Assembly (NCBI GenBank): GCA_963707025.1
Contig: CAVPOM010000006.1
Coordinates: 544,001 to 608,000 of the forward strand
Direction: 5' to 3'
Source of the DNA: an uncultured Verrucomicrobiae bacterium
GTDB taxonomy: Bacteria > Verrucomicrobiota > Verrucomicrobiia > Limisphaerales > Palsa-1400
Length of the DNA stretch: 64,000 bases
Below the pieces are notes generated by a model that had not been told where the DNA came from, ran no database searches, and saw only the letters and a program-made list of their open reading frames with translations. Within the stretch, counting starts at the first letter, position 1, and every line of letters starts with the position of its first letter. A program made the translations under genes and the position numbers. Of this stretch, positions 1-64,000 are shown one piece after another.

Positions 1-1
1 T

Positions 2-1591
2 GACTCCCTATCCCTGTCCACCGATGAACCGGGCTGGCGCGATTTCAAGACCTATCCGCCGGCGAAGAAATTTGAAAGCAGCGACCCGCTGCAAATGGAA
101 GGCTCCAAGTATTTCGAGCAGGTGATCACGCCGGAAAATGTCGGGGTCAAGGAAATTCCGGCCTTTGTCTTCAGCTATTTTGATCCGGAGGGCGGTTCCT
201 TTCACACGCTGACCCATCCGGCCATTGCCTTGCATGTGCTGCCCACCGCCGCCACGCCGCCGCCCACGGTGGCGGCCGCGCCCGCCCTGCCTGGCGCCAC
301 CCCGCCGCCCGCGCAGGAGATTGTCAACATCAAGGTGCGCCTCGGCGCCGTGGCGCTGGCCGGGCCGCCGTTGTTGCAGCGGCCCGGTTTTCTCGCCTGG
401 CAGGCCGCCGCGCCCCTGGCCTGGGTTTGCGCGCTGCTCTGGCGGCGGCAAAAGGACAAGCTGGCCAACAACCCGCGCCTGCGCCGGCGCCGCGCCGTGG
501 CGCGCCTGGTGCATCAAGGTTTGACGGAACTCTCCGCCCGCGCCCGCGCCCAGGATGCCGGGTCATTTTACGCCACCGTTTTTCGTCTGCTCCAGGAGCA
601 ATTGGGCGAGCGGCTCGATTTGCCCGCCTCCGCCATCACCGAGGCGGTCCTGGAAGAGGCGCGGAGCAAGGGTTTGCACGAAGCGACCGAAACGCTCCTG
701 CGGGAATTATTCCACGCCTGCAACCAATTCCGCTACACCCCCGAACACACCGCCCAGGAACTGGCCTCCCTCATTCCCAAAGTGAAGACCGCTTTGCACG
801 AATTGCAAAAGATGACCCCGCCGGCCGCCGCTCCGGTTGGGAGAAATCTGTTGCAGGGCGCCGGCGGCCTGCTCCTGCTGCTGCTGGCGGCGGCCGGCGC
901 GCGCGCGGCGGACGCCCCGGACAAATTCGCCCAGGCCAACAAGCTTTACGAGGAAGGCCAATACGCCGCCGCCGCCGCCGCTTACGAGAAGCTGACGCAG
1001 ACGGGGCCGGCGGCGGCGGCGGTTTATTTTAATCTGGGCAACGCCTGGTTCAAGGCGGGCCAGTTGGGGCGCGCCATCTGCGCCTATCGGCGGGCCGAAG
1101 AGCTGGCCCCGCGCGATCCCGATGTGCGGGCCAACCTGCAATTTGCGCGCAACCAGCCGGGAGCGGGGGCGCCCGCCCTGCCGGGGGTTTCCTGGGCGCG
1201 CTGGCTCCCGCATCTCACGCTCAACGAATGGACCGTCTGGTCCTCGCTGTTCGCCGCGCTTTTTTTTGCAGTATTGACAGGGCGGCAGATTTGGCCCGCC
1301 TGGAAAAAATCCACGGCCGGCCTGGCCTGGGCGCTGGCGGCGGCGTGGGTCTGTGGGTTGGCCTGCCTGGGCCTGGCGCTGGACGCCCGTTTCGGGGCGC
1401 AGTCCTCGGTCGTGATCGTGCCCGAAACGGTGGTGCGGCTCGGTCCGGACGACAAGGCCGCCAGCGTGTTCACCGCCCATGACGGCGCGGAACTGTTGGT
1501 CTTGGATCGGAGCGAGGGCTGGCTGGAAGTGGCCGACGCCGCCGGGCGCAAGGGTTGGGTGCCGCAACCCGAAGTTGCGCCGGCGCCGTAA
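2..1591 (+). CDS. BatD-like C-terminal part fused to BatE-like TPR + TM + SH3 protein (5' truncated by window edge)
   Basis: Frame is open from position 2 (DSLSL...FKTYPP). BatD-like EIPAFVFSYFDPE segment, TM anchor, TPR motif (YFNLGNAWFKAGQLGRAI...APRDPDVRANL) and SH3-like end (GWLEV...KGWVP). Confidence 0.75.
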   Translation, partial: DSLSLSTDEPGWRDFKTYPPAKKFESSDPLQMEGSKYFEQVITPENVGVKEIPAFVFSYFDPEGGSFHTLTHPAIALHVLPTAATPPPTVAAAPALPGATPPPAQEIVNIKVRLGAVALAGPPLLQRPGFLAWQAAAPLAWVCALLWRRQKDKLANNPRLRRRRAVARLVHQGLTELSARARAQDAGSFYATVFRLLQEQLGERLDLPASAITEAVLEEARSKGLHEATETLLRELFHACNQFRYTPEHTAQELASLIPKVKTALHELQKMTPPAAAPVGRNLLQGAGGLLLLLLAAAGARAADAPDKFAQANKLYEEGQYAAAAAAYEKLTQTGPAAAAVYFNLGNAWFKAGQLGRAICAYRRAEELAPRDPDVRANLQFARNQPGAGAPALPGVSWARWLPHLTLNEWTVWSSLFAALFFAVLTGRQIWPAWKKSTAGLAWALAAAWVCGLACLGLALDARFGAQSSVVIVPETVVRLGPDDKAASVFTAHDGAELLVLDRSEGWLEVADAAGRKGWVPQPEVAPAP

Positions 1592-1600
1592 GGGCGGCGG

Positions 1601-1969
1601 TTATTGAATCGGCGCGGTCGTCACCTTGCCCTGCACCGGATCATAGACCAGTTTCATGCCAGCCGGCGCGGCGGGAAGCTTGCCGATATACTCCTTGGTC
1701 ACCAACTCATTCAAATCTTTGGGCAGGCGTCCTTCCTGGACGTTGAAAAGCTGGACTTCCTCGTTCAACGAGGTCACATCCACCGTTTTGACGGCGGATT
1801 GCTGCGCCTTGACCATCGTGCCCAGATAACCATTGCCGGCCGGCGCCGGCGGCGGGGCTTTGTTGACCGTGGTCACGGTGGTGGTGGTGGTGGGAGATTT
1901 CTCATTCTTGCCGCAACCGGCGAGGACGAGTCCGGCACCCAGGAAAACGAGGCAGCAGACGGATTTCAT
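1601..1969 (-). CDS. small putative lipoprotein
   Basis: Lipobox LAGC after a hydrophobic leader; Thr/Pro-rich linker. Confidence 0.75.
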   Translation of the reverse strand: MKSVCCLVFLGAGLVLAGCGKNEKSPTTTTTVTTVNKAPPPAPAGNGYLGTMVKAQQSAVKTVDVTSLNEEVQLFNVQEGRLPKDLNELVTKEYIGKLPAAPAGMKLVYDPVQGKVTTAPIQ

Positions 1970-2009
1970 GGAATAATTCTACGCCGCCGTCCGCGGAAAA
2001 TCAAATCCT

Positions 2010-2144
2010 TAGAGCGGTTTCACAAATACTGTAGCCGCATTACAAGGTAGGGTCCCGGCAGGCCGGGATTGCCCGCCGCGGCGCGCACGGAGTGCGCGCC
2101 CTACCACCCTCATTTAGGGCTACACAATTTCTTAAACCGCCCTA
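2010..2144. mobile_element. MITE with IS630-like terminal inverted repeats and an internal GTAG/CTAC REP-like doublet
   Basis: Left end TAGAGCGGTTTCACAAATACTGTAGC; right end reverse complement TAGGGCGGTTTAAGAAATTGTGTAGC. Internal GGTAGGG...GCGCGCACGGAGTGCGCGCCCTACC. Confidence 0.65.
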
Positions 2145-2272
2145 CCCGGCAGAATTCACACACCCCGTCACCCCGGAAAGCATTGGATGACGAGCACAAC
2201 CCTGGCCCAGGTGTGCGCCGGACCGCCATTTTCCGCATGGTTGGCGGGATCCGGCAAGCGGTTGAAAGTTGG

Positions 2273-4406
2273 TCAAGGAACAACGGTGCAACGATAAAAC
2301 TGGGCGCCGGGCGGTTGGGCGGGCAGACTCTCATAAAAGACCAGCGTGCCATCGCCGTAGATCAAATCCAGCAATGGGCCGGTGCCCCAGTTCACTAAAT
2401 TGGTGCTGGAGTCGAGGGTGAATTGCTGGTCCACCACACCGGAAACGGAAAAGACATTGTAACCTCCCGCCTGCGCAAAACTGATAATGTTCACGGGGGT
2501 CAGCACGGGCACCACCTGGCTGCGAAGAATAGCGCCTTCAAAGCCGACCGCCACCAATTGGCCGCGTTGGGTGGCAGCGCCGTCGAGGGACGCGGTGGTG
2601 ATGGTGCCGAGGTTGGTCCAGGTTGTAAAATTTGTGCTGGCCAGGACCGCGCCTTGGTTGCCCACGACGTAACAGGTGTTGCTGATCATGATGGCGTCGT
2701 TCAACCAATTGGTCAGGCCGCTGTGCAGCGAGGCCCAATTGGTGCCGTTGGTGCTGCTCAGCAGGGTGCCGTTTTCGCCGACCGCCAGCAGCCTGCCGTC
2801 CAGGCAACGCAGGCGGTAAAGCCAGTTGGTCGTGCCCGAAGCGCGACTGGTCCAGTTGGTGCCGTCGGGGCTGGTGAGAATGGTGCCGGCGTTGCCCGTC
2901 AGCACCAGCAGGCCGTTGGTGCAAGCAGCGATGCCGGACAAATAATTCGCCGTCCCGGAGGCGAGCTGGCTCCAGTTGGTGCCGTCCGGACTGTTCAGCA
3001 GGGTGCCATTGCCGCCGATGAGATAGAAATTGTTGCTGAAGGTGCCGACGCCGGCCAGGTCATTCGTTGTCCCCGCCGGCGCGGGCAGGGCATACCAGAC
3101 GACGCCGAGTGTGCTGGCGTAGTTGGTGAACAAACTGCCATCCTGATTGGTTTCGATGACGGCCACGAGGAGATTTGGGCTGATGGCCAGACTGCCCTTG
3201 CTGCCGGCGGCGACGAGCAGGTTGGTTGTGCCGCCGACACAAAGGAATGCGGTGTTGGTGCTGGAAACAGAATTCGTCAGCGGAACTTCCTCGACCGTCC
3301 AGTCCGCCCCATTGCCGCTGGTCATGATGCGCGCATTGTCGCCCACGGCAACGTAGAGGCCGTTGGCCATTGTTACCTGAAACAGCCAGTCGCGCGGGCA
3401 AGAATAGGGCGTGTCCCAACTGTAAATGCCGTTGCTGGCAGAGCTTGCCACCAACATGCCGTCATATCCGGCCAGTTCATAGCCGCCGTTGGTGTCGAGC
3501 ACGGAGGCGAAGTAGGTCCAGGCCGGCACATCCGCCAGGGCGGAACCAACCTGTTCAGGCCAGATGACTTTGTTGGTGGGGACCGAACCGAGGCGGACTT
3601 CATCATTTCCCGCCAACAGACCTGTCACATGGTCGGCGGCAACGGTATAGAGCACATTGGTGGAAGGGCTGACAAAACCGAAGTTAGTCCAGTTCTGGCC
3701 ATTGGTCGCGCTGTAAAACGCGCAGCCCGCATCGCTCACCGTCCAGAATCCGGTGTAGGGGAAATTGGTATGGGAGCCGGACGTGTCAATCCAAGCCACA
3801 TCCTCCAACTGGCCATAGGACTCAGCAATGGAGCGTGAGGTCCAGTTGGTGCCGTTCCTGCTGGTGGCGATATAACCCGCTTCCCCCGTGGTCACGAAAA
3901 GGCCATTGCCATAGGCGACGCTGAGCAGCCAGAATTCTCCCAGGTTGGGAGGTGGCGATCTGCAGATGCCAGGCGGCGCCGTCGGTGCTCGTGTAAAGAG
4001 CCCCATTGTCACCCACGGCCACGACCAGGGTTGGCGAGGCGGCCACAGAGACGATCCAGTTGGTGGTGTTGAGCGAAACGGGAGTAAAACTGACGCCATC
4101 GTCCGAATAAGCCACCGCGCCGTGGGAGCCGGTGATGATGATGCGATTGCCAAAAAAGGTCACCGCCTGAAGGTCGTTGGTCAGATGGCTGTTTTGCGCA
4201 AACCAATTAACCAGGTCCGAACTGGTATAGACCCTGCCCCGGTCACAGACTTGCACCCCCAAAGTCCCGTTCCAGGCCATGCCCACAATATTATTGCCGT
4301 GGGGCTGTGGATTGCACCAGCTCCAGGCCAGTGGTTGAGCTGACCCAGGGAAAACGGGCGCGACCGTAAAACCGAGCGCCAGCCAGAACCGTCTCGCGAG
4401 ATGCAT
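2273..4406 (-). CDS. secreted WD40/BNR-like beta-propeller repeat protein with C-terminal FYR domain (one +1 frameshift near 3959)
   Basis: Signal peptide MHLARRFWLALGF at 4406. Repeats of VAVGxNGxILxSxDGTNW continue across two frames; ends AQFYRCTVVP. Confidence 0.8.
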
Positions 4407-4422
4407 ATAAGATATGGAGTGC

Positions 4423-5883
4423 TCAACCCGGCTGATCTGTTGCCAATAGTTGTCCGGCGGTCCTGCTCTGGAGGGGTGCGGCGGGCGGCTGGGGCACACT
4501 GAGGCGGAAGGTGCAGCCGGTGGGAGCGTTGCCCAACAGCTCCAATTTTGCGCCGAGGGATTGCGCCAATTGTTTGCTGATGGCCAGGCCGATGCCGCCG
4601 CCGTCTTTCTTTCCCGAAGTGCAGGGCATGAAGAGCCGCCCCTCCAGGCCGGGCGGCAGACCGGGGCCTTGATCGCGGACTTCAAAGTGGATGGCCCCGT
4701 CGCCGCCCGTGACGCGGATTTCAACGCTCTTGCCCGGCGGGGTGGCTTCGATGCCATTTTGCACCAGGTTTTCCAGAATCAATAAAATAAGATCCGCTTG
4801 ACGGTTTGACAAAACCCCCTGGCACGGTGCCTTGGTTTGGAAACCAACGCCGGTGGCCTCCGCCAGCGGCCCGGCCTTTTGCGCCAGCATCCCGACCAGT
4901 TCGGCAATGGACACTTCATAATCCGCGCCGGTTTGCTGTTCCTGCAAGACGCGCACCACGCGGTTGATCAATTCTTCCATGCGCTGGGTGGTGCTCAGGG
5001 CCGTGCGCCATTCGGTGTCGGAGCCGATGCCGTTTTCCGCGTTGCGGGCGCGGACGAAATGGCGCAGTCCGCTCAACGGGTTTCTCAGTCCATGAATCAA
5101 ATGCGAGGCGACCGCGCCCACCGCGGAAGTGCGGGCGGCCAGGGCCAGTTCGCGATTGGCTTGCAGAAGATTGCGGGTGCGTTCGGCCAGTTTTTGGTGG
5201 GCGCGCTGGACGCGGCGCAGAGCCAGGCCCAGTCCGGCCATCAAGATGGCCGCGGCCACGAGGAAGGCGGCGGAAAATTTCAGCGCCAGATTTCGGTCCA
5301 AGCCGGCGTATTGGCGGGCCATGGTGCTGCCGTCCATCAGAAATTGGATCACGCCGGCGAGATGCTCATGATCGTCGGTGCGCAAAGGCACTTCCACGAA
5401 TAAAAGGGGTGCGGCGGGGCTGTCCGATTCGGCCAGGAGGTCCTGCTCTTGCATCCGGGCATGGGCGGAAAAGTAACTGACCGGCTGGAGGTTGCGCAGC
5501 GGCCCCAAATCGTCCGCCGGCAGCGCGGCCTCGGTGATGTAAGCGGGAAAGGCATTGGCAAATTTGCCATCGGCGGAATAGAGGCGCACCCCCAGCACAT
5601 TGCGCAAACGGGAGACTTCCAGGGCGAGCTGAAACTGTTCGCCCGGATCAGCCAGGGAGGAAATCGTCTCGCCGCGGCCCTGGTCATTCAAATGCTGCAT
5701 GAGCGTCACGGCGTCCAGAATCTCACCGTCGCGCTGGACGATTTGCCAGCGAATGCGCGCGCGCAAATCCAAGGCCGACCAGGCCAGCGTGCCGCCCAGG
5801 ACGGTCAGGGCCAGCCCGATCACGAGGAGGGGCGCCCATCGTGAGCGCGGGACCGGTCGCTCCAAGTCAGGCGCGGTTTTCAT
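4423..5883 (-). CDS. membrane sensor histidine kinase
   Basis: Two TM segments, H-box LIHGLRNPL, N-box ENLVQNGIEA, DQGPG and GGGIGLAIS boxes. Likely start MKTAPDL. Confidence 0.9.
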   Translation of the reverse strand: MKTAPDLERPVPRSRWAPLLVIGLALTVLGGTLAWSALDLRARIRWQIVQRDGEILDAVTLMQHLNDQGRGETISSLADPGEQFQLALEVSRLRNVLGVRLYSADGKFANAFPAYITEAALPADDLGPLRNLQPVSYFSAHARMQEQDLLAESDSPAAPLLFVEVPLRTDDHEHLAGVIQFLMDGSTMARQYAGLDRNLALKFSAAFLVAAAILMAGLGLALRRVQRAHQKLAERTRNLLQANRELALAARTSAVGAVASHLIHGLRNPLSGLRHFVRARNAENGIGSDTEWRTALSTTQRMEELINRVVRVLQEQQTGADYEVSIAELVGMLAQKAGPLAEATGVGFQTKAPCQGVLSNRQADLILLILENLVQNGIEATPPGKSVEIRVTGGDGAIHFEVRDQGPGLPPGLEGRLFMPCTSGKKDGGGIGLAISKQLAQSLGAKLELLGNAPTGCTFRLSVPQPPAAPLQSRTAGQLLATDQPG

Positions 5884-5959
5884 GCGGTTTGCTCCTTGTG
5901 CAAGTATAATCGAGGATGGACGCCGTGCAATTTGAAATTGGTTGCCGACATGGCTGGCC

Positions 5960-7106
5960 TCAAAATTCCCAGCGCAGCCCGCCGGATACGGTCCGGGCAA
6001 GGTAGTCGCCGGCGTTGCCGGCTTCGTTGGATTGGGCCTGCTGGTATTCCCAATTCGCAAAGACCTTCAGGCCTTTGTAGAGGCGGCGTTCGGCCTCGAA
6101 GGATAAATTGAATAAATCGCGGCCGAGGATTTCGCCGTTGAGTATGCCGACACCCTGGATGGGATAAATCTCGGCGACCCATTGGGCGCTGGCCTTGACC
6201 CGCCAGTTGGCCGTTTGCCAGCAAAGATCCTGGACGGCTTGATACTGGTAGTAATTGAAAAAGCCGCCGCCATTGTCCTGCTTATCGGCAAAAATCAGAC
6301 GCGTGGCCGACCGCCATTGGTGGTGTGCGTCCCAATATTGGCGCCAGGCCAGTTCAATCCGTTGTTGGTAAATCTGCAGAGTTCCGGCTCAAAGGCCGGC
6401 CATAGGCGTCCAAGGCCACCCATTGGGCGTGCGGCTGATAGGAAACCCCGTAACTCAAGGTGACATCGGACCCCTGGCCAAAATCCGATCCCGCCGTCAC
6501 GACCGGTCCATACTCCCAATACTCATCCAGCGGCGGTTGGAAAAACCAGTGCGTGACGGGCGATTCCAGTTGCAGCCAGAACCCCGCCTTGAAGTCTTTG
6601 CGCAGCCAGGGCCGCAAGGTATATCCGTATCCGTCCACCAGGGCCGTGGCCGGCACGCCCAAACTGGTGGAAATATCCAGCACCTGCTTTTCGTAAATGC
6701 CCCGGACTTCCCATCCGGCCCGCCAGCCGCGCGGCAATTCCCGCTCGACGCGGAGGCTGGCGGTGAAGGAGTCTTCCGAGTTGGTGCCGACATTTTGCCA
6801 GTAGCGGATGTCATCGCCGATGACCGACCCCTCGATCTGCCAACCGTCCAACGGCAGCCGCAGAACCAGCAAATCCACCCCGTTGATGAAAAACTGGCTC
6901 CCGCGCGGATTGAAAGAGCTTAACAGGATATTGTCTTTGTAGCCCACCCCGGAGGAAAGGGTGATTTGATGGTCCCATAGCATGGATTCGGTCCAGAGCG
7001 GGATGTTTTCCGGAATTAAATTAGTGTCCACCTGCGGCATTTCAGCGCCGCGACTGCGCAGCAGGCTGACGGAGAAGAAGAACAGGATGATCAGGCCACG
7101 GCGCAA
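5960..7106 (-). CDS. putative outer-membrane beta-barrel protein (one +1 frameshift near 6383)
   Basis: Signal peptide plus amphipathic strands. After the shift the frame reads TLQIYQQRIELAWRQYW...ARTVSGGLRWEF-stop, a terminal-Phe beta-signal. This half is absent from the ORF track. Confidence 0.7.
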
Positions 7107-7232
7107 ATCCCGCCGCAGGCGGGCAAAAGCACCCTGGCGGCCCGCGAGGGCCGGCAGACTTGGGCGCCTTGGTTTAAGACGGTTCAGAAAATTGGGTCGT
7201 GCCTTGATTGGAAATGAAAACCTCCGGCGCTG

Positions 7233-7511
7233 CTAAGCCCGCATGGAAATGGCACAGTCGGCAAAAGGAATGTTCCGCCAGCCAACTTTCTGAAGCCAAT
7301 CCACCAGGTCGGGTTGACCGCGGAAAGAAGGTTCGGACAATTCATCCGGCTTTGCCGCCAACACCAACGGAACGCCCTGAAGTTCAGCGCTCTTGGCCAG
7401 CAAACCATGTGACAACAAAGTCAACCTCTGGTCGGCCACCACTTTCGGCTCGACTTGGACCACGACACAAGGCACATCCGCAACCTTCATAAATGCAGCC
7501 AAAATGTTCAT
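7233..7511 (-). CDS. hypothetical protein (~92 aa)
   Basis: Protein-like composition, co-oriented with neighbours, lower GC. Confidence 0.5.
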   Translation of the reverse strand: MNILAAFMKVADVPCVVVQVEPKVVADQRLTLLSHGLLAKSAELQGVPLVLAAKPDELSEPSFRGQPDLVDWLQKVGWRNIPFADCAISMRA

Positions 7512-7587
7512 AGAATCAATGCAATCAATCCAATGGCAAGGCGTCAAACTTCAAGTTAAGGCGCTTCGCAAAGTGCTGGGCGCAGGC

Positions 7588-8046
7588 TCAATGACCCCGG
7601 TGATGGCCAAGGCCGCCTTCGGTGGCTGCGTCATGCGCCGCGTCAATGATGCGCAAGAACTCTTCATGACTGATTTTACCCTTCAGTGCCGCGAGGTCAT
7701 CCTTGAGTTGTTCGCGAAAGCCTTTGAGCGCCGTCAGGAAGTCCTGGCGATTCTCCTGCAACAGGTCGCGGATTTGCTGGCGCTCGGCCGCGGTGGTGGC
7801 ATGGTTGAGCTTGATGAGCAACACATCCTGGGCGGCCAGATATTTGTCCCGCGTTTGGTCGAAGCCGACGATCAAAGTTTGGATCGCCTTGGGCGCGCCG
7901 CGAAGATCCTGATAGAGGTCTTTATCGCCATGTGGAACCACGACCGTTGCAGGCGGTGTCGCCGTGGTTTGGGCCCCGGCACTGCCCGATCCGCACAGAC
8001 CGGCCACCGTGAGGCCCGTCAGAAGCAAGTAACGAATTGATTTCAT
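7588..8046 (-). CDS. secreted alpha-helical hypothetical protein
   Basis: Signal peptide MKSIRYLLLTGL...AGAQ; lies downstream of a sigma-54 promoter. Confidence 0.8.
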   Translation of the reverse strand: MKSIRYLLLTGLTVAGLCGSGSAGAQTTATPPATVVVPHGDKDLYQDLRGAPKAIQTLIVGFDQTRDKYLAAQDVLLIKLNHATTAAERQQIRDLLQENRQDFLTALKGFREQLKDDLAALKGKISHEEFLRIIDAAHDAATEGGLGHHRGH

Positions 8047-8106
8047 ATTATCTAAAACTTTGCTCAACCGGAGCCAGTGTCTGCTGGTTCCCTACGGCTA
8101 TGCTTA

Positions 8107-8122
8107 AGCAGCAATCGTGCCA
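8107..8122 (-). promoter_or_regulatory. sigma-54 (-24/-12) promoter
   Basis: Minus strand TGGCACGATTGCTGCT (GG-N10-GC), ~60 bp upstream of the ATG at 8046. Confidence 0.8.
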
Positions 8123-8208
8123 CCGGCTGGCCCATTGATGGAAGCATGGCAAACACCGGGTAAACCAGGCCGGCAGCGCTTTTTTGGGCCGTTTTGGCTT
8201 TCTTTCGC

Positions 8209-8266
8209 TGGGTGAATTCACCCAGGGCTGGGGTTGTTCCGGAAAGGAATTGGGTGCTATTCCCCA
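8209..8266. promoter_or_regulatory. paired putative enhancer (UAS) sites TGGG-N8-CCCA
   Basis: TGGGTGAATTCACCCA (8209-8224) and TGGGTGCTATTCCCCA (8251-8266), 42 bp apart; same layout recurs at 12392-12449. Confidence 0.7.
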
Positions 8267-9675
8267 GAAGCGGCCTCGGCTGTATTCTTGCTTCCGCCCA
8301 GCCGGTAACGCAGGAAATCGCGCGAGACGCCCAGCAGGCGCGCCGCCGCCGAAACGTTGTTGCCCGTTTGCTGCAAGGCCCGGCCAATGAGCACCGCCAC
8401 CGCGTCATCCAGCACAAAACCTTCCGGTGGAAAACAAAAACTGGGATTCAGCCAATCGGCATGCGCCACCGCCTTGTTGGGATCAATCGGGGTCTGCAAT
8501 TGCTCCAGATTCAACTCGGCGCCGCCCTCGAAGACGATGGCCCGTTCCAGTTCGTGGGCCAGTTCGCGCACGTTGCCCGGCCAGGCATAAGCCAGCAATC
8601 GCTGGCGCCCGCCGGCGGTCAGGCGCTTGACCGGAAGGCGATGCCGGTCGCACAAATTCTCCAGCAGCGATTCCGCCAGCCGGACAATATCCTCGCCCCG
8701 CTGGCGCAGAGGCGGAATGCGAATGCGATAGAGATCGAGCCGGTGAAACAAATCCTCGCGCAATTTTCCGGCGGCGACCAGCTCTTTGCCATCCTGGTTG
8801 GTGGCCGCGATGATCCGCGCATCCACGGCCAGCTCGCGCGTCCCGCCCAGACGCCGGATGCGATGATCCTCGATCACCTTGAGCACTTTGGCCTGGAGCG
8901 CCGGGGAAAGGCTGGGCAACTCGTCCAGAAAGAGAGTGCCGCCGCTGGCGGCCTCGAACAGACCGATGCGGGCGGTGTGCGCGTCGGTGAAGGCGCCGCG
9001 TTCGTGGCCGAACAATTCCGATTCCGCCAGCGACTCGGGCAGCGCCGAACAGTTGACTTCGACAAAGGCCTGCGCGGCGCGCGCCCCGCGCTGATGCAGC
9101 CAGCGCGCCAGGGTGGTTTTGCCGGTGCCAGTTTCCCCTTGCACCAGCACCGGGGGCAACTGCGTTTGCATGCGGGTGTCGGCATCGAGGATCTTTTTCA
9201 ACTGCGCTTCCACCTCGGCCAGGGCGCGTCCGAAAAAGAAGACCGCCGCCGCCTTGGCTGTGTCGTCGCGCCGCTGTTCGTCCAAGCGGGCGCTCTTGCG
9301 GGTGCGCTGCGCCCGGGCCATGACCAGGGGCAATTGGCCGGCATCGAATGGCTTGACCAGATAATCGGTGGCGCCCAGCCGCATGGCCTCGACCGCGCTG
9401 GCCACGCCGCCGTTGGCCGTCATGACAATGACGGCCGTGGCCGGCGGAAAAACTTTTTCCCCGAGCAAATCCGTGCCCAGTCCGTCCGGCAGGTTGACAT
9501 CAAGCAGGACGAAATCCGATTGGGCCTCGCGGAGGCACCGGCGGGCGCCGGCAAGGGTCTCCGCCGTGGTGACATCGGCGCCAAACTGCTTCAGGGTGGC
9601 GGCCAACTGCCGCCGCAACAGCGATTCGTCTTCCACCACCAAGATGCTCACTTCTCTCAGGTCAGTTGTGCTCAT
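8257..9675 (-). CDS. sigma-54-dependent response regulator (NtrC/AtoC family, REC-AAA+-Fis HTH)
   Basis: REC (VVEDE, LLDVNLPD, KPF), Walker A GETGTGKT, ESELFGHERGAFTDA, FLDE, WPGNVREL, HTH NVSAAARLLG. Confidence 0.95.
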   Translation of the reverse strand: MSTTDLREVSILVVEDESLLRRQLAATLKQFGADVTTAETLAGARRCLREAQSDFVLLDVNLPDGLGTDLLGEKVFPPATAVIVMTANGGVASAVEAMRLGATDYLVKPFDAGQLPLVMARAQRTRKSARLDEQRRDDTAKAAAVFFFGRALAEVEAQLKKILDADTRMQTQLPPVLVQGETGTGKTTLARWLHQRGARAAQAFVEVNCSALPESLAESELFGHERGAFTDAHTARIGLFEAASGGTLFLDELPSLSPALQAKVLKVIEDHRIRRLGGTRELAVDARIIAATNQDGKELVAAGKLREDLFHRLDLYRIRIPPLRQRGEDIVRLAESLLENLCDRHRLPVKRLTAGGRQRLLAYAWPGNVRELAHELERAIVFEGGAELNLEQLQTPIDPNKAVAHADWLNPSFCFPPEGFVLDDAVAVLIGRALQQTGNNVSAAARLLGVSRDFLRYRLGGSKNTAEAASGE

Positions 9676-9860
9676 GCCAATGGGATTGCAGCGCCGCCGG
9701 TCATCTTGGAGCGCCACCGTCCAGTTGTGAAGTCTGAAATTCCATCTGATGTTTACCTGCTTCCAGTGCAATCGGACCACGGTGCGCCTGGCCGGGACCG
9801 TGTCTCCGGCTTTCCAATAATTTAACGCGCGGCGGGATGTCGTGCGGCAGCCCACAGGCT

Positions 9861-11087
9861 TTATGGGCTTTTGAGCCGGTAGAAGTTGTGGCCGATGAGG
9901 GGCAGAGGCAGGACCACCTGACTTAGCCCATTGGTCGGCGCCGGCCGGTTGGTCACAGCGACCCAATTTGTCGGCGCCAAGTCGGAATTCTCTTCCAGCA
10001 CAACACCGCTTGCCGAAGATAAAGCCGGCCAGGAAATGAGGAGTTTTCCGCTCGACGACAGGATGCTCAGCACGGGACTGGCTTGCCAGGTGTAAATGCC
10101 GCCGGGGGAGGCTGCGGCGGCCAATTTGCTGCCATCCGCCGAGGAAGCAATGGAGGTCCAATACTCCACTGGCGCCGCCGCCGTCGTCCAGGTGACTCCT
10201 CCATTGGTTGAGGTGTAAATCAAGCCGTCACCATAGCCGGAGTCCGCTGCCGCCAATTGCGTGCCATCCGCCGACGAGGCGACGGAGGCCCACTGGTTGC
10301 TGGGCGCGCCGGTCGCCGTCCAGGTGGCTCCCGCATTGGTCGAGGTGTAAATCAAGTCGTCGCCAAAGCCGGAGTTCGCCGCCACCAGTTTGGCCCCGCC
10401 GGCCGAAGAGGCGATGGCGGACCATGCGTTGGCCGGCGCGGGGCTGGCCGTCCAGTCGGCTCCCGCATTAGTCGAGGTGTAAATCAAGCCGTCACCATAG
10501 CCGGAGTCGGCTGCCGCCAGCTTTGTCCCATCCGCCGACGAGGTGAGGGAAGACCAAAAGTCGCTTGGGGCGCGGGTCGCGTGCCAGCTTCTCCCGAAGT
10601 TAGTCGAGGCATAGATCAGGCCGTCGCCGCTCCCGGAATCTGCCGCCACCATGCGGGTGCCATCGGCCGAGGAGGCGACGCACGCCCAATAATTGCTGGG
10701 CGCCACCGGCGCTTCCCAGGTGCTGCCAGAGTTGGTGGAAGCATGGATGGCGCCGGGGTTGTAGTCCGAGTCCAGGTAAACCGCCGCCACGAGCCTGCTG
10801 CCATTGGTCGAGCATGCGATCGCTTGCCAGGAGCAATTCGTCGGCGCACTGGTCTGTGTCCAGCTTGCTCCAGAGTTGGTGGACGCACAGACCGGGCCGC
10901 CATCACCGTAGCCGTCGTCACTGGCCACCGCGGCCACTTTGTTCCCATCCGCTGAACAAACGACGCATTGCCAATCACAATTGGTGGACGCGCTGGTCAG
11001 CGTCCAAGTTTGGGCAAACCCTGGATCACTGGCTGTGAACACCAGGCAAAGGGCGACCCATTTGCGCGCGAAATGCTTTGGCCTCAT
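9861..11087 (-). CDS. secreted repeat (beta-propeller-like) protein with C-terminal FYR domain
   Basis: Signal peptide; about seven ~43-aa repeats WxSVASSADGTKLAAADSGYGDGLIYTSTN; ends HNFYRLKSP. Confidence 0.85.
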   Translation of the reverse strand: MRPKHFARKWVALCLVFTASDPGFAQTWTLTSASTNCDWQCVVCSADGNKVAAVASDDGYGDGGPVCASTNSGASWTQTSAPTNCSWQAIACSTNGSRLVAAVYLDSDYNPGAIHASTNSGSTWEAPVAPSNYWACVASSADGTRMVAADSGSGDGLIYASTNFGRSWHATRAPSDFWSSLTSSADGTKLAAADSGYGDGLIYTSTNAGADWTASPAPANAWSAIASSAGGAKLVAANSGFGDDLIYTSTNAGATWTATGAPSNQWASVASSADGTQLAAADSGYGDGLIYTSTNGGVTWTTAAAPVEYWTSIASSADGSKLAAAASPGGIYTWQASPVLSILSSSGKLLISWPALSSASGVVLEENSDLAPTNWVAVTNRPAPTNGLSQVVLPLPLIGHNFYRLKSP

Positions 11088-11422
11088 GGAGGATTCTTTG
11101 ACCTTGAGTCGAATTGTCAGCTCATCGGGCGGCTGGCGGCCTTTCGATTCCCCGGCCCCCCGGGCAAATCCCTTTCGGCGATCCGCCTCGTCGCTTGGCC
11201 TCTCGCCGGGCTTTCATCGGCTTGCAACATCCTAAGATTCCGACTGGCTTGAGAAATGCGCGCGGCCAATCGGTGCGGGAACATTGTCCCACACTCAATT
11301 GGCGGCGCTGTTTCTGATTCTCGCGCGGCTTGACGCGAAGCGGAACTCACGGCCTCCGCGCGATGACAGCCCGGCGCCGGGGCAAAGGCTGGCCTTTCCG
11401 CCCGGCAACGGAGACTGGCATT

Positions 11423-12163
11423 CTATTCGCTTGCCGGGGCGACCACGGGCAATTCGCGACGAATGCTAAGGCCGCCATAGGGCACAAGGACGGTGCTGGC
11501 CGTGCCATCACTGACAACGTCCACCACGCCAATCAGGTGGGCCAACCCCGTGCGGACGGTGAGTGGCACCGAATCCGGGTCGTCCTTGGCCGCCAATTCG
11601 ATGTCGTCATCCAGCCGGTCCAAGGGATCGCGGTCGAGCCAAACCAGCACGGGTTCGGGACAGCCGGTTTCAGGATTGAGATGCACGCGTCCGGCCACCG
11701 TAAAGTAACCGCCCGCCAAACCGTTGGTCCCGTTGCCGTTTGGACCGATCTGCAGCACGGCCACAAAATGGGCCCGGTTCGCTCCCGTCTGACCGGCATC
11801 TTCCTGCCGGACCGCGCTCATGGTCGTGCTGGCCGCGATCGTGGCGACCACATTGGAGGTGAGCTTGTCATAGACCACCAAATAGGCCGCGCTCAAGTCA
11901 CATTCAAAGGTCATGGCCATGACCTGATTCGGCACACTGGTATCCGCCGCGTTCCGGCCCATGGCCAGGTCCACCAGATTATGCCCCGCAAAATTCACCT
12001 GATCGAATTGCGGATGGCCGGTGGCCGGATTGGTGCCTTGGGTCAGGCCGATAAAGTATCCGACCGTGCGGAAGGTTGCGGTGCCGGCGCCTGAAGCATA
12101 GGCCGCTATGGCGGCCACGGCAACACTGGCTGCCCCGAGGAGAATACGTTTCGTCGTTTTCAT
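11423..12163 (-). CDS. secreted hypothetical protein
   Basis: Signal peptide MKTTKRILLGAASVAVAAIAAYA; sigma-54 promoter upstream. Confidence 0.8.
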   Translation of the reverse strand: MKTTKRILLGAASVAVAAIAAYASGAGTATFRTVGYFIGLTQGTNPATGHPQFDQVNFAGHNLVDLAMGRNAADTSVPNQVMAMTFECDLSAAYLVVYDKLTSNVVATIAASTTMSAVRQEDAGQTGANRAHFVAVLQIGPNGNGTNGLAGGYFTVAGRVHLNPETGCPEPVLVWLDRDPLDRLDDDIELAAKDDPDSVPLTVRTGLAHLIGVVDVVSDGTASTVLVPYGGLSIRRELPVVAPASE

Positions 12164-12288
12164 GTTTTCTGATTTAGGATGGTGCCCGGCAAGTCATTAT
12201 TTTAGCTGGAATTGATCGCCGGGCTGTTCCTTGGCGCGACTGCCAGACCAATTCCACTCTTGCGGCAACTCAGCCGCGGCACACCAAT

Positions 12289-12304
12289 AGCAAGGCATGT
12301 GCCA
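12289..12304 (-). promoter_or_regulatory. sigma-54 (-24/-12) promoter
   Basis: Minus strand TGGCACATGCCTTGCT, matching TGGCAC-N5-TTGC. Confidence 0.85.
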
Positions 12305-12391
12305 CCGATCCTGCATTCGACCAATCAAGCTGATTTACGCCTGGGATTCCAAAAAAAACTTCGCCGACGGCTCGCGCAGATTGGAATGAAT

Positions 12392-12449
12392 TGGGGAATT
12401 GCACCCAATCACCCCGGCCGGGCCGGCACGGATTGGGGGTTATTCCCCA
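12392..12449. promoter_or_regulatory. paired putative enhancer (UAS) sites TGGG-N8-CCCA
   Basis: TGGGGAATTGCACCCA (12392-12407) and TGGGGGTTATTCCCCA (12434-12449), 42 bp apart. Confidence 0.7.
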
Positions 12450-12528
12450 CTGACCGGCCTCCGTGGAGCGGATTAACGAAAACCGCAGCCACACAAGGCA
12501 AACCAGTTCATCGCGTCCTGGCGGGATA

Positions 12529-12626
12529 TTATACGTCTTCCAGTTCGTAACTGCACTGTTGGCAAAGCGATTGGCGGCGGTCGCAGACCGCCGCTACAGT
12601 GCAACAGCAAACTGGAAATGGTATTA
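12529..12626. repeat. MITE-like inverted repeat containing a GGCGGTCNNAGACCGCCGCTAC REP
   Basis: Ends TTATACGTCTTCCAGTT / AACTGGAAATGGTATTA, inner arms TGCACTGT / ACAGTGCA; REP shared with the 29399 and 50161 elements. Confidence 0.6.
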
Positions 12627-12669
12627 TGGCCGGAGTTTTATTGAATATGCTCTAATCTGGAAAGTCTGC

Positions 12670-12716
12670 AATTTATTCTGCCCGCATTGAAAGCTGCAAT
12701 GCGGGCAGAATAAATT
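12670..12716. terminator. perfect 20-bp hairpin downstream of recG (terminator or REP-type)
   Basis: AATTTATTCTGCCCGCATTG, 7-nt loop, CAATGCGGGCAGAATAAATT. Confidence 0.55.
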
Positions 12717-12775
12717 CAATTCCCTCCTTTGTCGAGAAAAATGTGGAGTCGGCGGTCATGCGCCCGAATCATTAT

Positions 12776-14826
12776 TTAAAATTCCCTCTTCACCAGGGCG
12801 CGGGCGCGTTCCACCAGTTCGCCATCCGCCGCCAGGTCGCCGAAACGCAGGCGGGGCGCGCCGCTCTGCTGCCGGCCCAGCAATTCGCCGGCCCCGCGCA
12901 ATTTCAAGTCGGCTTCGGCGATGCGAAAGCCGTCGGTGGTTTCTTCCATGGTCTTGAGCCGCGCGCGCGCTTCGGCGGATTTGCCCGCGGCGATCAAGAT
13001 GCAGTACCGATTCCTCCGCCCCGCGCCCGATGCGCCCGCGCAATTGATGCAGTTGGGCCAGCCCGAATTGTTCGGCGTTTTCAATGACCATCAAGGTGGC
13101 GTTGGGCACGTCCAGGCCCACTTCCACCACCGAGGTGGCCAGCAGGGCCTGGGTTTGGTTGCGGCGAAACGCCGCCATTACCCTTTCCTTTTCCTGGCTC
13201 TTGAGCCTGGCCGTGCAGCAGCCCCACTTTCCACGGCGCAAACACTTTTTCCAGATGATGCCATTCCTTGGTGGCCGCCTTGACACCGGTGCTGGTGTCC
13301 GCGTCCTCCACCCGGGAATAAATCACGTAGGCCTGGCGGCCCTGGCCCAGTTTTTCCCGAAGAAAGGCCCACACTTTGGGCAGGCTGTCCGCCGCGCGCA
13401 AAAACGTCTTGACTCGTCCGCGGCCCGGCGGGCCTTGCTCAATGACGGAAATGTCCAGGTCGCCGTACAAGGTCAGCCCCAGGGTGCGGGGAATGGGGGT
13501 GGCGGTCATGACCAGCAGATGGGGATAGCGCCCCTTGCGCACCAGCCGTTCCCGCTGCGCCACGCCGAACTTGTGTTGTTCGTCAATAATAACCAGCCCC
13601 AGCCGCGCCGGCGCGAAGGATTCCTCCAAGAGCGCGTGGGTGCCGATGTAAAGCGTCGCCGGATAAGGCAGGCTGGCGCCCGCCGCGCCGGTTTTGGAAC
13701 TGCCCGTCAGGACCTCCACCCCCACGCCCAGCGGCTCCATCCAGCGCCGGAAATTTTGTCCGTGCTGTTCGGCCAGAATTTCCGTTGGCGCCATGAGGGC
13801 CGCGTCCGCGCCGCATTCCAGGGCCATGAGCATGGCGCAGGCCGCCACCACGGTTTTGCCGGAGGCGACATCGCCTTGCAGCAAGCGGCGCATCGGGGCC
13901 GGGCCGGCCATGTCCCGCCGGATTTCACGCAAGACCCTGGTTTGCGAGGCGGTCAACGCAAATCCCAACCCCGCCAGAAACGGCTTGATCAGACGATTGT
14001 GGTCCCCGGCGCAAGGGAGCGGATGGGCCAGGGCCTCCAATTTCTGGCGCCGCCTGCGCAGGGCGAGTTGCAATTCGATATATTCATCCAGCGCCAGCCG
14101 TTGCCGGGCAATTTCCACATCGCTCATTTCTTCCGGGAAATGAAGCAACTGGATGGCGTGGGCGCGGGAAGGGAAGGGGACGGATTGCGGGTTGCCGATT
14201 GCCGGTTGCGGATTGGCCGAGTCCACAGCCGGCAAGACGAGACGCTCGTTGGCCAGTGGAATTTCGGGATTCGGTTCCGGGACGCCCGGGCCAAATTGGG
14301 CGACGCTGCGCCAAAGCAGGGAGCGCAACCAGCGTTGCGGCAGGCCCTCGGTCAACGGATAAATCGGCGCAATGCGATTGAGATGGATGGAATTCTCCAC
14401 CCCCTCCCCATGCACCACTTCTGTTTCCGGATGATCCATGGTGCGCGGCCGCAGCGAATTGGGTTTGCCATAAACCACCACTTGGTCGCCGATCTTAAAG
14501 CATTTCTCCAGGAAGGGCAGGTTCCACCAGCGGCAGTGCAAACGCCCGGTTCCATCCTCCAAAATGAACTCATAAACCGACCGGGCCCCTTTGCGGTAGC
14601 GGTTGAGGCCGGCGGCCATGATTTTGCCGCAGGTCAAGGCCGGCAGTTCCAGCTTCAATTCGGCGATGCGCTGAAAATGGCGGCGATCCTCGTAGCGCCG
14701 CGGCCGGTGCAACAACAGGTCGCCCACGCAGCGCAATTCCAGCCGTGCCAACTGCGCCGCGCGTTCCGGCCCGACCCCGCGCAAGGCGGCCAGCGGTGCT
14801 TGCCATGGATTGGGCGGATTCGACAC
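12776..14826 (-). CDS. recG: ATP-dependent DNA helicase RecG (two +1 frameshifts near 13210 and 13008)
   Basis: [41 protein letters not shown]; then [19 protein letters not shown] and [19 protein letters not shown] in successive frames. Confidence 0.95.
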
Positions 14827-14967
14827 GCCGCATTTATAGGCGATTTCCCGCCAAAAATGGAAGGCAAAGGTGAAATTTAGGGGGGATGTTTTGCTGGACA
14901 ACCGCCAACCCCGCCTCTATAAAAAGCGGCGGAACCTTCAAAGCCCCATGGAGGGCGATAGAAACAA

Positions 14968-16170
14968 ATGAAAACACTGGTCGCCGATGCTTTTCCGAAA
15001 TCCCACATTCAACGTTTGAAACAGCTTGGCTGCGATGTGGAGTATCAACCCACCGCCAAGTCCGAAGGCCTGCCCGCGCTGGCGGCGTCCTGCAAAATCC
15101 TGGTGGTGCGCGGCAAACCAGTGACCGCCGAGACGCTGCAGGCCTCGCGCCAACTGGCCTTGGTGCTGCGGGCGGGCGCCGGCGTTAATACGATTGATGT
15201 CAAGTCGGCCAGCAGCCGCGGCATCTTTGTCAGCAATTGTCCCGGCAAGAATTCCATCGCCGTGGCCGAGCTGGTCTATGCCCTGCTCCTCTCCATGGAC
15301 CGCCGCGTCCCGGAAGGCGTGGCCGCCCTGCGCGCGGGCCAGTGGAACAAAAAGGAATTCTCCCGCGCCGACGGGATTTTCGGCAAGACCCTGGGCGTGG
15401 TCGGCGTCGGCAGCATCGGACGCGAGGTCATCCGCCGGGCGCACGGCTTTGGTTTGCGGGTGGTGGCCTGGTCGCCTTCGCTCACGTCCGAACTGGCCGG
15501 GGAACTGGGCGTCCAATGGCGGGAAAACGTGGATGACATTTTCCGCGAGGGCGACATCGTGACGCTCCATGTCGTTTTGAAGCCGGAAACGCGCAAAATG
15601 GTCAACGCGTCCCGGCTCTGGCTGATGAAGCCCGGCGCCATCCTGATCAACACGGCCCGCGGCGAAGTAGTGGACCAGGCCGCCTTGCGCGAGGCGCTGG
15701 AGGCCAAACGCATCCGCGCCTGCCTGGACGTGTTTGATCCCGAGCCCGCCGCCGCCGTGGCCGCCTTCAACGATCCGATTCTGAAATTGACCAACCTTTA
15801 CGGCACGCATCACATCGGGGCCTCGACGGAGCAGGCGCAAAACGCGATTGCGGACGAGGCGCTGCGGGTGATCGAGACCTTCATCAAAACGGGGGTGGTG
15901 TTGAACTGCGTGAATCTGGCCAAGCGCACGCCGGCCAGGTGGCAATTGGTGGTGCGCCATCATGACCGGGTGGGCGTGCTGGCCTTTGTCATGGACCACA
16001 TCCGCCGCGCCGGCCTGAACATCGAGGAAGTGGAGAACGTGGTTTTTGACGGCGCCCTGGCGGCCAGTTGCCGCATCCAGTTGGGCGGCGACCCGCCGGA
16101 CTCGCTTCTGTCAACCATCCGGGAAGGAAACCCGGACATCATCGGCCTGGACTTGCTGCAAATTGGGTGA
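14968..16170 (+). CDS. serA: D-3-phosphoglycerate dehydrogenase-like 2-hydroxyacid dehydrogenase with ACT domain
   Basis: RAGAGVNTID, GVVGVGSIG, INTARG, LDVFDPEP, HIGAST.EAQ, C-terminal ACT-like HHDRVGVLA. Confidence 0.8.
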   Translation: MKTLVADAFPKSHIQRLKQLGCDVEYQPTAKSEGLPALAASCKILVVRGKPVTAETLQASRQLALVLRAGAGVNTIDVKSASSRGIFVSNCPGKNSIAVAELVYALLLSMDRRVPEGVAALRAGQWNKKEFSRADGIFGKTLGVVGVGSIGREVIRRAHGFGLRVVAWSPSLTSELAGELGVQWRENVDDIFREGDIVTLHVVLKPETRKMVNASRLWLMKPGAILINTARGEVVDQAALREALEAKRIRACLDVFDPEPAAAVAAFNDPILKLTNLYGTHHIGASTEQAQNAIADEALRVIETFIKTGVVLNCVNLAKRTPARWQLVVRHHDRVGVLAFVMDHIRRAGLNIEEVENVVFDGALAASCRIQLGGDPPDSLLSTIREGNPDIIGLDLLQIG

Positions 16171-16176
16171 AGGAAA

Positions 16177-17436
16177 ATGAAAAACCAGATCATAGTCGCC
16201 TTGGTTCTGTTCTCGCTGGGCCGCGCGCAGGCGGAACTGCGGGTGCCCGCCTTCACCGCCTATCTGGAGCCCAATCCCGACGGGGCGCGCGTCTCAGCGC
16301 GTTCGGGCATTGCCAACTGGACAAATCCCTCGCTCAGGGTGCTGTGGTTCGGCGAAATCAAAACCCCCGGCCAGCTCGACTGCTCGCTGGCGCTGCGGCT
16401 GCCGGCCGGCGCCGAAAGCAAGCTTCGCCTTACCGTGGCCGGCAAATCGCGGGAGGCAACCGCCAATGGAATGGGGGACGATTTGGTGAAAGTTGACTTT
16501 GGATCATTCGATGTCGCGGCGCCCGGTTATCAGCGGTTCACGCTGGAATCGTTGAACCCGGCGGGCCAGGCGGCGGGCAATCTGGACGCGCTCGTGCTGG
16601 ACGGCCCGGCGGCGGTTGGGGCGCATTTCAATCTGAAGGAGCGACGCAATGCTGCCTCGGTGCATCTGACTTATCCCACGCCCGGGGTGACGAACATTGA
16701 CCAGTTTTATTGCGAGGTGACCGGGATGGAGGCGCCGCTCTGGACTTACTTCATGGCCTGCGGCTGGCATCGCGGCTATTTCGGCATGCAAGTCAACAGC
16801 CCCACCGAGCGCCGCATTATTTTCAGCGTGTGGGACAGCGGCGGCGAGGCGGTGGATCGTAATAGAGTCGGCGACCAGGATCGCGTCACCCTCGTGGCCA
16901 AGGGCGAAGGCGTTTTCAGCGGCGACTTTGGCAACGAAGGTACCGGCGGACACAGCCACCTGGTCTATAACTGGAAGACCGGCCAGACGCAGCGGTTCCT
17001 TGTCACGGCCAAGCCGACCAACGGGACCCAAACGATTTACGCCGGCTACTGGTTTCATCCCGAACAAAAAAAATGGATGCTGATTTCCAGTTGGAAAGCA
17101 CCCAAGGATGGCAGCTATCTGCACGGCCTTTACAGCTTCAACGAAAATTTTGGCGGCAGCAACGGCCAGCTCCAACGCAAGGCGCTCTTCGGCAACCAAT
17201 GGTTTCATACCGCCGACGGCCAGTGGCATGAGCAGACCGTCGCCACTTTCAGTCACGACCCGACCGGCCGGGCGGACCGTCTGGACCGGTTCACGGGCGT
17301 GGAGGGCGGCCAGTTCTTCCTGTGCAACGGCGGCTTCGTTCCGGGGTTCACCGAATATGGCGCGCGGTTCACCCGTCCCGCCGCCGGCCATCCACCGGCA
17401 GATTTTATGGCGCCGGAACCCGCTCCCGCAAAGTGA
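16177..17436 (+). CDS. secreted DUF5077/DUF3472 family protein
   Basis: Signal peptide; YFMACGW.RGYFGMQVNS.TERRIIFSVW and FGNEGTGGHS motifs. Confidence 0.8.
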   Translation: MKNQIIVALVLFSLGRAQAELRVPAFTAYLEPNPDGARVSARSGIANWTNPSLRVLWFGEIKTPGQLDCSLALRLPAGAESKLRLTVAGKSREATANGMGDDLVKVDFGSFDVAAPGYQRFTLESLNPAGQAAGNLDALVLDGPAAVGAHFNLKERRNAASVHLTYPTPGVTNIDQFYCEVTGMEAPLWTYFMACGWHRGYFGMQVNSPTERRIIFSVWDSGGEAVDRNRVGDQDRVTLVAKGEGVFSGDFGNEGTGGHSHLVYNWKTGQTQRFLVTAKPTNGTQTIYAGYWFHPEQKKWMLISSWKAPKDGSYLHGLYSFNENFGGSNGQLQRKALFGNQWFHTADGQWHEQTVATFSHDPTGRADRLDRFTGVEGGQFFLCNGGFVPGFTEYGARFTRPAAGHPPADFMAPEPAPAK

Positions 17437-18335
17437 ACAAACCAACCTTGCTGATTCTGGCCGCCGGGATGGGCAGCCGTTACGGAGGGCTCAAGCAAAT
17501 CGAGGCCGTCGGGCCGGGCGGCGAGACGATCATGGATTACTCCATCCATGACGCGTTGCGCGCCGGTTTTGGAAAACTCGTTTTTGTCATTCGCCGCGAC
17601 ATGGCGCAAACGTTCCGGGAAATGATTGGCGCGCGCTTTGAGCAGCGCCTTCCGGTGCAATACGTTTTCCAGGAGTTGGACCAATTGCCTCCCGGTTTTT
17701 CCGTTCCGCCCGGCCGCACCAAGCCGTGGGGGACGACCCAGGCGATTCTCATGGCCGAAGAGGCGATCCACGAGCCGTTCGCCGCCATCAACGCCGATGA
17801 TTTTTACGGCGCGCAATCTTATCGCCTGCTGGCAGAGCATTTTCAATCCGCCAGCACCGATTACGCGATGGTCGGATTTGTTTTGCGCAACACCCTTTCC
17901 GAATTTGGCAGCGTGGCGCGCGGGATTTGCCGGGTGGATGAAAACCAATTCCTTCGTTCCGTGACGGAGTTGACCGGGATCGAGCGCGAGGGGGCGGGCG
18001 CAAAAAACACGGCGGCCGGAAAGATCACCCGGCTCACCGGCGACGAACCCGTTTCGATGAATTTCTGGGGCTTCCATCCCGCGCTCTTCGCCCAGTTAAA
18101 AAAGCAGTTCGCGGAATTTCTGGCCGGGAACGCCGGGGACCTGAAGGCCGAATGCTACATTCCCAGCACGGTGAATGATCTTGTGGCGGCGGGCCAGGCG
18201 CGCGTCAAAGTGCTGCGCACCAACGATTCCTGGTTTGGCGTGACTTACCGTGCAGACCGCCCGCGCGTCCTGGAAAGCATCCGCCAACTGATCGCGCGAG
18301 GCGGCTATCCTGAAAACTTATGGAGTTGCATCTGA
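17433..18335 (+). CDS. sugar-phosphate nucleotidyltransferase family protein
   Basis: GTG start overlapping upstream stop; LAAGMGSRYGGLKQ, KPWGT, INADDFYG, VSMNFWGF, WFGVTY. Confidence 0.9.
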   Translation: MNKPTLLILAAGMGSRYGGLKQIEAVGPGGETIMDYSIHDALRAGFGKLVFVIRRDMAQTFREMIGARFEQRLPVQYVFQELDQLPPGFSVPPGRTKPWGTTQAILMAEEAIHEPFAAINADDFYGAQSYRLLAEHFQSASTDYAMVGFVLRNTLSEFGSVARGICRVDENQFLRSVTELTGIEREGAGAKNTAAGKITRLTGDEPVSMNFWGFHPALFAQLKKQFAEFLAGNAGDLKAECYIPSTVNDLVAAGQARVKVLRTNDSWFGVTYRADRPRVLESIRQLIARGGYPENLWSCI

Positions 18336-18337
18336 AA

Positions 18338-18518
18338 GCTCGTCCTCACCCTAACCCTCTCCTCCGAGGAGAGGGAGGTTGTTTGCACCGGGTTGGCGAT
18401 GTTGAGGCGCTTGGTTTTGCGAAGCGTTTGGCCGGGTTTGGCAAATGCGCTGAGAACTGAGGTGGACGACAGCCTGCTGTTCCCTCTCCTGGAGGAGAGG
18501 GTTAGGGTGAGGTCGAGC
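18338..18518. repeat. palindromic doublet of the CCTCACCCYRRCCCTCTCC...GGAGAGGG repeat family
   Basis: Unit at 18344-18376 and inverted unit at 18481-18512. Confidence 0.8.
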
Positions 18519-18565
18519 ATTTTTCCTCACTTTCCATTTTTCCTGATTTGGCTAACCTTCGTCTC

Positions 18566-18985
18566 ATGGCCGGCTCTGAACGCGCCAGACAATTGCGGAA
18601 GGATCAAACCTGGGCCGAGAAGCTCATGTGGCGTTGGTTGCGGCATCGCCGGTTTAGCGATTACAAATTCCGCCGCGAGCATCCCATGGGCATCTATTAT
18701 CTGGATTTCTTTTGCGAAGAAGCGCGCCTGGCCGTTGAATTGGACGGCATAGGCCATGGTCATGCAGACCAGCAGAAGCATGATGTGGAGCGGGAGGCTT
18801 TTCTCACCTCACGCCGCATCAAGGTTTTGCGCTTCTGGAATTCCTATTTGCGCCGCAATGAGAAAAGTGTTCGTGATACCATTTTTCGCGAATTGCAGAT
18901 GCGAGCGCCACATCCGCTGCCGGATTACACGCGACCAAGGCAAGCGCCGGGCGATGATGCGGAGGGGAATAAGTCGGGGAATTAG
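18566..18985 (+). CDS. DUF559 (Vsr-like PD-(D/E)xK) endonuclease domain protein
   Basis: ARQLRKDQTWAEKLMWRWLR, KFRREHPMG.YYLDF, LAVELDG..H, VLRFWN. Confidence 0.9.
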   Translation: MAGSERARQLRKDQTWAEKLMWRWLRHRRFSDYKFRREHPMGIYYLDFFCEEARLAVELDGIGHGHADQQKHDVEREAFLTSRRIKVLRFWNSYLRRNEKSVRDTIFRELQMRAPHPLPDYTRPRQAPGDDAEGNKSGN

Positions 18986-19022
18986 AGAAATATCAGCGCT
19001 ACGCGGAGATTAAAGGGTTCGT

Positions 19023-19120
19023 CCTCACCCCGGCCCTCTCCTCCGAGGAGAGGGAGCATTACTGGCAGCGGGTTGGCGATGTTGAGGCCCTGGTCTCTCT
19101 CCGCCGGGGAGAGAGAGAAT
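19023..19120. repeat. second locus of the CCTCACCC...GGAGAGGG repeat family
   Basis: CCTCACCCCGGCCCTCTCCTCCGAGGAGAGGGA plus the CGGGTTGGCGATGTTGAGG segment shared with the 18338 element. Confidence 0.75.
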
Positions 19121-19191
19121 TGTTTCCAGCGGGTTGGCCCACACGTTTTTAGTTGGCGTTGTTCGTCTGCTAATTCTAATCTAAAAACCAC

Positions 19192-21181
19192 ATGAGAATA
19201 AAACCATCGGGAAATCTTCGGGGGATCGCTGTCTTGTTGGGAGCGGCGGTTTTGCCCAACTCGCCGTCGGCGCGGTTGGCGGCGGCGGAACTCAACTTGG
19301 ACAATGGGCAGGTGAGCCTGACCTGCACGACGAAGGACGGCGCGCTTCTGCCCGGCTGGTTGCAGGACAAAAAGACCGGCCAGAGGGTGAACCTCGGCAC
19401 GGACTTGTTCAGTCTGGCGCTGACCAACGGGGCAGTTTTGCATGCCCGGCGAGTTCAGGCTGGCGGGCGAACCGCGCGTCGCGCCATTGGCGGTCAATCC
19501 GAACGCCTCGCGTCTGGCGGAACGGCTGCCGGGCCGGGAACTGGTGGCGGACTTGACCAGCGCGGACGGCAACGTGCAGGTGAGCTGGCATGCGATTTTG
19601 CGCGACGGCTCGCGTTATCTGCGCGAGGAGGTGGTTTTCACGGCGGGAAAAAATCCGCTGCCCTTGAAGGGCGTGGGGATGCTGGAGACGTCGAATGCCA
19701 CCGCGCGCGCGACCGGCACGGTGGACGGCTGCCCGGTGGCGGACCCGACGGCGTTCTACGGGGTGGAGCATCCGCTTTCGATCAATCGTGCGACCAATGG
19801 CGTTGTGCGCTGCTTCCTGCCGCGCGGCGCGGCGATTGGGCCGGGCGAAAGCTTTGCCTGTTCGCAGGTGGTTGGGTTCGTGCGGCCGGGGCAATTGCGC
19901 CGCGATTTTCTGGCCTACCTGGAACGGGAGCGCGCCCATCCCTACCGGCCGTTTCTACATTACAATTCGTGGTATGACATTGCTTATTTCGGCAAGTATG
20001 ACGAGGCGGCGGCCTTGAATGTCATCAACGCCTTCGGCCAGGAACTGGCGGTCAAGCGCGGGGTGAAGCTGGATTCGTTTTTGTTCGACGACGGCTGGGA
20101 CGACAACAAGACGCTCTGGCAGTTTCATTCCGGTTTTCCCAACGGCTTTGCGCCGCTGCAGGAGGCGGCGGCCAAATACGGCGCGGCCCCGGGCATCTGG
20201 CTTTCGCCGTGGGGCGGCTACGGCCAGCCGCACACCGAGCGCATTCAATACGGCCGGGAGCAGGGCTTCGAGATCCGCGGCAATAATTTTTCCCTGGCCG
20301 GCCCGAAGTACTACGAGCGATTCCGCGGGCGTTGCGTGGAGGTGGTGAAAAAGTACGGCATCAACCAGTTCAAGTTCGACGGCATCGGGGTGAGCGGGCG
20401 GGATGAAACGGGCGCGGGCCTGCGCGATTTTGAGGCGATGCTCAGGCTGATTGCCGAGCTGCGCTCGCTCAAGCCGGACATTTACATCAACCAGACCACC
20501 GGCACCTGGCCGTCGCCTTTCTGGCTGCTGCACGCCGACTCGATCTGGCGCGGCGGGGAGGATCATTCCTTCGTCAACGGCCCCGAGCCGCAACGCGAGC
20601 GCTGGATCACCTACAAGGACAATGACGTTCATTCCCGAATCGTGGGCCGCAGCGAACTGTATCCGCTGAATTCCTTGATGTTGCACGGCATCATTTACGC
20701 CAGGCAGGCGCGCGGGTTGAACTATGACACCAACAACATCCTCAAGTCGGAAATCCGCGCCTATTTTGGCAACGGCACGCAGTTGCAGGAAATGTATATC
20801 ACGCCGGCCCTGCTGACGCCGGAAAACTGGGACACCCTGGCCGAGGCGGCCAAGTGGTCGCGCGACAATGCCGGGACGCTCGTGGACACGCATTGGGTCG
20901 GAGGCGCGCCGTCGGCCCGGCAGGTCTATGGCTGGGCGGCCTGGTCGCCCAGGAAGGGCATTTTGACTTTGCGCAATCCGTCGGCCGTGGCCGGGGAAAT
21001 CCGCATTGACCCGGCCAAAGTTTTCGAGCTGCCGGAAGGGGCGGCGCAAAATTACACCATCGCCAATCCGTTCAAGGATCAGACGGTGGAGGCCACCCGG
21101 CTCCGTGCCGGAGAAGAGACCACGTTCAAACTCCAGCCGTTTGAGGTGCTGGTCATCGAGGCTTTGCCGGAGGTTCGTTGA
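19192..21181 (+). CDS. secreted glycoside hydrolase-like TIM-barrel protein (GH27/GH36-like; +1 frameshift near 19447)
   Basis: Signal peptide in first frame; LHYNSWYD, FLFDDGWD, FPNGF, GIWLSPWGGY, FKFDG in second frame. Confidence 0.7.
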
Positions 21182-21208
21182 GCGGTTTGTCCCGCCAAAA
21201 CCGGTACT

Positions 21209-21421
21209 TCATGAGCAGTCACCGTCGCCCGGCAAATCGAGCCGCCGGTCCAATTCCGCCAAAGTGGCAAATTCCGCGGCGGGCTTTTCAATTTTGGTGG
21301 AAAGCTTTTTGCGGTAGGCGGCGTCGGCGGCGTCCTGGAGCGACACGAGGAATGCTGTCAAGTGCCGCTGTTCGCTCGCGTTTAGCGCGGACAATTCTTG
21401 TTTCAACATCTCGATGCTCAC
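21209..21421 (-). CDS. small hypothetical protein, antitoxin/addiction-module-like
   Basis: 70-aa helical ORF; stop overlaps a following ATG (ATGA) that runs into the convergent gene. Confidence 0.5.
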   Translation of the reverse strand: MSIEMLKQELSALNASEQRHLTAFLVSLQDAADAAYRKKLSTKIEKPAAEFATLAELDRRLDLPGDGDCS

Positions 21422-21500
21422 CGCTCAATTCTATGCCTGATTCCTTTGGAATCAATCCCAAAAGCCGGTGGTGGTACAGTTCGAGTTTGAAAGTAACGGC

Positions 21501-21860
21501 CTAATATTTAGGTTCTGATTTCTGTCGTTGCCAATCGCGATAAAGTCCCCACATCATCAAAAACCATAGCGGGAGAACAAATGCCGGATGACGGTAAACT
21601 CGCTCAATGGATTTTGCCGCTGGACTCGGAACAAGATAATTGCACGCGACAACCACGGCGACGAAAAGAACTACACCGCCAAAGCCTACGCACAGTTCCC
21701 GAGGTGGAATGGGGGTAAACAATTCTGAGCGAGTCACGATGACCAAAAATGATATACCAAAGCACATGCCGAAGCCGGTAAATCCTGTCATCAAAAGCAA
21801 ACAACCGATGCTGATAAACATGGCAGCGACGGAATAGCGAATGATGAAGGCAGGTTTCAT
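21501..21860 (-). CDS. low-GC small membrane protein
   Basis: Three to four hydrophobic segments; markedly AT-rich versus flanks. Confidence 0.65.
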   Translation of the reverse strand: MKPAFIIRYSVAAMFISIGCLLLMTGFTGFGMCFGISFLVIVTRSELFTPIPPRELCVGFGGVVLFVAVVVACNYLVPSPAAKSIERVYRHPAFVLPLWFLMMWGLYRDWQRQKSEPKY

Positions 21861-22005
21861 AACAACTAAAAAGGTAGCCGAACGCGCCCGAAAATCAAGG
21901 CAAAAGTCGGTAGTTGCAAAGATCGGCCAGGCAGTTGTTTATCCCGCCAACGTGTGATAGGATTGCAGGGTCGCAGATCAATCTTGGCCGCATAATCGAA
22001 CCAAC

Positions 22006-22902
22006 ATGAATCAGAGTCCCATCACCGCGTTAATCTTCACCACCATGCTCGCCGGCATGTCATGGGCTGGGCAAGCCCAGGGTCCGGAGACCCCGGCGGC
22101 AACGGGCGGCGCCACGGCGTCCGCCGCTCCGCCAGCGCCACCCGCCGCGGGCCAGTCCGCCTCCCTCCCACCGTCCTGGCTCACCGATCTGCCCCAGGCG
22201 CAGGCCCGGGCCAAGGCGGAAGGAAAATCCGTCTTCCTTTTTTTTCACGGTTCCGACTGGTGCCCGCCGTGCGTCGAGATGCAGCGCCAGGTGTTTGACT
22301 CGCCCGAATTTGCCCGCTATGCGCGCCAGGCGCTTGTCCTGGTGGATGTGGACTTCCCGGGGAAACAGGCGCAAAGCGACGCGTTGAAGCGGGCCAACCT
22401 CGCGCTGAAAGCCCGGTTCAATCTGGGCCAGGGCTTGGGCGAGGGTTTTCCCACCATCGTTCTGCTCAATGACGCCGGCGAAACGGTCTATCAGGAAACG
22501 GGCTACGCCGGCGGGGGACCGTCGGAAGTCCTGCCCAAGCTTCAGCGTCATGCCGGGACTGGCGCAGCCGCCGCCCAACCGGCCGCCTTCAAGAACCTGA
22601 GCGTGGACGAGTTCGCGCAAATGACGGCCGACAAACGGAACGTGATTCTGGACGTGCGCACGGCCAGGGAATTTGCAGCCGGCCATCTGGCCGGGGCCGT
22701 GAACCTGGACGTGACGGCGCCGGACTTTGAAACAAAAGCGGCCTTGCTCGACAAGAGCAAGACCTACCTGGTGCATTGCGCCAGCGGCGTGCGCAGCGTC
22801 AAGGCTTGCGAAAAGCTCGGCCGCCTTGATTTTCCCAAACTCTACAACCTGCCCGGAGGCTTCAGGGCCTGGGCGCAGGCCTGCCAGCCCGTTGAAAAGT
22901 GA
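22006..22902 (+). CDS. exported thioredoxin-fold (WCPPC) + rhodanese fusion protein
   Basis: Signal peptide, FHGSDWCPPC, GFPTIVLL; then LDVRT..EF..GHL.GA and HCASGVRS. Confidence 0.85.
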   Translation: MNQSPITALIFTTMLAGMSWAGQAQGPETPAATGGATASAAPPAPPAAGQSASLPPSWLTDLPQAQARAKAEGKSVFLFFHGSDWCPPCVEMQRQVFDSPEFARYARQALVLVDVDFPGKQAQSDALKRANLALKARFNLGQGLGEGFPTIVLLNDAGETVYQETGYAGGGPSEVLPKLQRHAGTGAAAAQPAAFKNLSVDEFAQMTADKRNVILDVRTAREFAAGHLAGAVNLDVTAPDFETKAALLDKSKTYLVHCASGVRSVKACEKLGRLDFPKLYNLPGGFRAWAQACQPVEK

Positions 22903-23097
22903 CGCCAGCGCCGGCCCGGTCAAGTTCCACGAGCTGGCCGGCACAAGCCTGCGGGCCGTCCTCCGGCCTGTTGCAATTTGCAGTGAGTCGGTCAGGGGTG
23001 GCCAGGCGGGTCTGGCCTTGGCTTTGCCCGCCGTCACGGACGCCCGGCCAGATTTTGCATTTTGCATTTTCCATTTTCCCCCTACCATGTGGGTGAG

Positions 23098-23694
23098 ATG
23101 CCTGAATTGCCTGATCGTCTGTGGAAGGAATACAGCGAAGTTTTCGCGGATTTCGATGACCTGACGCTGGCCCGCTGGCTGGCCCAAACGCTCGCCCAAC
23201 TCAAGGGGCGGGCCTTGCGCTTTTCCCATCCGCTGGTGGGGGCTTACCGGCTGGCGGCCGAACAAGCCCATCACCGCCAAATCTGGCTCAAGCGCATGGT
23301 GGACGCGCCGGCGGGGTTTGCCGAAGCCGCCTGCTGCCGCGCCCCGGCCCTGCCGCTCTTTTCGCGCGATGTGCTGGAAACCGGATTACTCTGCCAGCAT
23401 TGTTCGGAAACGCTGGTGGCCCCGGAGGATTTGCCGGAGGATTTGCAGCCGGCGGTCAAACGCTGGGCCTCCGAATATGCGCCGGTCCACGCCGTGGCGC
23501 ATTGGGAGGAGCGCCGGCGCAAATCGGAGGCGGCTTACGACAAGGCGTGCGAGGCAGCCGCGCAGCACGCGGAAAAACTCCTGGCCGTGGCCGGCTTTGA
23601 ACTCATGCCGCGTTTTTTGGAGCACTACCCGGCCATCATCTGGGAAGACCATGACGAATGTTCGGAAGTCCGGCCGGATGACATCAACCCGTAG
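23098..23694 (+). CDS. conserved-looking hypothetical protein with Cys pairs
   Basis: MPELPDRL start; ACCRAP and CQHC motifs; typical codon usage. Confidence 0.75.
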   Translation: MPELPDRLWKEYSEVFADFDDLTLARWLAQTLAQLKGRALRFSHPLVGAYRLAAEQAHHRQIWLKRMVDAPAGFAEAACCRAPALPLFSRDVLETGLLCQHCSETLVAPEDLPEDLQPAVKRWASEYAPVHAVAHWEERRRKSEAAYDKACEAAAQHAEKLLAVAGFELMPRFLEHYPAIIWEDHDECSEVRPDDINP

Positions 23695-23741
23695 GCCCAT
23701 GGTGAAGCGAGGATGGCGGATTGGCAGCCGGAAAGCACGCG

Positions 23742-24440
23742 ATGTTTAAACTGATCAAACGATTGTTCCGCTGGGCGCTTTATCTGTTCATGATGGTGCT
23801 GGTGCTGGTCGTGGCGGCGGTCCTTTTGCTGAATCCGATTGTCAAACAACTCGTGCAAAGCCGCTTCCGCTCCGCCACCGGCATGGACGTGAAGATCGGG
23901 AAAATGGACATCGGGCTGGGCACTCCCACCATCGCCATGGAAGATGTTAAAATCTACAATACCCCTGGATTGGGCGGCTCGCTGTTCCTGAGCATGCCTG
24001 AAATTTTTGTGGATTATGACCGGGACGCCATGCGCGCGCACAAGCTGCACCTCAATCTGGTCCGCATCACCCTGGCGGAAATAGACCTCGTGCAGGACAA
24101 AAAAGGCCGCGACCTGGTGGGCATCGCCGAAAAGAGCCAGGCGGTCGAGGGCGGGATTAAAAAGCAATGGTCCGCCTTCACTTTCACCGGTCTGGATACC
24201 TTGAACGTGACGTTGCAGAAGCTGCGCCTCAGGCGGCTGGATTCGCCCTCCCCGGTGGAGGAGGTCAATTGCGGCATTTCCAACGAGGTCTTCACCAACC
24301 TCAAAACCGGGGAGGATTGGCAAAACCTGGCCGTGATCCTGGCGGCCAGAAGCTCGGCGTCCGCTTCCCGCTCCGGCAATGCCCCGGTTGACCTGGCCAG
24401 GCTGCTGCAACAATTTTTGCCGGCAGGCACAAAAAAGTAA
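23742..24440 (+). CDS. AsmA-like N-terminally anchored protein
   Basis: N-terminal TM helix, then TGMDVKIG...VKIYNTPG beta-rich region. Confidence 0.65.
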   Translation: MFKLIKRLFRWALYLFMMVLVLVVAAVLLLNPIVKQLVQSRFRSATGMDVKIGKMDIGLGTPTIAMEDVKIYNTPGLGGSLFLSMPEIFVDYDRDAMRAHKLHLNLVRITLAEIDLVQDKKGRDLVGIAEKSQAVEGGIKKQWSAFTFTGLDTLNVTLQKLRLRRLDSPSPVEEVNCGISNEVFTNLKTGEDWQNLAVILAARSSASASRSGNAPVDLARLLQQFLPAGTKK

Positions 24441-24537
24441 CCGGCGCAATTGGCGGCGGGGCTTGCACCCAAAGCACGCCAACCAACCCGAATAATCTTT
24501 GGCCCCCGCCCCTTCCCCCTTACATTCGCGAGCGAAA

Positions 24538-26241
24538 ATGTCGAAGATGTTGAAATCATCCGGTGGGATCGGAGCGGCCACGCTGGCCAGCCGGGTGCTG
24601 GGCCTGGTGCGCGAACAGTTCTTTGCCGCTTTCATGGGGACCACTGCCATTGCGGGGGCGTTTCAATTCGCCTTCATGATTCCCAATATGTTCCGGCGCC
24701 TGCTGGGGGAAGGGGCCTTGACCGCGGCCTTCATCCCCATCTTCAAGGCCAAGGAAAAAACCGAGGGCGAGGCGGCCATGTGGCAGGCGGCCAACGCCGT
24801 CGTCTCGGGGCTGCTGGTCCTGGCCATGGGCATCGTCCTCCTGGTCATTTTGGCGCTGTCCCTTTTGTTGATCGCGCGAACCTGGCAGCCGGAGACCAGG
24901 CTGATGTTCCAACTGATGCGCCTGATGTTTCCTTACATGTTGATGGCCTGCCTCGGCGCCGTCTTCATCGGCATCCTCAACGCCCGCGGCCGTTTCTTCG
25001 TCCCCGCCCTGAGCGCGGCGATTCTGAACGTCGTGCTCATCAGCGCGGCCGCGCTGGTTTTGTCGTTGGGAAAGGATTATGACGCAAGCCTGCACAAGCA
25101 GGTTTTCATCCTGGCCGGCGCCGTGCTGGTGGCGGGCGTGGCGCAGGCGGCTTACCAGTTGCCGGCGCTGCGGTGCGAAGGATTCCGTTATCGCTGGGTC
25201 ACGCCGTGGCGCGATGCCACGGTGCGGGAAGTGGCCGCGAAAATGATTCCCGGAGCCATCGGCGTGGCGGCCTTCCAAATCAATGTCACGGTCAACCAGG
25301 CTTTTGCCTTTGGCGAGAACGCCAGGATTGTGAGCGAATTCAACTACGGGGTCCGCCTGATGGAACTGCCGCAGGGCGTGTTTGGCTTGTCGCTGGCCAC
25401 CTTTCTTTTGCCCACCCTGTCGGCGCTGGCGGTGGAAAAAAATTTCGGCCAGTTCCGCTCGACGTTGCGCCAGGGCGTCAACCATCTGATTTTTGTCAAC
25501 CTGCTCGCCTCGGTGCTGCTCTTTACCATGGCCGAGCCGATCATCCGGCTGCTCTTTGAGCGCGGGAAATTTGACGCCCTCTCCACCACGCGCGTCAGTT
25601 TTGGCCTGATGTGCCTGGTGCCGGGGCTGGTTTCCTTTTCGCTGGTCAACATTTTCGCCCGGGCCTTTTATGCGCTGCAAGACATCCGGACCCCGATGCG
25701 CGTCAGTGTTTTTTGTCTCGCGGCCAATGTGGTGTTGACAGTGATTTTTCTTTTTGGCACGGACCTGCGGGCCGGGGCGCTCGGCCTGGCCAACAGCCTG
25801 AGTTCCTTTTGCAATCTGGGCCTGCTGGTCTTTTCCCTGCGGAAAAAATTGCGGACCCTGGAAATGGCGGAATGCCTCGCCCAACTGCCGCGCCTGGCGC
25901 TGGCCGGATTGCTGGCGGGTTTGGAGGCCTGGGTTCTCCGCCGGCATTGGACGGCGCAGGCCGGTCATGCCACCCTCCCGCTCAAACTGGGCGAGGTTTT
26001 TCTGCCCATGACCGCGGCCGCGGCCGTTTATTTCCTGCTCGCCCTGTGGTGGAAGGTTCCTTCCGCGCACGAGATCGCCGGTTTGCTGGCCGGGCGCGCC
26101 GCATCTGTCAGGTACCTAATAATGAGCCGCTCCCCCCGTCCGGCCCGCCGGCTTAGCCAGGATAATTCAGCCCCGCGCCCCAACCCGGCGGGGCGGGCGG
26201 GCCGCCCCTGCCGCCCCGGCGCCGGGAAATTTCCGGGTTAG
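24538..26241 (+). CDS. murJ: lipid II flippase MurJ (3' end uncertain; low-complexity tail)
   Basis: SRVLGLVRE, AFMIPNMFRRLLGEGAL, RLMELPQGVFG, LFERGKF, RAFYALQD.RTP. Confidence 0.95.
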   Translation: MSKMLKSSGGIGAATLASRVLGLVREQFFAAFMGTTAIAGAFQFAFMIPNMFRRLLGEGALTAAFIPIFKAKEKTEGEAAMWQAANAVVSGLLVLAMGIVLLVILALSLLLIARTWQPETRLMFQLMRLMFPYMLMACLGAVFIGILNARGRFFVPALSAAILNVVLISAAALVLSLGKDYDASLHKQVFILAGAVLVAGVAQAAYQLPALRCEGFRYRWVTPWRDATVREVAAKMIPGAIGVAAFQINVTVNQAFAFGENARIVSEFNYGVRLMELPQGVFGLSLATFLLPTLSALAVEKNFGQFRSTLRQGVNHLIFVNLLASVLLFTMAEPIIRLLFERGKFDALSTTRVSFGLMCLVPGLVSFSLVNIFARAFYALQDIRTPMRVSVFCLAANVVLTVIFLFGTDLRAGALGLANSLSSFCNLGLLVFSLRKKLRTLEMAECLAQLPRLALAGLLAGLEAWVLRRHWTAQAGHATLPLKLGEVFLPMTAAAAVYFLLALWWKVPSAHEIAGLLAGRAASVRYLIMSRSPRPARRLSQDNSAPRPNPAGRAGRPCRPGAGKFPG

Positions 26242-29225
26242 AGCCATTTCTTGTGGATGAGCCACATCTTGACCAGTTGGGTCAGGACCACGTAACAGAC
26301 CAGCGTGGCCAGCAAAATGGGCCAGAACAGCCAGGGCAGCGCCACGAAGCCGAGCCATTTGGCCAGGGGCGAGCAGGGCAGCCAGGCGGCCACGGCCATG
26401 ATGATCACGGTCGTGATGGTCAGAGGCGTGCTGGCCCGGGCCTGGATGAACGGAATCTGGCGGGTGCGGATGACGTGAATAATGAGAGTCTGGGTCATGA
26501 GCGATTCGACAAACCAGCCGGTGTGAAAGAGGGCCGCGCCCGCCGGGTCCCAGCAGTGGAACAGATCCAACATCACAAAAAACGTGGTGTAATCAAAAAT
26601 CGAACTGACTGGTCCGATGAACAGGATGAAGCGCGAAATCTCCCCCATGTCCCACGGCTGCGGTTTGGCGAGCAGGCGGACGTTGACGTTGTCGGTCGGA
26701 ATGGCGACCTGGGAAAAGTCATAGAGCAGATTGTTGGTCAGAATTTGAATGGGCAGCATGGGCTGATAGGGCAAAAAGGCGCTGGCGCCCAGCACGCTGA
26801 ACATGTTGCCAAAGTTGGAGCTGGCCCCCATGCGGATGTATTTGAGAATGTTGACGAAGACTTTGCGCCCTTCCAGCACCCCCTCCTCCAGCACCATCAG
26901 GTTTTTTTCCAGGAGGATCATGTCGGCCGAGTCCTTGGCGATGTCCACCGCGTTGTCCACCGAGATGCCCACGTCAGCCGCGCGCAAGGCGGGAGCGTCA
27001 TTGATGCCGTCGCCCATGAAGCCGACGACGCGGCCGTTGCGGCGGAGGGCCTCGACGATGCGCTGCTTGTGCGTGGGGGAAAGGCGGGCGAAGACCTGGG
27101 TGGTTTGGACCGCCTGGCCCAGTTGTTCGTCGCTCATGTTTTCCACCGCGCTGCCCAGCACCACCTGCCCGGTGTCCAGGCCCACCTCTTTGCAGACTTT
27201 GCGGGTGACCAGATCGTTGTCGCCGGTCAGTACTTTGACGGCGACGCCGTTGTGCTGCAAGGCGGCGATGGCCCGGCCGGCCGTCTCCTTGGGGGGATCG
27301 AGAAAGGCGATGTAACCCTTGAGAATCAATGCCGCTTCGTCGGCTTTGGAGTAAGCGGCCCGTTTGTCCAGGTTCCGGTAGGCCACGGCCAGCACGCGGA
27401 ATCCGTCGGCGCTCAAATCATTGTATTCCTGGATGAGATCGCCCATCAAAATGGGTTCCATCGGCAGGATTTCGCCCTCGCTTTCAAACTGGGTGCAATG
27501 GGCAAAAACCGCTTCCGGCGCGCCTTTGGTCAGGATCTGGTATTCATGGCCGGGCGTTTCCACGATGACCGACATCATCTTGCGCGAAAAATCGAACGGG
27601 ATTTCGTCCACCTTCCGGTAATTGTCAATGCAAAGTTTCTGCCCGGCCTCCGCATGGCTCAAGACCGCGCGATCCAGCACGTTCTTCAGCCCGGTCTGAA
27701 AATGGCTGATGAGGTAGGCATCCAGCAAGACGGGGTCGCTTTGTTTCTTGAACACGTCGCAATAGATTTCCAGGATGACGTGATCGCGCGTCAGCGTGCC
27801 GGTCTTGTCCGTGCAGAGCACGTTCATGGCGCCGAAGTTCTGGATGGAATTGAGGCGTTTGACGATGACTTTCTTCCGGGCCATGGCCAGCGCCCCCTTG
27901 GACAGGCAGACCGAGACGATCATGGGCAGCATTTCCGGCGTCAAACCCACCGCCACCGCCAGCGCGAACAGAAATGCCCCGCCCCAGTCATGCCGGCGGC
28001 TTTTTTTCAATTCCGCCGGGTAAGCGTCCTCCAGCAGCAAGCGGTTGAGCCGGAAATCATGGCGGCCCGGGTGCTGCAGGCGCTCCTGCGTTTCCGGCCC
28101 CAGCCGGATGCCCTGGAAACGGTTCCCGTCGTAGAGGGACGGCCCGGAAACAATCGTGTTCAAGTTGGAAACGAGAAACCCGGCCAGCTCAGCGCTGTTG
28201 CTGGGTGAGAGTTGCCAGGCGGCCAGGGACGCGCGGGCGCCGGGGTCCAATTGCCCGCTCAAAAAGGCGGAGACCGGGTCGGCTTTGGCCGCCAGTTTGC
28301 CAGCCAAGGAGGGGAGTTTGACCAGGTCATCGGGCGCAATCTCCGAGGGCGATTTGCTCAAAGCGTTGATGAGAAACACGGCCGGGACCATGACCAGCAT
28401 GAAGGTCAGCATCAGGTAGGTGAATTTTTTGATCCCTTTGTCGAAGTTGGTCTCGATCGTCTGCATCGTCATGCTGCTGGCGATGCCCCCCAAATAAGTG
28501 CGGGGGCCGGTCTCCACCACCACCGCGTGCGCCGTGCCGCTTTCCACGCTCGTTCCCAGGAAGCAGAGGTTGGCAAATTCCAAAGGCGAGATGTTTTCCC
28601 GCGTTTCCCGCGGGTCAAACTTTTCCACCGGCAATGATTCCCCCGTCAGCGTTGCCTGGATGATGAACAAATCCTTGGCCGTCAGAATCCGCACATCCGC
28701 CGGAATCATGTCGCCGGCGCATAATATGACAATGTCGCCGGGGACCAGGCGCTGCAAGGGGACTTCGGCGGGAAGGCCGTCGCGCAGGGCGGTGGCCGTG
28801 ACCTTGATCATCGCCTTCAACTTGGCGGCGGCGGAGTCGGCCTTGGATTCCTGGATGAAGCGCAGGCCCACACCGAGCACGACCATGGCCACCATCAGCC
28901 AGGCGCCGACGAAATCGCTGGTCTCCTGGGCGGTGGAAAAGCTGATGGTGGCCAGAACGGTCAACAGAATGACCAGCGGATTGCGCACGGCGTGGAACAG
29001 GCGGGTGGCCCAGGTATGACGTTTCTCGGTGGAAACTTCATTGGGACCCACGCTGGCCAGGCGCTCCTCCGCCACCGCTTCGGTCAACCCTTCCGGGCCG
29101 GTTTCCAGCTTGCGCAACGCTTCCGCCGCCTCCATCCGGCCCGCTTCCACCAATTGCGCGGAGACCCGTCCGCTGGCGGGCTTGCGTTTTGGCGGCGGCG
29201 CCGCAGTGTTGCTTTGGTTGTTCAT
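26238..29225 (-). CDS. mgtA: Mg2+-transporting P-type ATPase with 120-aa insertion
   Basis: LTGESLPVEK, AVGLTPEMLP, CTDKTGTLT, GDGINDAP, SSNFGNMFS, GWFVESL.TQTLIIH.IRT. Confidence 0.95.
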   Translation of the reverse strand: MNNQSNTAAPPPKRKPASGRVSAQLVEAGRMEAAEALRKLETGPEGLTEAVAEERLASVGPNEVSTEKRHTWATRLFHAVRNPLVILLTVLATISFSTAQETSDFVGAWLMVAMVVLGVGLRFIQESKADSAAAKLKAMIKVTATALRDGLPAEVPLQRLVPGDIVILCAGDMIPADVRILTAKDLFIIQATLTGESLPVEKFDPRETRENISPLEFANLCFLGTSVESGTAHAVVVETGPRTYLGGIASSMTMQTIETNFDKGIKKFTYLMLTFMLVMVPAVFLINALSKSPSEIAPDDLVKLPSLAGKLAAKADPVSAFLSGQLDPGARASLAAWQLSPSNSAELAGFLVSNLNTIVSGPSLYDGNRFQGIRLGPETQERLQHPGRHDFRLNRLLLEDAYPAELKKSRRHDWGGAFLFALAVAVGLTPEMLPMIVSVCLSKGALAMARKKVIVKRLNSIQNFGAMNVLCTDKTGTLTRDHVILEIYCDVFKKQSDPVLLDAYLISHFQTGLKNVLDRAVLSHAEAGQKLCIDNYRKVDEIPFDFSRKMMSVIVETPGHEYQILTKGAPEAVFAHCTQFESEGEILPMEPILMGDLIQEYNDLSADGFRVLAVAYRNLDKRAAYSKADEAALILKGYIAFLDPPKETAGRAIAALQHNGVAVKVLTGDNDLVTRKVCKEVGLDTGQVVLGSAVENMSDEQLGQAVQTTQVFARLSPTHKQRIVEALRRNGRVVGFMGDGINDAPALRAADVGISVDNAVDIAKDSADMILLEKNLMVLEEGVLEGRKVFVNILKYIRMGASSNFGNMFSVLGASAFLPYQPMLPIQILTNNLLYDFSQVAIPTDNVNVRLLAKPQPWDMGEISRFILFIGPVSSIFDYTTFFVMLDLFHCWDPAGAALFHTGWFVESLMTQTLIIHVIRTRQIPFIQARASTPLTITTVIIMAVAAWLPCSPLAKWLGFVALPWLFWPILLATLVCYVVLTQLVKMWLIHKKWL

Positions 29226-29302
29226 TCCTTCACAACTGCCGGCGGCGAATAAACCACAACCTCCTGCCAAAGGTCACGGTTAAAATACCTTGATTTGCGT
29301 GG

Positions 29303-29330
29303 TTGACTCGCGGCGGGGCGGCGGTATGTT
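29303..29330 (+). promoter_or_regulatory. candidate sigma-70 promoter for the rpmH operon
   Basis: TTGACT, 16-nt spacer, TATGTT. Confidence 0.4.
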
Positions 29331-29398
29331 CTCAGGCTCGGAAGCGCGGGGTCGCCGTGGCCGGGCTGTTGCCCCCGACGCGGGGCAATTTACAATAT

Positions 29399-29519
29399 GA
29401 GACCTCTGCAAAACGCGCGTCCACGATTGTAGCGGCGGTCTATGACCGCCGCAAACCAGGGGAAATAACGCCACGGCGACGGTCATAGACCGCCGCTACA
29501 GGCGGTTTGCAGAGGTCTC
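29399..29519. mobile_element. MITE/REPIN: TIR GAGACCTCTGCAAA, internal REP doublet, AATAT flanking direct repeat
   Basis: GAGACCTCTGCAAAAC...GTTTGCAGAGGTCTC; TGTAGCGGCGGTCTATGACCGCCG and its inverse inside; AATAT at 29394-29398 and 29520-29524. Confidence 0.8.
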
Positions 29520-29532
29520 AATATACGAAAAC

Positions 29533-29670
29533 ATGAAACGCCAGTATCAACCGTCGAAAATCCGGCGCAAACGCCAGCACGGCTTTTTGAATCGCAACTC
29601 CAAAAAAAGCGGGCGCGCCATTTTGGCCAATCGCCGCCGGGTCGGCCGCAAACGCCTCACCCCCGTTTAA
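29533..29670 (+). CDS. rpmH: 50S ribosomal protein L34 (below ORF-track cutoff)
   Basis: [45 protein letters not shown]. Confidence 0.97.
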
Positions 29671-29676
29671 CCCGCC

Positions 29677-30048
29677 ATGCCTGGCGACTCTCCCGCCCCC
29701 TTGGGCTTCCCGCGTTCCAGCCGCTTGAAGCGGCCAGGCGAATTTGCGCGCGCGCGCGCGCAAGGCCGGCGCCTGATTTGCGGCTGCCTGATTGCCAATG
29801 TCCTGCCGCGCCCCGGCCGGCTGGCGGCGCGGCTCGGCGTGGTGACGGCCAAGACGGTGGGCAACGCGGTGGCGCGCAACCGGGCGCGGCGGCTGCTGCG
29901 CGAGAGCTTCCGCCTGCACCAGCACGAACTGGCCGGGCCGGTGGATTTGGTGCTGGTGGCCCGCCCGTCCATCGCGGGCAAGAAGCTGGCGGAGGTGGAA
30001 CGCGATTTTTTGCGCGTCCTGCGGCAGGCCGGGATCGGAGGCCCATGA
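29677..30048 (+). CDS. rnpA: ribonuclease P protein component
   Basis: [28 protein letters not shown]; synteny. Confidence 0.95.
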
Positions 30049-30416
30049 ACATCGGACAACGGATTTTGATTTTGCTGATTCGCGGTTATCAGGCGGTCCT
30101 TTCGCCGGCCCTGGCGGTTTTTTTCGGCCCGGCGGCGCGGTGCCGTTACACGCCCTCCTGCTCGCACTACGCCCGCGAGGCGATCAGCCGGCACGGCGTC
30201 CTGGCGGGTGGGGTGTTGGCAGCCAGGAGACTTTGCCGCTGCCACCCGTGGGGAGCGTCGGGCGATGATCCCGTGCCGTCTTCCCCTCTTAATCTTAATC
30301 CTAATCCTAATCTTAATCTCCGTACAACTGCACCAGGATTGGGATTAAGAGGATTAAGATTAAGATTAAGATTAGGATTAAGAGCGAACCCAAATCACCC
30401 CGGGCATGGACCGTAA
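30045..30416 (+). CDS. yidD: membrane protein insertion efficiency factor YidD with repeat-derived tail
   Basis: [32 protein letters not shown]. Confidence 0.93.
30286..30384. repeat. inverted hexamer microsatellite (TAATCY)n...(RGATTA)n inside yidD
   Basis: CTCTTAATCTTAATCCTAATCC... paired with ...GATTAAGATTAGGATTAAGAG. Confidence 0.85.
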
Positions 30417-32607
30417 ATCACTTCTCATTTTAGTCGTCGCGGTGGCGGTGTTGTTCATGCTCTCGGGGCTGATCAATCATTTATTTCCGCCCCTCCAGGT
30501 GCCGGTCACGCCACTGGCCGCCTGGACAAATCAAACTGCCAATCCGCAAATGGCGCAGGGCGCCGGCACCAACCTCCCGGTTCCAACTCCGGGAGCGGCC
30601 GCAAACCCGCTGCCCGCCGCCGTCTCCAATCCTTCGCTGCCCGAGGTAACGCTGGCCGTTTCCAATCAGGATTTGATCTTTCATTTCACCTCGCGCGGCG
30701 GCGGGTTGAAGGAAATTGCCTTGCGCAATACCAATTATCCGGCGGTGGTCCACAGCCGGCTGCCGGCGCAGGATGAACGCAATTTTGCCACTTTGAATTC
30801 CGGACTCGCGAGTTTTTCCGCGGATGACATCACCGATTTGGGAAGGCTCATGGAGCGATTAAGGCGGCAGTCCGATCCAGTCTCCTCTTTTGTGTGGCAG
30901 AGATTGTCACCTCAGGAGCAATCATTTCTGATGAGCTATCAGCCTTCGGCGCCAACTGCGGCGCAAGCTCCCAGTATGGTGGCTCAAGGTCTTAACAGAA
31001 TAATGGCGGAACCATGCATTTACGAAGTCGAACTGTTTAAAGGGATCCCATTGCGATCTGAAACCAAGGCCCTGATGCAGCAAAATCCGGCCGGCCCCAA
31101 GTTGGCCCACCTCAACCGCCTGCTCCTCGAAGACGCTTTTTCAGTGGAATTGTCCAGGAACCTGAACTCAAGCGCCCCGGTTCCAATTCTGGCCATGCTC
31201 GGTGATAATGCCCTGGGCGACGATAACTTCACCCTCAGCCAGCCATCCAACAACCTCGTTCGCGCCGAGAAGACGCTGACCAATGGCCTGCGGGTGGTGA
31301 AGGAATTTGCGGTGGGCTACTCGGGCACCAATTATCTGTTCACCGCCAACATCCGGCTGGAAAACAATTCTTCGTCCACGTTGCAAATCCCGCGGCGCGA
31401 GGTGGTGGTGGGCACGGCCACGGCCATCGGGCCGCTGGACGATGTGACGACCCTGGGCGCCATGTGGTACAACGGCGACAAATCAACCGACATCGGAGCC
31501 GGCTGGTTTGCCAACGGGATGCTGGGCTGCGTCGAGGGAAAAACGCCCCCGACGATTTATGAAGGCGGCGCCAGCAACGTTGTCTGGGCCGCCATGCACA
31601 GCCAATACTTCGCCCTGGCCGCCATCCCCTCCCGGCCTGCTCCCGGCATTGTCATTCGCAACCCCAGCCTCTCGCCCCCTGACACCAACGGTATGGCCGG
31701 CGGCCAGCGGCTCACGATTACCAACGATTACAAAGGCTACCAAGCCTCTTTGGTTTATCCCGCCACACACCTGGACCCGCACCAGTCGCTGACCAATACT
31801 TTTACCTTTTACGCGGGGCCCAAGGAATACAACGGCCTGGCCAAAATTGGCCATTTCATGGGAAACAACCTGGATCTGGTCATGGGCTTCACCAGCTTTC
31901 TGGGTTTGTTTTCATTCTGCTCCAAGTTCCTGCTCATTTGGATGAACGGCCTCCATGATCTGGGGCTGACCTACGGTCTGGCCATCATCGCCATCACGGT
32001 GATTATCAAATTGGTTTTCTGGCCCTTGACCGCGGCCAGCACCCGCTCGCAAAAGCGGCAGCAGGCCATCGCGCCGCAACTCAAGGCCATCGCGGAAAAA
32101 TACAAGGAGGATCCGCTCAAGAAGCACCAGAAGACGACCGAACTGCTCAAAGAGCACAAGATCAATCCGCTGGGCAGTTGCCTGCCGGTGCTCATTACCA
32201 TCCCGGTGTTCTTCGGATTTTATTCCATGCTGCGCAACGCCATTGAACTGCGCGGCGTCCCCTTTCTCTGGGCGCCGGATCTGACCCGGCCCGACACGGT
32301 TTTCATCATCCACGCCTTCCACAACTTTCCCATCAACCCGCTGCCGCTGCTGATGGGCGCCAGCCAGCTTTGGCAGTCGCATTTGACGCCGCCCTCGCCC
32401 GGCATGGATCCGGGCCAGCAGAAAATCATGCGCTGGATGCCGTTGCTCTTCGTCGGCATTTTTTACAGCATGTCCTCCGGTTTGAACCTCTATTACACGG
32501 TGTCAAACCTGTTGACCATTGCCCAAACCAAGATCACGAAAATGGGCCCCGATCCCGCCGCCAGCCCGGCCAAACTCCCGGCCCCGGCGCCCCAGAAAAA
32601 GAAGTAG
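30406..32607 (+). CDS. yidC: membrane protein insertase YidC with ~123-aa insertion
   Basis: [28 protein letters not shown]...[32 protein letters not shown]. Confidence 0.95.
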
Positions 32608-32679
32608 CCAAACCGGGCGGCTCATTTATACTGTGCCCGGTGCCGACTTATTGAACGATCTGAACGCATTGCACGACCT

Positions 32680-33129
32680 ATGGCCGCCCAACCCAAAGAA
32701 ACGCTCACCCAACTCCTCAAACTCCTCGGTTTCGAGGCCACGGTGGAGGAGCATCCTCTGGACGACGGCCTCTTTCTCGATGTCAAAACCGACGATTCCG
32801 GCCGCTTGATTGGCCGGCAGGGCCAGACCCTTTCCGACCTGCAATACTTGACCAACCGCCTGCTCTTCCATCAGGACCAGACGGTGCCCAAGGTCATGCT
32901 GGACGTGGGCGACTACCGGGCCAAAGCCCGCGACACGCTGGTGCAAAAGGCCCTGGCCGCCGCCGAGAAAGTCCGGCGCTGGGGCGACGTGGTGGAATTG
33001 GAGCCGATGAGCGCCTTTGACCGGCGCATTATTTACAGCGCGTTGAAGGAAAGCCCCGGCATCGAAGCCGCCAGCGTCGAGGTCGAAGGCACCAACAAAA
33101 AGGCCATCCTCCTCCGCCCCAAACATTAG
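32680..33129 (+). CDS. jag: Jag/KhpB-like KH-R3H RNA-binding protein
   Basis: LIGRQGQTL.DLQYL, LEPMSAFDRRII; follows yidC. Confidence 0.85.
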   Translation: MAAQPKETLTQLLKLLGFEATVEEHPLDDGLFLDVKTDDSGRLIGRQGQTLSDLQYLTNRLLFHQDQTVPKVMLDVGDYRAKARDTLVQKALAAAEKVRRWGDVVELEPMSAFDRRIIYSALKESPGIEAASVEVEGTNKKAILLRPKH

Positions 33130-34082
33130 TCGGTCCTGCGATATTTGGGCAATTTGTCCGCGTCCGGCGCGACCTGTTTCAGGTTGGGCGTGATGTCGGC
33201 GTTGACCTTGTGGACCGTCCAGTTGATGCCGCCGAGGAGAATTTGCTGAAATACCGGGTTCTTCCAGATATCATCGCGATGCCCCATGCTGGTGTAAAAC
33301 ACGCGCCCCTTGCCGTAAAGATGCGCCCAAGTGGCCGGATAGTTCGGCCGGTCGTAGCAGTAGTCCCCGCCTGTCTTCTTGCTCATGGAGGCTGTGTCCT
33401 GCACCAGGAGCACATGCAAATCCGGCGCAAAATTCTTCAACGTGTACCATTCCTCGTTCGGGCCAAAATCGGCCGGGACGGCCTGCATTCCCGGAAACTT
33501 GGGGTCCTCGGCAATCATGCGGGCTTTTTGCTGGCTGGCGTGGATGATGAACTCCCCGCCGATCATCGCGATGTACGGATCCACGTTGGTGCCGTCGTTC
33601 TGAAAGCGCGCCGCGCCGCCATCCCGGTTGCCCGGCGAGTGGAACGTGTCCGTGGCGCTATGGATGCCGACAAATCCCTTGCCCTGGCGGATGGCCGCCA
33701 GGAAGGCCTCTTTGCCCTCGCGCGTCATCGGCGGTTGGTGATCGGTGCCGCTGGTGGTCAAATCGCCCGTCGTATAAAAGACGAACCCATCATATTGGGC
33801 GATGTTCTCCGCCGTCATCAGCCGCCCGTCCTTGGTGAAGTCGAAATCCAGGTTGTTGGTCTCGCCCATCTTTTTGAGCGTCTCTTCCCCCAGACTCAAG
33901 TTGGTCCCCGTCCGCTTTATGGCGTCGTGCTCATAGTTGGACGACTTTGTGAAAACCAGAATCTTCTTGGGGCGCTTCGGCTGCGCCGAGGCGCAACCTG
34001 TCCAAGTCAGCGCGGCGGCCAGGCCGGCCAGCGCCAGGGTGAAAATGCTCATAATGGGAAGGCTGCTTTGGCGTAGATTCAT
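33126..34082 (-). CDS. exported ThuA-like domain protein
   Basis: ILVFTKS..YEH, GKGFVGIHSATD, GGEF..H, EEWY, GKGRVFYTSMGH. Confidence 0.88.
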   Translation of the reverse strand: MNLRQSSLPIMSIFTLALAGLAAALTWTGCASAQPKRPKKILVFTKSSNYEHDAIKRTGTNLSLGEETLKKMGETNNLDFDFTKDGRLMTAENIAQYDGFVFYTTGDLTTSGTDHQPPMTREGKEAFLAAIRQGKGFVGIHSATDTFHSPGNRDGGAARFQNDGTNVDPYIAMIGGEFIIHASQQKARMIAEDPKFPGMQAVPADFGPNEEWYTLKNFAPDLHVLLVQDTASMSKKTGGDYCYDRPNYPATWAHLYGKGRVFYTSMGHRDDIWKNPVFQQILLGGINWTVHKVNADITPNLKQVAPDADKLPKYRRTD

Positions 34083-34338
34083 GCGGCCATTCTCTACCAA
34101 AGATTCCCGCCGTCAATCTCCTTCTGGCCAGCGCCCCAGGGCGGGGGCATTTGGGTTTCTGGGTGCGAGACAAACTCCATCCTTGAAAGCCGTCGTGCAG
34201 GGAGAATCAGGGCATTTAGTACATAGGCTTCGCCTACACAGCCGCGTCGTGCGGCTTTCTCCTGAAGGCACGAACAAGCACGGGAGGAAAACGTTAGGAT
34301 GTGGCGAACCCAAAACCCAGGTTACTGGAAAAGTCCGA

Positions 34339-34489
34339 CCTCACCCCGGCCCTCTCTCCTCCCGGAGAGGGTGAAACATCGGCCGTCCTGGCCAAAGGCC
34401 AGCGCCGGGAATTGCCGGACTCGCCTGTGCGCAAGCCGAGCCGGGCGATGTCGGTTCCTTCTCCCAGGGGGAGAAGGTCAGGATGAGGG
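34339..34489. repeat. third locus of the CCTCACCC...GGAGAGGG doublet family
   Basis: CCTCACCCCGGCCCTCTCTCC...GGAGAGGG and inverted CCTTCTCCCAGGGGGAGAAGGTCAGGATGAGGG. Confidence 0.7.
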
Positions 34490-34580
34490 CGAGCCACCAA
34501 GAATTTTGTCTCACACCTCGGTTTCTCTCTCCGGCAGCTTGGGGCTGGACGCCGGGGGAATTATCCCCTAGGCTGGGAGC

Positions 34581-34856
34581 ATGGCGAAAGTCAAAGGCGC
34601 GGAGAGCGCCGGTGAGGACATGCAGAAACTGCCGTTTGAAGAGGCGCTGAAAAGGCTCGAAGTGATTGTCGAGGCGATGGAGGCGCAGGATCTGCCCTTG
34701 GAATCGCTCCTGGCGCGCTATCAGGAAGGCACGGCGCTGGCCCAGCTCTGCCAGGCCAGATTGAACGAGGCAGAGTTGAAAATTCAGCAGTTGGAAAAAA
34801 GCGGCAAGGGGGAATTGACCCTCAAACCAGCCGCCAACCCGGAGGTGCAATCATGA
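34581..34856 (+). CDS. xseB: exodeoxyribonuclease VII small subunit
   Basis: FEEALKRLE.IVEAME..DLPLE..L..YQEG; upstream of dxs. Confidence 0.92.
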   Translation: MAKVKGAESAGEDMQKLPFEEALKRLEVIVEAMEAQDLPLESLLARYQEGTALAQLCQARLNEAELKIQQLEKSGKGELTLKPAANPEVQS

Positions 34857-36838
34857 GCCGTTATCTGGATATGGTGGATGACCCTTCCCATGTGAAGAAA
34901 CTCACCTTCGATCAGTTGCAGCAGTTGGCCGAGGAAATCCGCCACGAGTTGATCACCAAACTGGCCGTCCACGGCGGGCATGTCGGGCCGAACCTGGGGG
35001 TGGTGGAGTTGACCCTCGCCCTGCACACCGTCTTCTCCACCCCGCAAGACAAATTGGTCTGGGATGTGAGCCACCAAAGTTATGTCCACAAGTTGCTGAC
35101 CGGGCGGAAGAACCGCTTTCATACCATCCGCACGACCAACGGCCTGAACGGCTTTGCCCTGCGCACGGAAAGCCCCCACGATTGTTACGGGGCGGGCCAC
35201 GCCGGCACGGCCTTGTCCGCCGCCCTGGGCATGTGCGCGGCGCGCGATCAACGCGGCACGGATGAAAACGTGGTCTGCATTTTTGGGGACGCGGCCCTGA
35301 CCAACGGCATCTCCTATGAAGCGCTCAATAACATCGCCCACACCACCAAACGCTTCATCGGCATCCTCAACGACAACGAATGGAGCATCGCCAAAAACGT
35401 GGGCGCCATTTCCACCTATCTCAACAAGCTCATCACCAATCCGCGTTACAACCAGTTGCAAAAGGACCTGGAGCGGTTGATGAAACGCATGCCCAAAGGG
35501 GAGCTGGCCATCAAGCTCGGCCACAAAGCGGAGGAAATGATCAAAGGCGCCGTGGCCGAGGCCGCTTTGCGCCAGAATACACCGAACCCGGGCAGCGACG
35601 GGCGCGGCGGACACGGCAGCAGCTTGATTTTCGAGGAACTGGGCCTGCGCTACCTGGGACCCATTGACGGGCACAACCTGCCCATGCTCTTAAGCTCGCT
35701 GGAGTTCGCCAAACATTGCAGCGTGCCGGTGGTGCTCCACGTCCTGACCACCAAGGGCAAAGGTTACGAGGCGGCGCTGAAGTTTCCGGAGAAATTTCAC
35801 GGCCTGGGCCCGTATGACCCGCTGACAGGCGCAACCCCCTCTTCCCAACCGGGTGCGCCTCCCGCCTATCAGGAGATTTTCGGCCAAACCATGATCAAGC
35901 TTTGCCAGAAGGACAACTCGGTCGTGGGCATCACAGCGGCCATGCCCACCGGCACCGGTCTGAAGGCGCTGGAAAGAGCCATGCCGGAACGCTATTATGA
36001 CGTCGGCATCGCCGAGGAACATGCGGTGCTGTTCGCGGCCGGCATGGCCACGATGGGCTTTCACCCCGTCTGCGCCATTTACTCCACCTTTCTCCAGCGC
36101 GCCTACGACTGCATCATCCACGACGTGGCCTTGCAGGATTTGCCCGTGATCTTCTGCATGGACCGGGCGGGCCTCTCCGCCAACGACGGGCCTACCCACC
36201 ACGGGTTGTTCGACATCGCCTATTTGCGCTGCGTGCCCAACCTCATCGCCATGGCCCCCAAGGATGAAGACGAACTGGCCGACATGATGTTCACCGCCAC
36301 CCACCAGAAACATCCCGCCTTCATCCGCTATCCGCGCGGCCCCGGCGAAGGGGTCGTGGTCAAGGAGCAGCCCAAAATCCTGGAAATCGGCAAGGCGGAA
36401 GTCACCCGGAACTTTTCGGGCAAGCCCGGGCCAAAAGCGGCCTTGTTCGGGCTGGGCAACCTCCATTCCCTGGCCTTGCAGACGGCGGACCAACTCTCGG
36501 CGGAAGGCTGGGACTGCGCCGTGATCAACCCGCGCTTCACCAAGCCGCTGGATGCCGGCGTGACGGAGTTTTTCGGGCGGGCGGCGGAAGTGGTGCTGAC
36601 CTTTGAAGACCATGTTTTGTCGGGCGGCTACGGCTCCAGCGTGATGGAATTGTTCAACGAAAAACGGATCACCACCCCCTTGGTTTGCATCGGCTGGCCG
36701 GACCAGTTCATCGAGCACGCCAGTTCGGTGGATTACCTCCGCGAAAAACACGGCCTGACCGCGGCCAGCGCCGTGGCCCAGGTCAGGGAGCTGTTCGCCA
36801 AACCCGGGCAAGCCATCCCGCGCGCCGTGCAAATCTGA
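34853..36838 (+). CDS. dxs: 1-deoxy-D-xylulose-5-phosphate synthase
   Basis: GGHVGPNLGVVEL, WDVSHQSY.HK, GDAAL..G..YEALN, DVGIAEEHA, YSTFLQRAYD, DGPTHHG, IRYPRG. Confidence 0.97.
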   Translation: MSRYLDMVDDPSHVKKLTFDQLQQLAEEIRHELITKLAVHGGHVGPNLGVVELTLALHTVFSTPQDKLVWDVSHQSYVHKLLTGRKNRFHTIRTTNGLNGFALRTESPHDCYGAGHAGTALSAALGMCAARDQRGTDENVVCIFGDAALTNGISYEALNNIAHTTKRFIGILNDNEWSIAKNVGAISTYLNKLITNPRYNQLQKDLERLMKRMPKGELAIKLGHKAEEMIKGAVAEAALRQNTPNPGSDGRGGHGSSLIFEELGLRYLGPIDGHNLPMLLSSLEFAKHCSVPVVLHVLTTKGKGYEAALKFPEKFHGLGPYDPLTGATPSSQPGAPPAYQEIFGQTMIKLCQKDNSVVGITAAMPTGTGLKALERAMPERYYDVGIAEEHAVLFAAGMATMGFHPVCAIYSTFLQRAYDCIIHDVALQDLPVIFCMDRAGLSANDGPTHHGLFDIAYLRCVPNLIAMAPKDEDELADMMFTATHQKHPAFIRYPRGPGEGVVVKEQPKILEIGKAEVTRNFSGKPGPKAALFGLGNLHSLALQTADQLSAEGWDCAVINPRFTKPLDAGVTEFFGRAAEVVLTFEDHVLSGGYGSSVMELFNEKRITTPLVCIGWPDQFIEHASSVDYLREKHGLTAASAVAQVRELFAKPGQAIPRAVQI

Positions 36839-36932
36839 TGGCCCGCAGCGGCGGACAATGACCGCCGCAAAGCAAAAAGCGGTTCCTCTGAACAGGAGGG
36901 CGCAGAGCAAACGGAGCACAAGGGCCAATTAC

Positions 36933-37064
36933 TTACGGCTCTACGACTTCCAAGCGGCGAATATGCCGGAATTCCGTGGCGTTTAATGTAGCCAAGGCCC
37001 AGCGCCGATTGAAACGATTCCGTTCGTCAGCGATCAGCAGCGAACTGTCGAGAATCAGCCCCAC
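36933..37064 (-). pseudogene. internally deleted VapC/PIN toxin
   Basis: 43 aa: PIN N-terminus MGLILDSSLLIADER joined directly to PIN-like C-terminus ALATLNATEFRHIRRLEVVEP. Confidence 0.65.
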
Positions 37065-37183
37065 GGATTCTTGAGGGGTTTGAGAGCTTTGCGGCCTTTG
37101 CGGACGGCGGCGGCGAGATCACGCCTGTCCTGCATGCTGAGTCCGGCGTCGGCCAGGTCAGCGGCAAATTCATGACTGTTGCA
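37055..37183 (-). pseudogene. C-terminal remnant of a putative VapB-type antitoxin
   Basis: ...HEFAADLADAGLSMQDRRDLAAAVRKGRKALKPLKNPWG-stop overlapping the vapC start; no start codon. Confidence 0.45.
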
Positions 37184-37184
37184 C

Positions 37185-37361
37185 TTAGTCGCCGAGACGA
37201 ATTCGATAAGCGTGTTGCGACCCGCTCAATTTTTCCACGCCATGAGGAAAAGGGTTTTCCGCCAGATTTTCAACGGTCTGGACAATCCGCTCCTCGGCGC
37301 TTGCGGGCAATTTGCGGAGGTCCTTGCGCGTGGATTTCTTCCACTCAATGCGAAAGGGCAT
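37185..37361 (-). pseudogene. truncated RelE/ParE family toxin
   Basis: MPFRIEWKKSTRKDLRKLP...LAENPFPHGVEKLSGSQHAYRIRLGD-stop, ending where YRxxY normally follows. Confidence 0.8.
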
Positions 37362-37536
37362 GGCGTTTCAGCCCTTTCTTGAACTCGGCGTGAGGAATGG
37401 TTTCTTCCCCACGCCGTTCCGCAATGACGGCCAGGTCGTCCAAGTCTTCCAACAGCTTTTCGTAATCGTCAATGTCCAGAACAACGGCGGTTTTCCGCCC
37501 CTTTTCATTGGTCAGAAATTGAACTGTTGCGCTCAT
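37345..37536 (-). CDS. antitoxin cognate to the RelE fragment
   Basis: VQFLTNEKGRKTAVVLDIDDYEKLLEDLDDL; overlaps toxin start. Confidence 0.75.
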   Translation of the reverse strand: MSATVQFLTNEKGRKTAVVLDIDDYEKLLEDLDDLAVIAERRGEETIPHAEFKKGLKRHALSH

Positions 37537-37602
37537 GTTGGTACATTAGCTTCCGGGCGTGTTAAATTCAAATGCAATCGGTCAAAGGGAGCGAGAGGGA
37601 AT

Positions 37603-38016
37603 TCAATACTCCTCGCTCATCTGCTGGCCGCCGTGCTCGGGGTTGGGGATGAGCTTGCGGTGCTTGGAGTCCACCACAAAATCCAGATATTCCAGGGGAA
37701 TCTGTCCGAGCAGGTTGGGCACATTCTCACCGACGCCCACCACGTCGAAGTTCCCGTAACGACCCTGCACCTCCAGCCGAACCGGTTCATAAACCGCGCG
37801 CTTCGCCGGCCCATTGCTGGTTTGGAAAATCATGGTGTCCAACTTTTCCAAACCGAGAGCACGGATGACGCTGGGTTTGAGATAGAGGCGGGTGGCGCCG
37901 GTGTCCACCAACGCTTCGACTTCCACCTCGCGGGGTTTCGCCGTGGAAAGCTTGCGATGCCGCGCACCCAAGTCGAACAGGTTGGTCAGCTTGATCTTGA
38001 TGGTGACTTTTCCCAT
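37603..38016 (-). CDS. clan AA (retropepsin-like) aspartic protease
   Basis: ALVDTGAT and LLGQIPLE motifs. Confidence 0.85.
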   Translation of the reverse strand: MGKVTIKIKLTNLFDLGARHRKLSTAKPREVEVEALVDTGATRLYLKPSVIRALGLEKLDTMIFQTSNGPAKRAVYEPVRLEVQGRYGNFDVVGVGENVPNLLGQIPLEYLDFVVDSKHRKLIPNPEHGGQQMSEEY

Positions 38017-38104
38017 GAGCCCATGGTACCCGATCTCCGCAGGCGGCGCAAGCTCACAAGGGAGGCTCGGACACATTGAAATGACCCATTCCAGGCTTTT
38101 TTGA

Positions 38105-39382
38105 TTGTTTCCCCGGCGTGCCCGCGTACGATTGCAAAAACGGGTTGCTCCAGCTTGTTTTCACAGCGGCCCAATACCAGATTTACAATTGTCGCCCGGC
38201 GCCACACTCAGATTGACGATTGTCAACATCGCCTTTGGCGGCGAAGGGGTGGGAAGGGTGGATGATTTTGTGGTGTTCGTGCCCTTTGTCGCCCAGGGGG
38301 AAGTGGTGGAGGTGGAGTTGACGGAGGTGAAGAAACGGTTTGCCCGCGCCCGCCTGCTCCAGGTGCTCCAACCCTCCCCGGAGCGGGTCGCGCCCGCCTG
38401 CCGCTACTTCGGCCAATGCGGCGGCTGCCAGTACCAGCATCTGGCTTATCCGGCCCAATTGCGGATCAAGCACAAGCAGATTTCCGATTTGTTCCAGCGC
38501 CTCGGCGGCTTTGCCGGCGCCCTGATTGATCCGGTGACGCCCTGCCCGCAACCCTACGGCTACCGCAACCGCCTCATGATCCGCAGCCAATGGGACAAAT
38601 TCAAACAGGGGCTGAATCTCGGCTTCATCCGGGCGCAAAACCGGCTGGTGGTGGACATCGAGGAATGCAAAATTGCCGAGCCGGTCCTCAACGCGCAAAT
38701 CCAGGAGGTCCGCCGCCATCCTCCGCCCAAAGGCGGCCTGAAGGTGGTGCTGCGCGTGGCGCCGGAAGGCTGGGCCGTGCCGCGCGACTCCTTTTTTCAA
38801 ACCAATTTCCATCTCCTGCCCCGGTTGGTGGCCACGGTGCGGGAGAGATTGCGCGCCGCCGGCACGCGGTTTCTAATTGACGCCTATTGCGGGGTCGGTT
38901 TTTTCAGCGTGGAACTTTCCGCTCTGGTCGAGCGCTTTGCCGGGGTGGAAGTGGACACGGCCGCGATCAAGGCGGCCCGGCAAAATGCGCTGGCCCGCGG
39001 CGCAGCCAATGGCGAGTTCCTCGCTGGCCGGGCGGAGAAGCTGTTGGCGCGGATGCTGGCGCGATTTGCCCCCGCGGCCACCACCCTGCTGCTGGATCCG
39101 CCGCGCACCGGCTGTCCGCCGGAGATGCTGCCCTTGCTGGCCCAGGCGCCCCCCGCCCAGATCCTTTATGTTTCCTGCCATCCCGCCACTCTGGCGCGGG
39201 ACTTGAACGTTTTGTGCGCCCGCGGTGTCTTTGAATTATCGAAAATCATCCCGTTGGATATGTTTCCACAGACCCAACATGTGGAATGCGTGGCGGACGT
39301 GCGGAGAAAAGCCGTTCCGCCCGGCCCCCCTATAACCCAGAAAGTATCCTTGCCAACAGACGGTCGGTCGCCCCAAACTTGA
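38105..39382 (+). CDS. rlmD: TRAM-domain RNA (uracil-5)-methyltransferase, RlmD family (start uncertain)
   Basis: IAFGGEGVGR, CRYFGQCGGCQYQH, SFFQTN, DAYCGVG, DPPRTG, YVSC.PATLARD, DMFPQTQHVE. Confidence 0.88.
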   Translation: MFPRRARVRLQKRVAPACFHSGPIPDLQLSPGATLRLTIVNIAFGGEGVGRVDDFVVFVPFVAQGEVVEVELTEVKKRFARARLLQVLQPSPERVAPACRYFGQCGGCQYQHLAYPAQLRIKHKQISDLFQRLGGFAGALIDPVTPCPQPYGYRNRLMIRSQWDKFKQGLNLGFIRAQNRLVVDIEECKIAEPVLNAQIQEVRRHPPPKGGLKVVLRVAPEGWAVPRDSFFQTNFHLLPRLVATVRERLRAAGTRFLIDAYCGVGFFSVELSALVERFAGVEVDTAAIKAARQNALARGAANGEFLAGRAEKLLARMLARFAPAATTLLLDPPRTGCPPEMLPLLAQAPPAQILYVSCHPATLARDLNVLCARGVFELSKIIPLDMFPQTQHVECVADVRRKAVPPGPPITQKVSLPTDGRSPQT

Positions 39383-39389
39383 GCCATCC

Positions 39390-42371
39390 ATGACGGTAGC
39401 AAACGAGAAAACAATCGGTCGCCCGGTCAAGCCCCCCGTCCTGCTGTGTCCCTGGCTGGTCGCGCTGGCGGCGCTGGGGTTGTACGGGTTGACCTTGCAT
39501 CACTGGGTCACCTTCGGCAGCCTGCCTTTTGCCTCGCAGATCACCGGCTGGGACTGGCATCCCGCGCCGCTGCCCTGGCGGCCCAATCCCCAATTCCCGC
39601 TGCTTTTCATTTTGACTTTTCCGTTGCGGCTGCTCCCCGCCGGCTGGCGGGTGGTGGGCTGGAATGTGTTCACCGCCGTTTGCGCGGCCTTGACGCTGGC
39701 CATCCTGGCCCGTTCCGTCCGCCTCCTCCCGCAGGACCGCACCAAGGACCAACGGCAGCGGGAGGGGGGAGAGTTTGCCTTGCTCTCCGTGCGGGCGGCC
39801 TTTCTGCCGGCCGCCTTCGCCGTGCTGCTGCTGGCGGGGCAATTGACCTTCTGGGAAAACGCCGTGGCGGGGACCGGCGAGATGATTGATCTGTTGGTCT
39901 TTGCCTTTCTCATTCTCTGTCTGCTGGAGTTTCGCATCTCGCAGAGCGAGCGGCGGTTGAGCCTGTTTGCTTTTGTTTATGGGTTGGGCGTGGCCAACAA
40001 CTGGGCCTTGATCGGTTTTTTCCCATGCTTCCTGCTGGCGCTGATCTGGATCAAACGCCAGGGTTTTTTCAACTGGAAATTCGTCCTGCGCATGACCGGT
40101 TGGGGGGCCTTGGGGCTGCTCCTCTATGGCCTGATGCCCCTGCTGGGCGCCATCCATCACGACGGCGGTTTTTGGGAGTTGCTCCGCCAGAAATGGGCTG
40201 AGCAACATATTTATCTGACCCGCATGCCGCGCTATCTGGCCTTCATTGCCGGGGTGGCGACCTTGATTCCGCTGCTCTTCGCCGCCATCAACTGGCCGTC
40301 CTTCGAGGGCGAAGTCAACGCCGGCGCCAACGAGCTGAGCCGCCTGTTGTTTCGCCTGCTGCACATCGTGTTTTTGGCCGTCGGCGCCTTGATGTTTTTC
40401 GATATGAAATTCAGCCCGCGCAGGCTGCTCATGCTGGCGGGCCTTAACGGCGTGACGGGCTTCCTGAGTTTCTACTATCTGGCGGCGTTAAGCGTGGGGT
40501 ATTTCAGCGGCTACGTCCTGCTGGTCTTTGGCAAGGAGATGTCCTATCGCTGGGGCCGGGCCACCGGCCTGCTGCGGGTCATCAACCTGGCTGTGACCGG
40601 CTTGTTGTGGGTGGCGGCCATCGGCCTGCCCGCGCGGTTGTTCTGGCAGAACTATCCGCGCCTGCGGGATTACACCAGCCCGGTGGTCGCCCAATTTGGA
40701 AAGGAAATGGCCAAGGCGCTGCCCTCCGGGCCGGCCATTGTGCTGGCCGACGATCCCTCCCGGCTCTATCTGGCCATGGGCGCGGTCCAGCGTCTGGGCC
40801 TGCCCGACCAGTACACCTTTATTGAAAGCCGCTCCCTGGTCCATCGCGAATATCTTCGTTTTTTGGTCGAGCGCTATCCGGCTTTTCGCAAGGAACTCAA
40901 AGATCCGGCCACTCTGCCGGAGCTGGTCTCCAGCCAGCAGATCGGCGATCTTTTGGCCCATCTCGCCCAGCGGCAGTGGGTCTATTATTTGCATCCCAGT
41001 TTCGGCAACTACTTTGAGCAGGTCTGCATGACCCCGCACCGCCTGGGCGCGGATTTGCACCCCTGCCCGACCAATGCGCTGCTGACGCTGGGGCTGACTC
41101 CGGCGGAAATCACCACCAACCAAGCCTATTGGCACAGGCTGGAGAAGGAGGCGCTGCCCGCCTTGCTGGACTTGGCCAAAAGGGACGCCGATGGCTTGCC
41201 CAAGCGGAGCGCCGATGCGGTGCGCATCGCCAACTATTATTCGCAAATGCTCGATTACTGGGGCGCCGCATTGCAATTGGCCGCCACCGAACTCAAGCTG
41301 CCGCTCCTGCTCAACGACGCCGGCGATCAGTTCGCCCAGGCCTTCCGGCTCAACCCGTTGAATTATGTGGCCCGCCTCAACCAGCAATTCAACGCCCATT
41401 TGCGCGGCGCGCCCCCGCCTCCCGGCGTGATCATCAGTTCGCCCGAATTGGCCGCCCGTGTGAGAAGTTGGGAAGACACTTACAATCTGGACGGCCCCGC
41501 CGACGTGCCGGACCTCGACATCCAGATCGGCCGCTATTTGGCCGCCAACGGCAATTACCGGCAGGCCGCTCATTTCTTCCAACGCTGCCTGGAACTGGTG
41601 CCCAACGACCCGGGGGCCGAACTGGACCTGGCTAAACCCTGCCTGGATCTGGGACTGGTGGACGCCGGCCTGGCCCTCATCCGGGACGTGCGCCAGCGCG
41701 GCGCGGGCGATCCGCTGGACCTGGCCCGCCTGGAAGCCCTGGCCTGGGCCAAAAAGAACGACTTCGACAAGGCCGATAAATTGTTGACAGAAGCGCACCT
41801 CAAGTATCCCAAGGATGAACGATTCCCCGGTTTGATGGCCGGCTTCTACGCGCGCATGGGCTACAGCGTGCTGCTGCAAAACAAGGGCGACGCCGCCAGG
41901 GAGAAGGACGCGGCCAAATGGTTCCAGAAAGCCTTGGCCGCCCTGGATGACCAGTTGCAATTATTGGTCAATGACCCCATGAAATTCACCGCCAGCGCAC
42001 GGGACATTCCCAGCATCAACCTCAGCAGGGTGGAAATGCAAATGATGCTCAAGGATTACCCGGCCGCCATCCGCACCTCCGCGGCCATGGTGCGCCAGGA
42101 GCCGGACAACCCGGTGCCGCTCCTCAACCGCGCCATTTCCGAGTTGCAAAACCGCCAGTTCGACGACGCCAAAAAGGATTATCTGGCCGTGGAGAAAATG
42201 GTGCCGGCGCCCTCGCACCTGATTTATTACGGCCTGGCCCAGGTGGCTCAACAGCAGAAGGACCAGCCGGCGGAAATCCGCTACGAGCAGCTTTACCTCA
42301 AATACGCCCCCACCAACACGCTGGAATTCTCCAACGTCAACCAGCGCCTCCGCCAATTGGAGCCGCGCTGA
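39390..42371 (+). CDS. DUF2723/TMEM260-like multi-TM (GT-C-like) protein with C-terminal TPRs
   Basis: About 11 TM segments with FWENA..G..EM.DL and YGLG.ANNW, then soluble domain and TPR repeats. Confidence 0.65.
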   Translation: MTVANEKTIGRPVKPPVLLCPWLVALAALGLYGLTLHHWVTFGSLPFASQITGWDWHPAPLPWRPNPQFPLLFILTFPLRLLPAGWRVVGWNVFTAVCAALTLAILARSVRLLPQDRTKDQRQREGGEFALLSVRAAFLPAAFAVLLLAGQLTFWENAVAGTGEMIDLLVFAFLILCLLEFRISQSERRLSLFAFVYGLGVANNWALIGFFPCFLLALIWIKRQGFFNWKFVLRMTGWGALGLLLYGLMPLLGAIHHDGGFWELLRQKWAEQHIYLTRMPRYLAFIAGVATLIPLLFAAINWPSFEGEVNAGANELSRLLFRLLHIVFLAVGALMFFDMKFSPRRLLMLAGLNGVTGFLSFYYLAALSVGYFSGYVLLVFGKEMSYRWGRATGLLRVINLAVTGLLWVAAIGLPARLFWQNYPRLRDYTSPVVAQFGKEMAKALPSGPAIVLADDPSRLYLAMGAVQRLGLPDQYTFIESRSLVHREYLRFLVERYPAFRKELKDPATLPELVSSQQIGDLLAHLAQRQWVYYLHPSFGNYFEQVCMTPHRLGADLHPCPTNALLTLGLTPAEITTNQAYWHRLEKEALPALLDLAKRDADGLPKRSADAVRIANYYSQMLDYWGAALQLAATELKLPLLLNDAGDQFAQAFRLNPLNYVARLNQQFNAHLRGAPPPPGVIISSPELAARVRSWEDTYNLDGPADVPDLDIQIGRYLAANGNYRQAAHFFQRCLELVPNDPGAELDLAKPCLDLGLVDAGLALIRDVRQRGAGDPLDLARLEALAWAKKNDFDKADKLLTEAHLKYPKDERFPGLMAGFYARMGYSVLLQNKGDAAREKDAAKWFQKALAALDDQLQLLVNDPMKFTASARDIPSINLSRVEMQMMLKDYPAAIRTSAAMVRQEPDNPVPLLNRAISELQNRQFDDAKKDYLAVEKMVPAPSHLIYYGLAQVAQQQKDQPAEIRYEQLYLKYAPTNTLEFSNVNQRLRQLEPR

Positions 42372-42381
42372 ACCGCCGCGG

Positions 42382-43549
42382 ATGCGGGTCACCCACGTCA
42401 TCACCCGGTTGATCCTGGGCGGCGCCCAGGAAAACACCGTCGCCACCGTGCTCGGCCTGCAAGAGCGGCCCGGCCTGCAAATCACCCTCCTGGCCGGTCC
42501 GGCCGCCGGGCCGGAAGGTTCCCTCGTTTCCGCCTTCCAGCAGTGCCCGCAACTGCTTGCCGTCATCCCCTCCCTGGTCCGCCCCGTCCACCCGCTCAAC
42601 GACTGGCTGACTTTGCTGCGACTGACCAAAATCTTTCGCGCCACCCGGCCGGAACATCGTCCACACCCACAGCGGCAAGGCGGGGATTCTGGGGCGCTGG
42701 GCCGCCCATCGCGCCGGCGTTCCCATTGCGGTCCATACCATTCACGGCCCCTCTTTCGGGCCTTTTCAAGGCGCGCTGGCCAACGGCCTTTTTCGCGGCG
42801 CGGAGCGGTTCGCCGCCCGGTACACCACCCATTACGTCAGCGTGGCTCAAGCCATGACCCGCCAGTACCTGGCGGCCGGCCTCGGCCAGCCCGGCCAATA
42901 TACCCGCATCTTCAGCGGCTTCCCCCTCCAGCCCTTTCTCGACGCTCAAAACGACCCGGCTTGGCGCGCCCGTCTCGGCCTCGCGCCGGACGATTTCGTC
43001 ATTGGCATGATCGCCCGGCTTTTCAAGCTCAAAGGGCATGGCGACCTGCTGGACATCGCCCCCAATCTGGTCCGGCAATGTCCGCGCGCCAAATTCCTTT
43101 TCGTGGGCGACGGCGCCTGGCGCGCCCGGCTGGAGAACCGCGCGCGCTCGCTCGGCCTGGCGCAACACTTTGTTTTCGCCGGCCTGGTCGCTCCGCCCGA
43201 AGTGCCGCGCTACCTCGGCGTCATGGATGCGCTGGTCCATCTCTCGCGCCGGGAGGGGCTGCCCCGCGCCCTGCCCCAGGCCCTGGCTGCGGCGCGCCCC
43301 GTGGCCGCCTATGCCTGCGATGGCGCGGGAGAAGTTTGTATTGACAACGAAACCGGCTTCCTCATCCCGCCCGGTGACCGCGAAACCCTGGCCCGGCGGC
43401 TGCTCCAACTGGCGGCCGATCCCGCTTTGCGGCGGCGTCTGGCGGCGCAAGGACGCCAATTCGTGCTCCCGCGCTTTGCCGTTGAAACCATGCTGGACAA
43501 TCTCTACGCCCTCTACCTCAAACTCAGCGCAAGGGAGGATGGCTCCTAA
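42382..43549 (+). CDS. GT4 glycosyltransferase (+1 frameshift near 42654)
   Basis: HVITRLILGGAQEN; after correction PDIVHTHSGKAG; ARLFKLKGH, REGLPRAL.QALA. Confidence 0.9.
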
Positions 43550-43612
43550 TCTTAATCTTAATCCTAATCCTAATCCTAATCCTAATCTTAATCCTAATCT
43601 TAATCTCAATCC
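43547..43612. repeat. 11-unit (TAATCY) microsatellite
   Basis: Direct hexamer tandem; first unit supplies the GT stop codon. Confidence 0.9.
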
Positions 43613-43639
43613 TCCGCTTAAACCACCCCAGTCAACCAT

Positions 43640-44626
43640 ATGAATGCTCCAGTCCTCAGAATCCGGTTTGCCGCCGCGCCCGCCCTTCTTCTGGCCGCCG
43701 CCGCCGCGCTCCAGGCGCAGACCGGGACCACCAACCTCGCGCCGAACGGCGGCTGGGAGAAATACTCCGGCAACCCGGTGCTGGGCGGCCAGTACGGCAC
43801 CTGCTTTGATGTTTCGGTGCTGCACGAGGGCGATACTTTTCGCATGTGGGTTTCCTGGCGGCCCAGACAAAGCGTCGCCCTGGTGGAAAGCAAGGATGGC
43901 CTGCATTGGGATGGGCCGCCCAAAATTGTCCTCGGCCCGAACAGGGCATCCGGTTGGGAGGCCGACATCAACCGCCCGGTCGTCATCAAACGCCAAGATG
44001 GTTATCACATGTGGTACACCGGCCAGGCGCGGGGTCACTCGCGCATTGGCTGCGCCACCAGCCCGGACGGCGTGGTCTGGAAGCGCATGAGCGAAAATGC
44101 AGTCCTCTCGCCGGAAATGCCTTGGGAAAAAGTCGCCGTCATGTGCCCGGACGTCATCTGGGATGCCAATGCGAAAATCTTTCGCATGTGGTATTCCGCC
44201 GGCGAGCAATACGAACCCGACGCCATCGGCTGCGCGACCAGCCCCGATGGGACCAACTGGACCAAGCAGCCCGGCAATCCCGTCTTCAAGTCCGATCCCA
44301 ACATTGAATGGGAAAAATACAAGGTCACCGCCTGCCAGATCGTGCCGCAGGACGGCTGGTATCTGATGTTTTACATTGGCTTTCGCGACATAGACCACGC
44401 GCAAATCGGCTTGGCCCGGTCCAAAGACGGCCTCAGCCACTGGGAGCGCCATCCGGCCAATCCGATTGTCCACCCCGACCCGGGCGCCTGGGACCACGAC
44501 GCCTGCTACAAGCCCTGCGCCATTTTTGACGGCCAGAAATGGTTGTTATGGTACAACGGCCGTCACGGCGGCCTGGAACAAATCGGCGTCGCCCTCCATC
44601 CGGGCCGCGACCTTGGATTTCATTGA
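43640..44626 (+). CDS. secreted five-bladed beta-propeller glycosidase-like protein (GH32/43/130-like)
   Basis: Repeated MWY.G...IG.ATS.DG..W.K...NPV blades; signal peptide. Confidence 0.8.
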   Translation: MNAPVLRIRFAAAPALLLAAAAALQAQTGTTNLAPNGGWEKYSGNPVLGGQYGTCFDVSVLHEGDTFRMWVSWRPRQSVALVESKDGLHWDGPPKIVLGPNRASGWEADINRPVVIKRQDGYHMWYTGQARGHSRIGCATSPDGVVWKRMSENAVLSPEMPWEKVAVMCPDVIWDANAKIFRMWYSAGEQYEPDAIGCATSPDGTNWTKQPGNPVFKSDPNIEWEKYKVTACQIVPQDGWYLMFYIGFRDIDHAQIGLARSKDGLSHWERHPANPIVHPDPGAWDHDACYKPCAIFDGQKWLLWYNGRHGGLEQIGVALHPGRDLGFH

Positions 44627-44915
44627 CAACCCTGGATTAAATGCTAACCTTTCCTGAGTTATGAGGGCGATTTATATGGAGGGCGGGAGCGTTGCTCCCA
44701 CTTTTGGATCGGGAACGATTGCCGGATGGCAAAGCGGCGCCGGCCCGTCGGCACACTCCAAAGCGGCAGCGGTTCCAATCCCGGTCCGGGCGCGACCGAG
44801 GAAGTTCCGCCAGTCAAACTCCGGCCCATCCTGTCCATCCAAAACAGCCGCGCTGTGCCATTATGTCGCTCCCATGGAAACTTACCCGTATCGCCCTGCG
44901 TCCCGCTTTGCATTT

Positions 44916-45075
44916 CCCGTCCACCGGTCCCGTCCACCGTCCTGTCCACCGTCCCGTCCACCGTCCTGTCCTCCGATGGCCCTGCGCAGGAGGAAAGCCC
45001 TGCGAAGGTGGAAGGCCCTGCGGAGGAGCATGCATTTGTCCCCCGCCGGTCAAACCGGTCAAAGCCAGTCAAACG
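44916..45075. repeat. mosaic of short tandem repeats
   Basis: 12-bp CCGTCCACCGTC-type units, three GCCCTGCG.AGG.GGA units, three GTCAAA units. Confidence 0.7.
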
Positions 45076-47033
45076 TTGCGCCAGTGAAGTTGGTTGGAAC
45101 GCGGGTGAAAGTCCCGTCCGTCGAATTAGGCTGTTCACGACGGAACACGACCTCAACAGCGCCGCCGCGAGGCGGGGTTGGAAGCTGAGGGAGATGAACA
45201 GACGGGCCGTAATGAAAATGAACCACATCCAATGAGCCTCGATAAGTTTAGAACCGGAGACAAGCCGAGCCGCTGTTTGACCGGCGAAGGCCGCAGGGAG
45301 GAGGCAGGGCAACAGTCAGAGCCTTCTCAACGCTCCGGCGGGGTCGGCGTGGACGGCACGTCTGGAAGTTCAACCAAGGTAAGCTGGGAGAACTCCGGCG
45401 GCGGGCGGCCAGCCCAACCGCCCGCGCAAGCTGGCAAGACCAGTCAGGCGAGCGGCCCTGCCGGAGAAGTCGGAGTTCCTCATAGTAGCGTGGACTTGTT
45501 TGCGCTCCAGGCGGATTTCCGCCGGGAGTTGCGCGAGCGAACGCAAAGGGGGAACACTTGCTCAATGCGTGGAGGCGAAGCGAAGGATGCGGGGATGGCC
45601 GGGGCGACCCGGATAGCAACCCCGGAGAAAGTTCGGCAGCTTCAAATCGCGCTCTATCGGAAAGCCAAAGCAGAGCCGAAGTATCGGTTCTGGAGCCTGT
45701 ATGGGGAATTGCTGCGCAAGGACGTGCTCGAAACCGCCTTGGCAGCGCAACAGCGCAACGGCGGGGCCGCGGGAGTGGACGGACAGAGTATGGAGTCCAT
45801 CACCGCCGACCCGGCCCTGCGCCAGCAATGGCTCGACCGCCTGCAAGCAGAACTCAAAGCCAAGACGTATCGGGCCAGCCCGGTGCGGCGGGTGATGATT
45901 CCCAAGAGCAGCGGAGGGGAACGGCCGTTGGGCATCCCGACGGTCAAGGACCGGGTGGTGCAAACGGCGGTGTATCTGGTGCTGATGCCGATCTTGGAGG
46001 CGGACTTTCATCCGCGCTCCTACGGCTTTCGGCCCAAACGCCGGGCACACCAAGCCATTGCGGAAATCCAACAAGCAGTGCAGCAAGGCTACGTGGAAAT
46101 CATTGACGCGGACCTGACGAAATATTTCGACACGATTCCGCACCGGGAACTGATGAAGGCCGTGGCCCGGCGGGTCAGCGACGGCAGCGTGCTGCGGCTC
46201 CTCAAGAGCTGGCTGCGCGCCCCGGTCGCGGAGGAAGACCAGGACGGCACCAAGCGAGTGATCCCCAACCGGCGCGGCACGCCGCAAGGCGGGGTCATCT
46301 CGCCGCTGCTGGCCAACCTCTACCTCAACCCGCTGGATCACGGGGTGAACGAGAAAACCTCCGGCCAAGCCCGCATGGTGCGCTACGCCGATGACTTTGT
46401 CATCGCGTGCGCGGCGGGGTGCGGCGGAGGGCTGATAGCGCGGCTCAAGAAATGGCTTCGAGCCAAAGGGCTGACCCTCAACGAAGTCAAAACCCGAATT
46501 GTGAACATTCGCAAGGAAGGGATCAACTTCCTGGGCTTCAACCTGACCTGGCGCAAGTCCTTTGGAGGGCGCGGCTACCTGCACGTTCAACCCAGCCAGA
46601 AAAGCCGGGGGGCCCTGCGCGAGAAACTGGGCGGCATCCTCAACCACTGGACGCAGGGGCGTCCGATACAGGAGGTGGTCAAAGAGGTCAACCAAGTCTT
46701 GCGCGGATGGGCGGGCTACTTCCACTACGGCAACAGCGTCTCGGTGATGAACCGGATGAAACACTACAGCCAAAACCGCTTTCGGCGCTGGCTGTGGCGC
46801 AAACACGGTTGCCGCCGCAGCCTGTGGGAACACTACGTTCCCGAGCAGTTGCACCAGCGTTATGGACTCTATGAACTGCCGACCACGGCGAAGTGGAAGG
46901 CGGCCCGATGAATGAGTTCGGAGAGCCGAATATGGGAAATCCGTCCGTTCGGTTCGATGAGGGGCGAAGTGGCAGCGCGAGACTGACAACTGCGGTCAGT
47001 TCAATCCGCCTCCTTCCACTTCGCCTACTCTAC
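45076..47033 (+). mobile_element. group II intron (complete)
   Basis: 5' TTGCG; EBS1 loop TGTTTG (45274-45279) complementary to exon end CAAACG; domain V GAGCCGAATATGGGAAATCCGTCCGTTCGGTTC from 46923; domain VI ending CCTACTCTAC. Confidence 0.9.
45595..46911 (+). CDS. ltrA: group II intron reverse transcriptase/maturase, no endonuclease domain
   Basis: AAGVDG, RPLGIPTVKDR, SYGFRP, DADL.KYFD, GTPQGG.ISPLLAN, RYADDF, FLGF, domain X LRGWAGYF. Confidence 0.95.
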   Translation: MAGATRIATPEKVRQLQIALYRKAKAEPKYRFWSLYGELLRKDVLETALAAQQRNGGAAGVDGQSMESITADPALRQQWLDRLQAELKAKTYRASPVRRVMIPKSSGGERPLGIPTVKDRVVQTAVYLVLMPILEADFHPRSYGFRPKRRAHQAIAEIQQAVQQGYVEIIDADLTKYFDTIPHRELMKAVARRVSDGSVLRLLKSWLRAPVAEEDQDGTKRVIPNRRGTPQGGVISPLLANLYLNPLDHGVNEKTSGQARMVRYADDFVIACAAGCGGGLIARLKKWLRAKGLTLNEVKTRIVNIRKEGINFLGFNLTWRKSFGGRGYLHVQPSQKSRGALREKLGGILNHWTQGRPIQEVVKEVNQVLRGWAGYFHYGNSVSVMNRMKHYSQNRFRRWLWRKHGCRRSLWEHYVPEQLHQRYGLYELPTTAKWKAAR

Positions 47034-47328
47034 CATAAAATGAGGTTTGACCCAAAACTCGGCTGCTTGTGCTTTTTTGAGGAGAATCAATCGAAGCGCC
47101 TTTTCATCAACCATTTACGCCGACTGATGAGCATTGGCGGTCAGGGTCAAGCAAGCCTGACCCAGTCAAATCAGAGTTTCACCTTATGGACGCAGCCAGC
47201 CACCCCCGCCACTCCATCCCCCGCACCACTCCATCACTCCACCACTCCACCACTCCACTTGTTTTCACCTGTTTTCACTTGATTTCACTCAATTTCAGAT
47301 GTTTTCAGTTCCGGACAACCACAGTATT

Positions 47329-50154
47329 ATGAAATCGAACCGAACTTTCCCGTCCGTCAACTTCCAGGGAATCGCGGCTTCCCTTATCCTCGCCGCCATC
47401 GCCTTCGTGCTGCCCGGATGTTCCAGCGGGCGCCAGGCCGCCGCACCGTCGCCCCGCCAGCGTCTCCTGCTCGATGCCGGCTGGCGCTTTCAACTCGCTC
47501 CCGAACTCACGCTGACCAATACCGTTGCCGTCACAGACTGGCGCTGGAAAACCGCCGCCCAAGGCGGTGGTGACGCCGCCAATGCCGCTGCGGCCGTGGA
47601 CACTTCGGGGCCGGATTGGCATGACGCCAAATCGGGCGACGACACCTTCCAAAGCCGGGTCGGCTTCCAGTGGTTTCGCACCATCCTCCCCGATGTGCCG
47701 GGGCCGAACCGGATCATCCATTTTGAAACCGTGGATGACAACGGCGCCGTTTATCTCAATGGCCGGCAACTCGTCCGGCACGAGGGGTGGAACGACCCTT
47801 TCGATGTGCCGCTGGATGACGCCTGGCAAACCGGCGGCCCAAACTCCCTGGCGGTTCTGGTGGAGAACACCGCCGGCGCGGGAGGCATTACCGCCTCCGT
47901 TACCTTGGGCCGGCTCCCGCCCGCAGGCCCCAAGGCTGACTATTTTGCCTCCGACTATGATGATCGCGGCTGGCGCCAGGTCCATCTGCCCCACGATTAT
48001 GTGGTCGAAGGGACTTTTGCCTCCACCGCCACTGCCAGCCACGGTTCGTTGCCCACGCCGCCCGCCTGGTACCGCAAATCCTTCACCTTGCCCCCTGCCG
48101 CGGCGGGCAAAAGTGTCTGGATTGACTTCGACGGCGTGTTCCGCGACTGCCTGGTTTATCTGAATGGCAAACCGCTGGGCGAGCACATGAGCGGCTACAC
48201 CTCCTTCCGCTACGACATCACGCAGGCCGCCAATTTTACCGGCGAAAACATCCTGGCAGTGCGCACCAACCCGAAGAAATACGAGGGCTGGTGGTACGAG
48301 GGCGGCGGCATCTACCGCCATGTTTGGTTGAACCTGGCCAATTTCCTTCACGTCGCTCCCTGGGGGACCTTCGTCACCGCCGACCTGCCCGAGCCAGGCC
48401 CGGACGGCATCGCCGCCCCGGCCACCATCCACATCAAAACCAAACTGGCCAACGCCGGCGCCGCCCTGGCCGAATGCAACGTGGTCTCGCGCCTCGTGGA
48501 TGATCGCGGGCTGACCGTGACCGAAGTCTCCAACCGAACCACCGTCCCGGCCGGCGGCGAACAGGAATTGGCGCAGCAAGAGATTGTTGACCATCCCCGG
48601 CTTTGGTCGCTGGAAACGCCCACCCTCTACCATTTGCTCACGTTCGTCCAAGTCAACGGCCGGACCGTGGACACCTTGACCACGCCCTTTGGCATTCGCA
48701 CCGCCCGTTTCGATGCCGGGAAGGGCTTTTTTCTCAACGGCAAGCCCGTGAAAATCCAGGGCACCTGCAACCACCAGGATTTTGCCGGCGTGGGCGTGGC
48801 CGTGCCCGACTCGCTGGAATACTGGCGTGTCAAGCATCTCAAGGAGATGGGCGACAACGCCTGGCGCATGTCGCACAATCCGCCCAATCCGGAACTGCTC
48901 AACGCCTGCGACGAATTGGGCATGCTGGTCATGGACGAAAACCGGCACCTGGGCGACACTTACAGCGACCACACCTCCGCCAATACGCAGGCTTCCGGCC
49001 TCGGCGACCTGGCCGACCTGATTCTGCGCGACCGCAATCATCCCAGCATCATCATGTGGTCCATGTGCAACGAGGAAGGCTTGCAAAGCACGGCGGAAGG
49101 CGCGCGCATCTTCTCGGCCATGATGAAGGTGGTCCGCCAATACGACACGACCCGGCCGATTTCCAGCGCCATGAACGGAGGCTGGTTCAACCCCGGTTTC
49201 GCCACGGTGGAGGATTTGATGGGCGTCAACTATAGCACCCAGGTCTATGACCGCTTCCATAACGAGCATCCCGCCATGCCCATGTTCGGCAGCGAAACGG
49301 CCAGCACCGTGACCACCCGCGGCGAATATACCAATGACCGGGCCAGATCGGTCGTGACCTCCTACAACATGACCGACGGCTCCTGGCGCCCCGTCGCCGA
49401 ACGGGCTTTCATGGCCGGCAGCTTCGCCTGGACCGGTTTCGACTACAAAGGCGAACCTTCCCCCTACGGCTGGCCGGCCATCAACAGCCAATATGGCATC
49501 ATGGACATGTGCGGATTTCCCAAGGACAACTATTATTACTACCAGTCCTGGTGGAAGACCAACCCTGTCATCCATATTATGCCCCATTGGAACTGGCCCG
49601 GCCGGGAAGGCCAGAACATCCGGGTCGTGGTCTTCAGCAATTGCGCGAAGGTGGAGTTGTTCCACAACGGCCAAAGCCTGGGCGCCCGCGACATGCCGCG
49701 CAACGGGCATTTGGAGTGGCTGGTGAAATATGCCCCCGGCAGCCTCTCCGCCAAAGGCTACAACGGCACTGCGCTCGCCGCCAGCGAGACCGTCGAAACC
49801 ACAGGGGAGCCGGCGGCGTTGCGCTTGAAGACCGATCGCGCAACCCTGGTGGCCGACGCGGAGGATGTCACCCCCGTCGAGGTGGATGTGCTGGACGCCA
49901 AGGGCCGCCTGGTGCCGACGGCCGACAGCCTGGTGACATTCCGGGTCGAAGGGGCCGGCGGCGTGGCCGGCGTGGGCAACGGCAACCCGGGCGACCATGA
50001 TCCGGACAAGGCGAGCTTCCGCCACGCCTTCAACGGCAAATGCCTGGTGGTGGTGGGGGCGGCGGACCAGCCGGGAAAGATAGTCTTGACAGCTACCTCG
50101 CCCGGCCTGAAAACGGCGGCGCTGTCCCTGCGCGCCGCCCGCCCCGCGCAATGA
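47329..50154 (+). CDS. GH2 beta-galactosidase-like lipoprotein
   Basis: Lipobox LPGC; WWYEGGGIYR, GTCNHQD, RMSHNPP, RDRNHPSIIMWSMCNE, WTGFDYKGEP. Confidence 0.92.
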   Translation: MKSNRTFPSVNFQGIAASLILAAIAFVLPGCSSGRQAAAPSPRQRLLLDAGWRFQLAPELTLTNTVAVTDWRWKTAAQGGGDAANAAAAVDTSGPDWHDAKSGDDTFQSRVGFQWFRTILPDVPGPNRIIHFETVDDNGAVYLNGRQLVRHEGWNDPFDVPLDDAWQTGGPNSLAVLVENTAGAGGITASVTLGRLPPAGPKADYFASDYDDRGWRQVHLPHDYVVEGTFASTATASHGSLPTPPAWYRKSFTLPPAAAGKSVWIDFDGVFRDCLVYLNGKPLGEHMSGYTSFRYDITQAANFTGENILAVRTNPKKYEGWWYEGGGIYRHVWLNLANFLHVAPWGTFVTADLPEPGPDGIAAPATIHIKTKLANAGAALAECNVVSRLVDDRGLTVTEVSNRTTVPAGGEQELAQQEIVDHPRLWSLETPTLYHLLTFVQVNGRTVDTLTTPFGIRTARFDAGKGFFLNGKPVKIQGTCNHQDFAGVGVAVPDSLEYWRVKHLKEMGDNAWRMSHNPPNPELLNACDELGMLVMDENRHLGDTYSDHTSANTQASGLGDLADLILRDRNHPSIIMWSMCNEEGLQSTAEGARIFSAMMKVVRQYDTTRPISSAMNGGWFNPGFATVEDLMGVNYSTQVYDRFHNEHPAMPMFGSETASTVTTRGEYTNDRARSVVTSYNMTDGSWRPVAERAFMAGSFAWTGFDYKGEPSPYGWPAINSQYGIMDMCGFPKDNYYYYQSWWKTNPVIHIMPHWNWPGREGQNIRVVVFSNCAKVELFHNGQSLGARDMPRNGHLEWLVKYAPGSLSAKGYNGTALAASETVETTGEPAALRLKTDRATLVADAEDVTPVEVDVLDAKGRLVPTADSLVTFRVEGAGGVAGVGNGNPGDHDPDKASFRHAFNGKCLVVVGAADQPGKIVLTATSPGLKTAALSLRAARPAQ

Positions 50155-50160
50155 AGTTTG

Positions 50161-50280
50161 GAAACCTCCGCAAAACGCGCATCCACGATTGTAGCGGCGG
50201 TCTATGACCGCCGCAAACCAGGGGAAACAACCGTAAGGCGGCGGTCATAGACCGCCGCTACAGGCCTTTTGCAGCGGTTT
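50161..50280. mobile_element. second copy of the 29399 MITE/REPIN
   Basis: GAAACCTCCGCAAAACGCGCATCCACGATTGTAGCGGCGGTCTATGACCGCCG...TTTGCAGCGGTTT; lies between convergent genes. Confidence 0.8.
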
Positions 50281-50570
50281 TGCTTTCGTTACTTGAGCAG
50301 GTCCCCGAACGCCGGGAGGAGAGTGTACTTTTTCTCCCACGGCGTGTACATGAACCCGTCGAACAAGGGCACGTCCTTTGCGGCCTCAAGCCAGCCTTTG
50401 ACGCTGTTCAAATCATCCGCATCGTAGTAGCAGGCCGCCACGGTGTGAAAGCCGTGGTCGGCGAAAAAATGGAGGTCCTTCGGACGCGGCTCGCCGCCCC
50501 AGACCACCATGGTCACGTCCTTGGGAACATGCTCCCACGAACCGGTGAAATCACCGTCAACAAGATAATA

Positions 50571-51574
50571 GAGCGTTTCCATAAATGATATAGCTTGACT
50601 GGGGCGAGAGGGCTGGCAGGCTTGAGCCATGCGAGCGATACCCGTGTCTGCGCGCGAGCGCATCCTGCAACTCTATGAACAAGGCAAAAGCACCCGCGAG
50701 ATCGCGGACTTTTTCGGCTTTTGCGTGGCGGCGGTGCGCCGGGTCCGGCAGCAGTTCCAAGAGCGCGGCACGCTCCAGCCGCAAACCCATTTGTGCGGGC
50801 GCAAAACGCTGCTGAACGCCGGACGCCAGGCTCGCCTGCAAAAGCTGGTGGCGGCCCAGCCCGACGCGACGTTGGCCGAGTTGGGGGCGCGTCTGGACCG
50901 CCCTTTCGGGACCTCCACTGTGGATTTGTGGCTGCGCAAACTGGGGTTGAGCTATAAAAAAAACGCTCTGCGCCGCCGAGCAGAACCGTCCGGACGTGGC
51001 CGAAAAGCGGGCCCATTGGCATGAGCGTCTGGCAAGTGACCCACCTGCCCGACTGGTCTTCGTGGATGAAAGCGGGGCCAACACCAAGATGACCCGTTTT
51101 TGCGGGCGGTCACCCGTGGGCCGAAGACTGGCGGCCCACGTCCCGCAGGGACATTATCAGACCACCACCCTGGTCTGCGCCATTCGTCTGGCCGGGCCTG
51201 CGGCCCCCTGCCTCTTTGAGGGGGCCATGGACGGGGAAATGTTTTTGGCCTGGATCCAGCAGGGGCTGGTGGTGGAGTTGCGCAAGGGTGACTTGGTCAT
51301 CATGGACAACTTGGCCACGCATAAGGTGACCGGAGTCCGCCAAGCCATCGAAGAGGCCGGGGCAACGCTGCTGTATCTGCCGCCCTATTCGCCAGACTTT
51401 AATCCCATCGAAAATATGTGGAGCAAGGTCAAACAAATTATGCGAGGTCTCGCGCCGCGAACCGCCAAGGAACTGCTCCAAGCGGCGAAGATTGCCTTTG
51501 AAGCCATCTCCACCGCCGATTGCCGGGGCTTCTTTTTAAACGCCCGCTACGCTACATGATTTATGGAAATGCTC
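50571..51574 (+). mobile_element. IS630 family insertion sequence
   Basis: TIRs GAGCGTTTCCATAAATGATATAGC / GCTACATGATTTATGGAAATGCTC, TA duplication at 50569-50570 and 51575-51576. Confidence 0.95.
50629..51559 (+). CDS. IS630 transposase, two ORFs joined by -1 slippage at A8 (50956-50963)
   Basis: HTH ORF ending LSYKK, then KTLCAAEQNRPDV; DDE motifs FVDESG, MDNL, YSPDFNPIE. Confidence 0.92.
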
Positions 51575-53020
51575 TAGTTGCCGTGGGCGTTGTGGTAGGG
51601 ATCAAACATGTCGCCCCAGACCAGAATGCCGGCCCCGGGCGCGTAACGCCGGATGATCGCCGCCTGTTGCGCCACGGATTGGCCGATCAATTCGCCCATG
51701 TTCCTTCCCTGGCAGGCGCGGCAGGTGCCGCCCATCCGCACCTCGTCCATGCTCAGCAGGACGCGGCGGGGATGAAGCCGGGCGGCCAGCAGCGCGGCCT
51801 CCTCATCGAAAACCTGGTAGAGGGCCGGCTCGGCCATGCAGACCGTCACCTGCGAATCGTAGATGATCATGGAATGATACCAGCTCGCCCGCACGGTCTG
51901 CCCCTCCGCAATGCGTCCGCCCGGAAGAATCTTCAGCGGCAGGGCCGGTCCGGTGTCGTTCCAGGGATGGAGGGCCGGGTCCAACAGCGGGGCGTAGTCC
52001 CGGCCTTCGCTATAAGTGACAGAGCCGTCGGCGGAGCGGATCGTGACCGGAGCGCCCGGCCGGTGGAGCACATTGACCGGGCCGGTCTCCTCCAGGCTCC
52101 AATCGTCCAGCCAGACTTTGCCGGATTTGCCGCCCCACAGGCCCGCGTAAAGCCGGATTTTGTCAAAGGACAACGAGTTCAGGAGCATGGAGATTTTGCG
52201 CCAGTCGGTGGTGGACGGAATGTTGAAAGTGCGCGGCGCGATCTCCTGGTCCTTGCCGGCCAGGGCCAGGAGGCGGAAGGCGCCCGGCGGCTGGAGGTTT
52301 TCCGTTTTCACCCAGAGCGTGACGCGATAACAGCGATGCGGCTGCACCGCGATCTCCTGCATGACGCGCCCGTGGCCGTAGGGATTGGCCGTGAAATTCT
52401 CCAGGCGCAACGACGCCCGGCCGCTGTGTTTGATGGCGGTGTCCACGAAGCTGACTTCGCCCGGCTGGTCGTGGAAACTGAAATTCTTGAGACGGTTTCC
52501 GGTGAAATCCTCGAATCCGCCGTTGGCGAGCAGGGCGGAACTCGCCGCGGCCAGGCGCGCCGCGCCGTCGTGGACCACGAGCGGCGCGTCCACCACCGGC
52601 ACGCCCTCGGCCAGATTGGGATCGTGGGCCAAAGCGCCGCCGCCGTAGCCGACGGAAAAAACGGAGGGGATCAACTCCAGATGATTTTGTTCGCAGGCTT
52701 GCTTTATCTGGTCGAGCCGCCGGAAGTAATCGGGCGATTGTTTGGACAGCGAGTCCAGGCCGGCGGCGAGCACCGCGCCATTGAGTCCGTGCTGGCCGGC
52801 CGATTCCAGCACGCGGCTGATTTGCGCCGTGTCCGAGTCCTGGTTGAGGTTCCAGCCGAAAATCCAGACAAGCCGGTCGGCGTAACGGTCGGCCGCCGCT
52901 GCCCCCATCACCATCGAAAGCAGCAGCAGCAAAGCGAGCGCGGGCCCGCGCCAATGGCGGAGAGCGGTCATTCGATGCGGCGCTGGCTTGGCAGGAACAT
53001 ATCCCGGTCAATGACGGCTT

Positions 53021-53701
53021 TCAGTTTCCTGGGGTGCGGGCAGAAGGCTGGTCTCGCTGCAACATGGCCCAGGTAAATCCAGCGCCGGCTTTTTGCACCA
53101 GAGCCAGGTGAATCCAAAGCATGGCCGTGGCTTCCAGCAGCCGGGCTGTTTTCAAATCTCCCGTGTCCAGCGGCTGAAAACCAATGTCGGCGGCGAGCCG
53201 GGAAACGATTTGCCGGGCGTCGGCGTCATCCCCGGCCAGCCACATGACCGGTTTGAGACCGCCGTAATTCGGATAACTGGCGTCGGCCAGATTTTCGAAC
53301 CCGTAAGTGTTGAAAGCTTTTACCACCCGCGCCCCTTTGGCCCAATGCGCGACGGTTTCCCCGCCGGAAACGGTATGGCCGATGGCCAGTTCCAAGCCGC
53401 TGCCGGGGGTGAAACGAAGTGGGTTGGTGCAATCCACCAGCACCTTGCCCTGGAGGTTGCCGCAGGCGGCGAGGGCCGGCTGGGTGGCATCCCACGGCGT
53501 GGCCAGCGCGATCACTTGGCCGAAGGCAGCCGCCTGGGCATTGCTGCCGGCGCTGGCCTTCGATCCGCAGGCCTCGAGCAATGCGCGATGTTTTGCATCG
53601 TTGGGATCGCGCACGCCAAATTTTATGTGATGGCCGGCTTTGGCCCAGCTTTGGCCGAGCGCGCCGCCGACGTTTCCTGCTCCGATGATTCCGATATTCA
53701 T
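53021..53701 (-). CDS. NADPH-dependent F420 reductase-like oxidoreductase
   Basis: IGIIGAGNVG, VDCTNP, VVKAFNT, AGDDADA. Confidence 0.88.
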   Translation of the reverse strand: MNIGIIGAGNVGGALGQSWAKAGHHIKFGVRDPNDAKHRALLEACGSKASAGSNAQAAAFGQVIALATPWDATQPALAACGNLQGKVLVDCTNPLRFTPGSGLELAIGHTVSGGETVAHWAKGARVVKAFNTYGFENLADASYPNYGGLKPVMWLAGDDADARQIVSRLAADIGFQPLDTGDLKTARLLEATAMLWIHLALVQKAGAGFTWAMLQRDQPSARTPGN

Positions 53702-53702
53702 C

Positions 53703-53972
53703 TCAATTCGAACGGGTTGGTTGTTGGGGTGATTGTCGCCGCACCTCGCTGTGCCGCCACTTTTTGATGTCACCTTGCGCCATTAAACGGCCATCTTGAA
53801 CGAGGGCCTCAATACGTCTGGCAATTATAGTAAATCCGTCCTCGCCTTCAGGCAGTCTTGTGCCTTGAAGGTCTGCAACCCTGACAATGACCATCGCAAC
53901 CTTCCTCCAAGGAATTCCTGTCACGGCGAGAATATCCTCGTCAATTTGGGAGGCTTCTTGGTTGCAGGGCAT
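53703..53972 (-). CDS. small DUF3658-like protein
   Basis: WRKVA...RIEALVQDGRL.AQGD...WRHSEVR; lower GC. Confidence 0.6.
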   Translation of the reverse strand: MPCNQEASQIDEDILAVTGIPWRKVAMVIVRVADLQGTRLPEGEDGFTIIARRIEALVQDGRLMAQGDIKKWRHSEVRRQSPQQPTRSN

Positions 53973-53977
53973 ATTTC

Positions 53978-55162
53978 TCACCACCAATGATGGTGGTAGG
54001 AATTTGTCTTGACGTTGATGGTGACCGGGGCGGATAGAACCTGGGTGCCATTGTTGTCGGTGGCCAGCGCGGTCACGGAGTTGCTCCCGACGGGGGGGTT
54101 GGTCCAAAGGAAGAAGAAAGGCCGCCAGATGATGTTCGTGCCGCGCGGCGCCCACGATAAATCCGGCCACGGACAGGCGGGATTGTTGGTCACGGTGCCG
54201 AGACTGGCGCCTTGGTTCAAAAACTCCACGGTGGCTATCCCGTTGCCCGGCTCGCCCGCCGCGGCGACGAGGCTGATGGCGCTGTTGGACGGGAAGGTCG
54301 CACCGCTGGCCGGGGCGGCGATCCGCACCTCGGGCACAGGCAAGTTTGTGGTCACGGTGATGTTGACAACGGCGGAAGTGGTTTGCAGGCCGGCGTTGTC
54401 GGTGGCGACCGCCGTCAGCGCGTAAGCGCCGGGCGGCACATTGGGCCAGATTATCCAGTAAGGGTTATTTTGCGGCGCCGGCAAAATTGGGGGCAAAGCG
54501 GCCTTCCCCCGCCTGGCCGGCAGAGGCCTGAATGGGCCGAAGCAGAAGGGCTGGTTGGTCACCGTGGCCAGGCTGGTGGCGCTGGCGAAAAATTCCACCG
54601 AGGTTACCCATCCGTTGGAGTCGCCGGCCCTGGCGGCAATGACCAGGTCCGGCCTGGAAAGAAAGGAGGCGTCATTGGTCGGACTGACTATGGCCACGGT
54701 GGGCGCGGCATTGGTGTAATTGTAGGCGATGTAAACCACCGCCGTGTCATAGCCGCGCCAGGGCTGGTAAAAATGGCTCCCGGGCTGTGTCAACTTCAAT
54801 TGCACGGTTTTGTAACCTGTCGCCGCCGGCTCCACCACCGGGGTAATGAGCAGGTTGGTCCCGCTTTGGCCGGCGGCGAGCGTCACGGAGGTTGGCACGG
54901 TCGCATAATCCACGCCGTTGGTTGCGGTGCCGGTGAGCGAGCAGGCCACAGTTACGGCGGCATTGGTATCCTCGCCGCGGCTGATGATAAAGACCCCGGC
55001 ATGGCTGCCCGGTTCGTAGGCCAGCGGTTGCGCCGCCTGCACCGTCACCACCGGCCCTCGATCCCAAGGGTCAAATCGGGCCTGGGCGGTAGAGCTTGCG
55101 AAAATTCCGGGCAAAGTCGCCGCCAGGGTTAAGATCAACAAATGATGGCGTGGCGTTTTCAT
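53978..55162 (-). CDS. secreted Calx-beta + two Ig-like domain protein
   Basis: GTATNGVDY; two copies of VEF...SL..VTN...W.N.P.G...TA.ATDN.G. Confidence 0.8.
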   Translation of the reverse strand: MKTPRHHLLILTLAATLPGIFASSTAQARFDPWDRGPVVTVQAAQPLAYEPGSHAGVFIISRGEDTNAAVTVACSLTGTATNGVDYATVPTSVTLAAGQSGTNLLITPVVEPAATGYKTVQLKLTQPGSHFYQPWRGYDTAVVYIAYNYTNAAPTVAIVSPTNDASFLSRPDLVIAARAGDSNGWVTSVEFFASATSLATVTNQPFCFGPFRPLPARRGKAALPPILPAPQNNPYWIIWPNVPPGAYALTAVATDNAGLQTTSAVVNITVTTNLPVPEVRIAAPASGATFPSNSAISLVAAAGEPGNGIATVEFLNQGASLGTVTNNPACPWPDLSWAPRGTNIIWRPFFFLWTNPPVGSNSVTALATDNNGTQVLSAPVTINVKTNSYHHHWW

Positions 55163-55299
55163 GGCTGGATCAGCGGGCCTTCCTGCTTTGTATTTTTGTG
55201 CCGTTAAATATAGCCGAAAAGGGCGGTGGTGTCAAAGCGCCCAACAGATCGGCAGGTCGTATTTGAGGCGGCAGCGCGCTCGAAAAGCGTTTGCCGCCT

Positions 55300-56148
55300 T
55301 TACACCGTAGTTGCCCGCACGATATGGCCGCCCCTGTCGGGCGAGGACCCGCCTGGCTTTGCAAAGTAACGCTGCCGGATCAACGCCGGGCCAAGATCTT
55401 CGACTTCGCCAAAGCCCAGGGCCGCCAGTTTGGCGAGGAGCAGGTCGGTTTCAAAAGCGCTCTGGAAGGCCTCTCCCAGGGAAGCAACGCGCGCGGCAAG
55501 CGCCTGGTGAGCGGCGGCGTATTCGGGGTGGCCGGAACTCGACGTTGGAGGATTGGCATAGTCGAACACGACGTGAGCGCCACCCGGCAGGTGGGCAATG
55601 AAACCAAGCGTCGCAAAGATGGCCTGCTCCTTCAGATAAGGCACGACGCCCAGCCAGGTGAAAAAGGTTTGCTGCGCCGGATCGAAGCCGGCCGCGTTCA
55701 AGCCGTCGGCCAAAGTCTCCCGCTCGAAATCTACCGGAGCAAAAGTCAGCGCGCGCGGGGCCGGGATGGCCGCCTCGGCCAGCCGTTGGCGCTTCCAGGC
55801 CTGGGTCGCCGGGTGGTCAACCTCGAAGATGCGCAGGCTTTCCCCCAAAGAGGTGCGGTAAGCGTAAGTGTCCAGACCCGCCCCGAGCACCACCAGTTGG
55901 CGCACCCCGCGGCGCGCCACGGCGGCGGCCAGGGCATCCTCGGCAAAGCGCGTTCTCACGGCAATGAACAGGCGCAACTTTCGTCTGGATGGGTCCTTTG
56001 CCGCATCGCGGACCGCCGCTGCGGCGTCCGCTCCCAGGATGCGCAGCGCCAGCGGATCGGTGAAAATGAAACCGCGCTCCAACACTTGATGGGCGGCGCG
56101 GTGAGAGGCGGCGCCCCAGGCGGTGCGGCTGGGCTGTCCTGGCTGCAT
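55300..56148 (-). CDS. SAM-dependent methyltransferase (LCM-like)
   Basis: PSRTA, RTRFAED, QLVVLGAGLDT, FEVDHPATQ, WLGVVPYL. Confidence 0.9.
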   Translation of the reverse strand: MQPGQPSRTAWGAASHRAAHQVLERGFIFTDPLALRILGADAAAAVRDAAKDPSRRKLRLFIAVRTRFAEDALAAAVARRGVRQLVVLGAGLDTYAYRTSLGESLRIFEVDHPATQAWKRQRLAEAAIPAPRALTFAPVDFERETLADGLNAAGFDPAQQTFFTWLGVVPYLKEQAIFATLGFIAHLPGGAHVVFDYANPPTSSSGHPEYAAAHQALAARVASLGEAFQSAFETDLLLAKLAALGFGEVEDLGPALIRQRYFAKPGGSSPDRGGHIVRATTV

Positions 56149-56196
56149 GGAGGGACAGCCTAAGGCGGTTCAAGAAATTGTGCAGCCCTAAATGAG

Positions 56197-56266
56197 GATG
56201 GCAGGGCGCGCACTCCGTGCGCGCCGCGGCGGGCCACGGAGTGCCCGCCCTTCTGCAACTCCATCA
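56197..56266. repeat. REP-like doublet, same family as the core of the 2010 MITE
   Basis: GCAGGGCGCGCACTCCGTGCGCGCC...CACGGAGTGCCCGCCC. Confidence 0.7.
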
Positions 56267-56270
56267 AAAC

Positions 56271-56900
56271 TCATTTGGGTGACGCGCCGGCCACTCCCAA
56301 GGTCAGATGGATGGTATCGGCCACCTTGTCCAGACTCTTGCCGGGCATGATGTTGAAATCGGCGCGCTGGATGCTGAAGTTGGTGGAGGTGATCACCAGC
56401 AGGTCGCCTTTTTGGTTCCCGCCCAGGTGCTCCCCCAGCTTGTCTTTGAGATATTTCATCTCCACCGGGATGGTCACTTCCTTGGCAACCCCGTGCAAGG
56501 TGAACGTTCCCGTCACATCCGCCGTGGTTTTGTCTCCCTCGCTCTTGACGTTCTTCAGGTCCTTGGCCTCGAAAGTGATCTCCGGGTACCTGGCCGCGTC
56601 CAGCCACAGGTTGCCCCGCATGATGGCGGTTTGCTGGCCGTTGGGCACCGTCAGCGACGCGGTGGCCACGGCGATTCTTCCCCGGGTCGCCCCTGGATTT
56701 TGCGGGTCGAAGGTGACGGTGCCGGAAACGGCGTTGGCCGTGCCGGCGATTTTTTCGGCAGGCGCGTCCAGTTTGAATTCGATTTTGTTGCCGTTCTTGG
56801 GGTCTTTGAAATCAAAGGTTTCCGGGCCGGCCAGGGCGGGCAGCGCCAGCGCCGGTGCGATAACATAAACGATCCATCGGGTTCTCATAGTTTGCGACAT
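56271..56900 (-). CDS. YceI-like periplasmic protein (start uncertain)
   Basis: WLDAARYPEITF, VTGTFTLHGVAKEV, I.RADFNI. Confidence 0.85.
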   Translation of the reverse strand: MSQTMRTRWIVYVIAPALALPALAGPETFDFKDPKNGNKIEFKLDAPAEKIAGTANAVSGTVTFDPQNPGATRGRIAVATASLTVPNGQQTAIMRGNLWLDAARYPEITFEAKDLKNVKSEGDKTTADVTGTFTLHGVAKEVTIPVEMKYLKDKLGEHLGGNQKGDLLVITSTNFSIQRADFNIMPGKSLDKVADTIHLTLGVAGASPK

Positions 56901-56925
56901 CCGGTTTGGATACTCCAACCGGCGC

Positions 56926-57183
56926 TCAAGTTCCAGTTTTTTTAGTGCGAAACAGAAAAGAAGCCCCGGCCATGCCTCCCGCCGTCAACGCGGCCAGGGC
57001 CAGGAAATCCCACCCCGGAATAAATCCTTTTTCCCACGCGCTGGCGGTCAGGCCGGTGACCGGGTCCGTCGTGCGGTGTTCTATGTTGTTGACGGTCCAG
57101 CCGCGGTTGGCGCCCCGGGCCGCCCAGAATGCGACGGAGGACAGCAGGACAACGGCTGCCAGGATGCGCAAGGCTCTTCTCAC
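56926..57183 (-). CDS. small membrane protein
   Basis: Two TM segments flanking GANRGWT...DPVTG...FIPG.DFL. Confidence 0.6.
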   Translation of the reverse strand: MRRALRILAAVVLLSSVAFWAARGANRGWTVNNIEHRTTDPVTGLTASAWEKGFIPGWDFLALAALTAGGMAGASFLFRTKKTGT

Positions 57184-57370
57184 GAATTGGCCGCACCATA
57201 ATCCGGCAGAAAGCAAAATGCAAACCTCGGGGCCGGCCTGAAATAAGACTGCCTGAATATCGTCTCATTGACGCCCATGCTAAACTTTTTTCCATGAGAA
57301 AGGCATCAGCCCCCGCCGTGACGCCGCGGCCCGCCCCGGACCGGCGGTGGCGGGGCCAATTCGGGACCTC

Positions 57371-59416
57371 ATGAAACTGCTCGATGATCCCATGATTCCC
57401 GGCGGTCAAAGGCGGATGTTTCTGCTGGGTTTGCTTTTGGCCGTGGTCACGCTCGGTCTTTATTGGCCGGCGGTCGGCCATGATTTTGTGGCGTATGATG
57501 ACGACCAGTACATCTATGATAATCCGTGGGTGACCGGCGGCATCAGTTGGGCGGCCCTCAAATGGGCCTTGACGAGCACCTTTGCCGCCAACTGGCATCC
57601 GTTGACCTGGATTTCGCACCTCATTGATTACTCGATCTATGGCCCGCTGCCCGCGGGCCATCACCTCACCAGCATCCTTCTCCATACCGCCAACACCGTG
57701 TTGCTGTTCCTGGTGCTGGCACGCTGGACGGGGTCGCCCTGGCCGGGCGCTCTGGCCGCCGCGCTGTTCGGATGGCATCCGCTGCACGTCGAGTCGGTGG
57801 CTTGGGTTTCGGAGCGTAAGGACGTTTTGAGCACGCTCTGCTGGCTTCTGACGATTTGGGCTTACCTGAGGAGCGCCAGCCGGCCCGGAAGTGATTCTCC
57901 AGCCGGGAAGCCGGAGGGGCGCAAGCTGTTTTACGGGCTGGCCATTCTCTTCTTTGCCCTTGGCTTGATGGCCAAACCCATGGTGGTCACTTTGCCCTTT
58001 GTTCTGCTCCTGCTGGATTATTGGCCGCTGAAATTGTATTCGGGAAATTCCCTGTCGTCGCCTGCCTGGAAGGTTGGCCTTCGCCAGCTCGTGAAAATGC
58101 TGCCCTTTTTCATCCTCTCCGCCGCGGCGAGCGTGGTGACGGTGCTGGCGCAAAGCTCGGGTGGGGCCGTCAAAACGTTCGAGCAAGTCCCATTTTTTGC
58201 GCGCGTGGCCGGCGTTCCACTGGCCTACCTGACTTATATCCGCAAGACATTTTGGCCAAGTGATTTGTGCGCCTTTTATCCGTTGGCCGGGCAACCCCGG
58301 GCGGCTGAGGTTCTCGGCGCGTTGCTGGCGCTGGCCGCCATCAGTGCGGTGGCGGTTGCTTGGCGGCGTTCCTATCCGTGGCTCATCGTCGGATGGCTCT
58401 GGTTTTTGGGGACGCTCGTTCCGGTGATTGGGCTGGTCCAGGTGGGGGGCCAGGCTTATGGGGATCGCTATACCTACATCCCCTCCATCGGTTTGTTTGT
58501 CATGGTGGCCTGGAGTGTCCATCAGTGGGTGATCCAGCGCCCGCGGGCGCGAAGGTGGATTGCCGCGCTGGTTGGCGCCAGTCTCCTCGGCTGCGTTCTC
58601 ACCACCGCAGCGCAATTGGGCACCTGGCGCGACAATCTGGCCTTCTACACCCAAATCCTGGCGGTGAACAAAGACTGTGCCATGGCCCAAAACGGCCTGG
58701 GATTGGCCCTCTCCAACGCCGGTCGAAAAGACGAGGCGATTGCTCACTACAAGGAGGCCTTGCGTTTGGATCCCGCCTCGGTTCATGCGCGCTATAACCT
58801 GGGGATTGAACTGGCCGCCGCGGGCAGGCTGGAGGAAGCGGCCGCGGCTTTTGCTGAGGCCATAAAACTTAATCCGCGGAGCGAACAACTCCATAACAAC
58901 GCCGGGGTCGTGCTGGCGCAACAGGGAAAAACCGAACTGGCCCTGGATCAGTTCAGACAAGCCATTCAACTCAATCCCATTTACCCCAAGCCTTACCTCA
59001 ACGCCGCCATGGCCTTGGAGAAGCTGGGCCAGTTTGCCCAGGCTGCGACAAACTATGAAAAGGCGCTGCAACTGGAGCCGGATTCACCCCAAACTCTGGA
59101 CGCTTTGGCCATGCTGCGGGCGACGTGCCCGGATTTGCCGGAGCGCAACCCCGCCCTGGCGGTGCAACTGGCCACCCGGGCCAACGCCCTGACACGATCC
59201 CAAGTTCCGGATTATCTTTCCACGCTGGCGGCAGCTTATGCCGCGGCGACCCAGTACTCCAACGCCGTCACCACCGCGGAACTCGCTCGCAGCCAGGCTC
59301 AATCCCGCGGCCTCACGGACCTGGCCGGCAGAATCGGCCGGGACCTGCAGCGCTATCGAGCCGGCCTGGCCGCGCCCGCGAAGATGGAAATGGAACGCGG
59401 TTCGACCAACAGATGA
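57371..59416 (+). CDS. TMTC-like multi-TM (GT-C-like) protein with TPR repeats
   Basis: FVAYDDDQY, NWHPLTW.SH, HPLHVESVAWVSERKD, DRYTY, then TPRs. Confidence 0.8.
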   Translation: MKLLDDPMIPGGQRRMFLLGLLLAVVTLGLYWPAVGHDFVAYDDDQYIYDNPWVTGGISWAALKWALTSTFAANWHPLTWISHLIDYSIYGPLPAGHHLTSILLHTANTVLLFLVLARWTGSPWPGALAAALFGWHPLHVESVAWVSERKDVLSTLCWLLTIWAYLRSASRPGSDSPAGKPEGRKLFYGLAILFFALGLMAKPMVVTLPFVLLLLDYWPLKLYSGNSLSSPAWKVGLRQLVKMLPFFILSAAASVVTVLAQSSGGAVKTFEQVPFFARVAGVPLAYLTYIRKTFWPSDLCAFYPLAGQPRAAEVLGALLALAAISAVAVAWRRSYPWLIVGWLWFLGTLVPVIGLVQVGGQAYGDRYTYIPSIGLFVMVAWSVHQWVIQRPRARRWIAALVGASLLGCVLTTAAQLGTWRDNLAFYTQILAVNKDCAMAQNGLGLALSNAGRKDEAIAHYKEALRLDPASVHARYNLGIELAAAGRLEEAAAAFAEAIKLNPRSEQLHNNAGVVLAQQGKTELALDQFRQAIQLNPIYPKPYLNAAMALEKLGQFAQAATNYEKALQLEPDSPQTLDALAMLRATCPDLPERNPALAVQLATRANALTRSQVPDYLSTLAAAYAAATQYSNAVTTAELARSQAQSRGLTDLAGRIGRDLQRYRAGLAAPAKMEMERGSTNR

Positions 59417-59430
59417 ATCAGCCTCCAGCC

Positions 59431-62400
59431 TCAGTTTCCCAGAATCCGATAAAACGCCGCCGCGTTGGTCGCCGGGATGATCAGGCCGTTGGTGTTGAGC
59501 AGCCCGCCGACATTGATCCAGTCCGTTGTGGCAAGATTGGTGTTCATTTGCACCTGGTACGGCCCGGCCCCGCCGCTCCAGTTCAATTGGAAATTGCCGC
59601 CTGCTATCAGCGCGGGGGCAGCGCCAATCGTAATGATGTCAGTGGTCACGCTGATCAACATCGTGGCCGTGCCGGACAGGCCGCCCGGATCGGTCACGCC
59701 CACGACGAAGCTATTCGTTCCAACATCGGTGCTGGCAGGCGTGCCGGAGAGCGCGCCGTTGGCTGCCACACTCAACCAGGCCGGACCGCTGATTTTCGAG
59801 AAGGCCAGCGTGCTGGCGAAATCATCCGGGTCGGTGGCATTGGTGGCGATGGCGCCCGCGTAAGCGTGGTTGGCCACCACGGCGGGCAGGGTGAAGGGGT
59901 TGGCCATAAACGACGGCGCCTGGTCGCCCGCCGGATAAAGATTGCCCTGGGGGATCACCTGCCAGGGCTGGTTGGGATTCGACCACGCTAATTGAGCCTC
60001 CGAGCTGCCGCCGTCGTTGTAATAATCCATTTCGATGTTATACTTTTGGCCGGCGGTGAGGACCAGGTTTGTGCTGTAGGTCGTAGGCCCCTCGTCCACC
60101 CACGCATTGGCGATCACAAGCTGGTTGCCGACCCAGAGCCGCCCTCCATCGTCCACGGTTATGTAGAACGTGTTGGTTCCGGTAAAAGGCGCCCTGACCT
60201 GGCCGGTCCAGCGCACCGCAAAATTTGTGACAGGCTGGCCGGGAGCGAACGGAGTGGTTCCCCAGGTGGTTTCGTTTATCCCCGGGTCAACCCGCGTCAG
60301 AACCAGGGGCGCCGCGCTGTCGTTGGTGATATAATTATTAAAGCTGGTGTAATTGGAGTAATAATGGCCGAGCAATCCCGTGCCGGCTCCCGGCGGATAA
60401 TTCGTTCCGGCAATAAAGTGGGCCTGAACTTGAGCGGCGCTTAACGGATAGTTGTAGAGCGCGACGTTCGCTATCGAACCCACGAACTGGTCGTTCCGAA
60501 CCGCCGCCGCGCTGGATTGCCGCGCTCCGATGTTCACCGGCGCGCCGCCGGCCGCCAATTCGCCTTCTCCCGGCGCTGGCTCGGAGGAAAAACCCGGGAT
60601 CGAATCCCCGTTGGCCGAACCGTCGAGGTAGAGGAACATGATGCTGTTGGCCTCGTCCACGACCCCGGCCAGGTGATGCCATTGGCCGTCGGCCGCGCCG
60701 CCGAGGTTGATCTGGTGAGCCAGGGTGTTGCCGGTGGCATCATGCCAGATCCAGCGGTAGGTGGTGCCGGAAACATCGAGATCGAAATTCTCCGTTCCAC
60801 CGCCGGCGCCTTGCGTCACGATGCCCGCGCCGTCGCCATTTTGCGAGGTGCTGAAATTGACCCAGGCTTCCACCGAGTATTCCGCGTTGCCGGAAACCAG
60901 CATCTGGGAGAAATCAATGCCCGCGATATTGCCGGCATAACTGTTGCTGGCGGCCGACGGGCCAAGGAGGTTCGTCTCACCAAAGGCCGCGGCGCAGTCC
61001 GGCTCGTCCGCCGGGATGCATGCTACTCCCAGCAAAACGCCGCCGAGGTATTGGCCGTTATGGTCGCCGACGTAATCATACGCCACCGTGCTGTTGGACG
61101 GCTCGTTCAAATGCCAGAAGGCGATGGGGTTGTCCGCCAGGATCCTCTGCACGTAAGCGCTGGTCAGCGCCGGCACGGCGATTACCGTCACCGTGCTGCT
61201 GATGAGCAAGTTAAGGGAGTTGGTGATGACGCACTTGTAGGTATTGGCGCCCGCCAAGGCATTGAACGTGTAAATCCCATTGGTCGCGCCGGGGATCGCG
61301 GTCGTGCCGTTTTGATACCACTGGAAGACGGGATTCCCGCCCTTGACCGCCACGGCATAGGTGAGCTGGCGGCCCGCATAGACGGTGATGGACAGCGGGC
61401 TTGGGTTGGTGAGCAGGGTGAGCGGGCCGGTCACAACGGAGAGGGGCGAATTGGCGCTCTGAATGCTGCCGTACTGATTTGTCACCACCACGTAATAGTT
61501 GCCGTCCTGGCCGGTTTGCACGCCGGTTAGAAAAAGGACGGCATTGGTGGCCCCCGCAATGGCCCCCCCTGGGCTGTGCCATTGATAGAAAAGAGGCGCG
61601 GTTCCCAGGGCCGTCACGCTGTTGCTCGCGGTGGTGCCCTGGTTGGGCTGCCAGGTCGTGAGTGGTTGTTGCGTGATAAAAGGCGCGACACCAGCCGACA
61701 AATACATTTGCTGAATCTGGTTCGAGGTGAGCGCATTGGCAAAGAGAGTGACTTCGTCGAACGCTTCCCCCGAACAGCCGGCCCGTTCCATAATCCGGCG
61801 CGCCGCCTATCCAGAAATCCGATGAATCCCCGCCCACCGTCTTTGCCGCGCTGTTGGCCCCGGCCAGTTGACCGTCCACATAGATATATTGCGCGGTGCC
61901 GCTATAGACGCCGGCCAATTGATGCCAGGTCGAGTTCGCCACGGAGCTCGGACCCACCACATCGCCATTGCCCCCGTCCGCGAAGTGAGGTTTATGGCTG
62001 GTATCCACGTCCAGGCGATAGGACGAGTCGCCTTTGCCCGCGACAGTTTGGAAATTGCCGCCGCCGGAGGTCTTAATCCACGCTAGCATGCTCATCGGAC
62101 CAGTAAAGTTAAGAGAGCTTCCGGGGATATCAATGTAGGCTGATACGCCGTTGAGTGACACGGCATAGTTGGGTGATCCCATTCCAGGATTAGGCGCTCC
62201 CGCCGCCTTGTTGACGACGCCGCCGACGTAGTTGCCGTTGTTGCCGCCGACATAATCATAGGCCACCGTTCCATTGGTTTCCTTCAGAGGCCAGAAGGCA
62301 ACCGGGTTGGCCGCCAGCACGGCCTGCTGGTATGGAGCAGGCGCCACGACCGTGACTGACACCACGCTGCTGGTGACAGCGCCCAGGGAGTTGCTCAACA

Positions 62401-64000
62401 CCGCCGTATAAGCGCCCGAGTTGGTCAGTCGCGCGTTGCTCAACGTGTAGCTGGCGCTGTTGGCCGCGGGGATGTTTGTCCCGTCGAATTGCCAATAGTA
62501 ACCCACTGGCACTGCCCCGTTGCCGGACACAGCGAAGGAGGCGCCCAGGCCCGTGAACAGAAAAAGATTGGTCAGCGCCGGTTGCTGCGTGATCACCGGT
62601 GTCCGGTAAACGGTCAGGATGGCGACGGAACTGGTGACGGCGCCGGCATTATTCGTCACCACTACATAGTAACTGCCAGCCTGGCTGGACTGAACGTCGG
62701 GCAGTGTCAGCGAGCTGGCGGTGGCCCCGCCTATCAGGCCAGCCGGACCATACCATTGGAAGGAGAGAGGCGGAGCGCCCATCGCCACCGCGCCAAAGGT
62801 CGAGCTTGACCCGATGACATTGTTGGTCGCGGACTGCGGCTGCAGCGTGATCGCCGGCTGGGGCGGCATCAGGTCCCCGCTCACTGCGAATACTCCCGAA
62901 TCCCCGGATGCGCCGGGCTTGGTAAAGGTGATGGACGAGACGGGCTGGTTGGATCCCAGCGCCGCAAGATTGATGGCAGTCTGATAAAGGTTGGGATTGC
63001 TGCTGCCGTTATTTTCGGTGGAAAGGCCGGAGTTATTCAAGTCCAGCCGGCCAAATCCTTGCAGGGCCACATTGGAGGTGGTGTTGAACCAATCCTGGGC
63101 GTTGAAATTAAAGGTGGAACTGGACGATCCATTGGCGAAATGGATCACGCACGTTCCTTGCGCTCCTCCGTTGGCCGAGGAGGCCAGCACCGCCAGGGTA
63201 TTATACGATTGCGGCGTTGTCAGGGTGAGCGTGCCGGAAACGGCATAGCCGCCGCCCATCAGCAGCACGTTCTGGCCGCCGTAAGGCCCGAATTGAAAGA
63301 CCGACGATCCATCCGCGGAACTGGTGAAAAGACCGCTGGCGGGCAGCCCCTGCGTGCCGCCGCTGCCTTGCACCGCGGGATTGGTATTCAACCCGGCTTG
63401 ATAGAAGGCGATATTGTTCGCGAGGTCGAATCCGGTCGCTCCTTTGTTGCCCGTGGTCGCGTTGGCCGGAACAATCACGCCCGCGTTGAATCCCGTGACC
63501 GCGATCGGAAAGTTGGCCGTCGAGACGGTCAAGGTGAACAGCCGGTATTCCACCACGGTGCTGGTCTGATTGGTGAACCAGACATTCGCCAGATAAACTC
63601 CTGTCTGCAAATTGCTCACGGCTGCCGCGTCCAAAGCCACCGTCACCGCCGCCGGGCCGCCTCCGGGCGTGAGCGTGCCGCCCACCGGCGAGACATCCAG
63701 CCAAGCCGGGCCGCCGCCCGCGCCCCAATTGAACGCAGCCGCGCCCGTGTTGGTCAGGGACAAGATCAGATTAGTGGCGATGGCGGCAGCGCCGTAAGGC
63801 TGGACGGCCGCGAAACCGACTCCGGGGGTGATTTGCAGCGCATCGGTCGGCGCCGCCAGGTAGTTGATCAAGGCTGCCCCGTTGGGACTGCCCCAACCGG
63901 TGGCCAGATCGTAACCGGGATAGGCGAAAAAGTTCGCCGGGCTGCCGCTGTTGGTGTCATTGCCCGTGGTTATATCATGGAAGAGGTTGGTATAGTTGGC
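59431..64000 (-). CDS. large secreted multidomain protein: S53 peptidase C-terminus, Ig, LamG x2, PA14, cadherin-like, FYR tail (5' truncated; +1 frameshift near 61765)
   Basis: FHDITTGND...GYDLATGWGSP at window end; ITQQP Ig repeats; WHQLAGV/WHHLAGV LamG; FAVRWTG..DDGGRLW PA14; ends AAFYRILGN. Confidence 0.85.

Follow-up and report, generated by a model that had tools for sequence, protein, structure and literature searches.

A protein domain inserted in frame in MgtA, YidC and dozens of unrelated bacterial proteins is probably a mobile coding cassette

Introduction

Inteins and bacterial intein-like (Hint) domains are selfish coding inserts: they occupy conserved genes in frame, and the host protein tolerates them. 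Lineage-specific insertion domains, found in housekeeping proteins, as a rule occur in a single host family only. The Rickettsia palindromic elements (RPE), as outlined in PMC10969869, are repeated units of ~150 bp which occur in frame in unrelated genes; their added peptide is tolerated by the structure of the host protein, and their carriers vary between related species.

In this study we analysed two in-frame inserts, in the genes mgtA and yidC, located within the window (the whole 64,000-nucleotide stretch of DNA that was analysed). We propose, with a probability of about 0.6, that both are copies of an in-frame mobile coding cassette. The domain family which they represent (~115 residues per copy) is undescribed: our literature searches, whose coverage mostly excluded subscription journals, yielded no description of either the domain or its behaviour. 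Like the inteins, the cassette sits in frame within conserved genes whose products tolerate it; unlike them, it has no Hint motifs, junction nucleophiles or splicing signs, and it presumably stays in the mature protein. As lineage-specific insertion domains do, it adds a folded module to a conserved transporter or enzyme, in a loop at the surface, but here one domain is spread over more than 60 host families which are unrelated.

The likeness to RPE and intragenic MITEs, in so far as the outline in PMC10969869 allows the comparison, consists in many in-frame copies in unrelated genes and in carrier genes which vary between related species. On the same basis, the cassette differs from RPE in its size (350-370 bp versus about 150 bp), in encoding a complete, confidently folded domain with conservation at the protein level over several phyla, in having neither palindromic or inverted-repeat structure nor non-coding copies in this genome, and in the far greater divergence of its copies (at most 60% protein identity).

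Results and Discussion

The host genes and their inserts

The relevant features of the window are the following.

26238..29225, minus strand: mgtA, the first host gene (magnesium-translocating P-type ATPase), with the start set at the first ATG
26238-29270, minus strand: full extent of the mgtA open frame, which runs upstream of the first ATG
27993..28352, minus strand: domain copy of MgtA, 120 aa, older "type 2" subfamily, between transmembrane helices M3 and M4
30406..32607, plus strand: yidC, the second host gene (membrane protein insertase; PF02096 and PF14849)
30793..30801, plus strand: left Leu-Asn-Ser codons TTGAATTCC of the target duplication, from a DNA alignment with insert-free congeners
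30802..31173, plus strand: domain copy of YidC, 124 aa, younger "type 1" subfamily, in the periplasmic P1 domain
31162..31170, plus strand: right Leu-Asn-Ser codons CTGAACTCA of the target duplication in yidC, from the same DNA alignment

MgtA matched TIGR01524 with 1100 bits (cut-off 610.75), in two stretches split by the insert, and contains the Pfam domains E1-E2_ATPase, Hydrolase and Cation_ATPase_C. YidC was identified by PF02096 (172.4 bits, cut-off 35) and PF14849 (55 bits, cut-off 24). The neighbourhood of yidC has the gene order rnpA-yidD-yidC-jag-like.

The sequence-only reading had reported 120 extra residues in MgtA at 27993-28352, a position borne out by the 15 insert-free orthologues, in which INGLTK runs uninterrupted into HDW. 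For YidC it had found the right place and set the end of the insert at 31170; the insert comprises 124 aa and ends at 31173, 3 nt further on.

Judged by sequence comparison, the two inserts are homologous. BLASTP gave 35% identity over 113 aa with 2 gap positions (E=1e-20), which agrees with the earlier estimate of about one third identity with almost no gaps. In a comparison with shuffled controls, which had been set beforehand, the Smith-Waterman score of the pair was 167, whereas 2000 shuffles gave 28.0 +/- 4.9 (z=28.5) and none of them reached 167. The motifs previously listed as common to both inserts proved to be conserved columns of the family alignment.

The YidC insert was modelled by AlphaFold2 as six helices (pLDDT 94.3), residues 10 and 117 being joined by a bridge. 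In a whole-protein model of MgtA the insert likewise forms six helices, placed between helix 260-290 and helix 414-450. We confidently predict, from these models, that the domain is a self-folding six-helix unit whose ends are adjacent.

No match was obtained for the MgtA and YidC inserts at E<=1 in Pfam and NCBIfam, in line with the earlier view that the module cannot be assigned to a named family. Foldseek against the PDB returned nothing at E<=1e-3 (no well-characterised domain was matched in Pfam, NCBIfam or Foldseek/PDB), and the best match of the family sequence profile among PDB sequences had an E of 0.46. When 48,161 chains were compared using VIA-align, the best Z was 4.7 (phosphomannose isomerase), which is below the meaningful level. 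The domain resembles death-fold domains (DD, CARD, PYD) in being a six-helix bundle of ~90-115 residues with neighbouring ends, and death-fold chains occupied ~15 of the best 50 rows of the fold search; nevertheless, their Z of only 2.6-4.0 is below the tool's meaningful level for helical domains, Foldseek found nothing at the above threshold, and there is no sequence relation.

Could the inserts be removable, that is, intein-like or otherwise spliced from RNA or protein? Their size is near that of mini-inteins and they lie in frame in essential genes, but this explanation is scarcely credible. The junction residues vary between copies and hosts: position one is not Cys/Ser/Thr, and the end lacks His-Asn followed by a nucleophile. 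Among 43 family members compared with Pfam, 8 gave weak matches, none of them to a Hint or intein family. Moreover, the insert evolves as protein and has its own confident fold, and the predicted RNA fold of the inserts was no better than that of shuffles (z=0.16). Intein-like splicing is already contradicted by the sequence, which has no Hint blocks and no junction nucleophiles.

Distribution and history of the inserts in MgtA and YidC

Neither insert is universal among the orthologues of its host. In MgtA it is present in only 11 of 26 orthologues and exactly missing from the other 15. The 11 insert-bearing proteins, which come from 4 genera, form one derived clade inside the insert-free MgtAs (support 0.925); the MgtA insert is a single old event. 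Its GC3 (0.80) is close to that of the host (0.81), and its dN/dS is ~0.27 (0.08-0.50) versus ~0.09 (0.04-0.16) in the flanks. Selection on this old copy is purifying but relaxed.

The YidC insert at this site (site 1) was found in 1 of 40 relatives, namely in this genome only, while the other 39 with a yidC match lack it. From the public collection the 10 closest YidC proteins were aligned as well, and none of them has it. In four congeners the 124 residues are absent exactly, and the DNA alignment shows one single TTGAATTCC at the yidC site of the insert-free congeners. Compared with TTGAATTCC, the right-hand CTGAACTCA has 6 of 9 bases equal, and all three differences are synonymous. One metagenome contig, weak in that it has a depth of 3 and only 36 letters on the shorter side, joins 30801 to 31174 and hints at an empty yidC allele. 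A congener (G004) carries an independent copy of the domain at a second site of YidC. The GC3 of the insert is 0.59 versus 0.77 in the rest of yidC. The best explanation is that the YidC copy arrived later than the MgtA copy and is seen in this lineage only.

These distributions make it very improbable that the insert was ancestral in the host families (or in old paralogues) and was lost precisely in most lineages, with no insertion at all. Such losses would agree with the co-occurrence of MgtAs with and without the insert inside single genera (1 of 3 with the insert in genus g8, 1 of 3 in g3), and short flanking repeats could favour precise deletion. The explanation is opposed by the derived position of the insert-bearing MgtA clade, by the presence of one and the same domain in unrelated hosts and by a GC3 of the YidC copy unlike that of yidC; for YidC it is contradicted by the 1/40 and 0/10 counts.

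The domain family and its hosts

An iterated HMM search of this genome revealed 14 copies in 12 reading frames. The carriers are YidC, MgtA, a multihaem cytochrome (2 copies), a BSP peptidase (2), a GH95-like protein, a CHASE2 cyclase, a TIGR03663-like GT-C, two TMEM260-like GT-C/TPR proteins, TssG (2 copies) and an IS-truncated ORF. Carriers differ among congeners. The cytochrome has a copy at site A only in G003, at site B only in G002 and G004, and at both sites in G000 and G005, while in five further genes which carry the domain in congeners the orthologous site is empty in this genome. The copy number and these differences in presence uphold the earlier suggestion of a mobile or repeatedly recruited module.

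Among 1.84 billion proteins, 4,856 cluster representatives matched at E<=1e-3, with at most 8 matched stretches per protein. The hosts belong to more than 60 Pfam families and several phyla. The spread is patchy (38 of 41 genomes of the order carry the domain, versus 9 among 300 sampled elsewhere in the phylum), and record titles also name Planctomycetota, Acidobacteriota, Nitrospirota and others. A tblastn search of GenBank plasmids and phages with the YidC insert gave no match, the ESM Atlas yielded no usable match for the domain, and an exact peptide pattern in IMG/VR identified 3 loci, one of them in a phage tail-like gene.

The domain is dropped in frame into loops of dozens of unrelated bacterial proteins of both the cytoplasm and the periplasm. 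When each host family is assigned to its usual location, the cell-envelope hosts include YidC, MurJ, LptC/D/E, Wza, GT-C enzymes, MMPL and SecDF, and the cytoplasmic hosts known from elsewhere include ECF sigma factors, P-II, an NACHT NTPase, RNA ligase, N6 DNA methylase, uridine kinase and LigA; in this genome, the cytoplasmic type VI baseplate protein TssG contains two copies. The domain, which had initially been taken for periplasmic, is therefore not a periplasmic module. The insertion points lie in mid-fold loops, away from domain borders. MscS carries the domain in its C-terminus.

Junctions, nesting and subfamilies

Of 11 junction pairs, 5 show a clear target duplication (LNS/LNS, TNGY/TGY, GCGCCGG with 7/7 bases, IG/IG and LLAS/LLS) and 2 a weak one, while in the other 4 it is missing or could not be read. 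The length of the duplications varies from ~5 to 12 bp. In 3 of the 5 clear cases the two copies of the duplication differ at synonymous sites, by more than a very recent insertion would produce, which is a point against the cassette.

Nesting was also observed: in a GT-C of a congener, a type-1 copy lies within a resident type-2 copy. The order N-part, full copy, C-part occurs in five proteins, with a residue-level reading for P0285 (DNA ligase) only. The species-specific copies constitute one star-like clade with a shared-codon use of 0.58 versus 0.44. The GC3 of this young clade is 0.59-0.66 versus 0.69-0.77 in the hosts, while old copies match their hosts.

Several other DNA-level features were sought with negative results. 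Neither terminal inverted repeats nor hairpin ends were found in the MgtA and YidC inserts, and synonymous-site conservation was uniform along the unit, with no excess at its ends. An nhmmer search of this genome using a profile of 13 of its own copies detected only the 14 coding copies; the next match had an E of only 0.006, and there are therefore no intergenic or out-of-frame relics. In the order sample no copies in different hosts were more than 60% identical, and in the large collection even the best matches to the YidC copy were only 60-61% identical; no recent donor is seen. No mobilising gene or known mobilising enzyme was identified for the cassette; a RAYT transposase would be a poor candidate, given the missing hairpin ends and target duplications which do not suit this type.

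The main rival to the cassette is that the domain has an accessory function, as a tag for interaction, localisation, regulation or quality control, and that selection recruited it repeatedly by ordinary illegitimate recombination, without its being mobile by itself. We regard this as unlikely, though it deserves serious attention. Polar residues, D25, N65 and N105-R106 among them, have been conserved throughout the family, including between phyla, and the MgtA copy is under purifying selection; these two observations also count directly against the cassette, as the protein could do something. The absence of transposon hallmarks at the DNA level, the envelope work common to many hosts and the long retention of the domain in MgtA (11 orthologues, 4 genera), TssG and the TMEM260-like GT-C/TPR family would likewise suit a tag. 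On the other hand, the hosts have neither a compartment nor a pathway in common (sigma factors, P-II, DNA ligase, methylase, uridine kinase and periplasmic proteins are all among them), and insertion into mid-fold loops, differing carriers among congeners and the foreign-looking GC3 shared by young copies are not what a recruited tag would lead one to expect; nested copies, furthermore, would disrupt the resident one. The sequence-only reading had offered both a selfish coding element and a tag. The evidence leans towards the selfish element because of the target duplications, the nested copies and the subfamilies, each with a distinct base composition; a tag function may still exist.

A proposed mobile cassette and its implications

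The mobile unit would be a DNA segment of ~350-370 bp encoding a compact domain of six helices. Its two terminal residues are predicted to lie side by side, and its insertion in a surface loop would leave the host fold intact. The segment probably enters as DNA at staggered cuts, by means of machinery acting in trans, and selection would let only sense, in-frame, loop insertions survive. Most copies would be tolerated passengers and not working parts, the MgtA copy being a putative old passenger of the periplasmic M3-M4 loop. The family appears to cross between phyla and to occur in phage tail proteins too. It should be borne in mind that the lack of inverted repeats, of non-coding copies, of a close donor and of a known mobilising enzyme is a point against the cassette, as are the 6 of 11 junctions without a clear duplication.

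A bolder proposal, to which we would give slightly less than even odds, is that of a "domain transposon", i.e. a new class of bacterial mobile element which spreads as an autonomously folding, in-frame protein domain. The duplications of variable length would fit target-primed (retro-type) or other integration machinery. Such an element would nest in itself, expand in subfamily bursts, cross phyla and seed thousands of proteins, including the essential YidC, MurJ, LigA and LptE.

If the mobile cassette is real, a sizeable and unannotated share of the "extra" sequence in proteins of environmental bacteria would derive from one self-spreading unit, a rare case of a bacterial mobile element surviving by harmless translation, which would exceed the Rickettsia palindromic elements in size and, by far, in spread. 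Its insertions would show, as a catalogue supplied by nature, where membrane transporters, insertases, secretion parts and enzymes accept added sequence, which is of use in protein engineering, and the cassette would provide a ready-made insertion domain that folds well. Since a given site can be filled in one close relative and empty in another, the origin of mid-protein domains would become testable. At minimum, a domain with thousands of members, which genome annotation now treats as noise, merits a name and a model.

A possible original home

Human TMEM260 is reported to be a protein O-mannosyltransferase (PMC10214176). TMEM260-like (DUF2723, PF11028) GT-C glycosyltransferases with TPR repeats, ~1300 aa in length, are the most constant carriers in the order. 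In these proteins the domain is constant and vertically inherited, and its retention as a fixed inherited part is a further point against the cassette. Unlike the scattered loop inserts, it is fixed between the membrane domain and the TPR region. The TMEM260-like GT-C proteins may be the original home of the domain; they are the largest group among 115 family hits, and their copies form one clade.

Two related inserts in MgtA and YidC

An in-frame domain of ~115 residues occurs in the products of two genes of the window:

26238-29270, minus strand: mgtA (TIGR01524, 1100 bits against a cut-off of 610.75)
27993-28352, minus strand: domain copy in MgtA
30406-32607, plus strand: yidC (PF02096, 172 bits, well above the family cut-off)
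30802-31173, plus strand: domain copy in YidC

The profile match of MgtA falls into two pieces, the first of which stops at about residue 308 while the second restarts at 426. The extra segments of the two proteins share 35% identity across 113 residues with two gap positions (BLASTP, E=1e-20), and none of 2000 shuffles reached their Smith-Waterman score of 167 (shuffles, 28.0 +/- 4.9). The sequence-only reading, which had claimed an almost gapless homology at about one third identity, is thus confirmed, and the similarity is significant against shuffled controls. Its failure to assign the module to a named family was also borne out: neither insert matched a Pfam-A or NCBIfam model at E<=1, and when 43 family members were scanned singly against Pfam, no family was matched by more than one of them (best E 0.02). 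An intein is very unlikely, as there are neither Hint blocks nor junction nucleophiles. The murJ gene (window 24499-26241), which adjoins mgtA, is without a domain copy; in other bacteria MurJ bears the domain, internally or C-terminally.

An AlphaFold2 model of the domain, based on a 43-sequence alignment, comprises six helices (mean pLDDT 94.3, pTM 0.88), with residues 10 and 117 bridged so that its two ends come to lie next to each other. A model of whole MgtA, of moderate confidence (pLDDT 73), shows these six helices again, between helices 260-290 and 414-450, which on this model are M3 and M4; from established P-type ATPase topology, we take the M3-M4 loop to face the periplasm. Foldseek against the PDB returned nothing at E<=1e-3 for the domain model, and the best Z from an exhaustive structure aligner was 4.7. 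Among its top 50 rows, some 15 were death-fold domains at Z 2.6-4.0, values which the tool rates as not meaningful for helical domains.

Copies in the same genome

A profile seeded from the two inserts was iterated over the genome that contains the window (6.96 Mb in 18 contigs, completeness 88%) and converged on 14 domain copies in 12 stop-to-stop frames; at the DNA level, this genome held no non-coding or out-of-frame copies.

Domain copies in the window's own genome
YidC: 1 copy, periplasmic P1 domain
MgtA: 1 copy, M3-M4 loop
Multihaem cytochrome c: 2 copies, sites A and B
BSP-type peptidase lipoprotein: 2 copies
GH95-like glycosidase: 1 copy
CHASE2 adenylate cyclase: 1 copy, within the CHASE2 domain
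TIGR03663-like GT-C: 1 copy
TMEM260-like GT-C/TPR proteins: 2 copies, in neighbouring genes, one per gene
TssG (type VI baseplate): 2 copies, within PF06996
148-aa ORF: 1 copy, N-terminally cut

IS3-like OrfA and OrfB genes lie immediately upstream of the 148-aa ORF (whole region C18:117272-119115; L021 3272-5119), which enters the domain model at position 15, indicating that a carrier gene was truncated by an insertion sequence. The two-copy cytochrome c gene (C6:718346-719768; L016 4347-5769) is split into two overlapping frames. Comparison with an intact 459-aa relative (P0005) requires a frameshift near C6:719262-719278, right before the second copy; the shift may be a genuine break or an error of the assembly. 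Downstream of the cytochrome and an FeS protein lies a gene for a 645-aa membrane protein (C6:720528-722465; L016 6529-8466), whose central stretch, judged by eye, may resemble a cyclic-nucleotide-binding domain.

The YidC and MgtA inserts among relatives

YidC is present in 40 of 41 relatives, and residues 133-256 occur only in the protein of the window's genome (1/40). Four congeners, with 67-86% identity over the C-terminal part, have the sequence ...NFAT-LNSK... uninterrupted across the insert site. Among 40 public YidC matches, the 10 closest aligned ones (66-84% identical outside the insert) all lack an insert at this site; one of the 40 carries the domain elsewhere, at the site used in congener G004, whose YidC has an independent copy following ...LTNGY. 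A single metagenome contig, weak support at a depth of 3, joins window positions 30801 and 31174 and thereby leaves out precisely 372 nt.

Of the 41 relatives, 26 yielded an MgtA. The insert lies at an identical point in 11 orthologues (window genus 6/6, and the other genera g4, 3/3, g8, 1/3, and g3, 1/3), and 15 lack it, exact to the residue; neither insert is universal among its orthologues. With the insert removed, the eleven MgtA carriers form a single clade (FastTree support 0.925), which points to one old insertion, followed by either exchange of mgtA between lineages or sorting of paralogues. Over 55 pairs, dN/dS was 0.08-0.50 (mostly ~0.27) for the insert and 0.04-0.16 for its flanks; the insert is translated and constrained, about three times more loosely than the pump.

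Distribution and host proteins

The domain was detected in 38 of 41 sampled genomes of the window's order, with 7-14 matches per genome in congeners and 1-8 in other genera. Of 300 genomes sampled evenly from the remainder of the phylum, 9 had it, and five of these 9 fell within one family; as at most 14 candidates were scored per genome, this may be an undercount. Against 1.84 billion cluster representatives, the profile matched 4,856 proteins at E<=1e-3, a number that falls to 2,852 at E<=1e-10 and to 198 at E<=1e-30; there were up to eight matched stretches in single proteins. The exact peptide pattern LNR[LR]LLEDA retrieved 275 relatives from GTDB species genomes, which by their record titles belong mainly to Verrucomicrobiota, and also to Planctomycetota, Acidobacteriota (Aminicenantes, Terriglobales, Blastocatellia), Nitrospirota, Kiritimatiellae and Abditibacteriaceae. 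A few titles (e.g. Klebsiella, Akkermansia, Bifidobacteriaceae bins) look like mislabelled bins. The relatives compared are without exception draft assemblies or metagenome-assembled genomes.

More than 60 host families emerged when 83 and 75 carrier proteins were scanned with Pfam and precomputed annotations were added; the compartments of these families were assigned from the usual location of each.

Host families of the domain
Membrane transporters: MFS, POT, sugar transporters, PTS EIIC, ABC, MMPL, ClC, SSF, EamA, MscS
Envelope biogenesis: MurJ, LptC/D/E, Wza, SecDF, PorV, GT-C enzymes, prepilin peptidase
Periplasmic enzymes: DUF1080 hydrolases, peroxiredoxins, HtrA, GDSL lipases
Cytoplasmic: ECF sigma factors, P-II, NACHT NTPase, RNA ligase, N6 DNA methylase, uridine kinase, KaiC-like ATPase, Ser/Thr kinases, DNA ligase LigA
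Phage: tail proteins

The proposal that the module is periplasmic as such did not hold, given cytoplasmic hosts such as ECF sigma factors, P-II and LigA. In many hosts the insert cuts the family profile match in two, which places the cassette inside a fold rather than between domains. The main rival explanation, that selection has recruited the domain as a working tag, would account for its conserved polar residues and long retention, but the hosts share no common compartment or pathway.

An 802-aa protein from a phage tail-like gene region (IMG/VR contig L215 2351-4759) has one domain copy, and a homologue of P2 tail protein I (P0190) also bears it; phages could be vehicles that bring the cassette from host to host. 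In uncultured Verrucomicrobiota (loci L177 and L179), the domain lies within large RHS-repeat/TcdB/SpvB-type proteins.

Signs of mobility

Congeners differ in their carrier genes: five more carriers were found in G001, G003 and G004 (among them a POT transporter whose first loop contains the insert) for which the orthologous site is empty in the window's genome, and the cytochrome has site A alone, site B alone or both filled. Together with the 14 copies in one genome, this upholds the earlier suggestion of a mobile or repeatedly recruited module.

The junctions were read in 11 filled/empty pairs, a small sample chosen from alignable cases. In five, the last 2-4 target residues recur after the insert (LNS/LNS; TNGY/TGY; AP/AP, where GCGCCGG is identical at 7/7 bases; IG/IG; LLAS/LLS); two were weak and four showed nothing readable. 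The repeats of three of the five clear cases differ from each other at synonymous sites, so that the insertions may predate what their narrow distribution suggests. Alternatively, precise deletion may have spared only copies with diverged flanking repeats.

Copies also occur within copies. In the TIGR03663-like GT-C of G001, a type-1 copy (the younger subfamily, that of YidC) is nested within a resident type-2 copy (the older one, that of MgtA). Five proteins have the order N-part, full copy, C-part, read by residue in the NAD-dependent DNA ligase LigA (P0285, residues 376-600: model positions 1-40, 1-115, then 56-115) and from HMM coordinates in the other four. Such nesting, like the junction duplications, argues against a tag, which we regard as the less likely reading, although tag and mobile cassette may each hold in part.

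A tree was built from 68 copies (29 host families). The TMEM260-like copies group there in a single clade, and these glycosyltransferases may be the domain's original home or just its oldest host. A second group holds older inserts (MgtA, CHASE2, GH95, TIGR03663, POT), and a third, star-like clade comprises species-specific ones (the YidC copy, both cytochrome sites and the YidC copy of G004). Codons shared at identical residues reach 0.58 in the young clade against 0.44, and its GC3 is 0.59-0.66 against 0.69-0.77 in the hosts, whereas that of old copies is close to host GC3 (e.g. MgtA, 0.80 vs 0.81).

We consider the domain family to be probably an in-frame mobile coding cassette (probability roughly 0.6). 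The mobile entity would be a discrete DNA unit, beginning about four codons before a conserved Phe and stopping 1-3 codons past ...ELSR[ND], inserted at staggered cuts by trans-acting machinery, with only sense, in-frame loop insertions surviving. The domain would stay foldable since a misfolded insert would harm the host protein; selection against misfolding alone can suffice for dN/dS below 1. Several results, besides the lack of non-coding copies and the diverged junction repeats, are at odds with a classical transposon: terminal inverted repeats and RNA structure were sought in both inserts without success, no copies in different hosts exceeded 60% identity in the order sample, no donor of the YidC copy above 61% was present in the collections searched, and no mobilising gene was identified.

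Rickettsia palindromic elements, as described in PMC10969869, show the closest known behaviour; compared with them, the present unit differs in size, has no palindrome, encodes a complete domain and is of wider phylogenetic breadth. The literature searched, which most subscription journals lay outside, contained no description of the domain or its behaviour.

A further repeat in the window

Between yidD and yidC (window 30286-30384) lie hexamer arrays forming an inverted pair, (CTTAAT/CCTAAT)n followed by (GATTAA/GATTAG)n, and a second occurrence of the array lies at 43545-43606 (13 matches, 0 expected). Contigs from peat and soil metagenomes give the stretch between yidD and yidC summed depths of hundreds to thousands and many loose ends, which marks the array as a widespread repeat.
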